Below are positions 1 through 64,000 of a DNA stretch of 64,000 nucleotides, piece after piece (the stretch's first letter is position 1; each line of letters starts with the position of its first letter). The notes under the pieces were generated by a model. It had not been told where the DNA came from. It worked only from the letters and a program-made list of their open reading frames with translations, and did not search any database. Origin of the DNA: Oculina patagonica (taxonomy: Eukaryota); contig NC_135759.1 in assembly GCF_052425735.1 (NCBI RefSeq), positions 35,030,001-35,094,000 of the forward strand, written 5' to 3'. Made by a program: the position numbers and the translations under genes.

Positions 1-13900: not shown

Positions 13901-16900
13901 AGATATGCTCCAGGTATCCTCCCTGAAAGAGAAAAAATACATTTGTAAACATCTCCACTATTGATTTTGCACAAAGCTGGTCTTTTTATATTAAAAGAAA
14001 AACGATTTGATCCTTGTTATCAGTCAAATGGCAGGCGCGGTGGCCTAATGGTTAGTGCGCCGGACTCCGGATCGAGCGTTCCGAATTCGAGCCCCGGCCG
14101 AGGTCATTGTGTCGCGTTCTTGGGCAAGACACTTTACTCTTAGTGCTTTTCTTCACCCAGGTGTATAAATGGGTACCAGCGTCATAATCCCATTCAGAGG
14201 GGGAATAGAAATATTCTTTGCCGCTTAATGCTACAGAATCCGGGATAAGCTCCGGCAAGTATGGGCCACTTGTCTCGAGGCTTCCCTTTATCAGTCATTA
14301 AATTTAACTCCCATGTAAAACTGTTTACGAAAATGGATTCCACTTCTCAACTGACAGGCTACTGCAAAAACATTGGTTAGGACTTTGATGGCAGTACATA
14401 AAAAATAGTTCTTACCGAGCCACCACCAGAATGGCTGACAAGTTCATCTCCATCAACACTTGAGAACCTAGGACAGTCAGAAAAAAAATTAGAAACTATT
14501 AAAGAAATACTTTCTGAGTTTAATTTCTTTAACAACACAGAATTTTAAAATTAATGAACTTACAGTCGATCCAGTTCGGCATTCTCAAGCTCGCTGAAGT
14601 TTACACCTTTTTCGTCAAACATCTTTTCCAGTTCAACTATGCATGAGAAACAATAAAGGAAAAATCCTCCCATGAAATCGTTGGTTAAAACTAAAAACGC
14701 GCGCAGACACTCACACTAAAGTTATATCTATCAAATTGGATCACGCTATAAAATAGTTTGCCAAGTACCTTAACAATTTCACTATAGATATATTTCTGAT
14801 CTTCACCGCTCGCAAACAAATATAATACTGTCACGCATGTTATTTGTTAATATATTTTTCATTCAATAAAATGGCATTTAAAATGGCGGAGGAAGAAACA
14901 AAAAATGGAAGTGGACAAAAAATCGACGAGAATTTCAAAGTGTTCAATTTCCACGGAGTCATCATTACTCCGAGGGTTTTTCTCCGGGTTCTCCGGTTTT
15001 CCTCCCTCCTGAAAAACCAACAGTTCCAAATTCCAATTCGACCTGGATAGAGGACCCGCATGAAAACCAGCAAGAGCTGATGTAGCATCCTCTCTAAATA
15101 AAATAGTTTAAAAAAAAAAAAAAAAAATTAACAGCGCGCGCTAAAGAATTCTGATGACAAAATCCTCTTTATGACGTTACTTTTTTTAGTTCGTTCTGCC
15201 TCGCGAAACGAGTTCATGCGGGTCGCGTCGCCGGAAGATAAAAAGTTGTTACAGAAACATGAAATCGTTATTGATATGCGTGTTTTTAATCCTAACGTCC
15301 TTGGGAACTTCATCTGCTTCAGGAAATACCGACAAGAAAGGTAAGTCTTGCCAATCTTTAAAAAAAAAGAATCCTTTTACTTTTTCGACGAGGCATGTGC
15401 TTTTAACAAAGTTTTACGTGCGTGCTAATTGGTCGTTATTAACTTGTTAAAAAATTATTTCATCTGCCAAAGTTATCAAATTTATGTCTAACTTATGATG
15501 CTAAATAGTCTCGACTGTTTTAGGTTAGGTTTAAGTTAGCCAAAATGTTCAGTTGAAAATCACCCCTTTTTGTCTCGATCTGCAGTGGAAATCCCGCTTT
15601 TGTTTAGATTCTTGTTGCTATGGTGTTTTCAGCAACGCAATGATTCCAGAGCGCGCGCTCGCATCGCATTTCGTTTTTCGCGGTGTATAACGGTTTTCAG
15701 CGGGATTTAATTGCTAATCACCGTTTCTCCTGTTTACCTATGCTTGTTTCAATTCCTTTTAACTAAAAAAATAGACTTTCAAAGATAATCAGTTTGAGTT
15801 CAAGATTCAGCAAAGTCCGAAAGTCAGTACTGTCAAGATTACTTTGGACGACAGTTTAAGTTCAAATGAACAATATTGTAAACAAATCGTGTAATTTACT
15901 TTATCATTTTGTTGTTAACCACAAAATTTATGCTTGTCATTTTCATATTTTCAGGAGTTCACGTTGTTGATAACACACCGGACTCATTCCGTCAAAGAAT
16001 CATCATTGATGAAAACTTAAGTCAGAGAAATGTCGTTATTGAAATCGACTTCATTTCCGTCAAGATGCTGGTGACTTTAAGATTAGATACGAAAAATATG
16101 AACACTGTTACCACAACACTGCTGCATGGAAAAAGTTCTTTACGTCGTCCCGAGAATCGATCAGAAAAACAAAGTACTCGAAGAAAGGAACTTCCAAAAA
16201 ACTGCTACGGCTGGATGGATAAAACATGGAACACTCTGTATGAATTGGTAATATCTCTGTTTGGATGGACTGAATTGCCAAAGGGCATCAATACAAACAT
16301 CTTTAATTGGAGATCAGTTACAATGAGCGCAGAAGATTCAACGTGTCCAGGACACATTGTAAGTTATTTGTTTGCTTGATGTTTCCTTATTCCATGAAAG
16401 GTAATTAGCATCTGACTATCTGAGTGGTTCGGAGAGAGCGCACACATCGATAAATAGAGAGCTTAGGCACAGACCCTTTCAAGTGTGAGCCACAAAAAGT
16501 TTGCCAAAAATGTGAACAATCGCCTTCTGGTGATCGTCCGTGGATCAAAAACGCCTGTGCTTATGATCTCTAATGTCACATTTTTTAACACCTGTTTTTG
16601 CAGAATGAAATACCAGTGAAGGAACATGGTAAAGATTATATGGAGAATCTCGGTACAAATCAGACACAAGGTGGTTCGCCTGGCAAAAGTTCTCGATCAG
16701 GAAAACAAAGCATTCGGAGAAAGGAACTTCCAACAAAAAAGAGACCTAGCTGGATAGATAACACATGGCACACTTTGTATGAAGTGATAATCTCTCTGTT
16801 TGGATGGACTCAGTTACCACATAACATCAATACAAACATCTTCAATTGGAGATCAGTTACAATGTCTGCAGTGCATTCTACTCATCCAGGACACACTGTA

Positions 16901-19900
16901 AGTTATAGTTTGCTTGCTTATTCCTTATTCCATAAAAGCTAATTAGATTATGACTTTCTCAAACTCATTAATAGGAAATCAGAACCATGGTGGTTTGGTA
17001 ATCTGATCTTAATTAGAATTCTACAATTTTATTTCTCCGTTATCTATGTAGTTTTAGTTTCGATTGAGACAATATATCAAACAATTGAGATTATTTTATC
17101 ACATTTTTAAACAACTTGAAGGTTGTCAAAATATACTACGCTGCACGTCGTATTTCCAACTCTCTTCACTCTCTTCTCGGTGTTTGGAAATGTGATGTAA
17201 CACTCTCTCGTTTTTGATATATTACATCCAATTATTCAGCTCTGATTGGCTTGGAAAGGGCACACATATTGGTAAAAGTCAAATTTTTTAAAACCTTTCT
17301 TGCAGACTGAAAAACCAGTAAAGGAACATGGTAAAGATTATGTTGAGAATCTCGGTACAAATCAGGCACAAGGTGGTTCGGCTAAAAAAAGATCTTCAGA
17401 ACTTCTAACAAACAACGGACCAAGCTGGATGGTTAGAACATGGAATACTTTGTATGAAGTGATAATCTCTTTGTTTGGATGGACTCAGTTACCACATAAC
17501 ATCAATACAAACATCTTCAATTGGAGATCAGTTACAATGTCTGCAGTGCATTCTACTCATCCAGGACACGCTGTAAGTTACTTGTTTGCTTGCTGTTTTA
17601 TTCCATAAAAGAAACTTTTAAGAAAAAGATGATGAATTTTTAATGAAATAAGATTGAACTGGTCAAGCCACACATTCGTAACAAAATTTATAAACAAACT
17701 GATGACTGAGGTGGCCTCCCCTATAAGTCCGGTGGTTTCTTGGAGGTCTCCTCGCCCTAACTTACTATTAGATATGTAGTAACAATTTTTTTGAAGCGGC
17801 AAATAAAAGATGATGATGATCAAATTACTTAGCTCTGAGAGGCTCAGAGAGAGTGCACACATTTATAGAAAATGTCACGTTTTTTAAACCTTTCTTTTGT
17901 AGACTGAAAAACCAGTAATGGAACATGATAAAGATTCTATGGAGAATATTGGCACAAATCAGGCACACAGTGGTTCGGTTGATCAAAGCTATCGATCAGA
18001 AAAGCAAAGCATTCCAAGAAAGGAACTTCCAACAATCAACAGTCCTAGCTGGATGGATAAAACATGGAATACTTTGTATGAAGTGATAATCTCTTTGTTT
18101 GGATGGACTCAGTTACCACATAACATCAATACAAACATCTTCAATTGGAGATCAGTTACAATGTCCGCAGTGCATTCTACTCATCCAGGACACGCTGTAA
18201 GTTACTGTTTGCTTGCTTATTCCTTATTCCATAATAGGTAATTAGATTATGACTTTCTCAAACTCATGAATAGGAAATCAGAACCATGATGGTGGTTTGG
18301 TAATCTGATCTTAATTAGAATTCTACAATTTTATTTCTCCGTTATTTATGTAGTTTTAGTTTCGATTGAGACAGTATATCAAACACTTGAGATTGTTTTA
18401 TCACATTTTTTAACACCTTGAAGGTTGTCAAAATAAACTACGCTGCACGTCGTATTTCCAACTCTCTTCTCGGTGTTTGGAAATGTGATGTAACACTCTC
18501 TCGTTTTTGATATATTACATCCAATTACTCATCTCTGATTGGCTTGGAAAGGGCACACACATTGGTAAATGTCAAATTTTTTTAAAATCTTTCTTGCAGA
18601 CTGAAAAACCAGTAAAGGAACATGGTAAAGATTATGTTGAGAATCTCGGGACAAATCAGGCACAAGGTGGTTCGGCTAAAAAAAGTTCTTCAGAACTTCT
18701 AACAAACAACACAGCTAGCTGGATGGTTAGAACATGGAATACTTTGTATGAAGTGATGATCTCTCTGTTTGGATGGACTCAGTTACCACATAACATCAAT
18801 ACAAACATTCTTAATTGGAGATCAATTACAATGTCTGCAGTGCATTCTACTCATCCAGGAGACAATGTAAGTTATTTGTTTGCTTGCTGTTTCCTTATTC
18901 CATAATAGGTAATTTAATAGCATGACTATTAAATTACTCGGCTCTGAGTGGTTCGGAGAGAGCGCGCACATTAGTAAATGTCACATATTTCAAAACCTTT
19001 TTTGCAGACGGCAACACCAGTAAAGGAACACGATGAAGATTATATGGAGAATCTTGGTACAAATCAGACACAAGATGCAAACAAGAGACCAAGCTGGACG
19101 GATAACACATGGAACACTTTGTATGAAGTGATAATCTCTCTGTTTGGATGGACTCAGTTACCACATAACATCAATACAAACATCTTCAATTGGAGATCAG
19201 TTACAATGTCTGCAGTGCATTCTACTCATCCAGGACACGCTGTAAGTTACTTGTTTGTTTGCTGTTTCCTTATTTCATAATAGGTAATTAGCATGACTAT
19301 TAAATTACTCGGCTCTGAGTAGTTTGGAGAGAGCGCGCACATTAGTAAATGTCACATTTTTCAAAACCTTTTTTGCAGACGCCAACACCAGTAAAGGAAC
19401 ACGATGAAGATTATATGGAGAATCTTGGTACAAATCAGGCACAAGATGCAAACAAGAGACCAAGCTGGACGGATAACACATGGTACACTTTGTATGAAGT
19501 GATGATCTCTCTGTTTGGATGGACTCAGTTACCAGATAACATCAATACAAACATCTTCAATTGGAGATCAGTTACAATGTCCGCAGTGCATTCTACTCAT
19601 CCAGGAGATGCTGTAAGTTACTTGTTTGTTTGCTGTTTCCTTATTTCATAATACAGTGGAACCCCGATATAACGATCTTCGATATAACGATATTCCCGAT
19701 ATAACGATGAATATGTTATGTCCCGGCAATAGTAAAATGTATGGAACGGAACCCCGATATAACGATTCCTCGATATAACGATATAATTTTACTGCCCCCT
19801 TGGCATATCGTTATATCGGGGTTCCACTGTAGGTAATTAGCATGACTATCAAATTACTCAGTTCTGAGTGGTTCGGAATGCGCGCACATAAGTAAATGTC

Positions 19901-22900
19901 GCATTTTTCAAAATCTTTTTTTTTGCAGACCGAAACACCAGTAAAGGAACACGATGAAGATTATATGGAGAATCTTGGTACAAATCAGACACAAGATGCA
20001 AACAAGAGACCAAGCTGGACGGATAACACATGGCACACTTTGTATGAAGTGATGATCTCTCTGTTTGGATGGACTCAGTTACCACATAACATCAATACAA
20101 ACATTTTCAATTGGAGATCAGTTACAATGTCCGCAGTGCATTCTACTCATCCAGGACACGCTGTAAGTTACTTGTTTGTTTGCTGTTTCCTTATTTCATA
20201 ATTCAATAATTGGTTCATGCTCTAACGTGCACTATCGGGTATGGTGCGCGCTTACGTATACTGATTTTGACTGCGCGGCTCTGCTAGCTATGTTATAAAG
20301 GTAATTAGCATGACTATCAAATTACTCAGCTCTGAGTGGTTCAGAGAGAGCGCACACATTGGTAGATGACACATTTTTTTAAAACCTTTTCTTTTTTGGC
20401 AGACTGAAAAACCAGTAAAGGAACATGGTAAAGATTATATGGAGAATCTCGGTACAAATCAGACACAAGGTAGTTCGGCTGACAAAACTTCTCGATCAGA
20501 AAAACAAAGTACTCCAAGAAAGGAACTTCCAACAAACAACAGACCTAGCTGGATGAATAAAACATGGATAACTTTGTATGAAGTGATAATCTCTCTGTTT
20601 GGATGGACTCAGTTACCACATAACATCAATACAAACATCTTCAATTGGAGATCAGTTACAATGTCTGCAGTGCATTCTACTTATTCAGGAGACGCTGTAA
20701 GTAGCTTGAAGGTTTGCTTGCCGTTCCCTTATACCATATCATTACACAGACGCGAGTGTATCTCTGGAAAATAGAACACTCGTAAAATTCATATGAAACT
20801 TCTCCCGGGACCGAAGTGGCGTATTTTTGACATCCTCACTAGTGAGGATATGGATGACGACATTTCCTGTCTTTGCACGGTTGTTTCCTTTAATTTCGTG
20901 ATTTTTGTCTATATAATAAAAAGAAAATCACACGGTGGCTTGAAGATATGAATTTTATTTTCTCGTGTTAAAAACATTATTTTGCTTATTCGCTGTGCTT
21001 ATTCGTAAAATACATCTGTTTTTACCACTCGAAAATAAAATTCTTCTTTTTGCGCCGCCGGCAGAGAGCGCACACATTGGTAATGTCACAATTTTTTTAA
21101 AACCTTTCTTTTGCAGACTGAAAAACCAGTAAAGGAACATGGTAAAGATTATATGGAGAATATCGGTACAAATCAGGCACAGGGTGGTTCGGCTGACAAA
21201 AGTTCTCGAACAGAAAAACAAAGCATTCGGAGAAAGGAACTTCCAACAATCAACAGACCTAGCTGGATGAATAACACATGGAATACTTTGTATGAAGTGA
21301 TAATCTCTCTGTTTGGATGGACTCAGTTACCTCATAACATCAATACAAACATCTTCAATTGGAGATCAGTTACAATGAGTGCAGTGCATTCTACTCATCC
21401 AGGACACGCTGTAAGTTATTTGTTTGCATGCTGTTTCCTTATTCCAAAATTCAAAAATTGGTTCATGCTCTAACGTGCACTGTCGGGTTATGGTGCGCGC
21501 TTACGTATACTGATTTCGACTGCGCGGCTCTGCTAGCTATGTTATAAAGGTAATTAGCATGTGACTATCAAATTACTCAGCTCTGAGTGGTTCAGAGAGA
21601 GCGCACACATTGGTAGATGACACATTTTTTAAAACCTTTTCTTTTTTGGCAGGCTGAAAAACCAGTAAAGGAACACGATGAAGATTATATGGAGAATCTC
21701 GATACAAATCAGGCACAGGGTGGTTCAGCTGACAAAAGTTCTCGAACAGAAAAACAAAGCATTCGGAGAAAGGAACTTCCAACAATCAACAGACCTAGCT
21801 GGATGGATAAAACATGGAATACTTTGTATGAAGTGATAATCTCTCTGTTTGGATGGACTCAGTTACCACATAACATCAATACAAACATCTTCAATTGGAG
21901 ATCAGTTACAATGAGTGCAGTGCATTCTACTCATCCAGGACACGCTGTAAGTTACTGTTTACTTGCTGATTCCTTATTCCATTAAAGCTAATTAGATTAT
22001 GACTTTCTCAAACTCATTAATAGAAAATCAGAACCATGCTGGTGGTTTGGTAATCTGATCTTAATTAGAATTCTACAATTTTATTTCTCCGATATCTATG
22101 TAGTTTTAGTTTCGATTGAGACAATATATCAAACACTTGAGATTGTTTTATCACATTTTTAAACACCGTGAAGGTTGTCAAAATATACTACGCTGCACGT
22201 CGTATTTCCAACTCTCTTCACTCTCTTCTCGGTGTTTGGAAATGTGATGTAACACTCTCTCGTTTTTGATATATTACATCCAATTACTCAGCTCTGATTG
22301 GCTTGGAAAGGGCACACGGGCACAAGTAATTTTAAATATTGGATTATGTATTTTAAGCCCTGATGATTTTTACCGTGTTGAAATAAAGTTTACACACACA
22401 CATTGGTAAATGTCAAATTTTTTAAAACCTTTCTTGCAGACTGAAAAACCAGTAAAGGAACATGATAATGATTATGTTGAGAATCTCGGGACAAATCGGA
22501 CACAAGGTGGTTCGGCTAAAAAAAGTTCTTCAGAACTTCTAACAAACAACAGACCTAGCTGGATGGTTAGAACATGGAATACTTTGTATGAAGTGATAAT
22601 CTCTCTGTTTGGATGGACTCAGTTACCACATAACATCAATACAAACATCTTCAATTGGAGATCAGTTACAATGAGCGCAGTGCAATGTACTAATCCAGGA
22701 GACAATGTAAGTTATTTGTTTGTTTGCTGTTTCCTTATTCCATAATACCGTAGAATTCCGGTTATAAGCCCTGGGCTTATACAACTTCGTAAGGGTTTTT
22801 GGGTGGGCTTATAAGCGGAGGGGCTTATATTCGGGAGGGCTTATAAGCGGAAGGAAAAAAACGTTTCGAAACGAGCCTCGGGAGTGTTGATCGAAATACG

Positions 22901-25900
22901 TTTTTAAGTTAAAAACGCACAAAAAAGCAACATTAAGCCCTGTTCAGTACTGTCATCCGGTAGAGGGGGGCTTATAACCGGAATTTTACGGTAGGTAATT
23001 AGCATGACTATTAAATTACTCGGCTCTGAGTGGTTCAGAGAGAGCGCGCACATTAGTAAATGTCACATTTTTCAAAACCTTTTTTACAGACGGCAACACC
23101 AGTAAAGGAACACGATGAAGATTATATGGAGAATCTTGGTACAAATCAGGCACAAGATGCAAACAAGAGACCAAGCTGGATGGATAAAATATGGGACACT
23201 TTGTATGAAGTGATGATCTCTCTGTTTGGATGGACTCAGTTACCACATAACATCAATACAAACATGTTCAATTGGAGATCAGTTACAATGAGCGCAGAAG
23301 ATTCAATTTGTCCAGGACACGCTGTAAGTTACTTGTTTGCTTGCTGTTTCCTTATTTCGTAATAGGTAATTAGCATGACTATCAAATTACTCAGTTCTGA
23401 GTGGTTCGGAATGCGCGCACATTAGTAAATGTCACATTTTCCAAAACCTTTTTTGCAGACGCCAACACCAGTAAAGGAACACGATGAAGATTATATGGAG
23501 AATCTTGGTACAAATCAGGCACAAGATGCAAACAAGAGACCAAGCTGGACGGATAACACATGGTACACTTTGTATGAAGTGATGATCTCTCTGTTTGGAT
23601 GGACTCAGTTACCACATAACATCAATACAAACATCTTCAATTGGAGATCAGTTACAATGTCTGCAGTGCATTCTACTCATCCAGGACACGTTGTAAGTTA
23701 TTTGTTTGTTTGCTGATTCCTTATTTCATAATTCAATAATTGGTTCATGCTCTAACGTGCACTATCGGGTTATGGGTTATAGTGCGCGCTTACGTATACT
23801 GATTTTGACTGCGCGGCTCTGCTAGCTATGTTATAAAGGTAATTAGCATGTGACTATCAAATTACTCAGCTCTGAGTGGTTCAGAGAGAGCGCACACATT
23901 GGTAGATGACACATTTTTTAAAACCTTTTCTTTTTGGCAGACTGAAAAACCAGTAAAGGAACATGATGAAGATTATATGGAGAATCTTGGTACAAATCAG
24001 GCACAAGGTGCAAACAACAGACCTAGCTGGATGAATAAAACATGGAATACTTTGTATGAAGTAATAATCTCTCTGTTTGGATGGACTCAGTTACCTCATA
24101 ACATCAATACAAACATCTTCAATTGGAGATCAGTTACAATGAGCGCAGTGCATTCTACTCATCCAGGACACGCTGTAAGTTACTTGTTTGTTGTTTTCTT
24201 ATTCCATGAAAGATAATTAGCATATGACTACATAGGTCCTAAATATTGGAATTCTCTACAAATATCCCTGCGATCTGTAACTTACTGCCTAAGGGGAAGT
24301 GATATTCTTCATTTACGGAAGCCATCTTCTACAACATACGGACTAAAATCTTTCAGCTATTTTGCTGCAAAGACTTGGAACTCATTACCAGAAATTATAA
24401 AAACTGCGACATCACTAAATGACTTCATTACAGCAATCCGACAATGTACTTTTAGCTAAGACTTTTTATCATTGGGGAGGGGGTGAATAGAACAAACTTT
24501 GTAAATTTGTATTTTTATATAGATTTAATGTGTAAGTAGTTAACGGATATAATAATATTGTTATTTCTATTTTACTTATTTTATTTTTATTTTTTAATAT
24601 ATATTTCACTTGTTTCTCGAAGAAACTAGCTTGTCTTAGCTATATTATATTCGAGGATAAATAAAGTTTTATGTTATGTTATGTTATCCATCACTACTTC
24701 GACAAGCTTCTGTACTTAAAAAAAAGACGATAGAATTTTCAATGAAATGTGACTGAATCAGTCAAGACGCACATTCGCAACTTAATTTATAACATATTGA
24801 TAAAAGGGGTGGTCTCCCCTTTAAGCCCGATGGTTTCTTGGAGGTCTCCTCGCCTTAACTTACTATTAGATATGCAATAACAATTATTCTGAAGTGGCAA
24901 ATAAATGATAATGATAATGACGATGATGATGTTGACTTTCAAACTACTCAGCTCTGAGTGGTTCGGAGAGAGCACACACATAGGTAAATGGCACGTTTTT
25001 CAAAACCTTTTTTTGCAGACTGAAAAACCAGTAAAGGAACACGATGAAGATTATATGGAGAATCTTGGTACAAATCAGGCACAAGATGCAAACAACAGAC
25101 CAAGCTGGACAGATAACACATGGCACACTTTGTATGAAGTGATAATCTCTCTGTTTGGATGGACTCAGTTTCCACATAACATCAATACAAACATCTTCAA
25201 TTGGAGATCAGTTACAATGAGTGCAGTGCATTCTACTCATCCAGGACACGCTGTAAGTTATTTGTTTGTTTGCTGATTCCTTATTTCATAATTCAATAAT
25301 TGGTTCATGCTCTAACGTGCACTATCGAGGTATGGTGCGCGCTTACGTATACTGTATTTGACTGCGCGGCTCTGCTAGCTATGTTATAAAGGTAATTAGC
25401 ATGTGACTATTAAATTACTCAGCTCTGAGTGGTTCAGAGAGAGCGCACACATTGGTAGATGACACATTTTTAAAACCTTTTCTTTTTTGGCAGACTGAAA
25501 AACCAGTAAAGGAACATGATGAAGATTATATGGAGAATCTTGGTACAAATCAGACACAAGGTGCAAACAACAGACCTAGCTGGATGAATAAAACATGGAA
25601 TACTTTGTATGAAGTGATAATCTCTCTGTTTGGATGGACTCAGTTACCTCATAACATCAATACAAACATCTTCAATTGGAGATCAGTTACAATGTGTGCA
25701 GTGCATTCTACTCATCCAGGAGATGCTGTAAGTTGGGGTTTTTTCTTGTTATTTCGTTACTTCATACGAGCTATTGTCATATGACTATGGCTAAAGGAGA
25801 ATGCATACAGCGCTTAAGTTTAAAAGCAGTATAAGCACTTATTTTTCGACAACCCTAAAATTAAACAGATACAGGGATAGTCGTCTTATGACCACTTAGT

Positions 25901-28900
25901 AATTTGGAAAACGTTTTTTGGTTTTGATCATCACGTTTGCTTATTAAGGGAACTGTACATGTTCCTATGAGAAGCTCTCCAAATAGTACTTATTCAGAGT
26001 TTTGTCTACGGAATGTGTTCTTATATTATAATTATTACAATTTCTATAACATTCTCTTTGTAGTAAATAATAAAGATGGTAAATTTTAAGCTAGGTAATA
26101 AATAATGAAGATGAAGTATTCAACATGACACGAGCATGGGACAAAGAAAATCTGAGTCCCCGACGGGAATTGAATCCATGGCCTCCCAGATACCGGTTCA
26201 ACATTCTCTTTATCTTTAACCTTTAGAAATTAGAACGACGGGCACACAGGGTTACCAAAAATCCATCTGACAGTTCCTGGATTTCTACTGAGTCTGCTGC
26301 ACCAAAGTTATGGTACAAGTGTATGGCAGGAATACAACGGCTTCTATCCAGTCAAATTTGTGACAACGCCTGCAATCTGATACACGGTGAGTATAACAAG
26401 CTTCCGTGTGTTCAAAAGTAGAGCGTGGCCGATTGGTTTAGGGCGCTGGTGTTGTAATCCGGAGGTCACCGGTTCGAGGCCTGCCCTTGCCACTAGCTGG
26501 ATTTGTTTCTCGGTTGTCCCGAGCTCAAATCCTCGACCACGCTTTGTATATAGCCAACTGGTCTGCCTCCTGCCAGTTGGGATTTTTAACCTTGTTATTT
26601 TCATTTATAAATTATTTGTTTCCTCTGTTTCAGTGGCATGCCTGTAAACTAGCTATCTCGTTGAGATATGAAGCTAAGTGCATGACCACTTTAAAAACAT
26701 ATTTTTTTTTAATCTGTACAACATCATCATAGAAGCCTGGGAATGAACAACTTTATTTAGGCAGGGTGGCCCAATCAGCACTTGGTTGGTATCAAAAGGG
26801 GCCCTGCGTAAAATAGGTCTTTTAGGTCTCTTTGGTACAAACATCTGTAATTGGCTGTCTTGCTTTTTTCTTAGATTACTCAGATTACTGGACAAACTGG
26901 ACATGGCAAGATACGTTTGATGTGATGATCATTTCATGGATGATTAATTTTTGTGCCATTGCATTATACTTCACTATTCACTTCACTGGAAAGATAATAC
27001 GACTCAAGAGGTAAGAGTGAACCAGCTGTGATGTCATTAACGAAAAGCTAGTAAGAAGAACTTAAAAGAAAATCGTTGTAAACGAGATATTTGGTGGTTT
27101 AGCGGCTTCTACCCTGAGATTCTCTTGTTAATGGGTGGAAAAGTTACCCTGGGTGTTGAGGCTTTTTCTCGTACCCTTTCCTTGGCGTACAATCAGAGGC
27201 TATTGAAGAGCCACTAGAAGTGGTCATTATCACTGGTTAAGCCGGCGGCGTTAACGTGAGGCGTGTTTAAATCAATCTAGTCCAGAATCTGGATTTTAAT
27301 GCCGATTGGCTTTTTCTACGTCTGAATCTTAAAACTCTGAAACCAAGTGAGAAAAACCTTAAGTTCATGTAGTAAGGGAATAAATTAGTAAATACTCGTA
27401 CAAATGTACAGACGCTAACAGTAGAAACATACGTGGAGAAGTATGCTTTCGAGATAACGCTTATTTCAATGCTAATACGATAGAAATAATATGCATTTCT
27501 TTGCACAACTTAGGCTACCTCTTAACACGTTCAATTGTCTTTTTTTTCTGTTTTTCAGATTACAGTATGCAATTGAACGTGAGCGGCTACGAGAACTCAA
27601 GCTTGCGCGCGAACGAGCAGCTCAGCCGAAACCATGGCGACCAAAGCCCAAAAAGAAACGACGAAAGAAGCTAGGCGAATGGTGATCATAAAGAAAGATT
27701 TCCACAGATAACTAATGAAAACATTGAGTGTTACTAATGATGCGTTTTGTAATAACGGACATAACGTGCTGAGTTTGAAATAAAAGTTTTGTTCTGTTTG
27801 TTATACAGTTGTTTTGTTGCTTTTAATCGTGGCCTGCAACACGTTTTAACACATTATTTGGACAGACACCGATTAAATAGTTAATTATACGCTATAAAAT
27901 ACTGCCTTTTGATTCGGTTAAAAGAAAACATCTCAGCATAAGGGGACCGATTTGATTGCCAGTCCAAAAATCCCCTGTGAAAACATACGACTCAAACTGG
28001 CATTTTGAACAGGAAACCAAATGGGGAAGAACCAAAAACCACATCGACTACCAAATCCGAAAAACCGCTTGTATTTTTGCCGAAAACCAAAAACCAAATG
28101 CCAATAGAAAGAAAACCCACAAACCGCATAAGACACTAAAACCGAAAAACCGATCTAAAAAATGGCCGAAACCACAAAACCGAAAATCCCAACGCCTCCC
28201 TCCTTGTGCTACATTGACCCTTCCTACCCTATGTCGCATTTTAACCTGCTCTAAAGTGACAATACCACCTGAATTGTCATACCCCACAACAATCAAAGAT
28301 GAAGAAGTCTCTAAACATCCTAAATTTTGCAGTAGATACAGACTCCTAAAAAAATCATGCAATAGACAGAAGAAAAGCTTACTTGTAGATATAACACAAT
28401 CCACATCTCTTGTACTGTACATGTCATTATAAAAATCTTCTCTTGAAGCTTCAAGCTTCTTATCGTAACATGGCATGATGGTCACATGGTAAATCTCATC
28501 TGGACTGTTGAGAAAAAAGATGAATACTGCATTTTATGTGTCACATGAGGGGAAGGAAATCTCAACAAAAGAAAAAGTGGGAAGCAGTAGACATAATCAT
28601 AAATCAAATAAAGACATTTGCATTAAACGTTACACATTGCTGATCGTACCTTTTCCCTAATGATGCACCAAAGTGGTTCTTCACTAAAGAACCCATGATT
28701 TGCTGAGGAGATTTTGTTGTGCTTAAATGAAGAGCAAAATGAGAATTGATCAGATATCTGCACTAGCTAACTCAGGCTGACCAATAAGCCGCCCTGCTGG
28801 CAGACTACATCCAATGCATTTAACATGTTGACAAACACTGACCATTGACTGAACAACACCAATGCTATGGTTGGATCAAATAAGTAATTAGCTCTGCTAG

Positions 28901-30517
28901 AAATATGTAACTGTTTTGACAACACAAACGAAGGATTGGGTGCATTTTCTGGGGTAGGGTAGGGGTTTATAGATTCTGCTGACAGTCTGCAGCATTTGTT
29001 TTAATTTCTGTTAAAAACAAAATAATCCACACCAACCAAGATTGAAAGGCAAACTGTCCCTACACTATTTTGACACAAGAGACCATTGCCAGAAAGAACT
29101 AAAGATTGAAATACTATCATAAACTATTCACATTGACAAATGTCACCCTGCTTGAGCTGTTGAGGCGTTTTAAAAAACCTATTTGTTACACACTCTGGGA
29201 GGGACAACAAAAACAAATTCATTTATCATATACCAGTAAGGCAGTAAGAGTAATTTCAGGGCATCTTTACCTGATATAAGGTAAAACGTAGCTACCATGA
29301 GTCTTTTCAGCATAACAAACCCAACCTGATTGGAAATACAAACAAAATGTAACAGACTCAAAACAAAGTACCATTAAGCTATGAACTAGTGAAGCCACAT
29401 ACAACAGAAATACAAAATTATCTTAAAAACGTCCATTTGTTTGGAATGTAATTTGTGGGCAATGCAGCAAAGGTCCTAATTTTTACCTCATGGCAACAAA
29501 TGTAATTTGTAATAGTCATAGATTAGCATAAATTACTGTTTTGCCGGCACGGACCAGAGGGTTGGGCGCGGGTTTGCGGTGTGCAATGTATAGTGGGATT
29601 TGAGTTTGTAATAGATGACCGTTAGGAAGGTGAGACATTATACGGTCAGCCTTCGCCACGTTTCGGTCAATGTTTGGTTTTATTTTTATTTCCTTTGTCA
29701 TCCGTGGATGCAGGCTTGCGCTTCGTTTTGTTTAAGTATTTAGTTCTCCTATTATAATTGTATCACTGTAAGATCATATATTTCGTAAAGTATTGTTTAC
29801 AGTACTTTAGATAAGTACACCCTGAAACCCCAAGGGTTGCGCCACTGCCTTGGTCGGGGGCACAAGTTCCCCGTTTTCTCCACTTGCTGGTTTTTAGGGG
29901 TTTTCGTGTCCGGCTCTGGTGCATTAAGTTTTCTAACGCTATTCATAGTTTGTAATTTCTTGTATTATCCGTTGAGATTGAATAAACGGGACGGTGGCTC
30001 GGCTGGCCAACGCACCCAATTTATAACTGAGATGTGTGTCCGGATGTGTAGTGGAGGCAAAACCTGTGCTTTCTCTCTCTCCACTACATTGTACATGTCT
30101 ATTGAAACACAGCCACATTTCCAAAATATTAATCAACCCCAGTTGCTCAAAGGCTGGACAAGGCTATCCATACAGTAAACACTATCTTGTGGATAAGAAG
30201 AACAATGCAACAGTGTGATTTTCATTATCCATCCTTCTAACAACAGGGGCCTCATATAATAAATGACTTGCAGGCCAGTGTTGCTTGCTAAGACAATTCT
30301 CACCTGGACAAGCAGATGCTAACATGGGAATGGCGTTCTTCTCCCCTGATTGTTGACTCTTAAATCTCCGAACAAACTCCAACTGACTACCAAAGAAAAA
30401 TCAAGCTGATTTCAATGCAGTGACATGGTTCATACAGGAAAGAGACACTTTTTAAATATTAATTTACTATCTAGCTAGTACTGTAATATGAATTCATGAA
30501 TAATAATAATAATAATA

Positions 30518-30553
<36 letters not shown>

Positions 30554-32636
30554 GATTAAATAAAAACTTTATTAACCAATTTCTAAAAGAATTACAATGA
30601 TTTGACTATTCGAATAAGAACTTTATATATAAACATATTATTTACATAATAATAAAAACAGTGTCTTTAAAAAATGTAGAAAAATAGTAAAAGCAACTTC
30701 GAGAGCAATAATAAAAGAAGAACTATATATTAAAAAAAAAATAATCGATCTAAATTGCAGTACGAGAATTCTCTACTTGAAAGTCCATATCATAAATGTC
30801 AATGTTCCTGTTTCTCTTTACAGTTCTTGATCCCCTTAAGCAGATTAAGGCGGATCGGAGGATCGCAAATGAGACTTTTGATCTGATCCAAGACACCGTT
30901 GTTGCGTAATCCTCCCCTTTCTTTGCGGCGATTAATTCTGCAAGCCTACTGTGATACCTCTTGCACTCCTCGCCCATTCCTCCGGTGGATGTAAACACCA
31001 ATGGAGTGAAAGTTCCCTGTTCTACTTGAAGAACCCTGTCTGCGTAAGCCCTCTTCTTCTCATTCTCATGGTTACGGTATATCTGCTTGGGGGTTTGGTC
31101 CTTGTAGGAATCCGCGTTGGGGTGACACACCCTCACATCAAAGAACGCGGATCTCTGCTTCTCCCAAAACCCCCGGGCATGTATATCTAGGCGAGCATCT
31201 GGCGTTGTGTTAGCGCCGCTTGGTAGCCTCTCTCCAGTCAGCTCTTGAAGGACGGGCTCTATTTCGACATCATTACAGACCATCTTAAGCAAGTCAGCCT
31301 CGAGGTCACGGAGTTCATTATGGCGCTGAATTATGAATCCGCCTCTCCTACAAATCATTGCATGATCGATTGTAAAGGCGTCACCGCACACGCACACTGT
31401 CGGCTTGTCGTCAATTTCCCAGTCGTACCTGAGCTTTACAGCATCTCGGAACTCGCCTTTATTCAGGTTGTAGCCCATGTCCTTTAATGGGAGGACCGTG
31501 AGCCAGTTAGAAGCACCTTTCTCGGTTGCGAGATCAATGGCTCGTTGTGTCTTCTGAGGTAGAGACTCCCTGACATTGCCAAGCCTAGTCTGAAGCGCTT
31601 CGTTGGTTTCTCTTCGCACGCACTGCTGTAGTGTCTTGACAGCAGTATCAGCCGGTGTTTCATGATCCTGTGCGATTATTTTCTCGACTAGGGGCGCTGT
31701 GATCTTGGTTGACACCTTGAATTGGGACGCTGCATCCTGGCTTGGATTAATAAGTCCAAGCCCCCCTAGCCGCACTGGAAGTGCCACTAGGTCCCTCTCT
31801 TCTTTTGTGCAGTGGTGATCAGTGATTGATGGTATTAGTACATCTGCAATAGCACGCTCCAGGGGCTCTAATAGATCTTCTATATCAGGAAGTGTTCTGA
31901 GAAAATATGTCCAGCGGTGGCGTAGTCCGAAGGTGAATGCCGCATAGCACGCCTGTGGGTTTGATGTGTCATACTCGGCTAGCTTTACCACCTGGCTCAC
32001 CCACTCCTCAACCTTTCCATCGACATACTCTTCGAGATAAGCTCGAGAGCCCAGAGCGGCGCCTAGATGTTTTTGTCCCTGCGTAGAGATGTTTATCGCA
32101 GTCCCCTCGAAGATAGCTTTAGCATGGTCCTTCTTGTCGGGTTTCGTAATAAGCCAGCACTTTTTGGCGTTAGGGTAGTACCCCAAATCAGGTCCTGCCT
32201 CAGTCAGCACATCCCACCATCGCTTGATATCTTCCAATGAACCTGCACCACTCGCGTCATCGGCAAACCAGCACTGCTTCAAATCGTTCGAAATCCCCAA
32301 ACGAGTAATCAGAGGTTGTAGACTGATGGCGTAAATTCCCATCGCTAGAGGATCTCCTTGCGTTGTACCCTCTGCAGACTTGATCTCCTTCCCTCCGATT
32401 ATGAATAATCTTGCTGGTTCTCGATACGTATTGATAGCGTACGTTGCAATAGGTGGGCAGAGTACTCTAATATTGTGGAGGGCAGCAGCTCTGTTTAGTG
32501 CATTGAATGCATTTGAGGCGTCAATCAGGAGTACAGCATCCGTCTCATCAGCTTCGAATATAGAGTGTATGGCGTGGACTGCGGCTTCGCTTCCACTCTT
32601 ATTAATTAATTATAATTATTTTAACTCTTATTAATT

Positions 32637-32669
<33 letters not shown>

Positions 32670-35600
32670 TTTATTACCGTGTCTAAAAAATGTTTAGCTG
32701 AGGGGAAAAGTCCCCTCTACTAATTGTGGACACCTGACTAAGAAAAAACTTTAAAAAAACTTAAACCTATCATTATACAACTATTACAATAATTAATAAT
32801 TTAAAGTTAAAATAAGTTAAAAAAAGAAGCTATTAACATAATAAAAACGGGTAAAAAAGTAATTCTATTTATGTGATAAAAAAGACTATATACATGGCTA
32901 GTATTAGTAGTCACAGAGGCGGCAATTGCAGCGTTCATTGTTTAAAAAGCTATTGAAGTCATGTTTCCGAATCGTTTTCTTAAATGTCAACATTAGCTAA
33001 ACTAGTCATAATGTTGAAAGTTTCGACATAAGAACCAAATTTAGAATTAAATTCCTTTCTTTTGGAGAAGATGTTTAACTTGTAGGTCAAGGCTCTTGCC
33101 TGCCAAGTGATTTTCAAAACTAGACTATGATAAAGTGATGAACTGCATAATAATCAGGTGTAATAATTACTGTACCTTTCTGCAAGACTAAAATCTCTGG
33201 AAAAGGTAGTGTCAAAAACATGGTGAACACCTGAAATTTCATTTCAAAATAATTAGTGGAATTAAGCTGAAGTAAATTCTTCCTTTTTTTAGTTTTAATG
33301 AATCTATGCATTTTTAACAACTTACAGTAAGCGGACATGTTGTCATGGTCCCAATCACACACACAAGCACTTGATTTTTAACTTCTCATATGCAGACACC
33401 TCCCATTAGCAGACACTTACGCGTGGTCCTAGCCACATACCAGTACAAAGACTTGACTTATGTCCAAAGCCCTAAGTGGGCAAAGGGCCGGACATCCTCC
33501 TCCGCAATGCTGCACGGTAGCGGGCAGCCACCGCTGCCTCATTCCAGGAGCCGAAACCCAAAGCCACTCTTTCTCTTTCGGCAGTTCTTCGCCAAGTCTC
33601 CTTCGGTCGGCCACGACTTCGCCTTCCCTCAGGGGCCCATGTTAATGCCAGTACAAAGAGTACATTTTTAACCCTCCGTAAGCAGACACCTCCCCTAAGG
33701 GGGCATTTTTTTCATGTCCCAAGGTTGTCTGCCTATGAGAAGTTTCACTGTACTTCTATAACAATTATTATGTTTATCTGAAATTAGCAGGTGAGCTTTG
33801 TTTCTTTTCCCTTTTAGATGCATGATTGTGTAGATTGACATAATGTATGGCAGCTACATTGTCTTAACATTTAAATTGATGCCTTACCTAAATCTTTAAA
33901 AAATGTTGTCAGTTTCTTTGCTGTCTAAAAATGAAAAAAAATACACTTAAAGGGGCTAGGTCACGGTATTTTAGGTAATTCTATTTATTTTTGTTAATTA
34001 AGAGCACTAAACTTTAAATTGGCAGAACAAAAGTCTTTTTTTGGCAAAATCACAGCCACATAACAAACAAGGATGATTTTTGAGCATTATAAATGACGCT
34101 TTCATACAAAATGAGATAAACTTGAAAAAAGTCGGCCAAGTTTACCAGAATGCAATCCGTTTAATCTTCTCAAATTTGGCCCATCCATGCTGCTTTTTGA
34201 CATTTCTGTGTTTCTTTTGAGTTCTTCTAAAGTTTTAAGCCATTATTGTGATATTTCAGTTAATTCTATGACCAGTTGTTCAGTGCCCAAATTGCCAAAA
34301 ATTGCGTGACATAGCCCCTTTGATACAAGCTTGGTTAATTTATTAGAAATAAATTAAACGGCAAAACAACATTTTGGACTTAACCCCTTCCCATATCAAA
34401 CTTTAACTAGCCACTGTACGTAAGTACTGGTGAACCTTTATATGACAGTTACCCAGCAGCGGAATTGATTGGGATTAAAAGAGATCAGAAAAAGCTCAAC
34501 GTCTTCCTACACAAGTGCCTCAGTTGCATATATACTGGCAGACGAGAGTGTCAAACAAAGAGATCAGATTAATGGTGAAGATAGAAGAAATCATGCAGCA
34601 GATAATATGAAGGTTATTGTACAGCTGAGGATGAATGTAAATGACCACCCCAGCATAGCACACACTTGGACCTGGAGAAGAACAGGAGGGAGGGAAAGGG
34701 GAAGTTTGGTTTCAAAGGCCGATACATTGCTGGGGCTTGTTCGAAAGACGAAGAAACATGGCAAGAGTGATAGCAATTGCTATTTCTCAGTTATGGTGGA
34801 TTTCCAGTGCTGCATAATTTAGAGACAATGTATGAATGGTTTGGGTACACATTTACCAACTGAAGTCGTTCATGCATTGTCTCTCATTTTCTTGCACGCA
34901 CCTAAACGTACATAACATAAAAAATTACGCGTCACTAGAAATCCACCTTTAGGGAAAAGGAAAAGATGATGATGATGATAATGATGATGAGAATTTATTG
35001 GACAATGAGAAGAGGTGGTAATTGTATGGAAATGTCAGTAAGAGTAAAATGTGTACTGGTAAATTGATGCAAAGTCAGGAAAAAACAAACCTGGCTGTTG
35101 GTGGAGGTGAATGTTTCAGTTAAAACTAATGACTCACCTCTGTTACAGTTAATCTGAACTTTGCTGCAACTGAAGCTCTTGATTGTGGAGACACTGAAAC
35201 TATGATCACTTTCTGGCCTTCAGATTTTCCTTCCTAAAAATGAAATAAGTAGCTAAATAAAATTTAACAAGCGTTGCACACAACAGTCATGCGACTGACA
35301 AACCTGTGGCTCTAGGATAACTGATGAAATTGGTATTTAGCTAGTACAGGTAAAAACTGAGACATGATACCATCTAATCTATTAATAACATCAAGAGATC
35401 TCTATACACTGTTAAACTGGTAAATTGTCAACAGCCAAATTTATGAGGTCTTGCTGTGTTTTTGCTAAAGCTCCACTTATCCCAGGAAAGCAGTTACACT
35501 CAGTTCAAGAAAAGTTCTTTTTCTACAGCCAGACTCACAGCTAAATTCCTTAAGTATGCAAGAATGTAGTACTAAATACCTCGGCAAGTTTGTGGTTGTT

Positions 35601-38600
35601 TTCTATAATCTTGTATAACTCATCTTGACTCTGCTGTGTTATCAGAACACTTTCGGCCGACGTTATACAACCACTAAAAATAAAGTTGAGATCAAGGTTT
35701 ACAACATGATAAATATATATTTTTTTTAAAATGTCTACAGAAGTAGAAGTTTGTCACAACAATAACCTTATAGTTAAGGTTCTCTATCCTTATTACATAC
35801 CTACAAGCCAAGCAGTCATTTAGTGTTATCTGTGCTCTTTGAAGTTTGGTCCTCTCTCCACCCTTGAAGTAAAAGATAACAGTCAGGCAGGCCTTTCGAA
35901 TTTAGTGCTAATTTTCAAACATAAAAAACCTTGTGCACATAAAAAAATGTTCTCCAACCATATAAAACCTTCCTCGGAGCCCCAGGGGCAGTTAATCCCG
36001 TTGTCCCGATAAGTTGCCCATTGCCCCCACTAACTGCCCCTGGGTCTCCGAGGATGTATAAAAACAGGCACCATTTTCTCTGATTTTTAGTTCTTAGCTT
36101 CTTTTGTCAGGAGGGGTTGCCTACAGTTGCCAATAATCAACAAGTGAATCAAATTAACATTTAAACTTTGAAAAATTCAAAACCTGGGCACTTTCTTTGT
36201 GTAGCAGACTATCACCTCTGTCAGTTGGGTAATAATGGAATTATAATTAGGTTCTCTGTCAGGCTATGGGTAGTTTATACTTGCTTCATTTTTTATCAAA
36301 TAATTGCAGGTCTATTTTCTTTTCAAGAAGTTGGTTTTTAAAGATTCCAAAACCGTCCACTGATAAATATTTTACATTGTAAGAAATAAGTGTTAGGGAA
36401 AGTTATTGCAGGACCACTTTATATTTATCTTCCATAATAAATAAATCTAGTAAATAATAAAGATGGTAAATTTTAAGCTCGGTGATAAATAATGAAGAAA
36501 TTGTTCAACATGACACGAGCGTGGGACAAAGAAAAAATCTGAGTCCCCGACGGGAATCGAACTCATGGCCTCCCAGATACCGGTTGGGCGCTCTAACCAA
36601 CTGAGCTACGAGAGACTCGTTGAGAGCTGGGCCATTTTACTAGGTTGATATGTGACACGCGTCCTGCATACTGCTAGGATCAGCAATGTCGAAATCATCA
36701 AGTCAGTGTCGAAATCATCAATTAAAATCATCTAGTAATCAAAGTCTCTTCGAGATACCGACTTTTTTTGCATGAAGTATGAGTCGAAGGTTTATCCTGT
36801 GCATTGTTCTTCGAACTTATCATTACGGTTGCTTTGTAGTTTAGTTTAACAATTTCCTATCTTCGCGGAGGAAATGCAGCCATATAATTTTGTCAAAAAT
36901 GGCTCGTCCGCGCCGGGTATTTATACACATATTCCTCAACATTACACAAATAAACAGTGCAAATTTCACCGAGATCTGACAATTCTATACTTTAAAATTG
37001 CAAGGACCTTTCGAGGCAGTCGATTACGGCAGCGAAATTAACAAATGAAACAGCAAAATATGCGTTCGACGCTTTGTTTTTGTGACGCCATATTTGAATT
37101 GTTATAGGTAGACCGCTGTTCAATGTGTTCAAGGCCGTATCGTTACGATTGCTCCACGAAAGAGCACGAAAAAAATACGGATATTTCCGACTACTGTCGG
37201 AGAAAACATTGCGTAAACAAATCGATACACTCAAGCTGCGTTTTTTCTGACTCGTCCCCAGTCGTCTTCATATAGCACGCGGCAATCTCTCCCTCCGCTG
37301 TATATTTGCCGCGTGCTGTATGAAGACGACTGGGGACGAGTCAGGCGTTTTTTCGCTCCCCGCCCCCACCCTCTTGCTTCTTCTGTTTTGTGCTGCGTCC
37401 AGGTCTCTCGCCGATCTCACCAAGCGCTCATCGATCGAAAAACACGAAAAATAGAGGGCTGTGGACAGTCTATGCGAGGGTCGGATATCAAGACAGCTTC
37501 TTCGTGGGCTTCAAAGAAGGATTAAACAAAAGCCATATATATACAGTGAATGCTATCGAATTATATTTGAAGATGAAATACGAAGGAATTTTGCTGTCTT
37601 TGACTGGAATTCCACTCGAACTGCGTAGATACGATCGCATGTTGTAAAGCCGATTCATGCAACATTGCTGTCAACGCGAGGTCACGTCCCTAACGACCTA
37701 GGCTGATGACGAAATAGAATGGGCGCTTGTAGCGACCAAATTTGGCCTAAAAAAGAAGCCTTAAAAGAAGCCCCCATCTCTTGCATTTGTTTTAACTTCA
37801 ATAATATCTTTGAAAAGAGCAAGTTTTTTGGTATGGTTTATTTTTGACGTTTGTAATTTTTAAACGATGTAAGTGCTAGTGGCTATTTATTTGTGTTTTA
37901 GTTACGCAATCCATTGTTTGTGCGACGCTTTTTATAGATCGCCTTTCAGACACACGTGCGTTGAGATAAGAAAGCTGACATGTCACTTTTAACATTGTTA
38001 TATAACGTTTGTAAATGTGACAAGTCACGTTTTTTCCACGAGATCGCGTGATCACCCACAGCGGAAAGTAATCCCTTGAGAAATTAAAATATTCCCTTGA
38101 GAAATTAAAAAAGTCCCTTGAGAGTAGACAAGAATGTTCCAAATTTTGCCCCACATAACTGCTATTCTCCTATTTTCGCTTGTAAACAAGCAAAAAAAGT
38201 CGCAAAAATGGTCCAGCTCTCAACGAGTCTCTCGTAGCTCAGTTGGTTAGAGCGCCCAACTGGTATCTGGGAGGCCATGGGTTCCCGTCGGGGACTCAGA
38301 TTTTTTCTTTGTCCCACGCTCGTGTCATGTTGAACAATTTCTTCATTAAATAAATCTATGTGCTCTTTTTACTACTGGTACATATCAAGGGATTCAGGGT
38401 TACCTCAGATAGCTGAACATAGCTTCCATCATCTTCAATCTTGATTTTTGCCAACTGTTCAGGATTATAAAAATAATAAATAAAAGTTTAAATATCATAT
38501 ACAGTGAAAACTCAATTTCTCAAGCCTCCATTTAAAGGGAACATAAAATCAAGAGTTCAATAAATCAGGGAACAGAATTACAGTGCTTGACTTAGTGAAG

Positions 38601-40193
38601 CAAATCCATGGAAAACAAGTTTGGTTCAAGTTATTGGGAGGTAGTTAAGCATCAATGCCAGGCTGCATTCTATGTAGGTTATGCCGAAGATCTTCGGCAT
38701 GGATATCAAAATTGTGTGGCGTACTGGCGTATGATCGCAGTCTGCACCTTCAAACTGGCACACAGATGAATAATAAAGGACCTTGGTGGAGACCTATAAA
38801 AATCTTGGCGTATATTTGGCGCGGTGTGTACATGGAAATTATGCACTCTAGCAATAATGCTAAGCTAATTTCCCCCATTTAATTTTATTATAGTAAACAT
38901 GCTTCTATAAAATGAATGTTTCCATATTATTACTTACTATTACTTTACTCTTAGTCAGGGTTTAATCATTAGATTACCAAGCCATAGGCAGTCAACTACT
39001 ATCCTAGATTATCCTGAAACGTTTCCAAAACTTTAACAGGGGGGCTTATTAGAAAGAGGGGGGCAGAGGGGGGGTACTCCGGCTTGTAAATGACGGGGAT
39101 GATCGAATGGAGGCAAAACTCAGGACCCCAAAAATCCCTAAGTCTTCCGATATTACCCCAAAAAATCCCTGGACCAAAAATAACCCCCCAAAAAATCCAT
39201 TGTTAAATTACCCCTAAATTGGAGGGGCAATAATATAAACACAAGGAACCATGAAAAATTGAACGCTCGTGTTTGTTTATTCATCATACTATAAATACGC
39301 CAAGGCCGCACCAAGGCACTTTAGTTCATTTTTAATACCCAAAAAACATCCCCTATTTAAATCAAGTCACCCAAAAAAAATTTCTAACCCAAAAAAATCC
39401 TGGAATCGAAAATTTCAAACCCAAAAAAATCCTTCGATCATCCCCGTCATTTACAAGCCCGAGTACCCCTCTGGGGGGGGGGGCTAAATAAATGTAGGGT
39501 AAGGTCAATTAAGCATTTTGAGAGGCTCCCAAAATGGGCCCATGAAGAGGTAGCCGTACAGTCCACATTGATGATCTCCCAGGTTTGAATTTCTTTATAG
39601 GTATTGGTAATGTCTGATCTATAAAATGGAGGATTCACCATCTCGGGATATTGAAACTACGTAATAGATGACATCACACATTCAAACAATGTTGATCATA
39701 TGCAACTATAAGTCGACTACTTTTAATCCTTGTAAATGAATTCTAGGCTTAATGGCGTGATTGGTAAAAGGACAAAGTATATAAGAGTAAAATCTTTCTA
39801 TGATTTTTGTAGCACTAATTACAGTCAACTCTCGCCTTGCGGACACCCCGCTATTGCGGACACTCGCTATTGCGGACAAAATCCATATCCCCGGCGGAAG
39901 AGGTTTGACTGGAAATGACTCCCGCTATTACGGACACTCGCTATAACGGACACTGAACGAAGCCCCGAGCGTGTCCGCTATAACGAGAGTTGACTGTAGT
40001 AATAGCAGATCCACTGACCTGGCCTGGCTTTTTCTCCACCTTCACCGGCTTGATGCATTCCTATCATTACATCAATGCTTCAGTTAGTTCATATTTAATT
40101 TTTTTAGTAGCAAAACTTGGTACTAACTTGTGAAGGAGTGATGAAATCGTCTAAATCTGTCAACTGAAGAGCTCCGCTAAAACCGGCCGCCAT
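10976..40193 (-). CDS. NARFL: Cytosolic Fe-S cluster assembly factor NARFL/CIAO3 (Fe-hydrogenase-like), 22 coding exons, 481 aa
   Basis: Exons 40193-40128, 40060-40019, 38454-38404, 35862-35801, 35673-35580, 35233-35138, 33924-33888, 33230-33176, 30386-30304, 29325-29271, 28721-28650, 28504-28383, 14636-14564, 14467-14416, 13922-13881, 13683-13609, 12934-12878, 12759-12690, 12401-12308, 12112-12068, 11682-11652, 11047-10976 join in phase (1446 nt). Family motifs: [102 protein letters not shown]...IKW*. Confidence 0.95.
14027..14287 (+). mobile_element. tRNA-derived SINE with CORE-like central domain (internally deleted copy)
   Basis: GGCGCGGTGGCCTAATGGTTAG head, TCTTGGGCAAGACACTTTACTCT core; direct repeat TTATCAGTCA at 14017-14026 and 14288-14297; same family as 43063-43365. 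Confidence 0.8.
14965..15126 (+). mobile_element. 3' part of a SINE-like repeat followed by a poly(A) tract
   Basis: GGGTTTTTCTCCGGGTTCTCCGGTTTTCCTCCCTCC...TTCCAATTCGACCTGGA, then an A-run ending at 15126; a related inverted fragment lies near 1473-1500. Confidence 0.55.
15259..27685 (+). CDS. Novel type-I membrane protein with 17 tandem repeat units (21 exons, up to ~1683 aa), nested antisense in NARFL intron 12
   Basis: Exon 1 15259-15340 (signal peptide [20 protein letters not shown]); exon 2 15955-16358 (contains repeat 1); 16 phase-0/0 repeat exons: 16604-16897, 17306-17572, 17903-18196, 18600-18866, 19008-19241, 19379-19612, 19929-20162, 20403-20696, 21117-21410, 21653-21946, 22440-22706, 23090-23323, 23459-23692, 23941-24174, 25019-25252, 25494-25727; then 26227-26386, 26875-27010 (hydrophobic [21 protein letters not shown]) and 27559-27685 (basic tail ...[13 protein letters not shown]). 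All phases are compatible; AATAAA at 27779. Confidence 0.85.
17030..17229. mobile_element. Interspersed repeat in array intron, co-duplicated (also ~18330-18520 and ~22080-22280)
   Basis: Same block TAGTTTTAGTTTCGATTGAGA...TTTGATATATTACATC in three homologous introns and absent from the others. Confidence 0.6.
19654..19829. mobile_element. 176-bp Tc1/mariner(pogo)-type MITE
   Basis: TIR CAGTGGAACCCCGATATAACGAT; TA TSD confirmed by the empty homologous site (CATAA-TA-GGTAATT) in the preceding array intron; second copy at 44424-44599 in opposite orientation. Confidence 0.92.
20735..21060. mobile_element. Truncated interspersed repeat replacing most of one array intron
   Basis: Sequence unrelated to the other array introns, between CCTTATA and GCAGAGAGCGCACACA. 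Confidence 0.5.
22318..22400 (+). mobile_element. ~80-bp 3' tail of a non-LTR retroelement
   Basis: Insertion relative to the homologous intron (GGGCACACACATTGG at ~18551); ends AATAAAGTTT(AC)n. Confidence 0.6.
22748..22991. mobile_element. 244-bp Tc1/mariner-type MITE (second family)
   Basis: TIR CCGTAGAATTCCGGTTATAAGCCC / GGGCTTATAACCGGAATTTTACGG; TA TSD, with empty sites visible in sister introns. Confidence 0.9.
24230..24688 (+). mobile_element. 5'-truncated CR1/L2-group LINE (ORF2 C-terminus plus 3' UTR)
   Basis: Encodes [48 protein letters not shown]...*; ends AATAAAGTTT(TATGT)n. Confidence 0.8.
26060..26199 (-). mobile_element. 5'-truncated tRNA-derived SINE
   Basis: 12-bp TSD AACATTCTCTTT (26048-26059, 26200-26211); same family as 36450-36720 and 38213-38346. 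Confidence 0.8.
26421..26700 (+). mobile_element. tRNA-derived SINE (third family)
   Basis: AGCGTGGCCGATTGGTTTAGGGCG...GGTTCGAGGCCT head, followed by a body with GCCAACTGGTCTGCCTCCTGCCAGTTGGG hairpin. Confidence 0.7.
29508..30018 (+). mobile_element. Possible solo LTR
   Basis: ~510-bp block richer in GC than its flanks, starting TGTAAT and ending CA, with internal AATAAA (29981); AATTT direct repeat overlaps both termini, so the TSD is ambiguous. Confidence 0.3.
30551..32600 (-). mobile_element. 5'-truncated CRE-like non-LTR retrotransposon (RT + restriction-like endonuclease) in NARFL intron 8
   Basis: Open frame 32600-30750 with RT motifs ([23 protein letters not shown]), a Cys/His knuckle (CVCG...HAMIC), RHN and RLE motifs (RLDI...FFDV...EKKRAY); (ATT)n tracts on both sides. 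Confidence 0.9.
30750..32600 (-). CDS. Partial RT-RLE polyprotein (616 aa, no internal stops; natural 5' end missing)
   Basis: The ORF-track 530-aa protein extends 86 codons upstream in frame ([37 protein letters not shown]...). Confidence 0.85.
32640..32880 (-). mobile_element. 3' UTR/tail of an older LINE-like element
   Basis: Minus strand ends ...GGTAATAAAGTT(ATT)n after a short hairpin (GAGGGG...CCCCTC). Confidence 0.5.
33378..33750. mobile_element. Degenerate Tc1/mariner-type MITE hosting an RTE fragment
   Basis: AACTTCTCATATGCAGACA ... TGTCTGCCTATGAGAAGTTTCACTG-TA inverted ends with repeated GCAGACAC motifs. Confidence 0.6.
33452..33647 (-). mobile_element. 5'-truncated RTE-clade LINE
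   Basis: Encodes [57 protein letters not shown]; (AAGTC) tail; 12-bp TSD CCAGTACAAAGA at 33440-33451 and 33648-33659. Confidence 0.85.
33951..34319. mobile_element. Non-autonomous TIR element, Kolobok-like
   Basis: AGGGGCTAGGTCACG / CGTGACATAGCCCCT ends; TTAA on the left, TTGA on the right. Confidence 0.65.
34480..34990 (+). mobile_element. Degenerate RTE-clade LINE 3' fragment
   Basis: [23 protein letters not shown] resembles the RTE C-terminus at 33452-33647 with a deletion; (GAT)n tail at 34966-34990. Confidence 0.55.
36450..36720 (-). mobile_element. tRNA-derived SINE
   Basis: Minus strand GTAGCTCAGTTGGTTAGAGCGCCCAACCGG...GAGTTCGATTCCCGTCGGGGACTCAG; homologous to 26060-26199. Confidence 0.8.
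37248..37344. repeat. Near-perfect hairpin MITE
   Basis: CTGACTCGTCCCCAGTCGTCTTCATATAGCACGCGGCAA / TTGCCGCGTGCTGTATGAAGACGACTGGGGACGAGTCAG. Confidence 0.75.
38213..38346 (+). mobile_element. Inverted partial copy of the 36450 SINE
   Basis: Reverse complement of ~36491-36632 with a small deletion in the B-box. Confidence 0.75.
39068..39470. mobile_element. Non-autonomous TIR element
   Basis: GGGGTACTCCGGCTTGTAAATGACGGGGATGATCGAA / TTCGATCATCCCCGTCATTTACAAGCCCGAGTACCCC. Confidence 0.75.
39822..39996. mobile_element. Tc1/mariner-type MITE
   Basis: TIR CAGTCAACTCTCG / CGAGAGTTGACTG, TA TSD, internal CGCTAT..CGGACA repeats. Confidence 0.85.
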
Positions 40194-40699
40194 TTTGTCT
40201 GGATGTTTATCAGGGTACATTATAATTACCATATTTGAAGTACCTACAGTCTTGATATATTTCACCACTGACCAGTATCACGGGGCTCGGTTCAGCTCAG
40301 GGGTACGTAGCTCAGTGTTTCAACAGAGAATTCTCAAACATTACACTTTTTCGGGTGTAGTTGTGTTTTCTCAGCGGGATTTAGTATTGGAGAATGAAAT
40401 TTTTTGAATACTTGAGTGAACTTGAGACATAATTGACGGTCATAATTGTGTCAAACACTTCTACTGAATGATCCTGAAATGAATCCTGCACGCCTCCGCC
40501 TTGGGCGTTCCGCGAGAGCTGCGTGCGATACAGGGGATACACTGGTTATTTAAGATTTGTTCTAATACATGTGTACCATCACTGAACCTTGGAGTAGAAT
40601 AAATTGTGAGAAGTTAAAAAAAAAGAAAAGCCCTCTTAAAAAAATCTTTGGCCATGGTCCGATTTGGACACCACAGTCCCCACTACCCTGTAGACCGGG

Positions 40700-40815
40700 G
40701 GTGCAGGGATTGCGCAATGGTGAGAGCGCTCGCCTCCCACCAATATGGCCCGGGTTCGATTCCGGTCCAGTGTCTCATCTGCTCATATGTGAGTTGAGTT
40801 TGTTGTTGGACCTCG
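40700..40815 (+). mobile_element. 5' part of a tRNA-derived SINE
   Basis: GCGCAATGGTGAGAGCGCTCGCCTCCCACCAATATGGCCCGGGTTCGATTCC. Confidence 0.6.
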
Positions 40816-41225
40816 TAGTGGGAAGACCTCCGATGCTTACCATTTAGCCACGAGAACCGGAAATTTAGGTTAAATTCAATGCCTCCTATCAACGGATAAC
40901 AGAAACAGGTTTCTGCGGATAACAATAGCAAGAAACCGAATTATAAATGGTATAAATGGAAAAGTCATACCAACCGGTTTCTTCCGACAAATGGTAAGCG
41001 CCGAAAACACCCCTTGTTCATAAACCAGTCTGAAAACGTGACATGCCTAACAAATCACAGTTGAACCTCTCCTTACTTCCATAATAAACGCTCTTTACTG
41101 TCCGTGGGAGTCCGTACTAGTCGTACAGCCGAACCTCTTTTAAGGTTACTGATAACCTCTTAGGGTGCCGTTCGGAAAATGTTTCGTACGCGCGTCATTT
41201 TTGGTGAAACCATGGATAACTATAT

Positions 41226-41525
41226 TATTATTCCACTATTGCGCCATTTTACCATATTAGGGCAAAAGAACGCGCAAAATATGCCACGTTATTACACAGT
41301 AGAACAGGGCAAAAATATGGGCGGACAAACTTAAGGAATACTGGCCCAAACAAAGTGGAAACAATAGTGGAATAATAAATCCCTTATTCGATGGTTTAAC
41401 ATATAATACGAGCGGACATTTCGCTCTTTGCTCGCATTTTTCCAAGCCCCGTAGGGGCTTGGAAAAATACTACGCAACTCGCAAAATATCCCCGCGTATT
41501 ATATGTTAAACCATCGAATAAGGTG
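41226..41525. mobile_element. Two adjacent MITEs
   Basis: TATTATTCCACTATTG / CAATAGTGGAATAATA (~41226-41376) and CCTTATTCGATGGTTTAACATATAATACG / CGTATTATATGTTAAACCATCGAATAAGG (~41382-41524). Confidence 0.7.
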
Positions 41526-42890
41526 TATATCTTTGGAAAGGTTATGAAATGTAGAATCCAAATATATAAAAGTATTGGAAATTTATTGCTTTGATCAGTG
41601 CGCGCGAGCCGTCAAACTTAAAATTATCGATGTCAGAGACAGAAAGGAGAGTCCGTATTATGAAGGTAGAGTTTAATACTTTATGTGAATTTTGGTCTTT
41701 TTCGGACCATGTGAACTTTCCGCAATGGGGTGGTCTTTTTCAAATTCCTAATTTTTGAAAATCACCACTTTAAAAGCATTGATTTTTCCTTTCTAGTTTG
41801 GTAGAGACGGGCAAATTGCCACCCGAGCAATAAAAGCACAATACCCAAGAAAGTAAACAAAACGCCACGGTACAAAAAATTTATTGAGTAAAGAAGTTGG
41901 GATATTTTTTCCACTGCAAAGCCATGAACGATGTAAAAAAAGTTGACACCAATAAGGATTTCGGTTTCTTTAAATATTTTATGCTACTGGAAATCCAACA
42001 ACTAGCGGCATGTTTTTAGTTCGAAACAAGCATATTTGTATTTTATGCACAATATATTATCACGTATAAATAAGAAAAAATGATTATATACAAACATGAA
42101 TGAGAAATGGCGATGAAAATAGAAGCAAACGACATCTTGTTCCAAGTCTCTAACACTACTAACAAGATACAGTGTACCGTAGAAAAAGACCCGTTAATTA
42201 ACATTACATCTTAGAAAGTGATTATTTGTCAAAATGAGTGAAAATACATTTCTGTAATTCAGTATTTCATATTGCAACAAACCACCACGCCGACAAAACG
42301 ATTATAAGCATAACAATTCTGATCCTAGTCAATAACTGATTTTCTTTTGTAGATTACAATGCGGCGAAGAGCTAATTTCGTTTTGCCAACTCGAGAAAGA
42401 AAAGCTCAAACAGTGGAGGATTTTATATCACAAGGCAACTGTACAAATAATTATATTACTTAATCATGTATAACCAGCTATTCTAAATAAACGTTCAATT
42501 TCTTTGCTCCAATTAATTGTCCCTATGATACAGTTACTTGGGAAGAAATGTATTCCACGTCCATGGGACACAATCTTTTAGATGTCATAATTTGTGCAGC
42601 ATGTAACGCAATGTTTCTAGCGTGACCAATGCAAACAACATTGCGTGACAACGTTTCTCCCTTCCACGTGACTTGTAAACATTTCAGGACAGTAATCGCA
42701 AACCAAAGCAATCACTTTCACAAGCTTCAACCAAACAGGATTACACACAAGTTTCTCATTTGGGTTAAAAAAGTTTCTCGCATTTTTAACATTGGGTAGT
42801 TTAGGCCGCTTAATATTTCGTCTCACGTCGAGTTCAAAATATGACAATTTCTGATAGAAAAAGGCACAGACGCATTTGTATCGGTAGCTA

Positions 42891-45800
42891 TCATCTGTTT
42901 AATGCCCAGATGAAGGTATCCGAGTCCGCAGATGAAGCCTTTCTGTGTGGTGACAGCTCCGAGAGACATGCTGCTATAGCGTTGGCAGCTTCGGAGTTGG
43001 ACATGGCCACAAGTGACAGATGGCCCTCGTGGCGTCTCAACAAACTGCAAGTCAAACAGAAATAATATAAATAAAGGTCAGCTTCGAGCCAAAGTGGCGC
43101 ATACTGCCGGAGCTTATCCCGGTTTCCTTAGCATTAAGCAGCTAGGAGTATTTCTACTCCCCCCTGGATGGGATGCTAGTCCATCGCAGGGTTACCCCCC
43201 AGCAGTAAATTCGCCGGTACCCATTTATACACCTGGGTGGAGAGAGGCACTATGAGAGTAAAGTGTCTTGCCCAGGAACACAACACAGTGACCCCGGCCA
43301 GGGCTCGAACCCGAAACGCTCGCTCCGGAGTCCGGCGCGCTAACCATTAGGCCACCGCGCCTCCTAGTCAAACAGAAAAACAAAACTTAAATATCTTTGT
43401 ATCGACGAGCAAAAAGGCCAGGAACAAAAGTCAATTGTTCTCAAGTCGTCCAATGAAACACTACAAAAGTTATATACTGTTTTGCAGTTAAAAAAGAGTT
43501 TCAACACACCCGTTCGTTCTACAATGTCCAAGATGGAAGTGGTAAACATACAATTTACATTAATTTTCCACTATTCAAGTAGCTTTCCGTTGCTACTTTT
43601 GTTGTTGCAGCGTTCAAGCAGGCACAAATGAAAATAAATAAGTTCGTCATAGTCTCAAGACCTATTTTCTAATCTTTCTAGTGTTTTTGTTTGGGAGAAA
43701 CTTGCTAGTGATCGTAACTCACCTTCTCGCTAAAGCTGAGTATTGTGCCACGTTTCTTAGAACCAGCGCCGCAGTTAATCGTACTGACTTTGTCAGCGGG
43801 GACTCCTCTTCGCCCTATCAAACAAACATCGCAGGTGTTACAGCAAGAAAAGACAAAATCTAATACACAAATTGTTTTATTATACGTTGTTTTTTGGACA
43901 AATCCAATAAAACTCATTTATTATTAATTTCATCATCATCATTAGGAAAATAACGATTAGCATAACGTTTCCAAAACTTCGTTCCTATGTTTTTCTTCGT
44001 TGTCTTCTTTGTCTATATTTTTGCTCTTTATTTGTCGTTGCTTTGATATCCTTTTTAACACGTTGTTATGCCGCCTATTAACAGAATCAAACAACAGTCT
44101 CGAACTGTTCTCTTACCTGTAATGACTGCAACATACGAGCTAAGAAATGATACGCTGGAACAAATGAAGCTGGCTGAGCCGAAGGAGGAGGAGCGGGAGG
44201 CTGGGATTGAGGAGGAGGAGGAGGAGGAGGAGGGGGTTGTACAGGAGGAGACTGGTGTTGAGCTGGCTGTGGAGGGAGAGGACTGGGAACTGGCGAAGGC
44301 TCACTGTGCTTTTGCTGGAATAAAAACGTCACCCGTTAGTTTTGACAATTCTTACTACTTTCGTTGGAGACTGAGTCTCAACTAAGGGTTAATGAAAATG
44401 ACCTTATTACACTAACAGTAGTACAGTGGAACCCCGATATAACGATATGCCAAGGGGGCAGTAAAATTATATCGTTATATCGAGGAATCGTTATATCGGG
44501 GCTCCGTCCCATACATTTTACTATTGCCGGGACATAACATATTCATCGTTATATCGGTAATATCATTATATCGAAGATCGTTATATCGGGGTTCCACTGT
44601 AAAACAAAATGAGAACTTCACGGTTTCGAAGAAATTTAAACAACCTTACATTTCACTAGAAGACTTCACACGCGAGACGAAACTTGCGTCAACACTCACT
44701 TTTCAGAGTTCTGATTATAAACGAGTTTGCTCTACACTAAGTCAGTGTTTGAAATAATGTCAACAAGCAGTGGAAGATAGCAAACAAATAACATAAGGTT
44801 AAGCTTACCTGCAGATGAAAGAGGAGGGAAGATCGTGAGCGGCGTACAGGGGCACAGCCTTCCCACATACACGACATAACCAGGCTGTCACGAGGAACAT
44901 GTTCAGTCACCACGTGCGCGAATAAACCTTTACTGGTGTCAAAAGAGCTGTACACAAAAAAAAACCACTTACAGTTACTATTTATCGACTGTAATTTACT
45001 TTTAGTGTTTACAAATGTCTTACTCCCAGACCAAGAGCGACACTGAGTTCGATGAACTCGGGTTTCTGTGTTGTGTTATCCCTTCTACCCTGGATAGGAT
45101 ACTAGTCCATTGCAGGATTTCCCTAACATGTTGTTACCTTTCCTTAACAATATGCTACTACGCATTTATAAAGCTGCGTGGAAAGGCATTAAGACAGTGA
45201 AGTCTTAGTAACCCAAGAACACAACACAAAGTCATTAATGCATAAACCATTACAATAGATCAAAGGTAAAGATACCTACAACTGGGGGCGGATTAGGAGG
45301 GGGCAAGCAGGCTGCACCCCCCCCCCTCCCATTTTTTTTTCCTCCAATGCCTTAACTTTTGATGAAAAATGCTCGCAGCATGCTGTAAGCAACATCGACA
45401 CGAACTTCAATTTTTCATTGGTTGCATTCTTGGCGCCCTCTTTCTGAGTTTTCTGGATCCGCCCCTCCCACAATCATTTGTAAAGGTGATTTTTGCCAGA
45501 CAACGACCTTCAGATGCTGGCATACTTTTGTTGATTAAACAAGTACATATGTTGTAAGAGTACATTACCTGTAGCAAGTGTTCCATCGACATCTGTAAGG
45601 TTTAAATGATACTGGCACTGCTGACTCCACTAAAGGACTACCCTGTGCTGGTGGAGTGGAGGGAAACTCCTGTGAGCCACTTGGATTCACGGGCATGGTC
45701 ACTACTGGGTTATGGACGACATTCTTAGCACCTGGAGGAAGAGCGGGATGTTGATACTGCATCGTCACAGGTGTTTGTCTAGTCTGAGGTCCAGAAGCAG

Positions 45801-48800
45801 CCTCGAACATGGCTGCACCTGGATTGGCTACACTTTGAGTTCTTATGTCTGGATAAGCATTCACAGATTTCGATGCCTGTTGTATCTGAGGCTGCCAACC
45901 AGAGGGTAAACTCGTGCTTTGAGCCACTGCTGGCCCAGGAGATGTTTGGGATCCTGGTGGAAGGTTGTGCCGCACTCCTGCTTGAAAACCAGCAGGACCA
46001 GCCTTCTGCGGCACAGGCTGCGCCCTGGGACCAGCATGTTGTGCTAAAGGCTGTTGCTGAAGTCCACTCGGAGCCCATCCAGGTTGCATTCCAGCATTCA
46101 TTCTTGGTAAGGGCATTTGAGTTGAGGGTACTTGCTGCCCTCCATGAAAAGGAGGTGATGCTGACAAAGATTGTTGAAGACCTGCTCCTTGACTGCCAGG
46201 AATCATACTATTTACAAAATCTGGACCTTGAGGTCTGGGTAATATATTTTTAGGTACCCCAGAGGGATGCATTGTAGCTGAAGAGTCATGAGCGGTAATC
46301 ATTTGTGGCTGTGGACTGGGCTGAATATTTCGATGTGCCGGAATTGTTGGTTTTTGCACAGAAGCTTGAAGATTCTTATTCTCCACATTAACATTGTGCA
46401 TCGGTAATCTATTCCCTACATTTGGTGGTAGATTCCCTTGTTGTGGAAAGAAGGGCATCTTCTGTTGAACCTCAGGTCCAACACGTTGACCAAAGCCAGC
46501 TCTAGACACTTGAGTTACATTGTTCGTAGAATTCCAAGCTGCATTTACGGCGACTGGCTGTCTACTGGCCGTTACATTGTATTGGCCAGGTAAGGGGTCT
46601 GGTCTAACTGCAGGAGGAATTGGAATTTTGCCTTGTTGCTCTGCAACTCCAACAGAAATGCCTTTTTCGTTTGATGTATTCCCACCTTCATTGAAAGATC
46701 CCCCAGGAAATGCGGGCATCTTGGATGGCATTGGGTGAGTTCCCTCAGTGCCATTCTCCATTGGGTCAATCCTCAGATCTCCCTGCAAAACGTCACTAAA
46801 CAGACCTGTATCCGTGTCACTTTCTTCCAGATATTTACCGAAATCCGAGTTCGTTTCACTTCCAAACAGATCAGGCGATGATGCCTTACTGCTGCTGAGT
46901 CTCTCGCCATCAGACGCAAGAAGGTCAAGTTCGGATGTATCAATTCCGCAAACGCCATTCAGAGGCAGATGCAGATCTTTATCCAAAAGTTTATCCATGA
47001 GCTTATTTCTTGGGTCTCCCTTGATGTCACCGTTAACAAGAGGGGTTGGACTACCAGTTCTTGAGGGTATTGACGAAGAATTATCTAGTTCATTTTCCAG
47101 CGAGGACATTCTACTGTCAAGCCTTGGCCTCTTTGCTGGTCCGCACTCTTCACTAACACTATCTCGTCGACCATTTAGGTTTCCCTCATTTGACGTAGAA
47201 ATTTTACTTCCATGTGTCATCTGTGCATTTAAGTCTCTTTTCAAAGTACCGTTACTAGAGGTGTGTAACGTTGTGTTAGGTGCATTCTGTAAAGAGTTTT
47301 TCTCACCTTCATTCAACGATTGTCTTCCCAATGCCTGCTCAAAATGTTCGCCAGTGTTTGATCTGCATATTTCACCTCTGGCAACTAATGCACTAACAGC
47401 CAAAGTTTTGTTTTCTGATAGACTTATTTGTTGGTTCGTTGCAACATCATGCGCTAGCTGAGCGTGCTGAGTAGTAGTGGAGCTAGTTTCATCTCCTTTT
47501 GTAGAGATTTCTGTCCTATTTTTGTTTTCTACCACTAGAATTTTTTGCTCCTCTGCGCCGTCTAAAAGACCCGTTGAAACAACATCTGCTGCTCGCTCTT
47601 CCTGCGCTATGAGGACAACACCTTCCTGTCTACTCCTGCCAGAAAAGGAAATAGTAGGTGTCTCAGTATTACTTACTCCAGAAAAGCTTCTCGTCATCAA
47701 ACATTCGCATTTTCACAGTATTTTAAATCACAAAAATTGGATCCCAGTGACGTAGATAAAAGAAGCCATGATGACGCAAGTTAATATGAAAGACTTTTAT
47801 GCCAATACACATCAAATAAACTGAAAGTCCCTTTTTCAATCATTGTTATTTTCTTTAAAAAACGAGTACAGGTCATACATTTTTTCGGGGAGGCATTACT
47901 TTCAAGGGGGGGGGGGTCACTTTTGGAATTCTACGGTATTACAAATGAATCAAATCGCTGGACCTGTAGAAATTCACTAAATCAATGTTACAGTGTGCAT
48001 ACACGTGTAATAAATTATACTCTTCCCAGAACAAATATTTGTTTCTCAGGTAAACCTTATTTTACAAAAACTAAATAAAATACTTACCCAAGGAAAGCAT
48101 CTCTGCTTGGTTTTCTGCTATCCTGTCCCAGTCCTGGTCTGATATTTCTTCCTCCAAGTCCACCAGGTGAATCTGGTTGAGAACTGACAAATGGTTGTGC
48201 ACTCCCTGTGGAGGTGACAAGAAGTGGTGAAGGTGGTGTGTTGGGAACAGGTACATGTGGCTGGAAGTTCTGCCTTGGGGGTTCCCCTCGCTGAAGTGGA
48301 GATCTTGGTACCTGCTGGGTGCTAGCATAGCTCCCAGCAGCAACAGCGTTTGAAGGAAGTTGTTTCCTTGCCTGGTTTTCCTGAGTAAACTGCACATTCA
48401 TTCCAGGTGCAGGCTTAGGAGCTAGAGGTGGGTAAGATGAAAGAGATGTGTGCCGCCCACTGTATGCAGGTGGTGAAGGTCGCATGTTCTGCTGCTGAGG
48501 AAAAGGAGGAGCTGGCTGTCGATAAGCAGCTGTCGGTCGATACGATGATGGTTCTGCAGGTGAAAGAGGTCTTGGCATGAATTGAGGTGGTGTCTGAGCT
48601 GGTCGAGGCATGTTTGGCAGTACAGGCCGTGGAGGTTGAAGTGGAGATCTTGTTAGTGGGCTTTGCGGAGAACGAACATTACCTGGCAAACCAACAGGGG
48701 CAGGCTGGGGAGACTTTGCCACCAGCTGAGGAGGAAACGTGCCAGAGGTTCCTCTATGACCTGGAGAAGCTGGTATAGTTTGTGGCATGCGGTGGCCAGT

Positions 48801-51800
48801 TTGCTGTGAAGGCTCCGCCCTTGGAGGACCAGGACTTTGAGGAGATAGTGGCATTCTTTGCATGACCTGACCTTGGTTATGATGATATTGGAAGGCTTGT
48901 GGATTTTGACCTTGCAATGTGCTGACTCCCTCGACACTTGCTCTGCGCATGGCTGCTAATCTCTCAAGAGATTGCCCTTTGTCCGTTGGCCCAACGTTCC
49001 TTTGCATTTGTCCACCCATCATTTGTCTGTGATCAACAGGAGCTTGGAGGTCTTGCTGTTGCATTGACGCAGCAGGAAACTGCCTAACTCCCTGATCAAA
49101 TGTAGAAAAAAACGAAAATTAGTCAGTCAGTAACAGAAGTTATCAATCACATGCCTAAAAAAGACAGAATACTGATGACAAAGTTGTTGTAGAAAAACTA
49201 AAAACCAGAGTACTCAAAGATGTGTTATTTCAGGGATCATTTTAATCACCGATGGCTTCTAGCTGTTTGCTTTTGGTAGCAACACAAAATATCAGTATTA
49301 GATATTGAATATAATCAAAAACACAAAGATTAAAACGTTGAACCTACTGTCAAAAAGTCACGTTTTCAAATGAAAATAAGGTCAATGGGTCGATAAAATG
49401 TTATACTTTGTTGCCAACACCTTTGTTTTCAGTGTTTTCATTTAACAGGAACACTTTGTATTAGCTTACGTTTTCTATTAGCTTACATGGTATGGTCACG
49501 CACCTGATCCGAATTTGCCTGAATGGTTCCCTGACCAGGAATGCTTGGTCTCCTCGGTAGTCGACCCATTCCTGGCATCTGCTGAGGATTACCACCGGAA
49601 ACCTGTGCCATGGATCTCTGATCATATGGTCTTGGCATGGTTGGGGAAGGTGTTTGCTGTGAAACTGCCATGTTCTGTTGTTTGGGAGTATTCCACACAG
49701 GGGGCCCTTGATTTTGGGCAGGTGGAGTAGGCGTTCTACTGATACTCTGTTGGCCAGGGGACATTCTCTGCTGAGCTGTAGGATGGGAACTAGCAGCACC
49801 AGGCTGCTGAGATGCTGGTGAATCTGTGCGGCTTTTCACTGGAAGGGGGCTGGACCTTCTTTTTAATCCAGCTAGTACATACTGTACATTAACCCCAGAC
49901 TGCACCCTTCGAAGCTGGCCATCAGGAAAAGCTAACCTGTGAGGAAAAACAGTTTGATGTAAGCATTTTCAGAAATGTTCTTAACTAACTGTAAAAAGAA
50001 ATTTAGTTGCTTTGCCTTTGTATTTGACCTCTTTTATGTAACAATTCAAATCTTTGTATTCACTCAAAATGACCACAACTCCATGTCCCTTAGTACTTAC
50101 TTGATTATGCGATTGAACGCTGTTGCATTGAGGATTCCTACTCTTGCCAATCTACTACAGGAAGACAGGTAGTCGGCATATATGTCAATGCGGGATACAG
50201 AACTTCCAGCAGAAGGCTCGTAAGTTGCTTGGAGCCTGCAACAAAAATGAATTATGTTAGCAACTGCACAAATTCTAAAAACACCATTCAAAGTTTAAAC
50301 AATATTGCACTTTTAGGCCTGTATAGTCAGAACTGGTAAGTCATATCAGCTAGGTTTGATAAAACCTGACTTAGTTCAAACAACCACATCCGTGGGACAT
50401 TTTTGTACCTTCTTCTCATGACAAAGAATTCTCCTGAATCCTCACAAACTCAAATCACAAGCTAGCAACTTGATGGTTAACGTTCTTTCTGTGTTTATTT
50501 TCTTAATTTGCCACTCTGGCTCTAAACTGTGATTAAGTTTAAGATTCATGTGCTGAAACACGTATTAAACCATAAGCTCCCGTGGGTGCACCATAAGACA
50601 GCTGTCATTACTCACACTTCCATTTTTTCCTTAAGGGCCCATTACAGTATCTCGTTGCCAAGCTACGCGGTTGCCACGCAAGTGCAATTTTATTTCCGGT
50701 TTTCTCAGCTTAGCGGCAAAATTTTACGCGAGTTTAGTTCCCATTTAGCTTTCGGTTAGAATCATATTCCAATCACGGAAATTTGTTCTACAGCAACAGA
50801 AACTGGGTAAATTGAAATAAAAAAAAGGTTTGTCACTGTAAATGATTTCAAAACATATACGAAGCCCGGGCCTGAAGCAAGTATCCGAAACCGCCGAAAT
50901 ATTTTTCAAAGTAGTGCCGATGCGTTAGAAAATATGCGAATGTGCGCATGTGTCCCCGAATGTGTCCCCTTCAGCTCACTGAAGAAATCTGTGAAAGCTA
51001 CTGGCAAAAATTAAAGCACTGTCACTAGAACTAAACGAAGCTCAGAAAAAAAAACAGCGATTCATTTCGTTCGCGAAATGAAGGTAAGATAATTTTTACG
51101 CACGCAGAAATATAGGAATGAACTCGATTTATCTGCCGTAAATTTCTTGCAGAAACTACTGATTAAGATTCGTACAGCAGTCTAACCACAGGACAAATTC
51201 AGTAAGGTACAAAACTGCGAAAACTGAACTATATAAAACACCTGTATAAAAACATTTCAGCTTACAAACGTTAACAATTCATTCAACCGAACTATGAATT
51301 GAAGCCTTCTTGCTCAAAACACGATAACGCCGTTTACGCTAATTCGCAAATTACAAGCCAAAAATAAAGAAACTCACACTAAACTCTTTTTAATACTTAC
51401 GACCGCCGTTGTTTACATTTGTCTTAGCCTCTACATGTTAGTTGAGCGACAGTAAACGTTAATAAAGCTGTCCGAATACAAGCAAGAAGTAAAGTTTGCC
51501 GTGTCGAAAAATTATAGTTTTTGAAGCGTACGTGAGCGGGGGGAAAGCCAACTTAGTGCAGCAATGTCAATTACGATGATTTCAACCAATCATTCACCGT
51601 ATAATTTTACTTCCGGTACGGACAAAAATGCGAGTTTTTCTCGGAAGGAAAAAAACATACCTTCTGTTTTTTGCAGTAAATCGAAAGAAAATACATTTTT
51701 CTTTAAACGTAAGCATGCGTTTTCGGAAAATCAAAACAACATTAAAGTTGTGTTCAAAAACGTGGTCAAAAGAACACATTTTCTTTAGTTATTTTTCAAG

Positions 51801-54800
51801 TTTTTGTGCTAACGGAAAACGCATGCTTACATTTTTTAAGATAAAAGTACTGATTGACATAATGCTACAAACTATGAATGAGACCGTAAATTTCTTGCGT
51901 AAAACTCAGTTTTTTGTTCTGGGTCACGTGACATTAGACGTGCACCGATGACGTCATCAACAGACTTGCAGTCGTACTCTAAAAGTCCTGTCTAAATTTG
52001 GTTAAATAAAAGCAGAGATAAATTAAGTTACAGCCAATTGAAATCTCCCTAGCAACGGCCCCAAAAGATACTGTAATGGGCCCTTAAATACAGTTAAAGT
52101 ATGCAACAGTTAAATGCAGCAGAATGAGCCAGTAGACTTACCAGTTATATGTGAATGTCTCTGGGTCAATTTCACTTCCTGTTGTCTTGATGGGAACTGG
52201 AGTAGGGGAAGGACTGGGCACTGGACCAGGTGATGGGCTGGAAGGTGGGACGTGGTGTGGTTGAACTGGTTCCTTGGGTTGTTGTGGAACAACTGTAACA
52301 AGAACACCAACACTTTATATTTAAGCTTGTTATATGACAAAAGAGAAGGCACATGCCCCCAAAAAGTTTGTCTTTATATAATTACACCGGCTTCAGTGTT
52401 ACGTGCATAGCTATATCTTTCTACATCCAACTTTCAACATCATCTTTCGAAGTGCGGTTGATATGATCAAAAACAATGCATACCAGTGTTGGTTTCAAGC
52501 AAATGAGCCCACAAGTTCAGAAGGTCATGCTAGTGGGCTGTGATTGGCAAATTTAGATCTGTCTTGTTTGTTTAGCACATCGAAAGATGGATGTTGATAG
52601 AAAGCCACTTTGCACGTAACACAGAAAGTAGGTGAAATTTCATGTTTGTTAATAAGAAAACACTTTCAGTATAGCGAATAACATCAACGTAATAACCTGG
52701 AGTTGGAACTGGTTGTGGTTTTTGTGTTGCTGGTATGGCAGTTGGTGTTCTCTTCTCCAAGATCTGCACCTCAGATAAGGCTTCTGGGCCAAAAGACTCT
52801 GCATCCAATGTCACCAAGCACACCAGAACATCTACAAATAAGGACACCTCTTCTGATAAGATTTGCTAAATCCTTAAGTTTAACAACAGTCTAGAACTCC
52901 TAACATCTTTGCAAATCAAACTGTAATGGCAAATCAAAAAGTGGTTCAAAAGTATCCCACGGCAAGTTTCAAAAGTTTGGGTAATTGTGAAGAACAGCTC
53001 CCGCTAACCGACTGTCGGTCGTCTGTCGGTCGTCTGTCGGCCGACAAACGGCCGACTGTCGGCCGTTTGTTGGCCGTCTGTCGGCCGTCTGTTGGCCGTT
53101 TGTCGGCCAACAGACGGTCGTCTGTCGGCCGACAACCTGCCGACAGGTTTTGGCTATGATGTCGGCCAACTGTCGGCCGACAGCCGGCCGACAGGCGGTG
53201 ATCTGTCGGTAAGGTGTCGGTAAGATGTCGGTAAGATGTCGGTAAGTTGTCGGTTATACGGTAACACTAACCTTTTTGTTTCTTTATGTTTTTCCTCCGT
53301 AAAGGACCCCAAAATTTATGAGAAATTGAAAGGAAAGGTATATATTCCTGAGTTTCGGTTATCACAGCCGAAAACTAGCTTCTGCGTTGCCGAAATCGAC
53401 CGGAGAATTTACGCGAACACAGCTACTCCATTTATCTCCGCCATATTGGATTGGTTAACTTAGTCTCATTCCCCCTCGGATTTTTATACAATTTTCGTTT
53501 CATGTGACGTATCGCAAGTATCTTTTCTTATGTTTCATGTAGTGTATTAATGTTTGTTATCATAAATTAACTTTATTGTTGGTCATTTACTTTTATAGAC
53601 TTGGTGGCTCCTAAAGGAGCCGTTTTTGACGAAGTGAAGTCAAACTTCACTCGTAGAAGCGCTGATCAAATTTCAGCGGCAGTAGTTTCCCCTCTCTTCG
53701 CATGTTTTCCATCACTGGAATGAACCTGCGAAGCCGTCTTCTGCACAGTGTCTCAAGTTGTTTCACGGAAGCCACTTGCTGGTCACGCAGGACAAGGTCT
53801 AACTCTCTGGCGTCGACCTTCTTAAGTTCGGCGATTGCAACAAAGTCTCTGACAGTGCTCCTGGGGCAGCTGGCCAGTCGAAAGGCGCACGCCATACTGC
53901 ATCGGTTTTCCATCATGACGTTCATGACCTGGTCATAGCGCTCGTGGATGCTGGCCAAGCTGTGGGTACTGACACGACTGCCATTTCTTTGCTGGTGCTG
54001 CTGCTGCTGTTCGGTGGGCGGCTCTTCTCTCTCCGGCTGGTCGTTCTGTTTCAGCTGTTCGACCTCCGCTCGTAGTTCGTGGATGACTTTCTTGGCGTTG
54101 ACGAGGCGCCGCTCGAGGTTTTTGACGACCTCGTCTTTCGTTCTTATGATGTTCGCTAGCTCCTCCGCCTCACTCTCCCTCTCCTGAAGCTCTTGTGCCA
54201 GTTCCTGGTTCTGCTCTTTCTGGTTCTGGAATGCCAGCCCGACCCTGTCATGGTCTTTCAGCAGGGCCTCGTACTTCTTTTGCAGTTCGTCATACGAGCG
54301 TTGAGGGTTGGATGACGCAGACTTCGCTGTCTTCTTTCTTTTCTGGGTTGGGCGCACCGTACACGAACACTGACGGTTGTCGCCGTTACAAACACCACAC
54401 CTTTTTTCACACTGTAACATGGCGTGGGCGCCGCCGCACACAGTACACTTTCGAGTTCTCTGAGACATTGCGAGTCGTAATGATAGAGACCGTTTAAACT
54501 CAAGGTTTTTTATACTCTGTTAAATGGATCAAGTAAACAATAACAATTTGTTGATTGGTTTATTAACAACGCATGTTATTGGTCGAGTTTGATTACTTGT
54601 GTCTATTTTGCATATGAATACTTTTCCATTACAATAAGTTACTTCTCATTGGTTAATTTCGATCCGATCAGAGGTTTTATAAAGGTTGTTGAAAGAGTGA
54701 ATAAACTCATTTCATCATGAACCACTTCGAGATACTTACCTTGATCCATAGTTGCCACGCAGTGCTCACGTTCCTTGTCGATCGTGGCTTACTGGCGGCT

Positions 54801-57800
54801 AGGCGTAGGTGCTCTTGTGGAAACGATATGGTTCTACGAAGTGATAATTCTGATGACGGATATCACTGGGAATGCCCAGTAAACCAATGCAGAAAACGAA
54901 GATCAATTCGCGCTGGTTCTTTTTTCCAAGATTCCAAGATTCCTCTGCATCGCTGGCTGTACATCATCTGGCTGTGGTCGATCGACGAATCCAACAAAAA
55001 AGTTTCCCTGCTAACCGGATTGTCACTCCGTACGGTGGTCAAGGTACTTGAAAGTCTCAGAGACATCTGCACCGAGAAAATTCTACAAGGAAACATTAAA
55101 CTGGGCGGCCGTGGAAAGACTGTAGAGATCGACGAATCCATGTTTGGCCACAAACGCAAGTACAACCGCGGGCGAATCGGTAGAGGCACCTGGGTCTTCG
55201 GCATGGTTGAAAGAGGCACTGGCAGAGCTCTTGCGTTCCGAGTACCCAACAGAACAAGAGAAACTCTGGTAACTGGACTGGTACAGCAATTCGTCGAGCC
55301 TGGAACGCTGATAATTTCTGACAAGTTTTCACCATACTTCAACCTGAACAGTATCGGCTACGTCCACCTCATGGTTAACCATTCTGAGAACTTTGTTGAC
55401 CCTTACACTGGAGCCCACTCGAACACGATTGAAGGAGTATGGAGTCAGATTAAAAGGAAACTGAAGGCGATGAACGGCACTCAGAGAGAGAGAATTCCTG
55501 GATACCTGGATGAGTTCAACTGGCGAAAATGTTTCCCAGGCGATCCTTTCGACAACGTGTTAGCTGGCATTGCTGAGTTCTATCCTCCAAACTAAGTTCA
55601 CTTAGTTTGATGAAAAAAAAACGGCTCCTTTAGGAGCCACCAAATAAATGAAAGTCTTGACCAACGTGTGTGATATGTTTGTTGTTAACGGGAATAAGGG
55701 TGGCACGCGTCTAAATCAATTATCACAGCACGCGCTAAATCAATTATCAAATTACACTGTATTGCGTATAGAAATTAGAAAAACGTAATTCAATAGGCGT
55801 CCGTGTAACATTTCCTTTTTTACATATAAATTCTGAAGAGAAATGAAACTATTTACGCTGCAACCTGCAATGCAAACAGAGAAAAAAGTTAAAAGGTAAA
55901 CATTATTTACTCTTACATGACATACATGTACCATGAAGGGGTCGCAAAGGATTCTAGGGCGACTTCAGCGAGTGCGTGTGTGGAGAAGTTTTTGCACTGT
56001 TTTGGCCTGAGTTTTGGATAAAATCATCTTCGAACGTGATTTCATTGCTTGCCTTATGCACTTAAAGCTACGTAGGTGATAGATTTATAAAAGATTGAAG
56101 TTTGTATAAAAGAAAATCTTGACGAGGAGTCGATTTGTTTTGTAGTAAGTACCGTAGTACAATGAAATACAATGTTTGTAAGTCCTATCTGTTTTAATCG
56201 CTTTCTGCGTCGGGCTTACTTCTGTGTTTACTGCTCAGTTTTACAGTAAAATGTCTGTTTTGGGAAGCTGTCGGTAACCTGTCGGTGGGCTGTCGGTGCC
56301 CTGTCGGTAGTGTGTTGGTAACCTGTCGGCCGACAGTCGACCGACAGTCGGTTAGCGGGAGCTGTTCTTCACAATCACCAAAGTTTGGATACAAATGAGC
56401 AATTCCAGTATGTCAAGATATAAACAAGTAATGTGTGTTTTGCACCATTTCAGTTGATATAATCAACCTTTTTATTACATACCAATACTGTGATGAACCT
56501 CTGCAATGTGATCTGAGGTGACTTGGCCAACTCCTGACAGATTGTACAGTGATTCCAATGAAGACAGTACCAACTAAAACAAAGGACAAGTTCTCTAACA
56601 TGGAACATTGTACAACAAAGGCAAACTAATACTTGCTGAACAAAATCGACATAGCAAGGTAGTGATGTGGAGAGCAACAACCACTGTTCCCCTCCCCCCT
56701 CACACCCTAAAATACAGCATTACTAGTACAGTCAACTCTCGCCTTGCGGCCCCCGCTTTCGGCCCCCTTTCGGCCTTTCCCCGGTTTTACTTGCCTTCCC
56801 CGGTCCTAGTAGATCCTTAATTACCTGAACATCACTGACAATTAGTACTTTGATGAGTGACTTGTATGCTTCAGGTTCCAGGCCGGATTCTATGACTTCA
56901 TCATTTCCTTCTAGAGTGCACAGCTTGCCCAACACATCCATGGCTGATAACAGCACAGAAAAAAGAGAACATTAGAGCTTGAATAAAAAGACATAAGCAC
57001 CAGAGAAACTGTCCTTACCTTAAACTGCTTGAAACCATAAATGTGCTCACGTGGTGTATAGTGTAAAATTAAGTTTCCTTTCGGCAGGTTAATATTTTAA
57101 TTCTCCGAAGAGGTAGGTCTGAGATAATTTTTAGCAGAACATTTGTGGTGCACAATACAGAGATCCACATACACGTAATGAGTCTGGTTGGTTTACCGTA
57201 TTTATTTGAATAAACGCTGCAGGGTTTATTAAATTTTTCGTGATTCAAGTGCGGCGTTTATTCGAGGGCGGTGTTTATTTAAACTCGATTTATTTCTTGC
57301 AAACAATAGCATTGTTACTGAACATTTGAACTTTAAAAAACAGAAACATGTAGTGCTTGTTTCCAAAATCATTTTCAAAATCTTAAAACATTGTTACAAT
57401 CAAGGAAAATTATTATTTTAGGCTTGCTCAAACTTGATAGTAACTGCATTTGCTTATTGAGTCTATTATTCAAAGTAAATGCCACATCGCGATGCGAAGT
57501 TTATTTGAGGGTTCCCCCGGCACTTTATTTATATTTCTGCTCTAAAATGCGGCATTTATGTTGAGCGAGGTGTTTAATCGAATAAGTATGGTAATTAAAG
57601 TAATTACTAATCAGAAGCAACCCAAATCTGAAGCTGCATTAACAGGCAAGAACGTTTGTCTCAAATCTCTATCATCTACCTTGAAAGTGAAGGATGTTAG
57701 GTTTCCGAAGATAGCTGTCTAGTTTCTCAGACCACAGATTACTTTGAATATGAATTATGCTCTATTTCAACTAACCATTGATGACATGATAACGATCTTT

Positions 57801-60800
57801 GTGATCCAAGAAGCAATGCAGCATCTGAAAAAACATCTGGGTACTTGTAGACTCTATAGGGTCCATTAACATCTGTTTATATCAAGAGAGAATCATTTTA
57901 TTATCAGTAGGTTTAGGAATCCTTTTGTTTTAACAGGAAAGAAGTAAATTATCTCAACCGTCATGTTGGATTTAATTTTCAAATAATTTATTTTACCTTT
58001 TCTGCTAAATTTGAAAGGGTTTCCCAAGCCATTCTTTGAAGAAATCCATGGTCACTACAAATGCACAGCACAAGGAATCTGGAGACAAAGAAAGAAAAAA
58101 TCATTTCCTAGATCCTCTTAAGCAATAGATAGCAAGTTCTTAGTTTTGAAGTTTAAACATAAAATGACCCATTAACAAATAAACTACATTAATTGTAGAT
58201 GAGAAGGACGGCTGTTTCTTTTACATCAGTTTGGTAAAGAAATATTGTTGTTACTTACTTCAAGCACAAGGGATGACTTGCAAGCACACTTGCATTGGTG
58301 TCGTCAAAGGAGAAGTTGTAAAATATCATGCCAACCTGTTAACAGAGTAGACACCAAATAGTTGGAAAACATTGCATGGATAAGAGCATCAAGAATTTTG
58401 TCTGTTAAATTGGGATTCATAGGATAAGTAGTTATTGATCAGTGCCTCAATGGTGTATTTTTGAAATAGAATGTAGTGATGTAGAGAGGAGTGCTTATCA
58501 TAACAAGTCAAGCACTCAAAATAGCACCACTGGTTTTTCTTTCTCCACTGTTTACACCTATTACATGAGAGGAAACAGATGGGCTAGAGTGGAGAGGTGC
58601 ATCAACAGCTGTTAGTTATGTTACATTTGTCTACATAAGCCAAGTACAGTAATAAATGATATTTCAATTCAATGTTAACACTAGTACTACTATGTTCGGT
58701 AGAGATTTTGGCTTCTGTGAATAACAGCTCCCAGATCACACTGATGGCACAAGAGTCAGTGAGGTTGCACGCAGCAGAAGTATAGCCAGCGATAGTTCCA
58801 AGAGAAAGTTTCCTTCATAACTAAATTTAGCTTTCAAGTTGCAATACGGATTTGCCTATGACAAATAATTTTACTGACAGGGTATGGACAACATATCACA
58901 AACCATCAGCTGACTGTTGGTCGACAGTCAGTCAGCATGTTTGCGTTCATGCATACCAATTAAATGGCCACTTGTTGGCCAACAGTTGACTAACAGGTTT
59001 TCCTGAGAACTGTTTTTCACCTCAGATTTTTTTAATACCGGTAGTAAATGGTGACAGACAAACAAGCTTTTAACATAATCATATATTTTTATATATAATT
59101 CTATTAGCTTAGATTGCCAAGAAACAAAGGCATTACACATTTGGGTTCTAAAGATGATGAAAAAACACCTGAGAAATTCTTTGGCACTCGACATCTTTAG
59201 CTCCAATTTTTCTTTTTGTAGGATGGAAAAGAGACTCCTGATCTGCATTTCCATCGTCTGAAATAAAAAGGCATCACATCTTCTGATTTACCAAATTTAT
59301 AATAATAATACCAAATCCAAATTGTACCAAGCGTTATATACATTGATAATCAGTTAATGCACAAGATAACAGAAACACTTGAACCAGCAGAAGAAACTGA
59401 AGGAAATGTAATGCAAAAAGATTTCACATGATGAAACCCTCTACGTTTGTCAATACGTACCATTGCCACTACAAAGAATGTCCTGGACCCCTTTCACTGT
59501 TAAACCTTCCTTCCAGAACTGCAAAAAACAAATAACCTTAGTGTTGGATCTATAGATATCTGTTAGCCTAAATCAATAGCCATAGGGCCTATAACATTGA
59601 AAAATCTACAAGCCCACATTTACTATAATGATGATATTACTCAGACCAAATTAAGATAGAGATGCTTGTGAATAGAGTTGTTGACTTGGTTAAATATACA
59701 GTGAGTGGTTTACCCTAATGAAATCTCTCTCCATGTCCTGTTTAGCATACCACTCTTCATACAATTCTCCTAATCCATGAGAATCTGAAAAACAAATACA
59801 TGCTCTTAGTAAAAAGACACTAATTCTCCAAACGGTATGAGCAAAACAATGATATACATTGAAATAAACAATGTACATTATAGCATGGCTTTAAACAAAC
59901 CATGAACTCTTAAAATTATTATTTGTTGAATGTTTATTGTTGGTGTCACTACCAATCAGATCAAAGCAGAAAAATAAGTATTTAACATAAGGAAAAACTG
60001 ATGTTTTTATGGAAGAAAAATCAAACTATTATAATTTTGTGACCACTGTGTCTTTTCACAGTACAACAATGGTTGTGGTTTAACCTGCTTTGGGGGATTT
60101 AGCTGTGATTTCAAGAGACTGTATTGTGGTTTGAATTTGTTTTCAGTTTGCAATTTATGAAACAGTTTGAGGTTTAATTTTCCTTTGTGCCAGAAAATGA
60201 CAAAGAGCTTGAGACGAAGGAAAATACATTGATTGATTGATCGGTCAATTGATCAATCAATCTAAAACTAAAAACAAAATTAAAACCACAACAGTCATTA
60301 CTCAATGAAATGCATTATCAAAAATACAATATCCAAAACTATACCTTCAGAAAATACCCCAACATGTGCCAGCAATGTATCCACTACTGCAGGAGCCTAA
60401 AAAATAAAACAAGAAACCTTGTTCAAAATGTTCCCTGTAATGGCATGCACATGCATGTGTAGTTGAAAAGGTAACTACCTGGTCAGGTCTTGTAAACTAT
60501 TATGGACCCTGGGTGAATTAACTTTCAAGTGCTATTTTCAAAGTGATCAGCAGGTGATCATGTCTATGTACCAAAAACGTCTAGCAACTTAGATTACTGC
60601 GCCTTTCAATAACACACAAGCTCTGCTTAATTCAAACGGTCACGTCTGTCAGCTGTTGATTGGTAGCTAGATTACAATCCATTTTGTTTGTTTCTGTTTT
60701 TCAAGGTCTGTTGGCTGTCACCATAATTTAGACAACAAGCAGTCCCTATTTATTTAAACAGTCTGTTGAGTGTGAAGCAAAAAAAAATGACTGCGCAAAA

Positions 60801-61833
60801 ATTGGGAACGAGGCAAAGCGCGCAGTCATTTTTTGCGCTTCAAGCTCAACAGACTGTGAAAATAAATAGGGACTGCTCGAAGACTAACCATAATTGGGGT
60901 CGGTGAGAGCAAAAATGCAATTGTTAGTTATTTAAAACACTTTTAAAATTTGTGCAAAGAAAAAGACAACTCACATCTTGATGTTACAAGATTAACTACA
61001 AAATTACTACAGTTTGTTACATCAACCATCATGAAATAAATCTTACCTTGCTCAGGTTAAAAACTGAGTTGCTCACGTTCGACAGCAGCATACAAATGTT
61101 GGTGGCAAAATCCACTTCATTAGGCATACCACATTGAAGTGAAAGGACAAGCTTATCAAAGTTTCTTGTTGGATCTGTTGAGTGAAAATGAAAAAAAAAA
61201 ATGCATACCTTGAATATTGCAAGCTAGCAAATATTATTAAACACTAACGAAAATGTTTGTCTACTGATATGATGGAACCTGTTTAGGATAAACGTATCAG
61301 TCTGTTATAATGTACAAGTTTACAATGCAGTAAACAAATCAAGTCAAAACTAACAGTAGTTATGGATGTTGATGGAAGAAAAGAATGGTTGAAAGAAATA
61401 CCTTTGCTTGTAGAAATGACAGAAATATAATCTGCAAAATCAAAGCAAACAAAATGTTTATTAAAGAACTGACTAGCAAAAAGCACAACATCTATCAAAA
61501 TAAATACTGAATACTTGGAAGAAGACAATTGAATGGAGCCATCATCCAGCTTTCAAGAACATATTATTTCTAGGTGTATACATATATAGAGTGGATAAGT
61601 CCTCAGGACTCTAGTGGACCACAAAACTAAAACTAACTAAAAGTTACTTTTAGTCAGCTGCATCATCCTGGACAGAATATGTTTCAGATTTTGTGTACAT
61701 ACCTGATGTTGCCACTGAGGGTACATGTGTGGGAAATGTGCCACCTCCAACTGGTGTATGAGGTCTCCCCGCTGACAGAACATCCTCAGCATCTTCTCCA
61801 AAGAAGTTAATTCTTTCAAAGCTTTCCAAGTAA
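42891..61833 (-). CDS. ARID2: AT-rich interactive domain protein 2 (BAF200, PBAF subunit), 5'-partial multi-exon gene
   Basis: ARID C-terminal helix [14 protein letters not shown] (61833-61703); [28 protein letters not shown] (61174-61048); [21 protein letters not shown]; RFX-like winged helix (LQATYEP...IYADYLSSC...LAFP); long Pro/Gln-rich exons (~49082-48088, 47635-45569); two C2H2 fingers (CRWNTC...H...H, CMWEGC...HLQQKH); terminal [17 protein letters not shown]...[19 protein letters not shown]...CLSEL; stop 42893-42891. Confidence 0.93.
43063..43365 (-). mobile_element. Full-length tRNA-derived CORE-like SINE in the last ARID2 intron
   Basis: 13-bp TSD AGTCAAACAGAAA (43050-43062, 43366-43378); homologous to 14027-14287. 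Confidence 0.88.
44424..44599. mobile_element. 176-bp MITE, same family as 19654-19829
   Basis: Identical TIRs, TA TSD, opposite orientation. Confidence 0.92.
50635..52083. mobile_element. 1.45-kb non-autonomous DNA transposon with TTAA TSD (Kolobok-like)
   Basis: TTAA-GGGCCCATTACAGTATC ... GATACTGTAATGGGCCC-TTAA; no transposase ORF recognised. Confidence 0.8.
53010..53255. repeat. Subterminal TGTCGG/CCGACA repeat cluster of the Merlin element
   Basis: Many direct and inverted TGTCGG(CC) motifs; mirrored at 56268-56350. Confidence 0.8.
53601..53627 (-). terminator. Histone-mRNA-type 3' stem-loop after ORF2
   Basis: Minus strand AAAAAC-GGCTCC-TTTA-GGAGCC-ACCAA, 25 nt after the TGA; 6-bp stem, 4-nt loop, consensus flanks. 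Confidence 0.72.
53647..54468 (-). CDS. Transposon ORF2: N-terminal Cys/His cluster, coiled coil, CCDC106-like C-terminal domain (273 aa)
   Basis: Intact ORF; CTVCGGAH...CEKRCGVC...CSC; heptad-rich middle; RYDQVM...SMACAF...RSTV...IAEL...GKLLPL resembles the CCDC106 C-terminus as I recall it (unverified). Confidence 0.8.
   Translation of the reverse strand: MSQRTRKCTVCGGAHAMLQCEKRCGVCNGDNRQCSCTVRPTQKRKKTAKSASSNPQRSYDELQKKYEALLKDHDRVGLAFQNQKEQNQELAQELQERESEAEELANIIRTKDEVVKNLERRLVNAKKVIHELRAEVEQLKQNDQPEREEPPTEQQQQHQQRNGSRVSTHSLASIHERYDQVMNVMMENRCSMACAFRLASCPRSTVRDFVAIAELKKVDARELDLVLRDQQVASVKQLETLCRRRLRRFIPVMENMRREGKLLPLKFDQRFYE
54469..54716. promoter_or_regulatory. Bidirectional histone-like promoter
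   Basis: Plus: GATCC 54661, TATAAA 54678, TCATTT ~54707. Minus: GATCC 54530-54526, TATAAA 54514-54509, ATCATT 54484-54479. Three ATTGG (CCAAT) at 54554, 54578, 54648; octamer-like TTTTGCAT 54606-54613. Confidence 0.7.
54717..55595 (+). CDS. Merlin/IS1595 (ISXO2-like) DDE transposase, 292 aa
   Basis: Zn-ribbon CSCG...WECPVNQC; [46 protein letters not shown] motifs; catalytic D-D-E all present. Confidence 0.93.
   Translation: MNHFEILTLIHSCHAVLTFLVDRGLLAARRRCSCGNDMVLRSDNSDDGYHWECPVNQCRKRRSIRAGSFFQDSKIPLHRWLYIIWLWSIDESNKKVSLLTGLSLRTVVKVLESLRDICTEKILQGNIKLGGRGKTVEIDESMFGHKRKYNRGRIGRGTWVFGMVERGTGRALAFRVPNRTRETLVTGLVQQFVEPGTLIISDKFSPYFNLNSIGYVHLMVNHSENFVDPYTGAHSNTIEGVWSQIKRKLKAMNGTQRERIPGYLDEFNWRKCFPGDPFDNVLAGIAEFYPPN
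55617..55643 (+). terminator. Histone-mRNA-type 3' stem-loop after the transposase
   Basis: AAAAAC-GGCTCC-TTTA-GGAGCC-ACCAA, 27 nt after the TAA; followed by purine-rich TGAAAG. Confidence 0.72.
57197..57591. mobile_element. Degenerate TA-flanked MITE
   Basis: TA-CCGTATTTATTTGAATAAACG ... GTTTAATCGAATAAGTATGG-TA. Confidence 0.6.
58710..59025. mobile_element. Old non-autonomous relative of the Merlin element
   Basis: GGCTTCTGTGAATAACAGCTCCC and GAGAACTGTTTTTCAC resemble the Merlin TIRs; decayed TGTTGGTCGACAG and TGTTGGCCAACAG repeats. Confidence 0.55.
60737..60878. repeat. Hairpin MITE
   Basis: AGCAGTCCCTATTTATTT..ACAGTCTGTTGAG / CTCAACAGACTGT..AAATAAATAGGGACTGCT; similar hairpin-type repeats near 9375-9455 and 9817-9975. 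Confidence 0.7.
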
Positions 61834-62932
61834 CTGACCACAAAAAAATAAATGTTTACTTAAAATGTAACACATTGACATACACAAAACTTATGGAGAT
61901 AAAATAACGTTCTAAAGATGTATCAGACTGCTGTGACTTGATGGTTACAAAAGAAGGCAAAGCAAAGTTTTCCTCTTTAAATAGAGCTTATATAGAAGAA
62001 TTGGCAAGTGAAAAAAGCACCAGGGACACTTCAAAGCCCTGAAGGATTCTTTTGGTGTTGAATATCAAAATAATGTAAGCAACTTGGATATGAGTCACCA
62101 GAAGAAATGAAAACCTTGACAAAGATCATGTTGCTAACTGACGATAATATTAAACATAGAAGAAAACAACTTAGGTTCATGCACACATTTGTGCCTTTCA
62201 AATAAAATGCTGTACTTCGTATTGTTTTCAAGATTCATAACAGCTTCTTTATTTAAGATGTGTGTTATGATCAAAGGGTTTATTGTTATGGAAGAGAGAT
62301 AAACCATTTGCTAGCATAAACTACCAACCAACCAAGTTACAAATTGGTTCAAGTTTAAAATTATACTACATTTTTACACTGAGGATATCTTTCTACTCAG
62401 GATGAGAAGAACATTAATATTACTCCTGATATTTACTCTTAAGTGTGGCAATATTATTGCCAAGTATTTATCCAAAATAGTGTTACAGTTTATGTTTATG
62501 TAAACAAGCTTAATTCAAACAGAAAACCATGTTTGATTACCAACAACATGCTTAACAAGAATATAAAGCAAATCTTTGCACTAATTTCAACTTTTCTTTG
62601 TTAGTAAATATATATGAACATACTGCGATAAAGATAAAGCATGGCTTTTGACTATGGCTGGGTTCTACATTTCTGCAAGTCCAGTATCCCTAAAACGGAC
62701 AATATACATGTACATACATGTAATATATGCCTAGTGCAACAGTTCTAAGTGCAGTGATGTCAAGTACATGATCTTTATCTTTCATTTGATCAGTACATCA
62801 GGGTTGTATGCAAAGCTTTTTATACGGTGGCTACTGAATCAAACAAAGAGATGCAGATCTCTTTAAAGATGAGTTTAGCATTGACCTTACTCAGAAAAAA
62901 GAATCCTCAATACTGAATTAATACCAAGAGAC

Positions 62933-63576
62933 CAGTGCTCGACACTAACTTTTTTGGATACTCGGCAGTGGGCTAGCAAGTACAAATAATCACTAGCCAA
63001 CAAGGACAAGTCACTAGCCCCCCTCCCCCTCCCCCCCTAAAAAATTAAATTTAAAAAGCCGAGTTTGAATCAGCTAATCACTCAGCGCTATATTTTTTTG
63101 AGTCCACACAAGTACATCCTTCCTTCACTGAATTGCAGCAACGAATATGCTTTCTTCCAACTCGGTTGAAATTTGTTGACCCTTGATTACCCTTCTTTTT
63201 TGAAATCTTAAAATCTCCTACGCAGTGACTGCTCGTGCGAAAAAATCCAAGATGGCGGAACTTAATGGTAGCTCTCTCCCAGGCCACTTTTGAGTAATAT
63301 GGAAGCGAGTATGGGGGCCTTTTCCAAGATGGCGTCAGGTTTGCGAGTCCATCGTACGATGGATCGCAAGCCCTCTGGTTTAAATTACTCAAGCCATGGA
63401 AACTAGATCCTCATGAAGGTTTCTAGGAGAAAAACTTCCCAAGTAAAAGAGTTGTACGTAATTTCTTTTTTCACGAAACTTACTAGTCTACGGGCTAGTA
63501 GGAGCGTACTTTTACTAGCCCAGCATGAAGTTTTACTAGACCCGGGCTAGTGTACTAGCGTTAGTGTCGAGCACTG
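62933..63576. mobile_element. Non-autonomous hAT-like element with 5-bp TSD
   Basis: TIR CAGTGCTCGACACTAAC / GTTAGTGTCGAGCACTG; GAGAC on both sides; subterminal ACTAGCC repeats. Confidence 0.75.
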
Positions 63577-64000
63577 GAGACCATGAATTATTTGTTTAAA
63601 ATAACTTTCTATACATTCAAAACAACAAAAGATGAGAACTATACAGAGCAGACATGAGTTACAGATAGAAGAATTTTCTGCCTGCATTATAATTTTCATT
63701 AAAATGCAAGCCTGGGCTATTTCCCTGACATTATGTGACTACAAAAATAGCAAAAAATAGTCAGTAATGCTAGACAATGTTGCCTCCGTTTAGGTATCAT
63801 ATTTATATCGTATATCTTGGAAGTGGGAAGACACGGGAAGGATGTGCTAGAAAATGAGACTAATCTTTTCAGGTAATTTCTAATAGTCAGTACCTAGCAA
63901 CTAAGCAACTACCCTGTAAAGACAAAACATTTTTACTGAACTTTGGGTTTCACACTAAAACACATGGCTATTTGTTCGACTAAAAAATTGATACTAACAG

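Follow-up and report, generated by a model that had tools for sequence, protein, structure and literature searches.

General features of the transposon

The window, i.e. the whole 64-kb stretch of Oculina patagonica contig NC_135759.1 analysed here, contains an intact two-gene Merlin transposon at positions 52980–56379. It is flanked by a perfect 8-bp target-site duplication AAAGTTTG (52972–52979 and 56380–56387), the same 8-mer lying right outside either end. Its terminal inverted repeats measure about 80 nt, with 83% complementarity. The left one occupies positions 52980–53056 (+; inverted repeat I1) and starts with GGTAATTGTG, and the right one, located by inverted-repeat and terminal 25-mer searches, occupies positions 56303–56379 (−) and starts with GGTGATTGTG. 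The terminal 25 nt match the two element ends with 0 and 1 mismatches and nothing else in the window. The left repeat continues into arrays of CTGTCGG-type subterminal repeats reaching to about 53250; these arrays produced spurious miRNA-like Rfam matches.

Merlin elements have target-site duplications of 8 or 9 bp and terminal inverted repeats of 24–462 bp beginning with 5′-GG (PMC8101967); both ends of the element begin with GG, and the length and start of its repeats fit this description. A DDE_Tnp_IS1595 catalytic domain (E 1.5e-27), the 8-bp duplication and the GG-terminal inverted repeats thus bear out the Merlin identity and the span that had been proposed from the sequence alone.

The transposase gene (54717–55595, +) encodes a protein of 292 aa, of which residues 135–270 match Pfam PF12762 (DDE_Tnp_IS1595) with 96.9 bits. 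The closest of its 951 homologues are found in Stylophora, Oculina, Acropora, Montipora and Pocillopora. The second gene (53647–54468, −) is an uninterrupted open reading frame of 273 aa, and its product comprises a CCHC zinc knuckle, a basic stretch, a long coiled coil and an all-helical C-terminal domain related to CCDC106. The Pfam family CCDC106 is matched by 10 of 24 members of the second-gene family, one of them above the gathering score (alignment A3). The AlphaFold model of this protein has a pLDDT of 80, and a PDB structure search with it gave no significant match. Its homologues number 173, and every named one comes from stony corals. Both genes are intronless and divergently arranged, and the element is apparently an intact, recently inserted, autonomous two-gene Merlin of stony corals. 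Merlins have been described as single-gene elements (Feschotte 2004, as summarised in PMC8101967), and the 2021 survey of the superfamily found one extra ORF only, judged spurious (PMC8101967).

Between the genes lies a bidirectional promoter region of 248 bp (54469–54716), whose motif order is kept across lineages. On the forward strand it contains TTTATA (54509–54514), GGATC (54526–54530), three copies of ATTGG (= CCAAT; 54554–54558, 54578–54582 and 54648–54652), the octamer-like TTTTGCAT (54606–54613), GATCC (54661–54665) and TTTATAAA (54676–54683).

Histone-type signals downstream of both genes

The sequence-only reading had drawn attention to a shared 27-nt stem-loop signal 25 and 27 nt past the stop codons of the two intronless ORFs, followed in each case by a purine-rich stretch and an AATAAA, and every one of these observations holds. 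Exactly two copies of the 20-mer GGCTCCTTTAGGAGCCACCA are present in the 64 kb, at 55623–55642 (+) and 53602–53621 (−), against 0 expected by chance. The stem-loop of the transposase gene is located at 55623–55638 (+; full signal 55615–55668) and that of the second gene, GGCTCC-TTTA-GGAGCC, at 53606–53621 (−; full signal 53575–53629), their stems starting 27 and 25 nt past the stops; both were recognized by Rfam Histone3 and by the histone-trained model R1 described below. Each folds into a 6-bp stem with a 4-nt U-rich loop, between an A-rich 5′ flank and an ACCA 3′ flank, and each lies on the sense strand in a short 3′ UTR, tens of nucleotides past the stop codon of an intronless gene. A search with Rfam RF00032 (Histone3; gathering score 34), which the sequence-only reading had suggested, yielded 35.7 bits (E 6e-8) for the second-gene hairpin (53582–53626, −) and 33.4 bits (E 4e-7), i.e. 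0.6 below the gathering score, for the transposase-gene hairpin (55618–55659, +).

A purine-rich stretch with TGACCAAC is found downstream of both hairpins. The sequences resembling a histone downstream element are AAAAGTAAATGACCAAC of the second gene (53576–53596, −), which is kept in all lineages, and AAAGTCTTGACCAAC of the transposase gene (55651–55665, +), whose AAAGTC is invariant in 21 copies. Both were recognized by model R2, trained solely on sequence downstream of real histone hairpins: within 52000–57500 its best match was 53576–53596 (−; 10.6 bits, E 0.007) and its second best 55642–55665 (+; 7.6 bits, E 0.07), while 14 of its 15 matches in 237 kb sit directly 3′ of transposon hairpins. 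What R2 matches is a purine-rich AAAGT..ATG..CCAA at a fixed distance past the hairpin. A search for U7 snRNA in the window and the sampled loci found none. The AATAAA of the transposase gene (55643–55648, +) overlaps the post-stem-loop ACCAAATAAA and is kept by nearly all copies, and sequence reading places that of the second gene (53572–53577, −) just past its downstream element.

Another hairpin encloses the stop codon of each gene. That around the transposase TAA (55588–55609, +; fold z = −6.4) has 93% of cells paired and 4 pairs changed on both sides, versus 1.2 in shuffles. That around the TGA of the second gene (53629–53654, −) was found in the minimum-free-energy fold (z = −5.1), and other lineages have comparable hairpins of different sequence.

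Conservation across the transposon family

Conservation was assessed in about 40 copies, which represent at least 7 lineages and whose transposases are 53–92% identical. The 22-mer AACGGCTCCTTTAGGAGCCACC is unchanged or nearly so 3′ of both genes across these copies, and 4-fold degenerate sites among the same lineages have a mean identity of only 36%, i.e. they are saturated. The stop-to-hairpin distance is 21–32 nt, with a variable spacer, and AAAGT(C) then follows at a near-constant distance. The AATAAA is also kept: it adjoins the hairpin in the transposase gene and comes after the downstream element in the second gene.

Changes within the stem include one double compensatory replacement (GGTTCC/GGAACC, copy L003) and two U-G-compatible ones. 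Four of the five disruptive changes, counted over two alignments, fall in otherwise damaged copies, namely L016, L021 and L055 (frameshifted or fragmented transposase) and L008 (truncated second gene); in the fifth copy, L010, the transposase is full-length by alignment. Covariation within the histone-type hairpin is minimal because its sequence hardly varies. Of the two properties to be sought in family copies according to the sequence-only reading, conservation was found for both genes in all sampled lineages, and covariation was slight. As judged from these alignments, selection holds the hairpin and the downstream signals invariant family-wide. The hairpin-bearing copies form one clade (support 100/99). 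The nearest sampled Merlins without the hairpin (L079–L081 and L025) have no second gene either, and one of them, L081, has an ordinary AATAAA past the stop.

Comparison with real histone gene clusters

The hairpin search also found tandem histone clusters (H1, H2A, H2B, H3, H4), cnidarian-like and mis-binned in bacterial MAGs. The comparison set consisted of H1-H2B-H2A-H4-H3 clusters (L092/L099 and L097), which are cnidarian-like and not from the window's species; their H1 shares 47–60% identity with named anthozoan H1s. The hairpins of cluster H3 and H1 are identical to that of the transposon, including the C-G top pair, and those of H2A, H2B and H4 read GGCTCT..GGAGCC. Clusters and transposon have in common the 5′ ACAAAC, the ACCAAAT(AAA) and the downstream AAAAGTCAATGRCCAAY, and the signals of the transposon are spaced as in real histone genes. 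Past the downstream element, H4 and H3 show the CCAATAAA arrangement of the transposon second gene, and H1 has ACCAAATAAAG past the hairpin, as in the transposase gene. The stop-to-stem distance of the cluster genes is 22–37 nt, and their RF00032 scores (L092/L097) are 28.6–38.9 bits. An AATAAA adjoins the signals of the real H1, H3 and H4 genes as well as those of both transposon genes. The C-G top pair and the nearby AATAAA had been raised as caveats in the sequence-only reading; since both occur in real histone genes, they no longer stand. The comparison that it proposed with the species' own histone stem-loops succeeded in part, the identical variant being present in cnidarian-like clusters, not in genes of the window's species.

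Model R1, trained only on 8 histone 3′ ends, matches every transposon 3′ end full-length with 45–71 bits (64.4 bits for the second gene and 61.7 bits for the transposase gene of the window element). Truncated, hairpin-only matches reach 37–40 bits, and the downstream part therefore contributes 15–30 bits. Beyond the transposon ends, only L094 and L095 were matched by R1 in 360 kb. The latter locus holds an unrelated HIRAN-like gene carrying the same signals.

The promoters were compared as well. The composite motif ATTGG-N8-GATCC occurs 32 times in 421 kb versus 0.8 expected and, bar one chance bacterial match, only in transposon promoters and cluster H2A promoters; followed by TATA, it is common only to these two. 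The motif order in the transposon promoter is similar to that of the H2B-H2A intergenic regions, and an alignment of the whole promoter against histone intergenic regions was not significant (mean z 1.3–1.9).

Four independent lines of evidence (Rfam, conservation, real histone clusters and histone-only models) agree on histone-type 3′ ends of both Merlin genes, as was claimed at the outset. Neither gene encodes a histone, their products being a transposase and a CCDC106-like protein; the element is organised like a histone gene pair without being one.

Proposed mode of expression and alternative explanations

In the cnidarian Hydractinia, stem-loop histone genes, processed by SLBP and U7 snRNP, are S-phase-specific (PMC5011920). 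The signals described above make it quite probable that each gene of the transposon sits in a complete copy of a cnidarian-type replication-dependent histone expression cassette, from which S-phase non-polyadenylated mRNAs would follow; such expression is a likely consequence of the cassette. Given that both genes carry histone-type RNA-processing signals, the transposase is probably made only during DNA copying. SLBP would bind the hairpin and U7 snRNP the downstream element of both pre-mRNAs, and cleavage a few nucleotides past the stem would release non-polyadenylated transposon mRNAs. As with histone mRNAs, their synthesis and stability would be restricted to S phase, and oocytes and embryos would store them; the transposase would thereby be present only in proliferating cells that are replicating their DNA. 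In such cells, excision after replication, with repair from the sister copy, could raise the copy number, and in a cnidarian the same cells would also make up the stem and germ lineages, which count for inheritance. Timing to S phase or the germline, a benefit in copy number and escape from poly(A) selection, as put forward in the sequence-only reading, are plausible consequences. Two Logan contigs (L082 and L086) end 3 nt and 1 nt past the stem, where mature histone mRNAs end; they also hold promoter or antisense sequence and may be DNA contigs broken at the hairpin.

An AATAAA past both signals makes polyadenylation or dual processing possible, as it does for the examined real histone genes. 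One could accordingly suppose that the signals serve 3′ end formation or mRNA stability without S-phase restriction, e.g. that the mRNAs are mostly polyadenylated at the adjacent AATAAA and the hairpin is a translation or stability element or a back-up terminator. The conserved placing of AATAAA in both genes, as given above, would suit this explanation, and the histone genes of some invertebrates fall back on downstream poly(A) sites if hairpin processing fails. However, real replication-type histone clusters have AATAAA at the same positions, so it does not set the element apart from histone genes, and the downstream element keeps a fixed distance, which only cleavage of the U7 type requires. 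Expression free of S-phase restriction is thus rather unlikely.

It is far less probable that a histone gene fragment was once captured and survives, without function, as the hairpin and the downstream element. DNA transposons do capture host fragments and the signals are identical to host-type ones, but they are present in both genes, sense-oriented and at a distance from the stop like that in histone genes, they do not vary among lineages with saturated synonymous sites although the adjacent spacers and UTRs have diverged, and most disruptive mutations fall in copies with other damage. Hardly credible, finally, is a palindrome acting as DNA (a binding site for the transposase or accessory protein, or a cruciform in transposition) whose histone likeness is coincidental. 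Other inverted repeats are abundant near the element ends; yet the match extends over the unpaired A-rich 5′ flank, the U-rich loop, ACCA and the non-palindromic downstream element, the signal is strand-specific for each gene and is found about 600 and 700 bp inward of the ends, outside the repeat arrays, and models built from histone genes only find it with E down to 1e-12.

The histone-type expression cassette may be placed in a wider frame, which we put forward tentatively and with somewhat less than even confidence. A coral transposon lineage may have taken over the whole shell of a divergent histone pair (promoter module, stem-loop, downstream element and back-up poly(A) site), giving SLBP/U7-processed, S-phase-only, non-polyadenylated mRNAs. 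Because the unrelated HIRAN-like L095 bears the same signals, mimicry of histone genes may be more widespread among the selfish genes of cnidarians. Transcriptomes based on poly(A) selection would systematically miss transcripts of this kind.

Significance and comparison with known systems

To our knowledge, stem-loop 3′ ends of the histone kind are considered to be almost confined to replication-dependent histone genes. In the present case, a mobile-element family keeps the complete histone 3′ signal, under strong selection, on two non-histone genes. The sequence-only reading knew of no such case among DNA transposons, and our literature search likewise found no description of histone-mRNA-pathway coupling or histone-type 3′ ends for one. 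If the proposed mode of expression is true, the family would be a clear natural case of a transposon tying its expression to S phase via a host RNA-processing pathway, and the long-standing view that cut-and-paste elements multiply by moving during replication would become open to direct test. Coral biologists would then have a compact S-phase-specific expression cassette, and poly(A)-selected RNA-seq would under-report how active these elements are. In addition, a cnidarian-type consensus of the histone downstream element is now available, and from it the 5′ end of cnidarian U7, which is still poorly known, can be predicted.

The transposon shares with replication-dependent histone genes the intronless divergent pair, the compact TATA/CCAAT promoter, the short 3′ UTR, the 6-bp/4-nt hairpin with A-rich 5′ flank and ACCA, and the downstream element at a fixed distance, its 3′ ends being identical or near-identical in sequence to real cnidarian-like H3 and H1 3′ ends. 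It differs from them in its transposase and CCDC106-like products, in its mobility, with inverted repeats and target duplication, and in the extra stop-codon hairpin of each mRNA, which is absent from the one histone 3′ UTR folded; histone-like processing and cell-cycle control are predicted for it. With the Merlin / IS1595-IS1016 superfamily it has in common the type and size of the transposase (DDE_Tnp_IS1595, about 290 aa), inverted repeats with GG termini and the 8-bp target duplication; a conserved second gene, a bidirectional promoter and 3′ ends of histone type, in contrast, set this clade apart from the Merlins described so far.

PIF/Harbinger transposons encode a transposase and a separate DNA-binding accessory protein. 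They resemble the present family in combining two genes in a cut-and-paste element and in having a small accessory protein, putatively so here, whose C-terminal domain is helical and may bind DNA; their transposase, however, belongs to an unrelated superfamily, and the accessory protein is of the Myb/SANT type there and CCDC106-like with a CCHC knuckle here. As regards timing, Ac/Ds transposes just after replication, IS10 uses hemimethylation and the P-element uses germline splicing. The presumed outcome is the same, i.e. a transposase limited to the cells or the cell-cycle window where it is profitable, but these elements rely on methylation state, splicing or protein control, whereas the lever proposed here would be the synthesis and decay of host histone mRNA.

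A two-gene Merlin transposon

The element at window positions 52980-56379 is a DNA transposon of 3400 bp with terminal inverted repeats of approximately 80 nt (83% complementarity), starting GGTAATTGTG and GGTGATTGTG, and it is bordered on both sides by a perfect 8-bp target duplication, AAAGTTTG. Within the window, the terminal 25-mer of the inverted repeats is found at the element ends and at no other site. The transposase ORF (54717-55595, forward strand) encodes a protein of 292 aa with an IS1595-type DDE domain (Pfam E = 1.5e-27). Merlin transposons are recognized by GG termini, an 8-bp duplication and an IS1595-type DDE domain (PMC8101967), and since all three were found here, the element is a member of Merlin.

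The inverted repeats continue into arrays of CTGTCGG-type subterminal repeats. These dense arrays of short CTGTCGG(C/T)CGAC-type repeats, with many nested palindromes, lie inside both ends of the element (53004-53250 and 56240-56350) and might be bound by the transposase or the second protein; they also account for spurious miRNA-like and microRNA-precursor matches to Rfam. A Pfam search of the flanking ORFs, up to 4 kb from the element, gave zero matches. The window also contains three tRNA-like matches (36546-36612, reverse strand; 38231-38292 and 1612-1684, forward strand). Two of them are near-identical, lie on opposite strands and are separated by approximately 1.7 kb, and one is devoid of a T-loop; they may be tRNA-derived repeats instead of genes.

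The second ORF (53647-54468, reverse strand), divergent from the transposase gene, encodes a protein of 273 aa comprising a CCHC zinc knuckle, a basic stretch, a long coiled coil and a C-terminal domain that is confidently predicted to be all-helical. Pfam CCDC106 was matched by 10 of the 24 members of this protein family (one above the gathering score), and the best protein match was an Oculina patagonica protein (99% identity). Sequence and fold searches of the PDB with the second gene revealed no significant relative, their output being limited to coiled-coil noise and one LEAFY-like helical match that was not significant. In the deepest lineage (contig L078) the second gene (2697-3188, reverse strand) encodes only 163 aa, without the coiled coil. 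The 90%-identity cluster of one transposase protein, P0006, unites transposases of Acropora millepora, A. muricata, Montipora capricornis and Pocillopora verrucosa, i.e. of deeply separated coral lineages, a pattern suggestive of either horizontal transfer of the transposon or exceptionally strong constraint.

Histone-type hairpins follow both genes

The sequence-only reading had proposed that both genes end in a histone-type stem-loop, and this was borne out. The 20-mer GGCTCCTTTAGGAGCCACCA occurs at exactly two sites in the 64 kb, one 3' of each gene and in sense orientation, with stop-to-stem distances of 27 nt (transposase) and 25 nt (second gene), and both copies fold as an isolated 6-bp stem with a 4-nt loop. 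When both 3' UTRs were compared with Rfam Histone3, as that reading had advised, one match was above the gathering score of 34 (35.7 bits) and the other reached 33.4 bits (E = 6e-8 and 4e-7, local search). The purine-rich stretch, TGACCAAC and the AATAAA hexamers that it had reported were likewise found in place.

A second stable hairpin, with the stop codon in its 5' arm, was observed in each transposon mRNA (55588-55609, forward strand, and 53629-53654, reverse strand; fold z = -6.4 for the transposase and -5.1 for the second gene). The transposase hairpin of this kind has 4 compensatory pairs between lineages (versus 1.2 in shuffles), and in other lineages the stop-codon region consists of different sequences that pair likewise. 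It is absent from the single real histone 3' UTR that was folded (an H3).

Comparison with real histone genes

A scan of a prokaryote genome collection with the exact hairpin 19-mer matched 11 contigs, and zero matches were found in viral contigs. Six of the 11 had neither an A-rich flank nor a downstream element and fit the approximately 4 chance matches calculated for a collection of this size; they were rejected. The remaining five are eukaryotic sequence mis-binned in MAGs. L092/L099 (CBDCEV010000104.1) is a single contig in which H1, H2B, H2A, H4 and H3 are encoded by a tandem repeat of 5.5 kb; L097 (JANQEW010000015.1) carries H3, H1, H2B and the start of H2A. The H1 of the clusters was confirmed by Pfam, and these clusters are regarded as cnidarian-like because, among named sequences, anthozoan H1s are the nearest to their H1 proteins (47-60% identity). 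Together with two further contigs, L094 and L095, they were deposited within bacterial MAGs (Hyphomicrobiales, Rhodospirillales, Flavobacteriaceae and an unclassified bin), i.e. as bin contamination.

The H3 and H1 genes of both clusters have exactly GGCTCC-TTTA-GGAGCC-ACC at their 3' ends, and the H2B genes, as well as H2A and H4 of L092, have GGCTCT-TTTA-GGAGCC. In both clusters the hairpins have ACAAAC-like flanks on the 5' side; on the 3' side come ACCAAAT(AAA), a spacer that varies and then AAAAGTCAATGRCCAAY. The stop-to-stem distance is 22-37 nt. Rfam Histone3 gave 28.6-38.9 bits on these true histone ends, a range that includes the transposon scores. AATAAA is located directly past the hairpin (H1) or past the downstream element (H3, H4). 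The sequence-only reading had held two features against itself, the C-G top pair of the stem and AATAAA near both hairpins. Both occur in these cnidarian-like histone genes and therefore no longer count against the resemblance to histone 3' ends, although the genes come from species other than that of the window.

A covariance model trained only on 8 histone 3' ends (R1, hairpin plus 32 nt) matched every transposon 3' end over its full length with 45-71 bits (64.4 and 61.7 in the window), and in 360 kb its only matches besides transposon ends were L094 and L095. When an R1 match is cut off past the hairpin, its score is 37-40 bits; another 15-30 bits thus come from the downstream part. Indels between histone classes defeated an ungapped weight matrix for the downstream element, and a covariance model trained only on histone sequence 3' of ACC (R2) was used instead. 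In 237 kb, 14 of its 15 matches were directly behind transposon hairpins, and the best two around the window element were at 53576-53596 (reverse strand) and 55642-55665 (forward strand). The results of both models indicate that the element carries the entire bipartite histone processing signal, more than the hairpin alone. A U7 snRNA was sought with Rfam, which gave no match in either the window or the histone loci, and by sequence pattern in 421 kb, where two chance matches were the only result; if the signals work as in histone genes, a U7 5' end complementary to AAAGTCAATGRCCAA is expected in the window's species.

The same hairpin and downstream element lie 3' of a small HIRAN-domain-like gene with in-frame stops in L095 (926-1377, forward strand; Pfam E = 3e-4), where the histone-trained model gives 60.6 bits. 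Besides the transposon genes, at least one non-histone gene of a cnidarian-like genome therefore carries histone 3' signals. In L094 (500-615, forward strand) the hairpin and downstream element directly follow a CCGACAGG-type repeat that resembles the subterminal repeats of Merlin, and no transposase lies in the vicinity; the locus is possibly a non-autonomous copy that arose by internal deletion.

Conservation of the 3' signals in the transposon family

Copies were gathered with both proteins as queries, the hairpin not being used as a criterion, from one Stylophora pistillata locus, several ENA coral assemblies, and JGI, Tara and Logan contigs. Wherever the flank is intact, AAC-GGCTCC-TTTA-GGAGCC-ACC, or a sequence 1-2 changes from it, lies 21-32 nt 3' of each stop, and L078, the most divergent lineage (53% transposase identity), is no exception; the hairpin was lost in three flanks (the transposase side of L017 and L019 and the second-gene side of L002). 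Across the aligned 3' regions, 21 from the transposase side and 16 from the second-gene side, the invariant islands are the hairpin together with its flanks and an AAAGT(C) core approximately 12-14 nt past the stem. The UTR 5' of the hairpin varies, as do the spacer and all sequence farther out. Four-fold degenerate sites between the same lineages are saturated (mean identity of only 36%), and the invariance of the 3' signals thus reflects purifying selection acting on their sequence instead of recent common descent.

The sequence-only reading had called for a test of conservation and covariation of the hairpin within the family. Its position and structure are indeed conserved, whereas covariation is thin, being limited to a compensatory double change in L003 (GGTTCC/GGAACC) and two changes compatible with U-G pairing, because the hairpin sequence hardly varies. 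The two alignments contain five stem-breaking changes, four of them in copies with other damage (transposase frameshifted or fragmented in L016, L021 and L055, second gene truncated in L008) and the fifth in L010, with a transposase that is full-length by alignment.

In the transposase tree, hairpin-bearing copies form one group (support 100/99); L087, a contig that stops short of the hairpin site, is classed with them by family only. The hairpin-less Merlins nearest to this group, L080/L081 (from ENA assemblies within the same accession series) and L025, are also devoid of the second gene; in L081 an ordinary AATAAA follows the stop. A distant Merlin, L027 (33% identity), carries the more canonical-looking hairpin CAAAC-GGTCCT-TTTC-ATGACC-ACCAA (1991-2036, forward strand) 26 nt 3' of its stop. 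It may represent another case, independent or older, and was left uncounted (Rfam 22.8 bits, one mismatch).

A promoter module shared with histone genes

The intergenic region of 248 bp has a motif order that is conserved across lineages. From the second gene to the transposase it reads: TATA, GGATC, 2-3 ATTGG (CCAAT) boxes, an octamer-like motif ((A)TTTGCATATGAATAC; exact ATTTGCAT in several lineages), ATTGG-N8-GATCC and, approximately 35 nt 5' of the transposase ATG, TATAAA. A similar order is seen between H2B and H2A in the histone clusters. With 32 occurrences in 421 kb (versus 0.8 expected), ATTGG-N8-GATCC is limited to transposon proximal promoters and H2A promoters (L092, L099 and L097), plus one bacterial chance match. 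Local alignments of nine transposon intergenic regions with H2B-H2A and H4-H3, evaluated against shuffles, were not significant (mean z 0.4-1.9), and the claim is therefore one of a shared promoter module, not of homology. The cassette may have been taken over from a histone gene pair or put together piece by piece.

Proposed mode of expression

Each of the two intronless genes is framed by histone-type promoter elements and a complete 3' processing signal kept by selection. In the histone pathway, SLBP acts on the hairpin and U7 snRNP on the downstream element, and cleavage takes place a few nt past the stem. By analogy, both transposon mRNAs would be non-polyadenylated and S-phase-restricted, a timing that would favour copy gain for a cut-and-paste element and would confine its activity to proliferating stem and germ lineages. 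S-phase-limited synthesis and stability of histone mRNA have been demonstrated for a cnidarian (PMC5011920). Two Logan contigs built from public sequencing data (runs SRR3694372 and SRR31168907), L082 (end 1136) and L086 (end 1796), stop 3 nt and 1 nt past the stem, respectively, where a mature histone-type mRNA would end; no other of approximately 90 contigs does. These ends hint at RNA-level support, on which little weight is placed since both contigs include promoter sequence and may be of DNA origin.

Judged by sequence, the 3' ends are of the histone type on every criterion tested apart from the lack of a poly(A) signal, as AATAAA adjoins the signals of both genes. The signals might operate without S-phase restriction, or with dual use of poly(A) sites, which we consider improbable though worth keeping in view; real histone genes of the cnidarian-like clusters also have AATAAA near the hairpin or the downstream element, as in the transposon. 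That the signals are an inert relic of captured sequence is very improbable, being contradicted by their conservation at both genes against saturated neutral sites. Slightly less credible still is a palindrome acting at the DNA level in transposition, as the flanks and the downstream element are strand-specific and non-palindromic.

We favour a Merlin transposon that probably works like a histone gene pair, without being a histone gene itself. A full-text search of the accessible literature for histone stem-loops, SLBP or the hairpin sequence together with transposons found no relevant description. The Merlins of a 2021 survey are single-gene elements only (PMC8101967), whereas in the hairpin-bearing clade the second gene is conserved.

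Follow-up and report, generated by a model that had tools for sequence, protein, structure and literature searches.

Introduction

When a transposon should move so that it gains copies, rather than merely changing place, is an old question, answered so far mainly in bacteria and maize. The bacterial elements IS10/Tn10 and Tn5 couple transposition to replication via Dam hemimethylation, and maize Ac/Ds moves after replication. A second relevant group is formed by the two-gene DNA transposons of the PIF/Harbinger type, cut-and-paste elements in which the transposase is accompanied by a DNA-binding partner.

The Merlin superfamily has bacterial relatives in IS1016/IS1595 (Feschotte 2004, summarised by PMC8101967), and its terminal inverted repeats measure 24-462 bp and carry a conserved terminal 5'-GG (PMC8101967); the words "promoter" and "histone" do not occur in the latter paper. 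Histone genes of the cnidarian Hydractinia that have a stem-loop and a downstream element are restricted to S phase in their expression (PMC5011920). Our literature search found no paper linking transposases to histone stem-loops or histone promoters, or describing such a transposon. Here we describe a 64-kb stretch of the genome of the coral Oculina patagonica, referred to below as the window, which contains a Merlin transposon whose two genes carry promoter and 3'-end signals of the histone type.

Results

The element, a Merlin-type DNA transposon, spans 3,400 bp (52980-56379); its terminal inverted repeats have GG ends, a target duplication of 8 bp flanks it, and its interior holds two intact ORFs placed head-to-head with a 248-bp spacer between them (Table 1). 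Assignment to Merlin was judged by terminal inverted repeats with a terminal 5'-GG, a target-site duplication of 8 or 9 bp, and repeated copies at unrelated sites. The transposase domain, the GG-terminal inverted repeats, the target-site duplication and dispersed copies were all found, and the element has in common with the superfamily a DDE_Tnp_IS1595 transposase of ~290 aa and multiple copies in animal genomes, Cnidaria included. It differs from the superfamily in two additions, a second gene in divergent orientation (ORF2) and a full expression cassette of the histone type, with promoter, stem-loop and downstream element. The arms of the terminal inverted repeat are 80 nt long and 83% complementary, and the termini are common to copies L002 and L004, whose flanks differ. 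The subterminal 11-bp repeats with their TGTCGG core are probable binding sites of the transposase. Sub-threshold microRNA-like Rfam matches at 53004-53200 were rejected as artefacts of this palindromic repeat array. No second copy of the element was found in the window.

As to the encoded proteins, the transposase matched Pfam PF12762 (DDE_Tnp_IS1595) with E = 1.5e-27 and 96.9 bits (cut-off 27), over profile positions 5-151 of 153. It has more than 1000 relatives, and the named ones all come from stony corals. For ORF2, 173 relatives were found in stony corals; Pfam CCDC106 was matched by 12 of the 25 that were aligned. When the ORF2 profile was compared with PDB sequences, only coiled-coil noise was obtained, and its AlphaFold2 model (pLDDT 77.7) had no significant PDB match, with no Foldseek hit below E = 0.5. 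The two genes encode a transposase and a CCDC106-like protein, and neither product is a histone. Like PIF/Harbinger elements, the coral element pairs a transposase with a second conserved protein, which probably acts together with it; it differs from them in its transposase family, and its putative partner protein is unrelated to theirs.

Table 1. Features of the transposon and its expression cassette, in positions of the window.
Feature	Position	Strand	Details
Transposase, 292 aa, IS1595/Merlin type	54717..55595	+	Pfam DDE_Tnp_IS1595; Cys-rich stretch at N-terminus; H2A position of the cassette
ORF2, 273 aa, intact	53647..54468	-	Cys-rich N-terminus, long coiled coil, conserved helical C-terminal domain; H2B position
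Bidirectional promoter spacer, 248 bp	54469..54716	.	Separates ORF2 (-) from transposase (+)
Transposase-side GATCC, 12 nt, TATAAA	GATCC 54661-54665; TATAAA 54678-54683	+	
Transposase-side initiator-like TCATT	54707-54711	+	A at 54709: base 32, counting the first T of TATA as 1
ORF2-side GATCC, 11 nt, TATAAA	GATCC 54530-54526; TATAAA 54514-54509	-	Core promoter 54478..54530
ORF2-side initiator-like TCATT	54482-54478	-	A at 54480: base 35, counting the first T of TATA as 1
Three CCAAT boxes	54554-54558, 54578-54582, 54648-54652	+	All ATTGG on the + strand; single orientation, as in host spacers
Octamer-like TTTTGCAT	54606-54613	.	7/8 bases of the octamer ATTTGCAT
Upstream region	54554..54613	.	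CCAAT boxes at 54554 and 54578, octamer-like TTTTGCAT
Composite ATTGG-N4-TTTCGATCC	54648..54665	+	H2A-type upstream element on the transposase side
Left target-site duplication, 8 bp (AAAGTTTG)	52972..52979	.	Identical 8-mer directly flanks both termini
Right target-site duplication, 8 bp (AAAGTTTG)	56380..56387	.	Identical 8-mer directly flanks both termini
Left terminal inverted repeat (begins GGTAATTG) and ~25 subterminal 11-bp repeats, TGTCGG core	52980..53265	+	Inverted repeat I1; direct-repeat families D1/D2
Right end: subterminal 11-bp repeats, terminal inverted repeat (reverse complement begins GGTGATTG)	56246..56379	-	
ORF2 3' end signal	53578..53626	-	Stem-loop 53621-53606, ACCA, host-type downstream element (AAAAGT..ATGACCAAC); Rfam RF00032, 35.7 bits
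Transposase 3' end signal	55618..55665	+	Stem-loop 55623-55638, ACCA, downstream element (ATGAAAGTC..GACCAAC); RF00032, 33.4 bits, E = 5.4e-7

A sequence-only reading of this stretch had proposed that the spacer carries a GATCC-TATA-TCATT module in each direction, with three CCAAT boxes and an octamer-like element between the modules, and that this arrangement resembles an H2A/H2B intergenic region. All of these motifs are present. The transposase ATG at 54717 and the ORF2 ATG at 54468 give predicted leaders of ~8 nt and ~12 nt, respectively.

The spacer was compared with coral histone genes from the Oculina patagonica cluster (L128), a metagenome (L121) and ENA assemblies (L130-L137). In coral H2B-H2A spacers the order is TATA(-), GGATC, one or more ATTGG boxes, sometimes an octamer, ATTGG-N4-TTTYGATCC and TATA(+), and the spacer of the element is alike in motif order and orientation. 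The proposed H2A/H2B-like design is borne out by these real coral spacers, since they have the same outward TATA boxes each preceded by GATCC, the same CCAAT boxes in one orientation and, in some cases, a central octamer; the layout matches in the Oculina cluster as well as in the other coral clusters. Both systems also consist of intronless genes arranged head-to-head over a few hundred bp. The composite ATTGG-N4-TTTYGATCC is the most conserved block in an alignment of three host lineages, and its place on the H2A side is equivalent to its place upstream of the transposase in the element. The Oculina H2B promoter reads GATCC-N14-TATAAA, followed by a TCATTC cap region ~31 nt from the TATA, comparable to the TCATT of the element. 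The octamer ATTTGCAT is perfect (8/8) in the Oculina spacer and absent in the L130 host group.

Differences from the histone pairs were also observed. On the H2A side, GATCC and TATA lie 20-21 nt apart in hosts versus 12 nt in the element, the predicted leaders of the element are much shorter than those of the host, its spacer is shorter as a whole (248 bp vs 323-382 bp), and its TATA boxes are nearer to consensus. The element unit, moreover, is dispersed and lies inside transposon terminal repeats. In local alignments evaluated against 300 dinucleotide shuffles, the best z was 2.6-5.5 in the matching orientation, mostly below 3, and ~0 when flipped. K-mer sharing and the longest common substring with host H2A-H2B spacers were not clearly above the background of 243 window tiles, and homology alignable along the full spacer length, which the claim of descent needs, was not found. 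What the element shares with host spacers is limited to the motif blocks. With alignment scores this weak and k-mer sharing at background level, we do not propose that a host spacer was recently copied as a whole. The sequence-only reading had gone further and suggested that the cassette may descend from a histone gene pair whose coding regions were replaced. The positions fit this idea, with ORF2 in the place of H2B and the transposase in that of H2A; since similarity over the whole spacer is weak, descent is plausible and unproven.

Both genes also carry 3' end signals of the histone type. Their 16-nt stem-loops, followed by ACCA, are identical to those of Oculina H2A, H2B, H3 and H4 and are placed 20-30 nt past the stop codons. 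With the gathering score of RF00032 (Histone3) set at 34, the ORF2 signal lies above it and the transposase signal just below. A purine-rich AAAGT..ATGAyCAA block follows at the same distance as in host histone genes and is a candidate downstream element similar to that of the host, and the two 3' signals together form a 39-nt inverted repeat (I12). Because the stem-loops and downstream elements of both genes match those of host histone genes, the earlier suggestion of histone-pathway mimicry is supported. The only contig that might be transcript-like, Logan contig L138, ends 3 nt past the stem; it was rejected as transcript evidence, since its other end lies 215 nt before the ATG and it includes promoter DNA.

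Element copies with differing flanks were found in Stylophora, three ENA coral assemblies and one JGI sample; the copies occur in several genera. Among six copies, transposase dN/dS was 0.07-0.20 with dS from 0.19 to >3. The composite is invariant in these six, whose synonymous sites are near saturation or saturated, and it is the most conserved block of their alignment. On the transposase side, TATA lies at -39/-40 and GATCC at -56/-57 from the ATG in the window copy, L004, L007 and L003; in L002, GATCC lies at -60 and TATA is not matched. On the ORF2 side, GATCC-N9-11-TATAAA is kept in L004, L002 and L003, and L007 has no GATCC there. The octamer is variable: L003 has the perfect ATTTGCAT, L004 and L002 have degenerate forms, and L001 and L007 lack the region altogether. 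ORF2 is lost or degraded in some copies, with one internal deletion in L001 and no intact frame in L002. The histone stem-loop is retained in copies down to 52% protein identity; the distant relative at that level (L139, 52% identical) has the stem-loop and lacks both the composite and ORF2.

The rarity of the motifs was assessed in the window and in the fetched loci. In the 64-kb window, GATCC-N8-14-TATAAA has exactly two matches, counting both strands, versus 0.27 expected from shuffles, and both are the spacer modules, facing outwards. In 621 kb (the window plus fetched loci) there were 12 matches, namely nine in spacers of the element family, one in the Oculina H2B promoter and one each in contigs L088 and L108. 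Both of these contigs contain FLYWCH-type sequence plus a histone stem-loop; the module lies directly upstream of a stem-loop-bearing FLYWCH ORF in L088 and upstream of a FLYWCH-like stretch in L108. The composite gave 17 matches in 612 kb, of which seven were upstream of the element transposase and ten upstream of coral H2A, and none was found outside these two contexts.

Taken with the host comparison, these data make it likely that the spacer acts in a two-gene Merlin transposon as a compact bidirectional RNA polymerase II promoter, is built from the cis-elements of host H2B-H2A promoters and serves expression through the histone pathway. The alternative that survives best, which we nevertheless regard as improbable, is a working bidirectional promoter of the generic TATA and CCAAT kind, in which only the 3' stem-loops link the genes to the histone pathway and the promoter itself holds no cell-cycle information. 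TATA and CCAAT boxes are indeed common promoter parts, and such a promoter would agree with the weak whole-spacer likeness to the host, the variable octamer, and a spacing and leader lengths unlike those of host H2A. It does not explain why, across more than 600 kb, the composite and the GATCC-TATA module were confined to histone-type contexts, nor why they stay invariant across copies with saturated synonymous sites.

The conservation of the coding regions could also point to a domesticated, transposase-derived gene pair of the host, placed under histone-type control for an S-phase function of the host itself. Both ORFs are intact and under purifying selection, and NCBI annotation lists relatives of both as ordinary proteins. 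Against this, the locus still has its terminal inverted repeats and target duplication, copies occur at different flanks in several genera with ORF2 lost or degraded in some, and the protein relatives fall into hundreds of clusters, many of them fragments, which makes domestication very unlikely. A last possibility, that the motifs resemble histone elements by chance or were left behind by a host histone locus at the insertion site and play no part in the element, is hardly credible. Short AT-rich motifs do occur often, and the k-mers shared with host spacers do not exceed background. Against this, the entire cassette is enclosed by the terminal repeats and accompanies the element in different genera, motif conservation exceeds neutral expectation, and the observed motif counts are far above those expected by chance.

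Discussion

The transposon unit would work like a histone gene pair, yet it is not one. If the promoter is of the histone type as we propose, the transcription factors of histone genes would act on both transposon genes, and the SLBP/U7 snRNP machinery would process both mRNAs. Short-lived, non-polyadenylated mRNAs would then yield the two proteins together, and only in S phase of dividing cells. The H2A/H2B-type promoter parts together with the histone-type tails suggest that the element is probably on only during DNA copying. For a cut-and-paste element, the supply of transposase would in this way be tied to DNA replication, when a sister copy exists. We infer the start sites, the 3' ends, the absence of poly(A) and the S-phase restriction from the sequence.

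The predicted outcome, transposase activity confined to DNA replication, is the same as in IS10/Tn10, Tn5 and Ac/Ds. The proposed means differ, as the coral element would use the host histone pathway, acting on the synthesis and stability of the transposase mRNA, and not methylation of the transposon ends. If this is true, the element would represent a simple eukaryotic solution to the timing problem, the borrowing of the one host pathway that is strictly coupled to DNA replication. It would also be a rare example of non-histone genes on the SLBP/U7 3'-end pathway, and conserved promoter elements of coral histone genes, TTTYGATCC and its CCAAT composite, would be defined.

A broader idea, which we entertain rather than favour, is that takeover of the histone cassette is recurrent in cut-and-paste transposons of stony corals and other marine invertebrates. 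Stem-loops would then have been acquired by Merlin, Tc1/mariner-like, PIF/Harbinger and FLYWCH-associated elements, and promoter modules by at least Merlin (and the FLYWCH ORF of L088); transposase would be restricted to S phase via SLBP/U7, and the Merlin cassette would have descended from an H2B-H2A pair, ORF2 having taken the place of H2B and the transposase that of H2A. For annotators, the element would be a warning that many histone stem-loop matches in coral genomes are part of transposons and not of histone genes.

Several minor observations were made during the survey. A scan for promoters and terminators of the bacterial type was set aside, as it holds no information for eukaryotic DNA. 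Viral contigs scanned for the stem-loop gave two irrelevant matches, bacterial or phage-like. In the Tc1-like contig L022, no clear second gene or terminal repeats were found. Transposon-type ORFs of the Tc1-like, PIF and FLYWCH kinds with histone stem-loops were also encountered.

A Merlin transposon with a histone-type bidirectional promoter

Two intact head-to-head ORFs, transposase and ORF2, flank the spacer. Terminal inverted repeats beginning GGTAATTG and GGTGATTG enclose the whole two-gene unit, and an 8-bp direct repeat, AAAGTTTG, borders both ends; the element therefore spans 52980-56379 (3,400 bp). The published description of Merlin transposons (PMC8101967) gives a DDE domain of the IS1595 type, repeats that terminate in GG and a target duplication of 8-9 bp, all three of which the element has. 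The subterminal 11-bp tandem repeats, partly palindromic with a TGTCGG core, are probably transposase binding sites; these arrays also produced sub-threshold microRNA-like Rfam matches and spurious ORFs.

Direct reading of the window sequence showed that every promoter motif listed by the sequence-only reading was present where that reading had placed it. GATCC-N8-14-TATAAA had two matches in the 64-kb window, both in the spacer and facing outward, with 0.27 expected from shuffles.

Features of the two-gene element and its promoter spacer
Feature	Position	Strand	Details
Transposase ORF	54717-55595	+	292 aa; IS1595/Merlin type; Pfam DDE_Tnp_IS1595, E = 1.5e-27
ORF2	53647-54468	-	273 aa; Cys-rich N-terminus, long coiled coil, conserved helical C-terminal domain
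Transposase-side GATCC	54661-54665	+	12 nt before TATAAA
Transposase-side TATAAA	54678-54683	+	
Transposase-side TCATT	54707-54711	+	ATG at 54717
ORF2-side GATCC	54530-54526	-	11 nt before TATAAA
ORF2-side TATAAA	54514-54509	-	
ORF2-side TCATT	54482-54478	-	ATG at 54468
CCAAT boxes (n = 3)	start 54554, 54578, 54648		all ATTGG on + strand
Octamer-like TTTTGCAT	54606-54613		between the two core promoters
11-bp repeats, left	52997-53265		~25 repeats
11-bp repeats, right	56246-56352		~9 repeats

The spacer shares its motif order with coral H2B-H2A promoters

The fourth stem pair of the histone stem-loop varies, and the window's own stem-loop, made degenerate with this variation and the Rfam alignment as guides, was used to scan metagenome contigs. 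The scan yielded a cluster encoding H1, H2B and H2A (Pfam; L121), whose H2B served as query for coral histones, leading to the Oculina patagonica cluster (GCA_052425735.1) and to nine clusters in ENA coral assemblies, of which seven share their assembly with element copy L007.

Host H2B-H2A spacers measured 323-382 bp and read, with H2B on the left, ATG, TATA(-), GGATC, ATTGG, octamer (in some), composite (ATTGG-N4-TTTYGATCC), TATA-like(+) and ATG. The element spacer had the same order, with ORF2 in the place of H2B and the transposase in that of H2A, and in both the CCAAT boxes all pointed one way. Of the composite's 17 matches in 612 kb, both strands scanned, 7 lay upstream of element transposases and the other 10 upstream of coral H2A, leaving none elsewhere. 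The composite was also the top-conserved block of the host spacer alignment, so that the top-conserved footprints of the transposon and host sets, each found independently, are the same sequence element (ATTGGTGCATTTCGATCC in the Oculina histone spacer versus ATTGGTTAATTTCGATCC in the window). TTTYGATCC additionally occurred on the Oculina H2B side and in the Oculina H3-H4 spacer, and Oculina H2B carried GATCC-N14-TATAAA with a cap region that reads TCATTC some 31 nt from the TATA box. The octamer was variable, being present in Oculina (ATTTGCAT) and L121 and absent from the L130 group of coral clusters. Motif identity between the element promoter and host histone promoters thus bears out the proposed likeness to an H2A/H2B intergenic region.

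The two differ in spacing: GATCC stands 12 nt from TATA on the H2A-type side of the element versus 20-21 nt in hosts, and the predicted leaders of the element (8 and 12 nt) are far shorter than the host's. The likeness is limited to motif blocks: local alignment of whole spacers did not exceed z = 2.6-5.5 in the matching orientation and fell to about 0 on flipping, and k-mers common to the element and H2A-H2B spacers stayed within the background set by 243 tiles of the window. The further proposal, descent of the cassette from a histone gene pair with replaced coding regions, may hold: collinear motif order is consistent with an H2B-H2A ancestor.

Promoter motifs are conserved among element copies

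Protein searches found more than 1000 relatives of the transposase and 173 of ORF2, one of the latter, from Oculina patagonica, being 99% identical to the window ORF2; the named relatives were all stony corals (Stylophora, Oculina, Acropora, Montipora, Pocillopora, Porites). We fetched seven copies or relatives (L001-L004, L007, L138, L139). Flanking DNA differed between copies. The transposase ORF was intact in 6/6 copies compared, with dS of 0.19 to >3 and dN/dS of 0.07-0.20, and ORF2 was lost or degraded in some: L001 carries a single internal deletion, and the ORF2 of L002 is not intact.

In the six-spacer alignment, conservation was highest in the block ATTGG, four variable bases, TTTY and GATCCGA, which was invariant despite synonymous sites near saturation or saturated; promoter motifs are conserved beyond neutral expectation. 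Distances from this block to TATA and ATG agreed within one base in the window, L004, L007 and L003; in L002 the block stood 3-4 bases more distant from the ATG, and a TATA match was absent. L007 was without GATCC on the ORF2 side, and the 52% identical relative L139 kept the stem-loop (38.7 bits) and had no composite.

L007 also carried a tandem duplication of about 130 bp of the transposase-side module (3172-3500), giving two composites and two TATA boxes. In Stylophora pistillata (LSMT01000008.1; L001:4001-18275), annotated models of 398 and 706 aa fuse the transposase with an adjacent caspase-type (Peptidase_C14) gene; the fusion is probably a mis-annotation brought about by the element's insertion.

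Both genes end in a histone 3' stem-loop

A histone stem-loop followed the stop of each ORF by 20-30 nt (RF00032, 35.7 and 33.4 bits; gathering score 34). Its 16 nt were those of all four Oculina core histone genes; the AAC and ACCA flanks were the same too, and a purine-rich block resembling the host's stood at equal distance. In L007 the transposase variant equalled that host's H2A and the ORF2 variant its H2B, weak evidence given the one-base difference. A 1136-nt Logan contig (SRR3694372, RNA or DNA library; L138) reached from 215 nt ahead of the ATG to exactly 3 nt past the transposase stem, where a mature histone-type mRNA would be expected to end; it thus includes promoter DNA.

We propose that host histone transcription factors and SLBP/U7 snRNP would act on both element genes, which might yield mRNAs that are coordinated, limited to S phase and non-polyadenylated, as has been demonstrated with stem-loop histone genes of the cnidarian Hydractinia (PMC5011920). 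With mRNAs so limited, transposase supply would thus be coupled to replication. Our literature search found no paper tying transposases to histone stem-loops or histone promoters, nor did a review from 2026 on how histone genes are organised mention such a link. Merlin itself is known; what this member adds is a second gene and an expression cassette of histone type.

ORF2 is related to CCDC106

Pfam CCDC106, a vertebrate protein family, was matched by 12 of 25 aligned ORF2 relatives. ORF2 had no significant match among PDB sequences, nor did its AlphaFold2 model (pLDDT 77.7) in a Foldseek search. CCDC106 may itself go back to an accessory gene of a transposon; a literature search found no paper connecting the two. 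The relatives of ORF2 include proteins P0121-P0240.

Other transposon-type ORFs are followed by histone stem-loops

Some 20 contigs had the coral-type stem-loop, and only 2 of them were histone genes; the scan also found Tc1/mariner-like, PIF/Harbinger, FLYWCH and distant IS1595-type ORFs followed by histone stem-loops. Six metagenome contigs (L014, L020, L022, L037, L104, L124) held Tc1/mariner-like transposase ORFs (Pfam DDE_3, HTH_Tnp_Tc3_2) of three lineages, mutually 45-72% identical, each with a coral-type stem-loop about 30-80 nt downstream (31-37 bits). In L088 a FLYWCH zinc-finger ORF (643-1280, -) had a GATCC-TATA module, TTTTGATCC-N9-TATAAA, directly upstream and a histone stem-loop downstream. 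In L108 (1096-3619) a stretch resembling FLYWCH accompanied an unrelated ORF of 152 aa, which bears the stem-loop and recurs in L072; a GATCC-TATA module lies farther upstream in the contig. This may be another multi-gene element. Canonical, non-coral stem-loops followed a PIF/Harbinger-type transposase (DDE_Tnp_4; L105:459-1858, +) and distant IS1595-type and Tc1-like ORFs (L052, L055, L065, L080, the last two IS1595-type), which suggests that the association reaches other animal hosts. L041 (1286-1382) carried two divergent TTTTTGATCCG-N20-TATAAA modules about 100 bp apart and a canonical stem-loop in the same contig.

Elsewhere in the window, three long ORFs on the minus strand (30750-32342, 45565-47700 and 48084-49064; 530, 711 and 326 aa) matched no Pfam family. 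Three weak tRNA-model matches (30.8-35.8 bits) lay at 1612-1684(+), 36546-36612(-) and 38231-38292(+), and G+C was 0.44-0.46 at about 44-50 kb, above the rest of the window.
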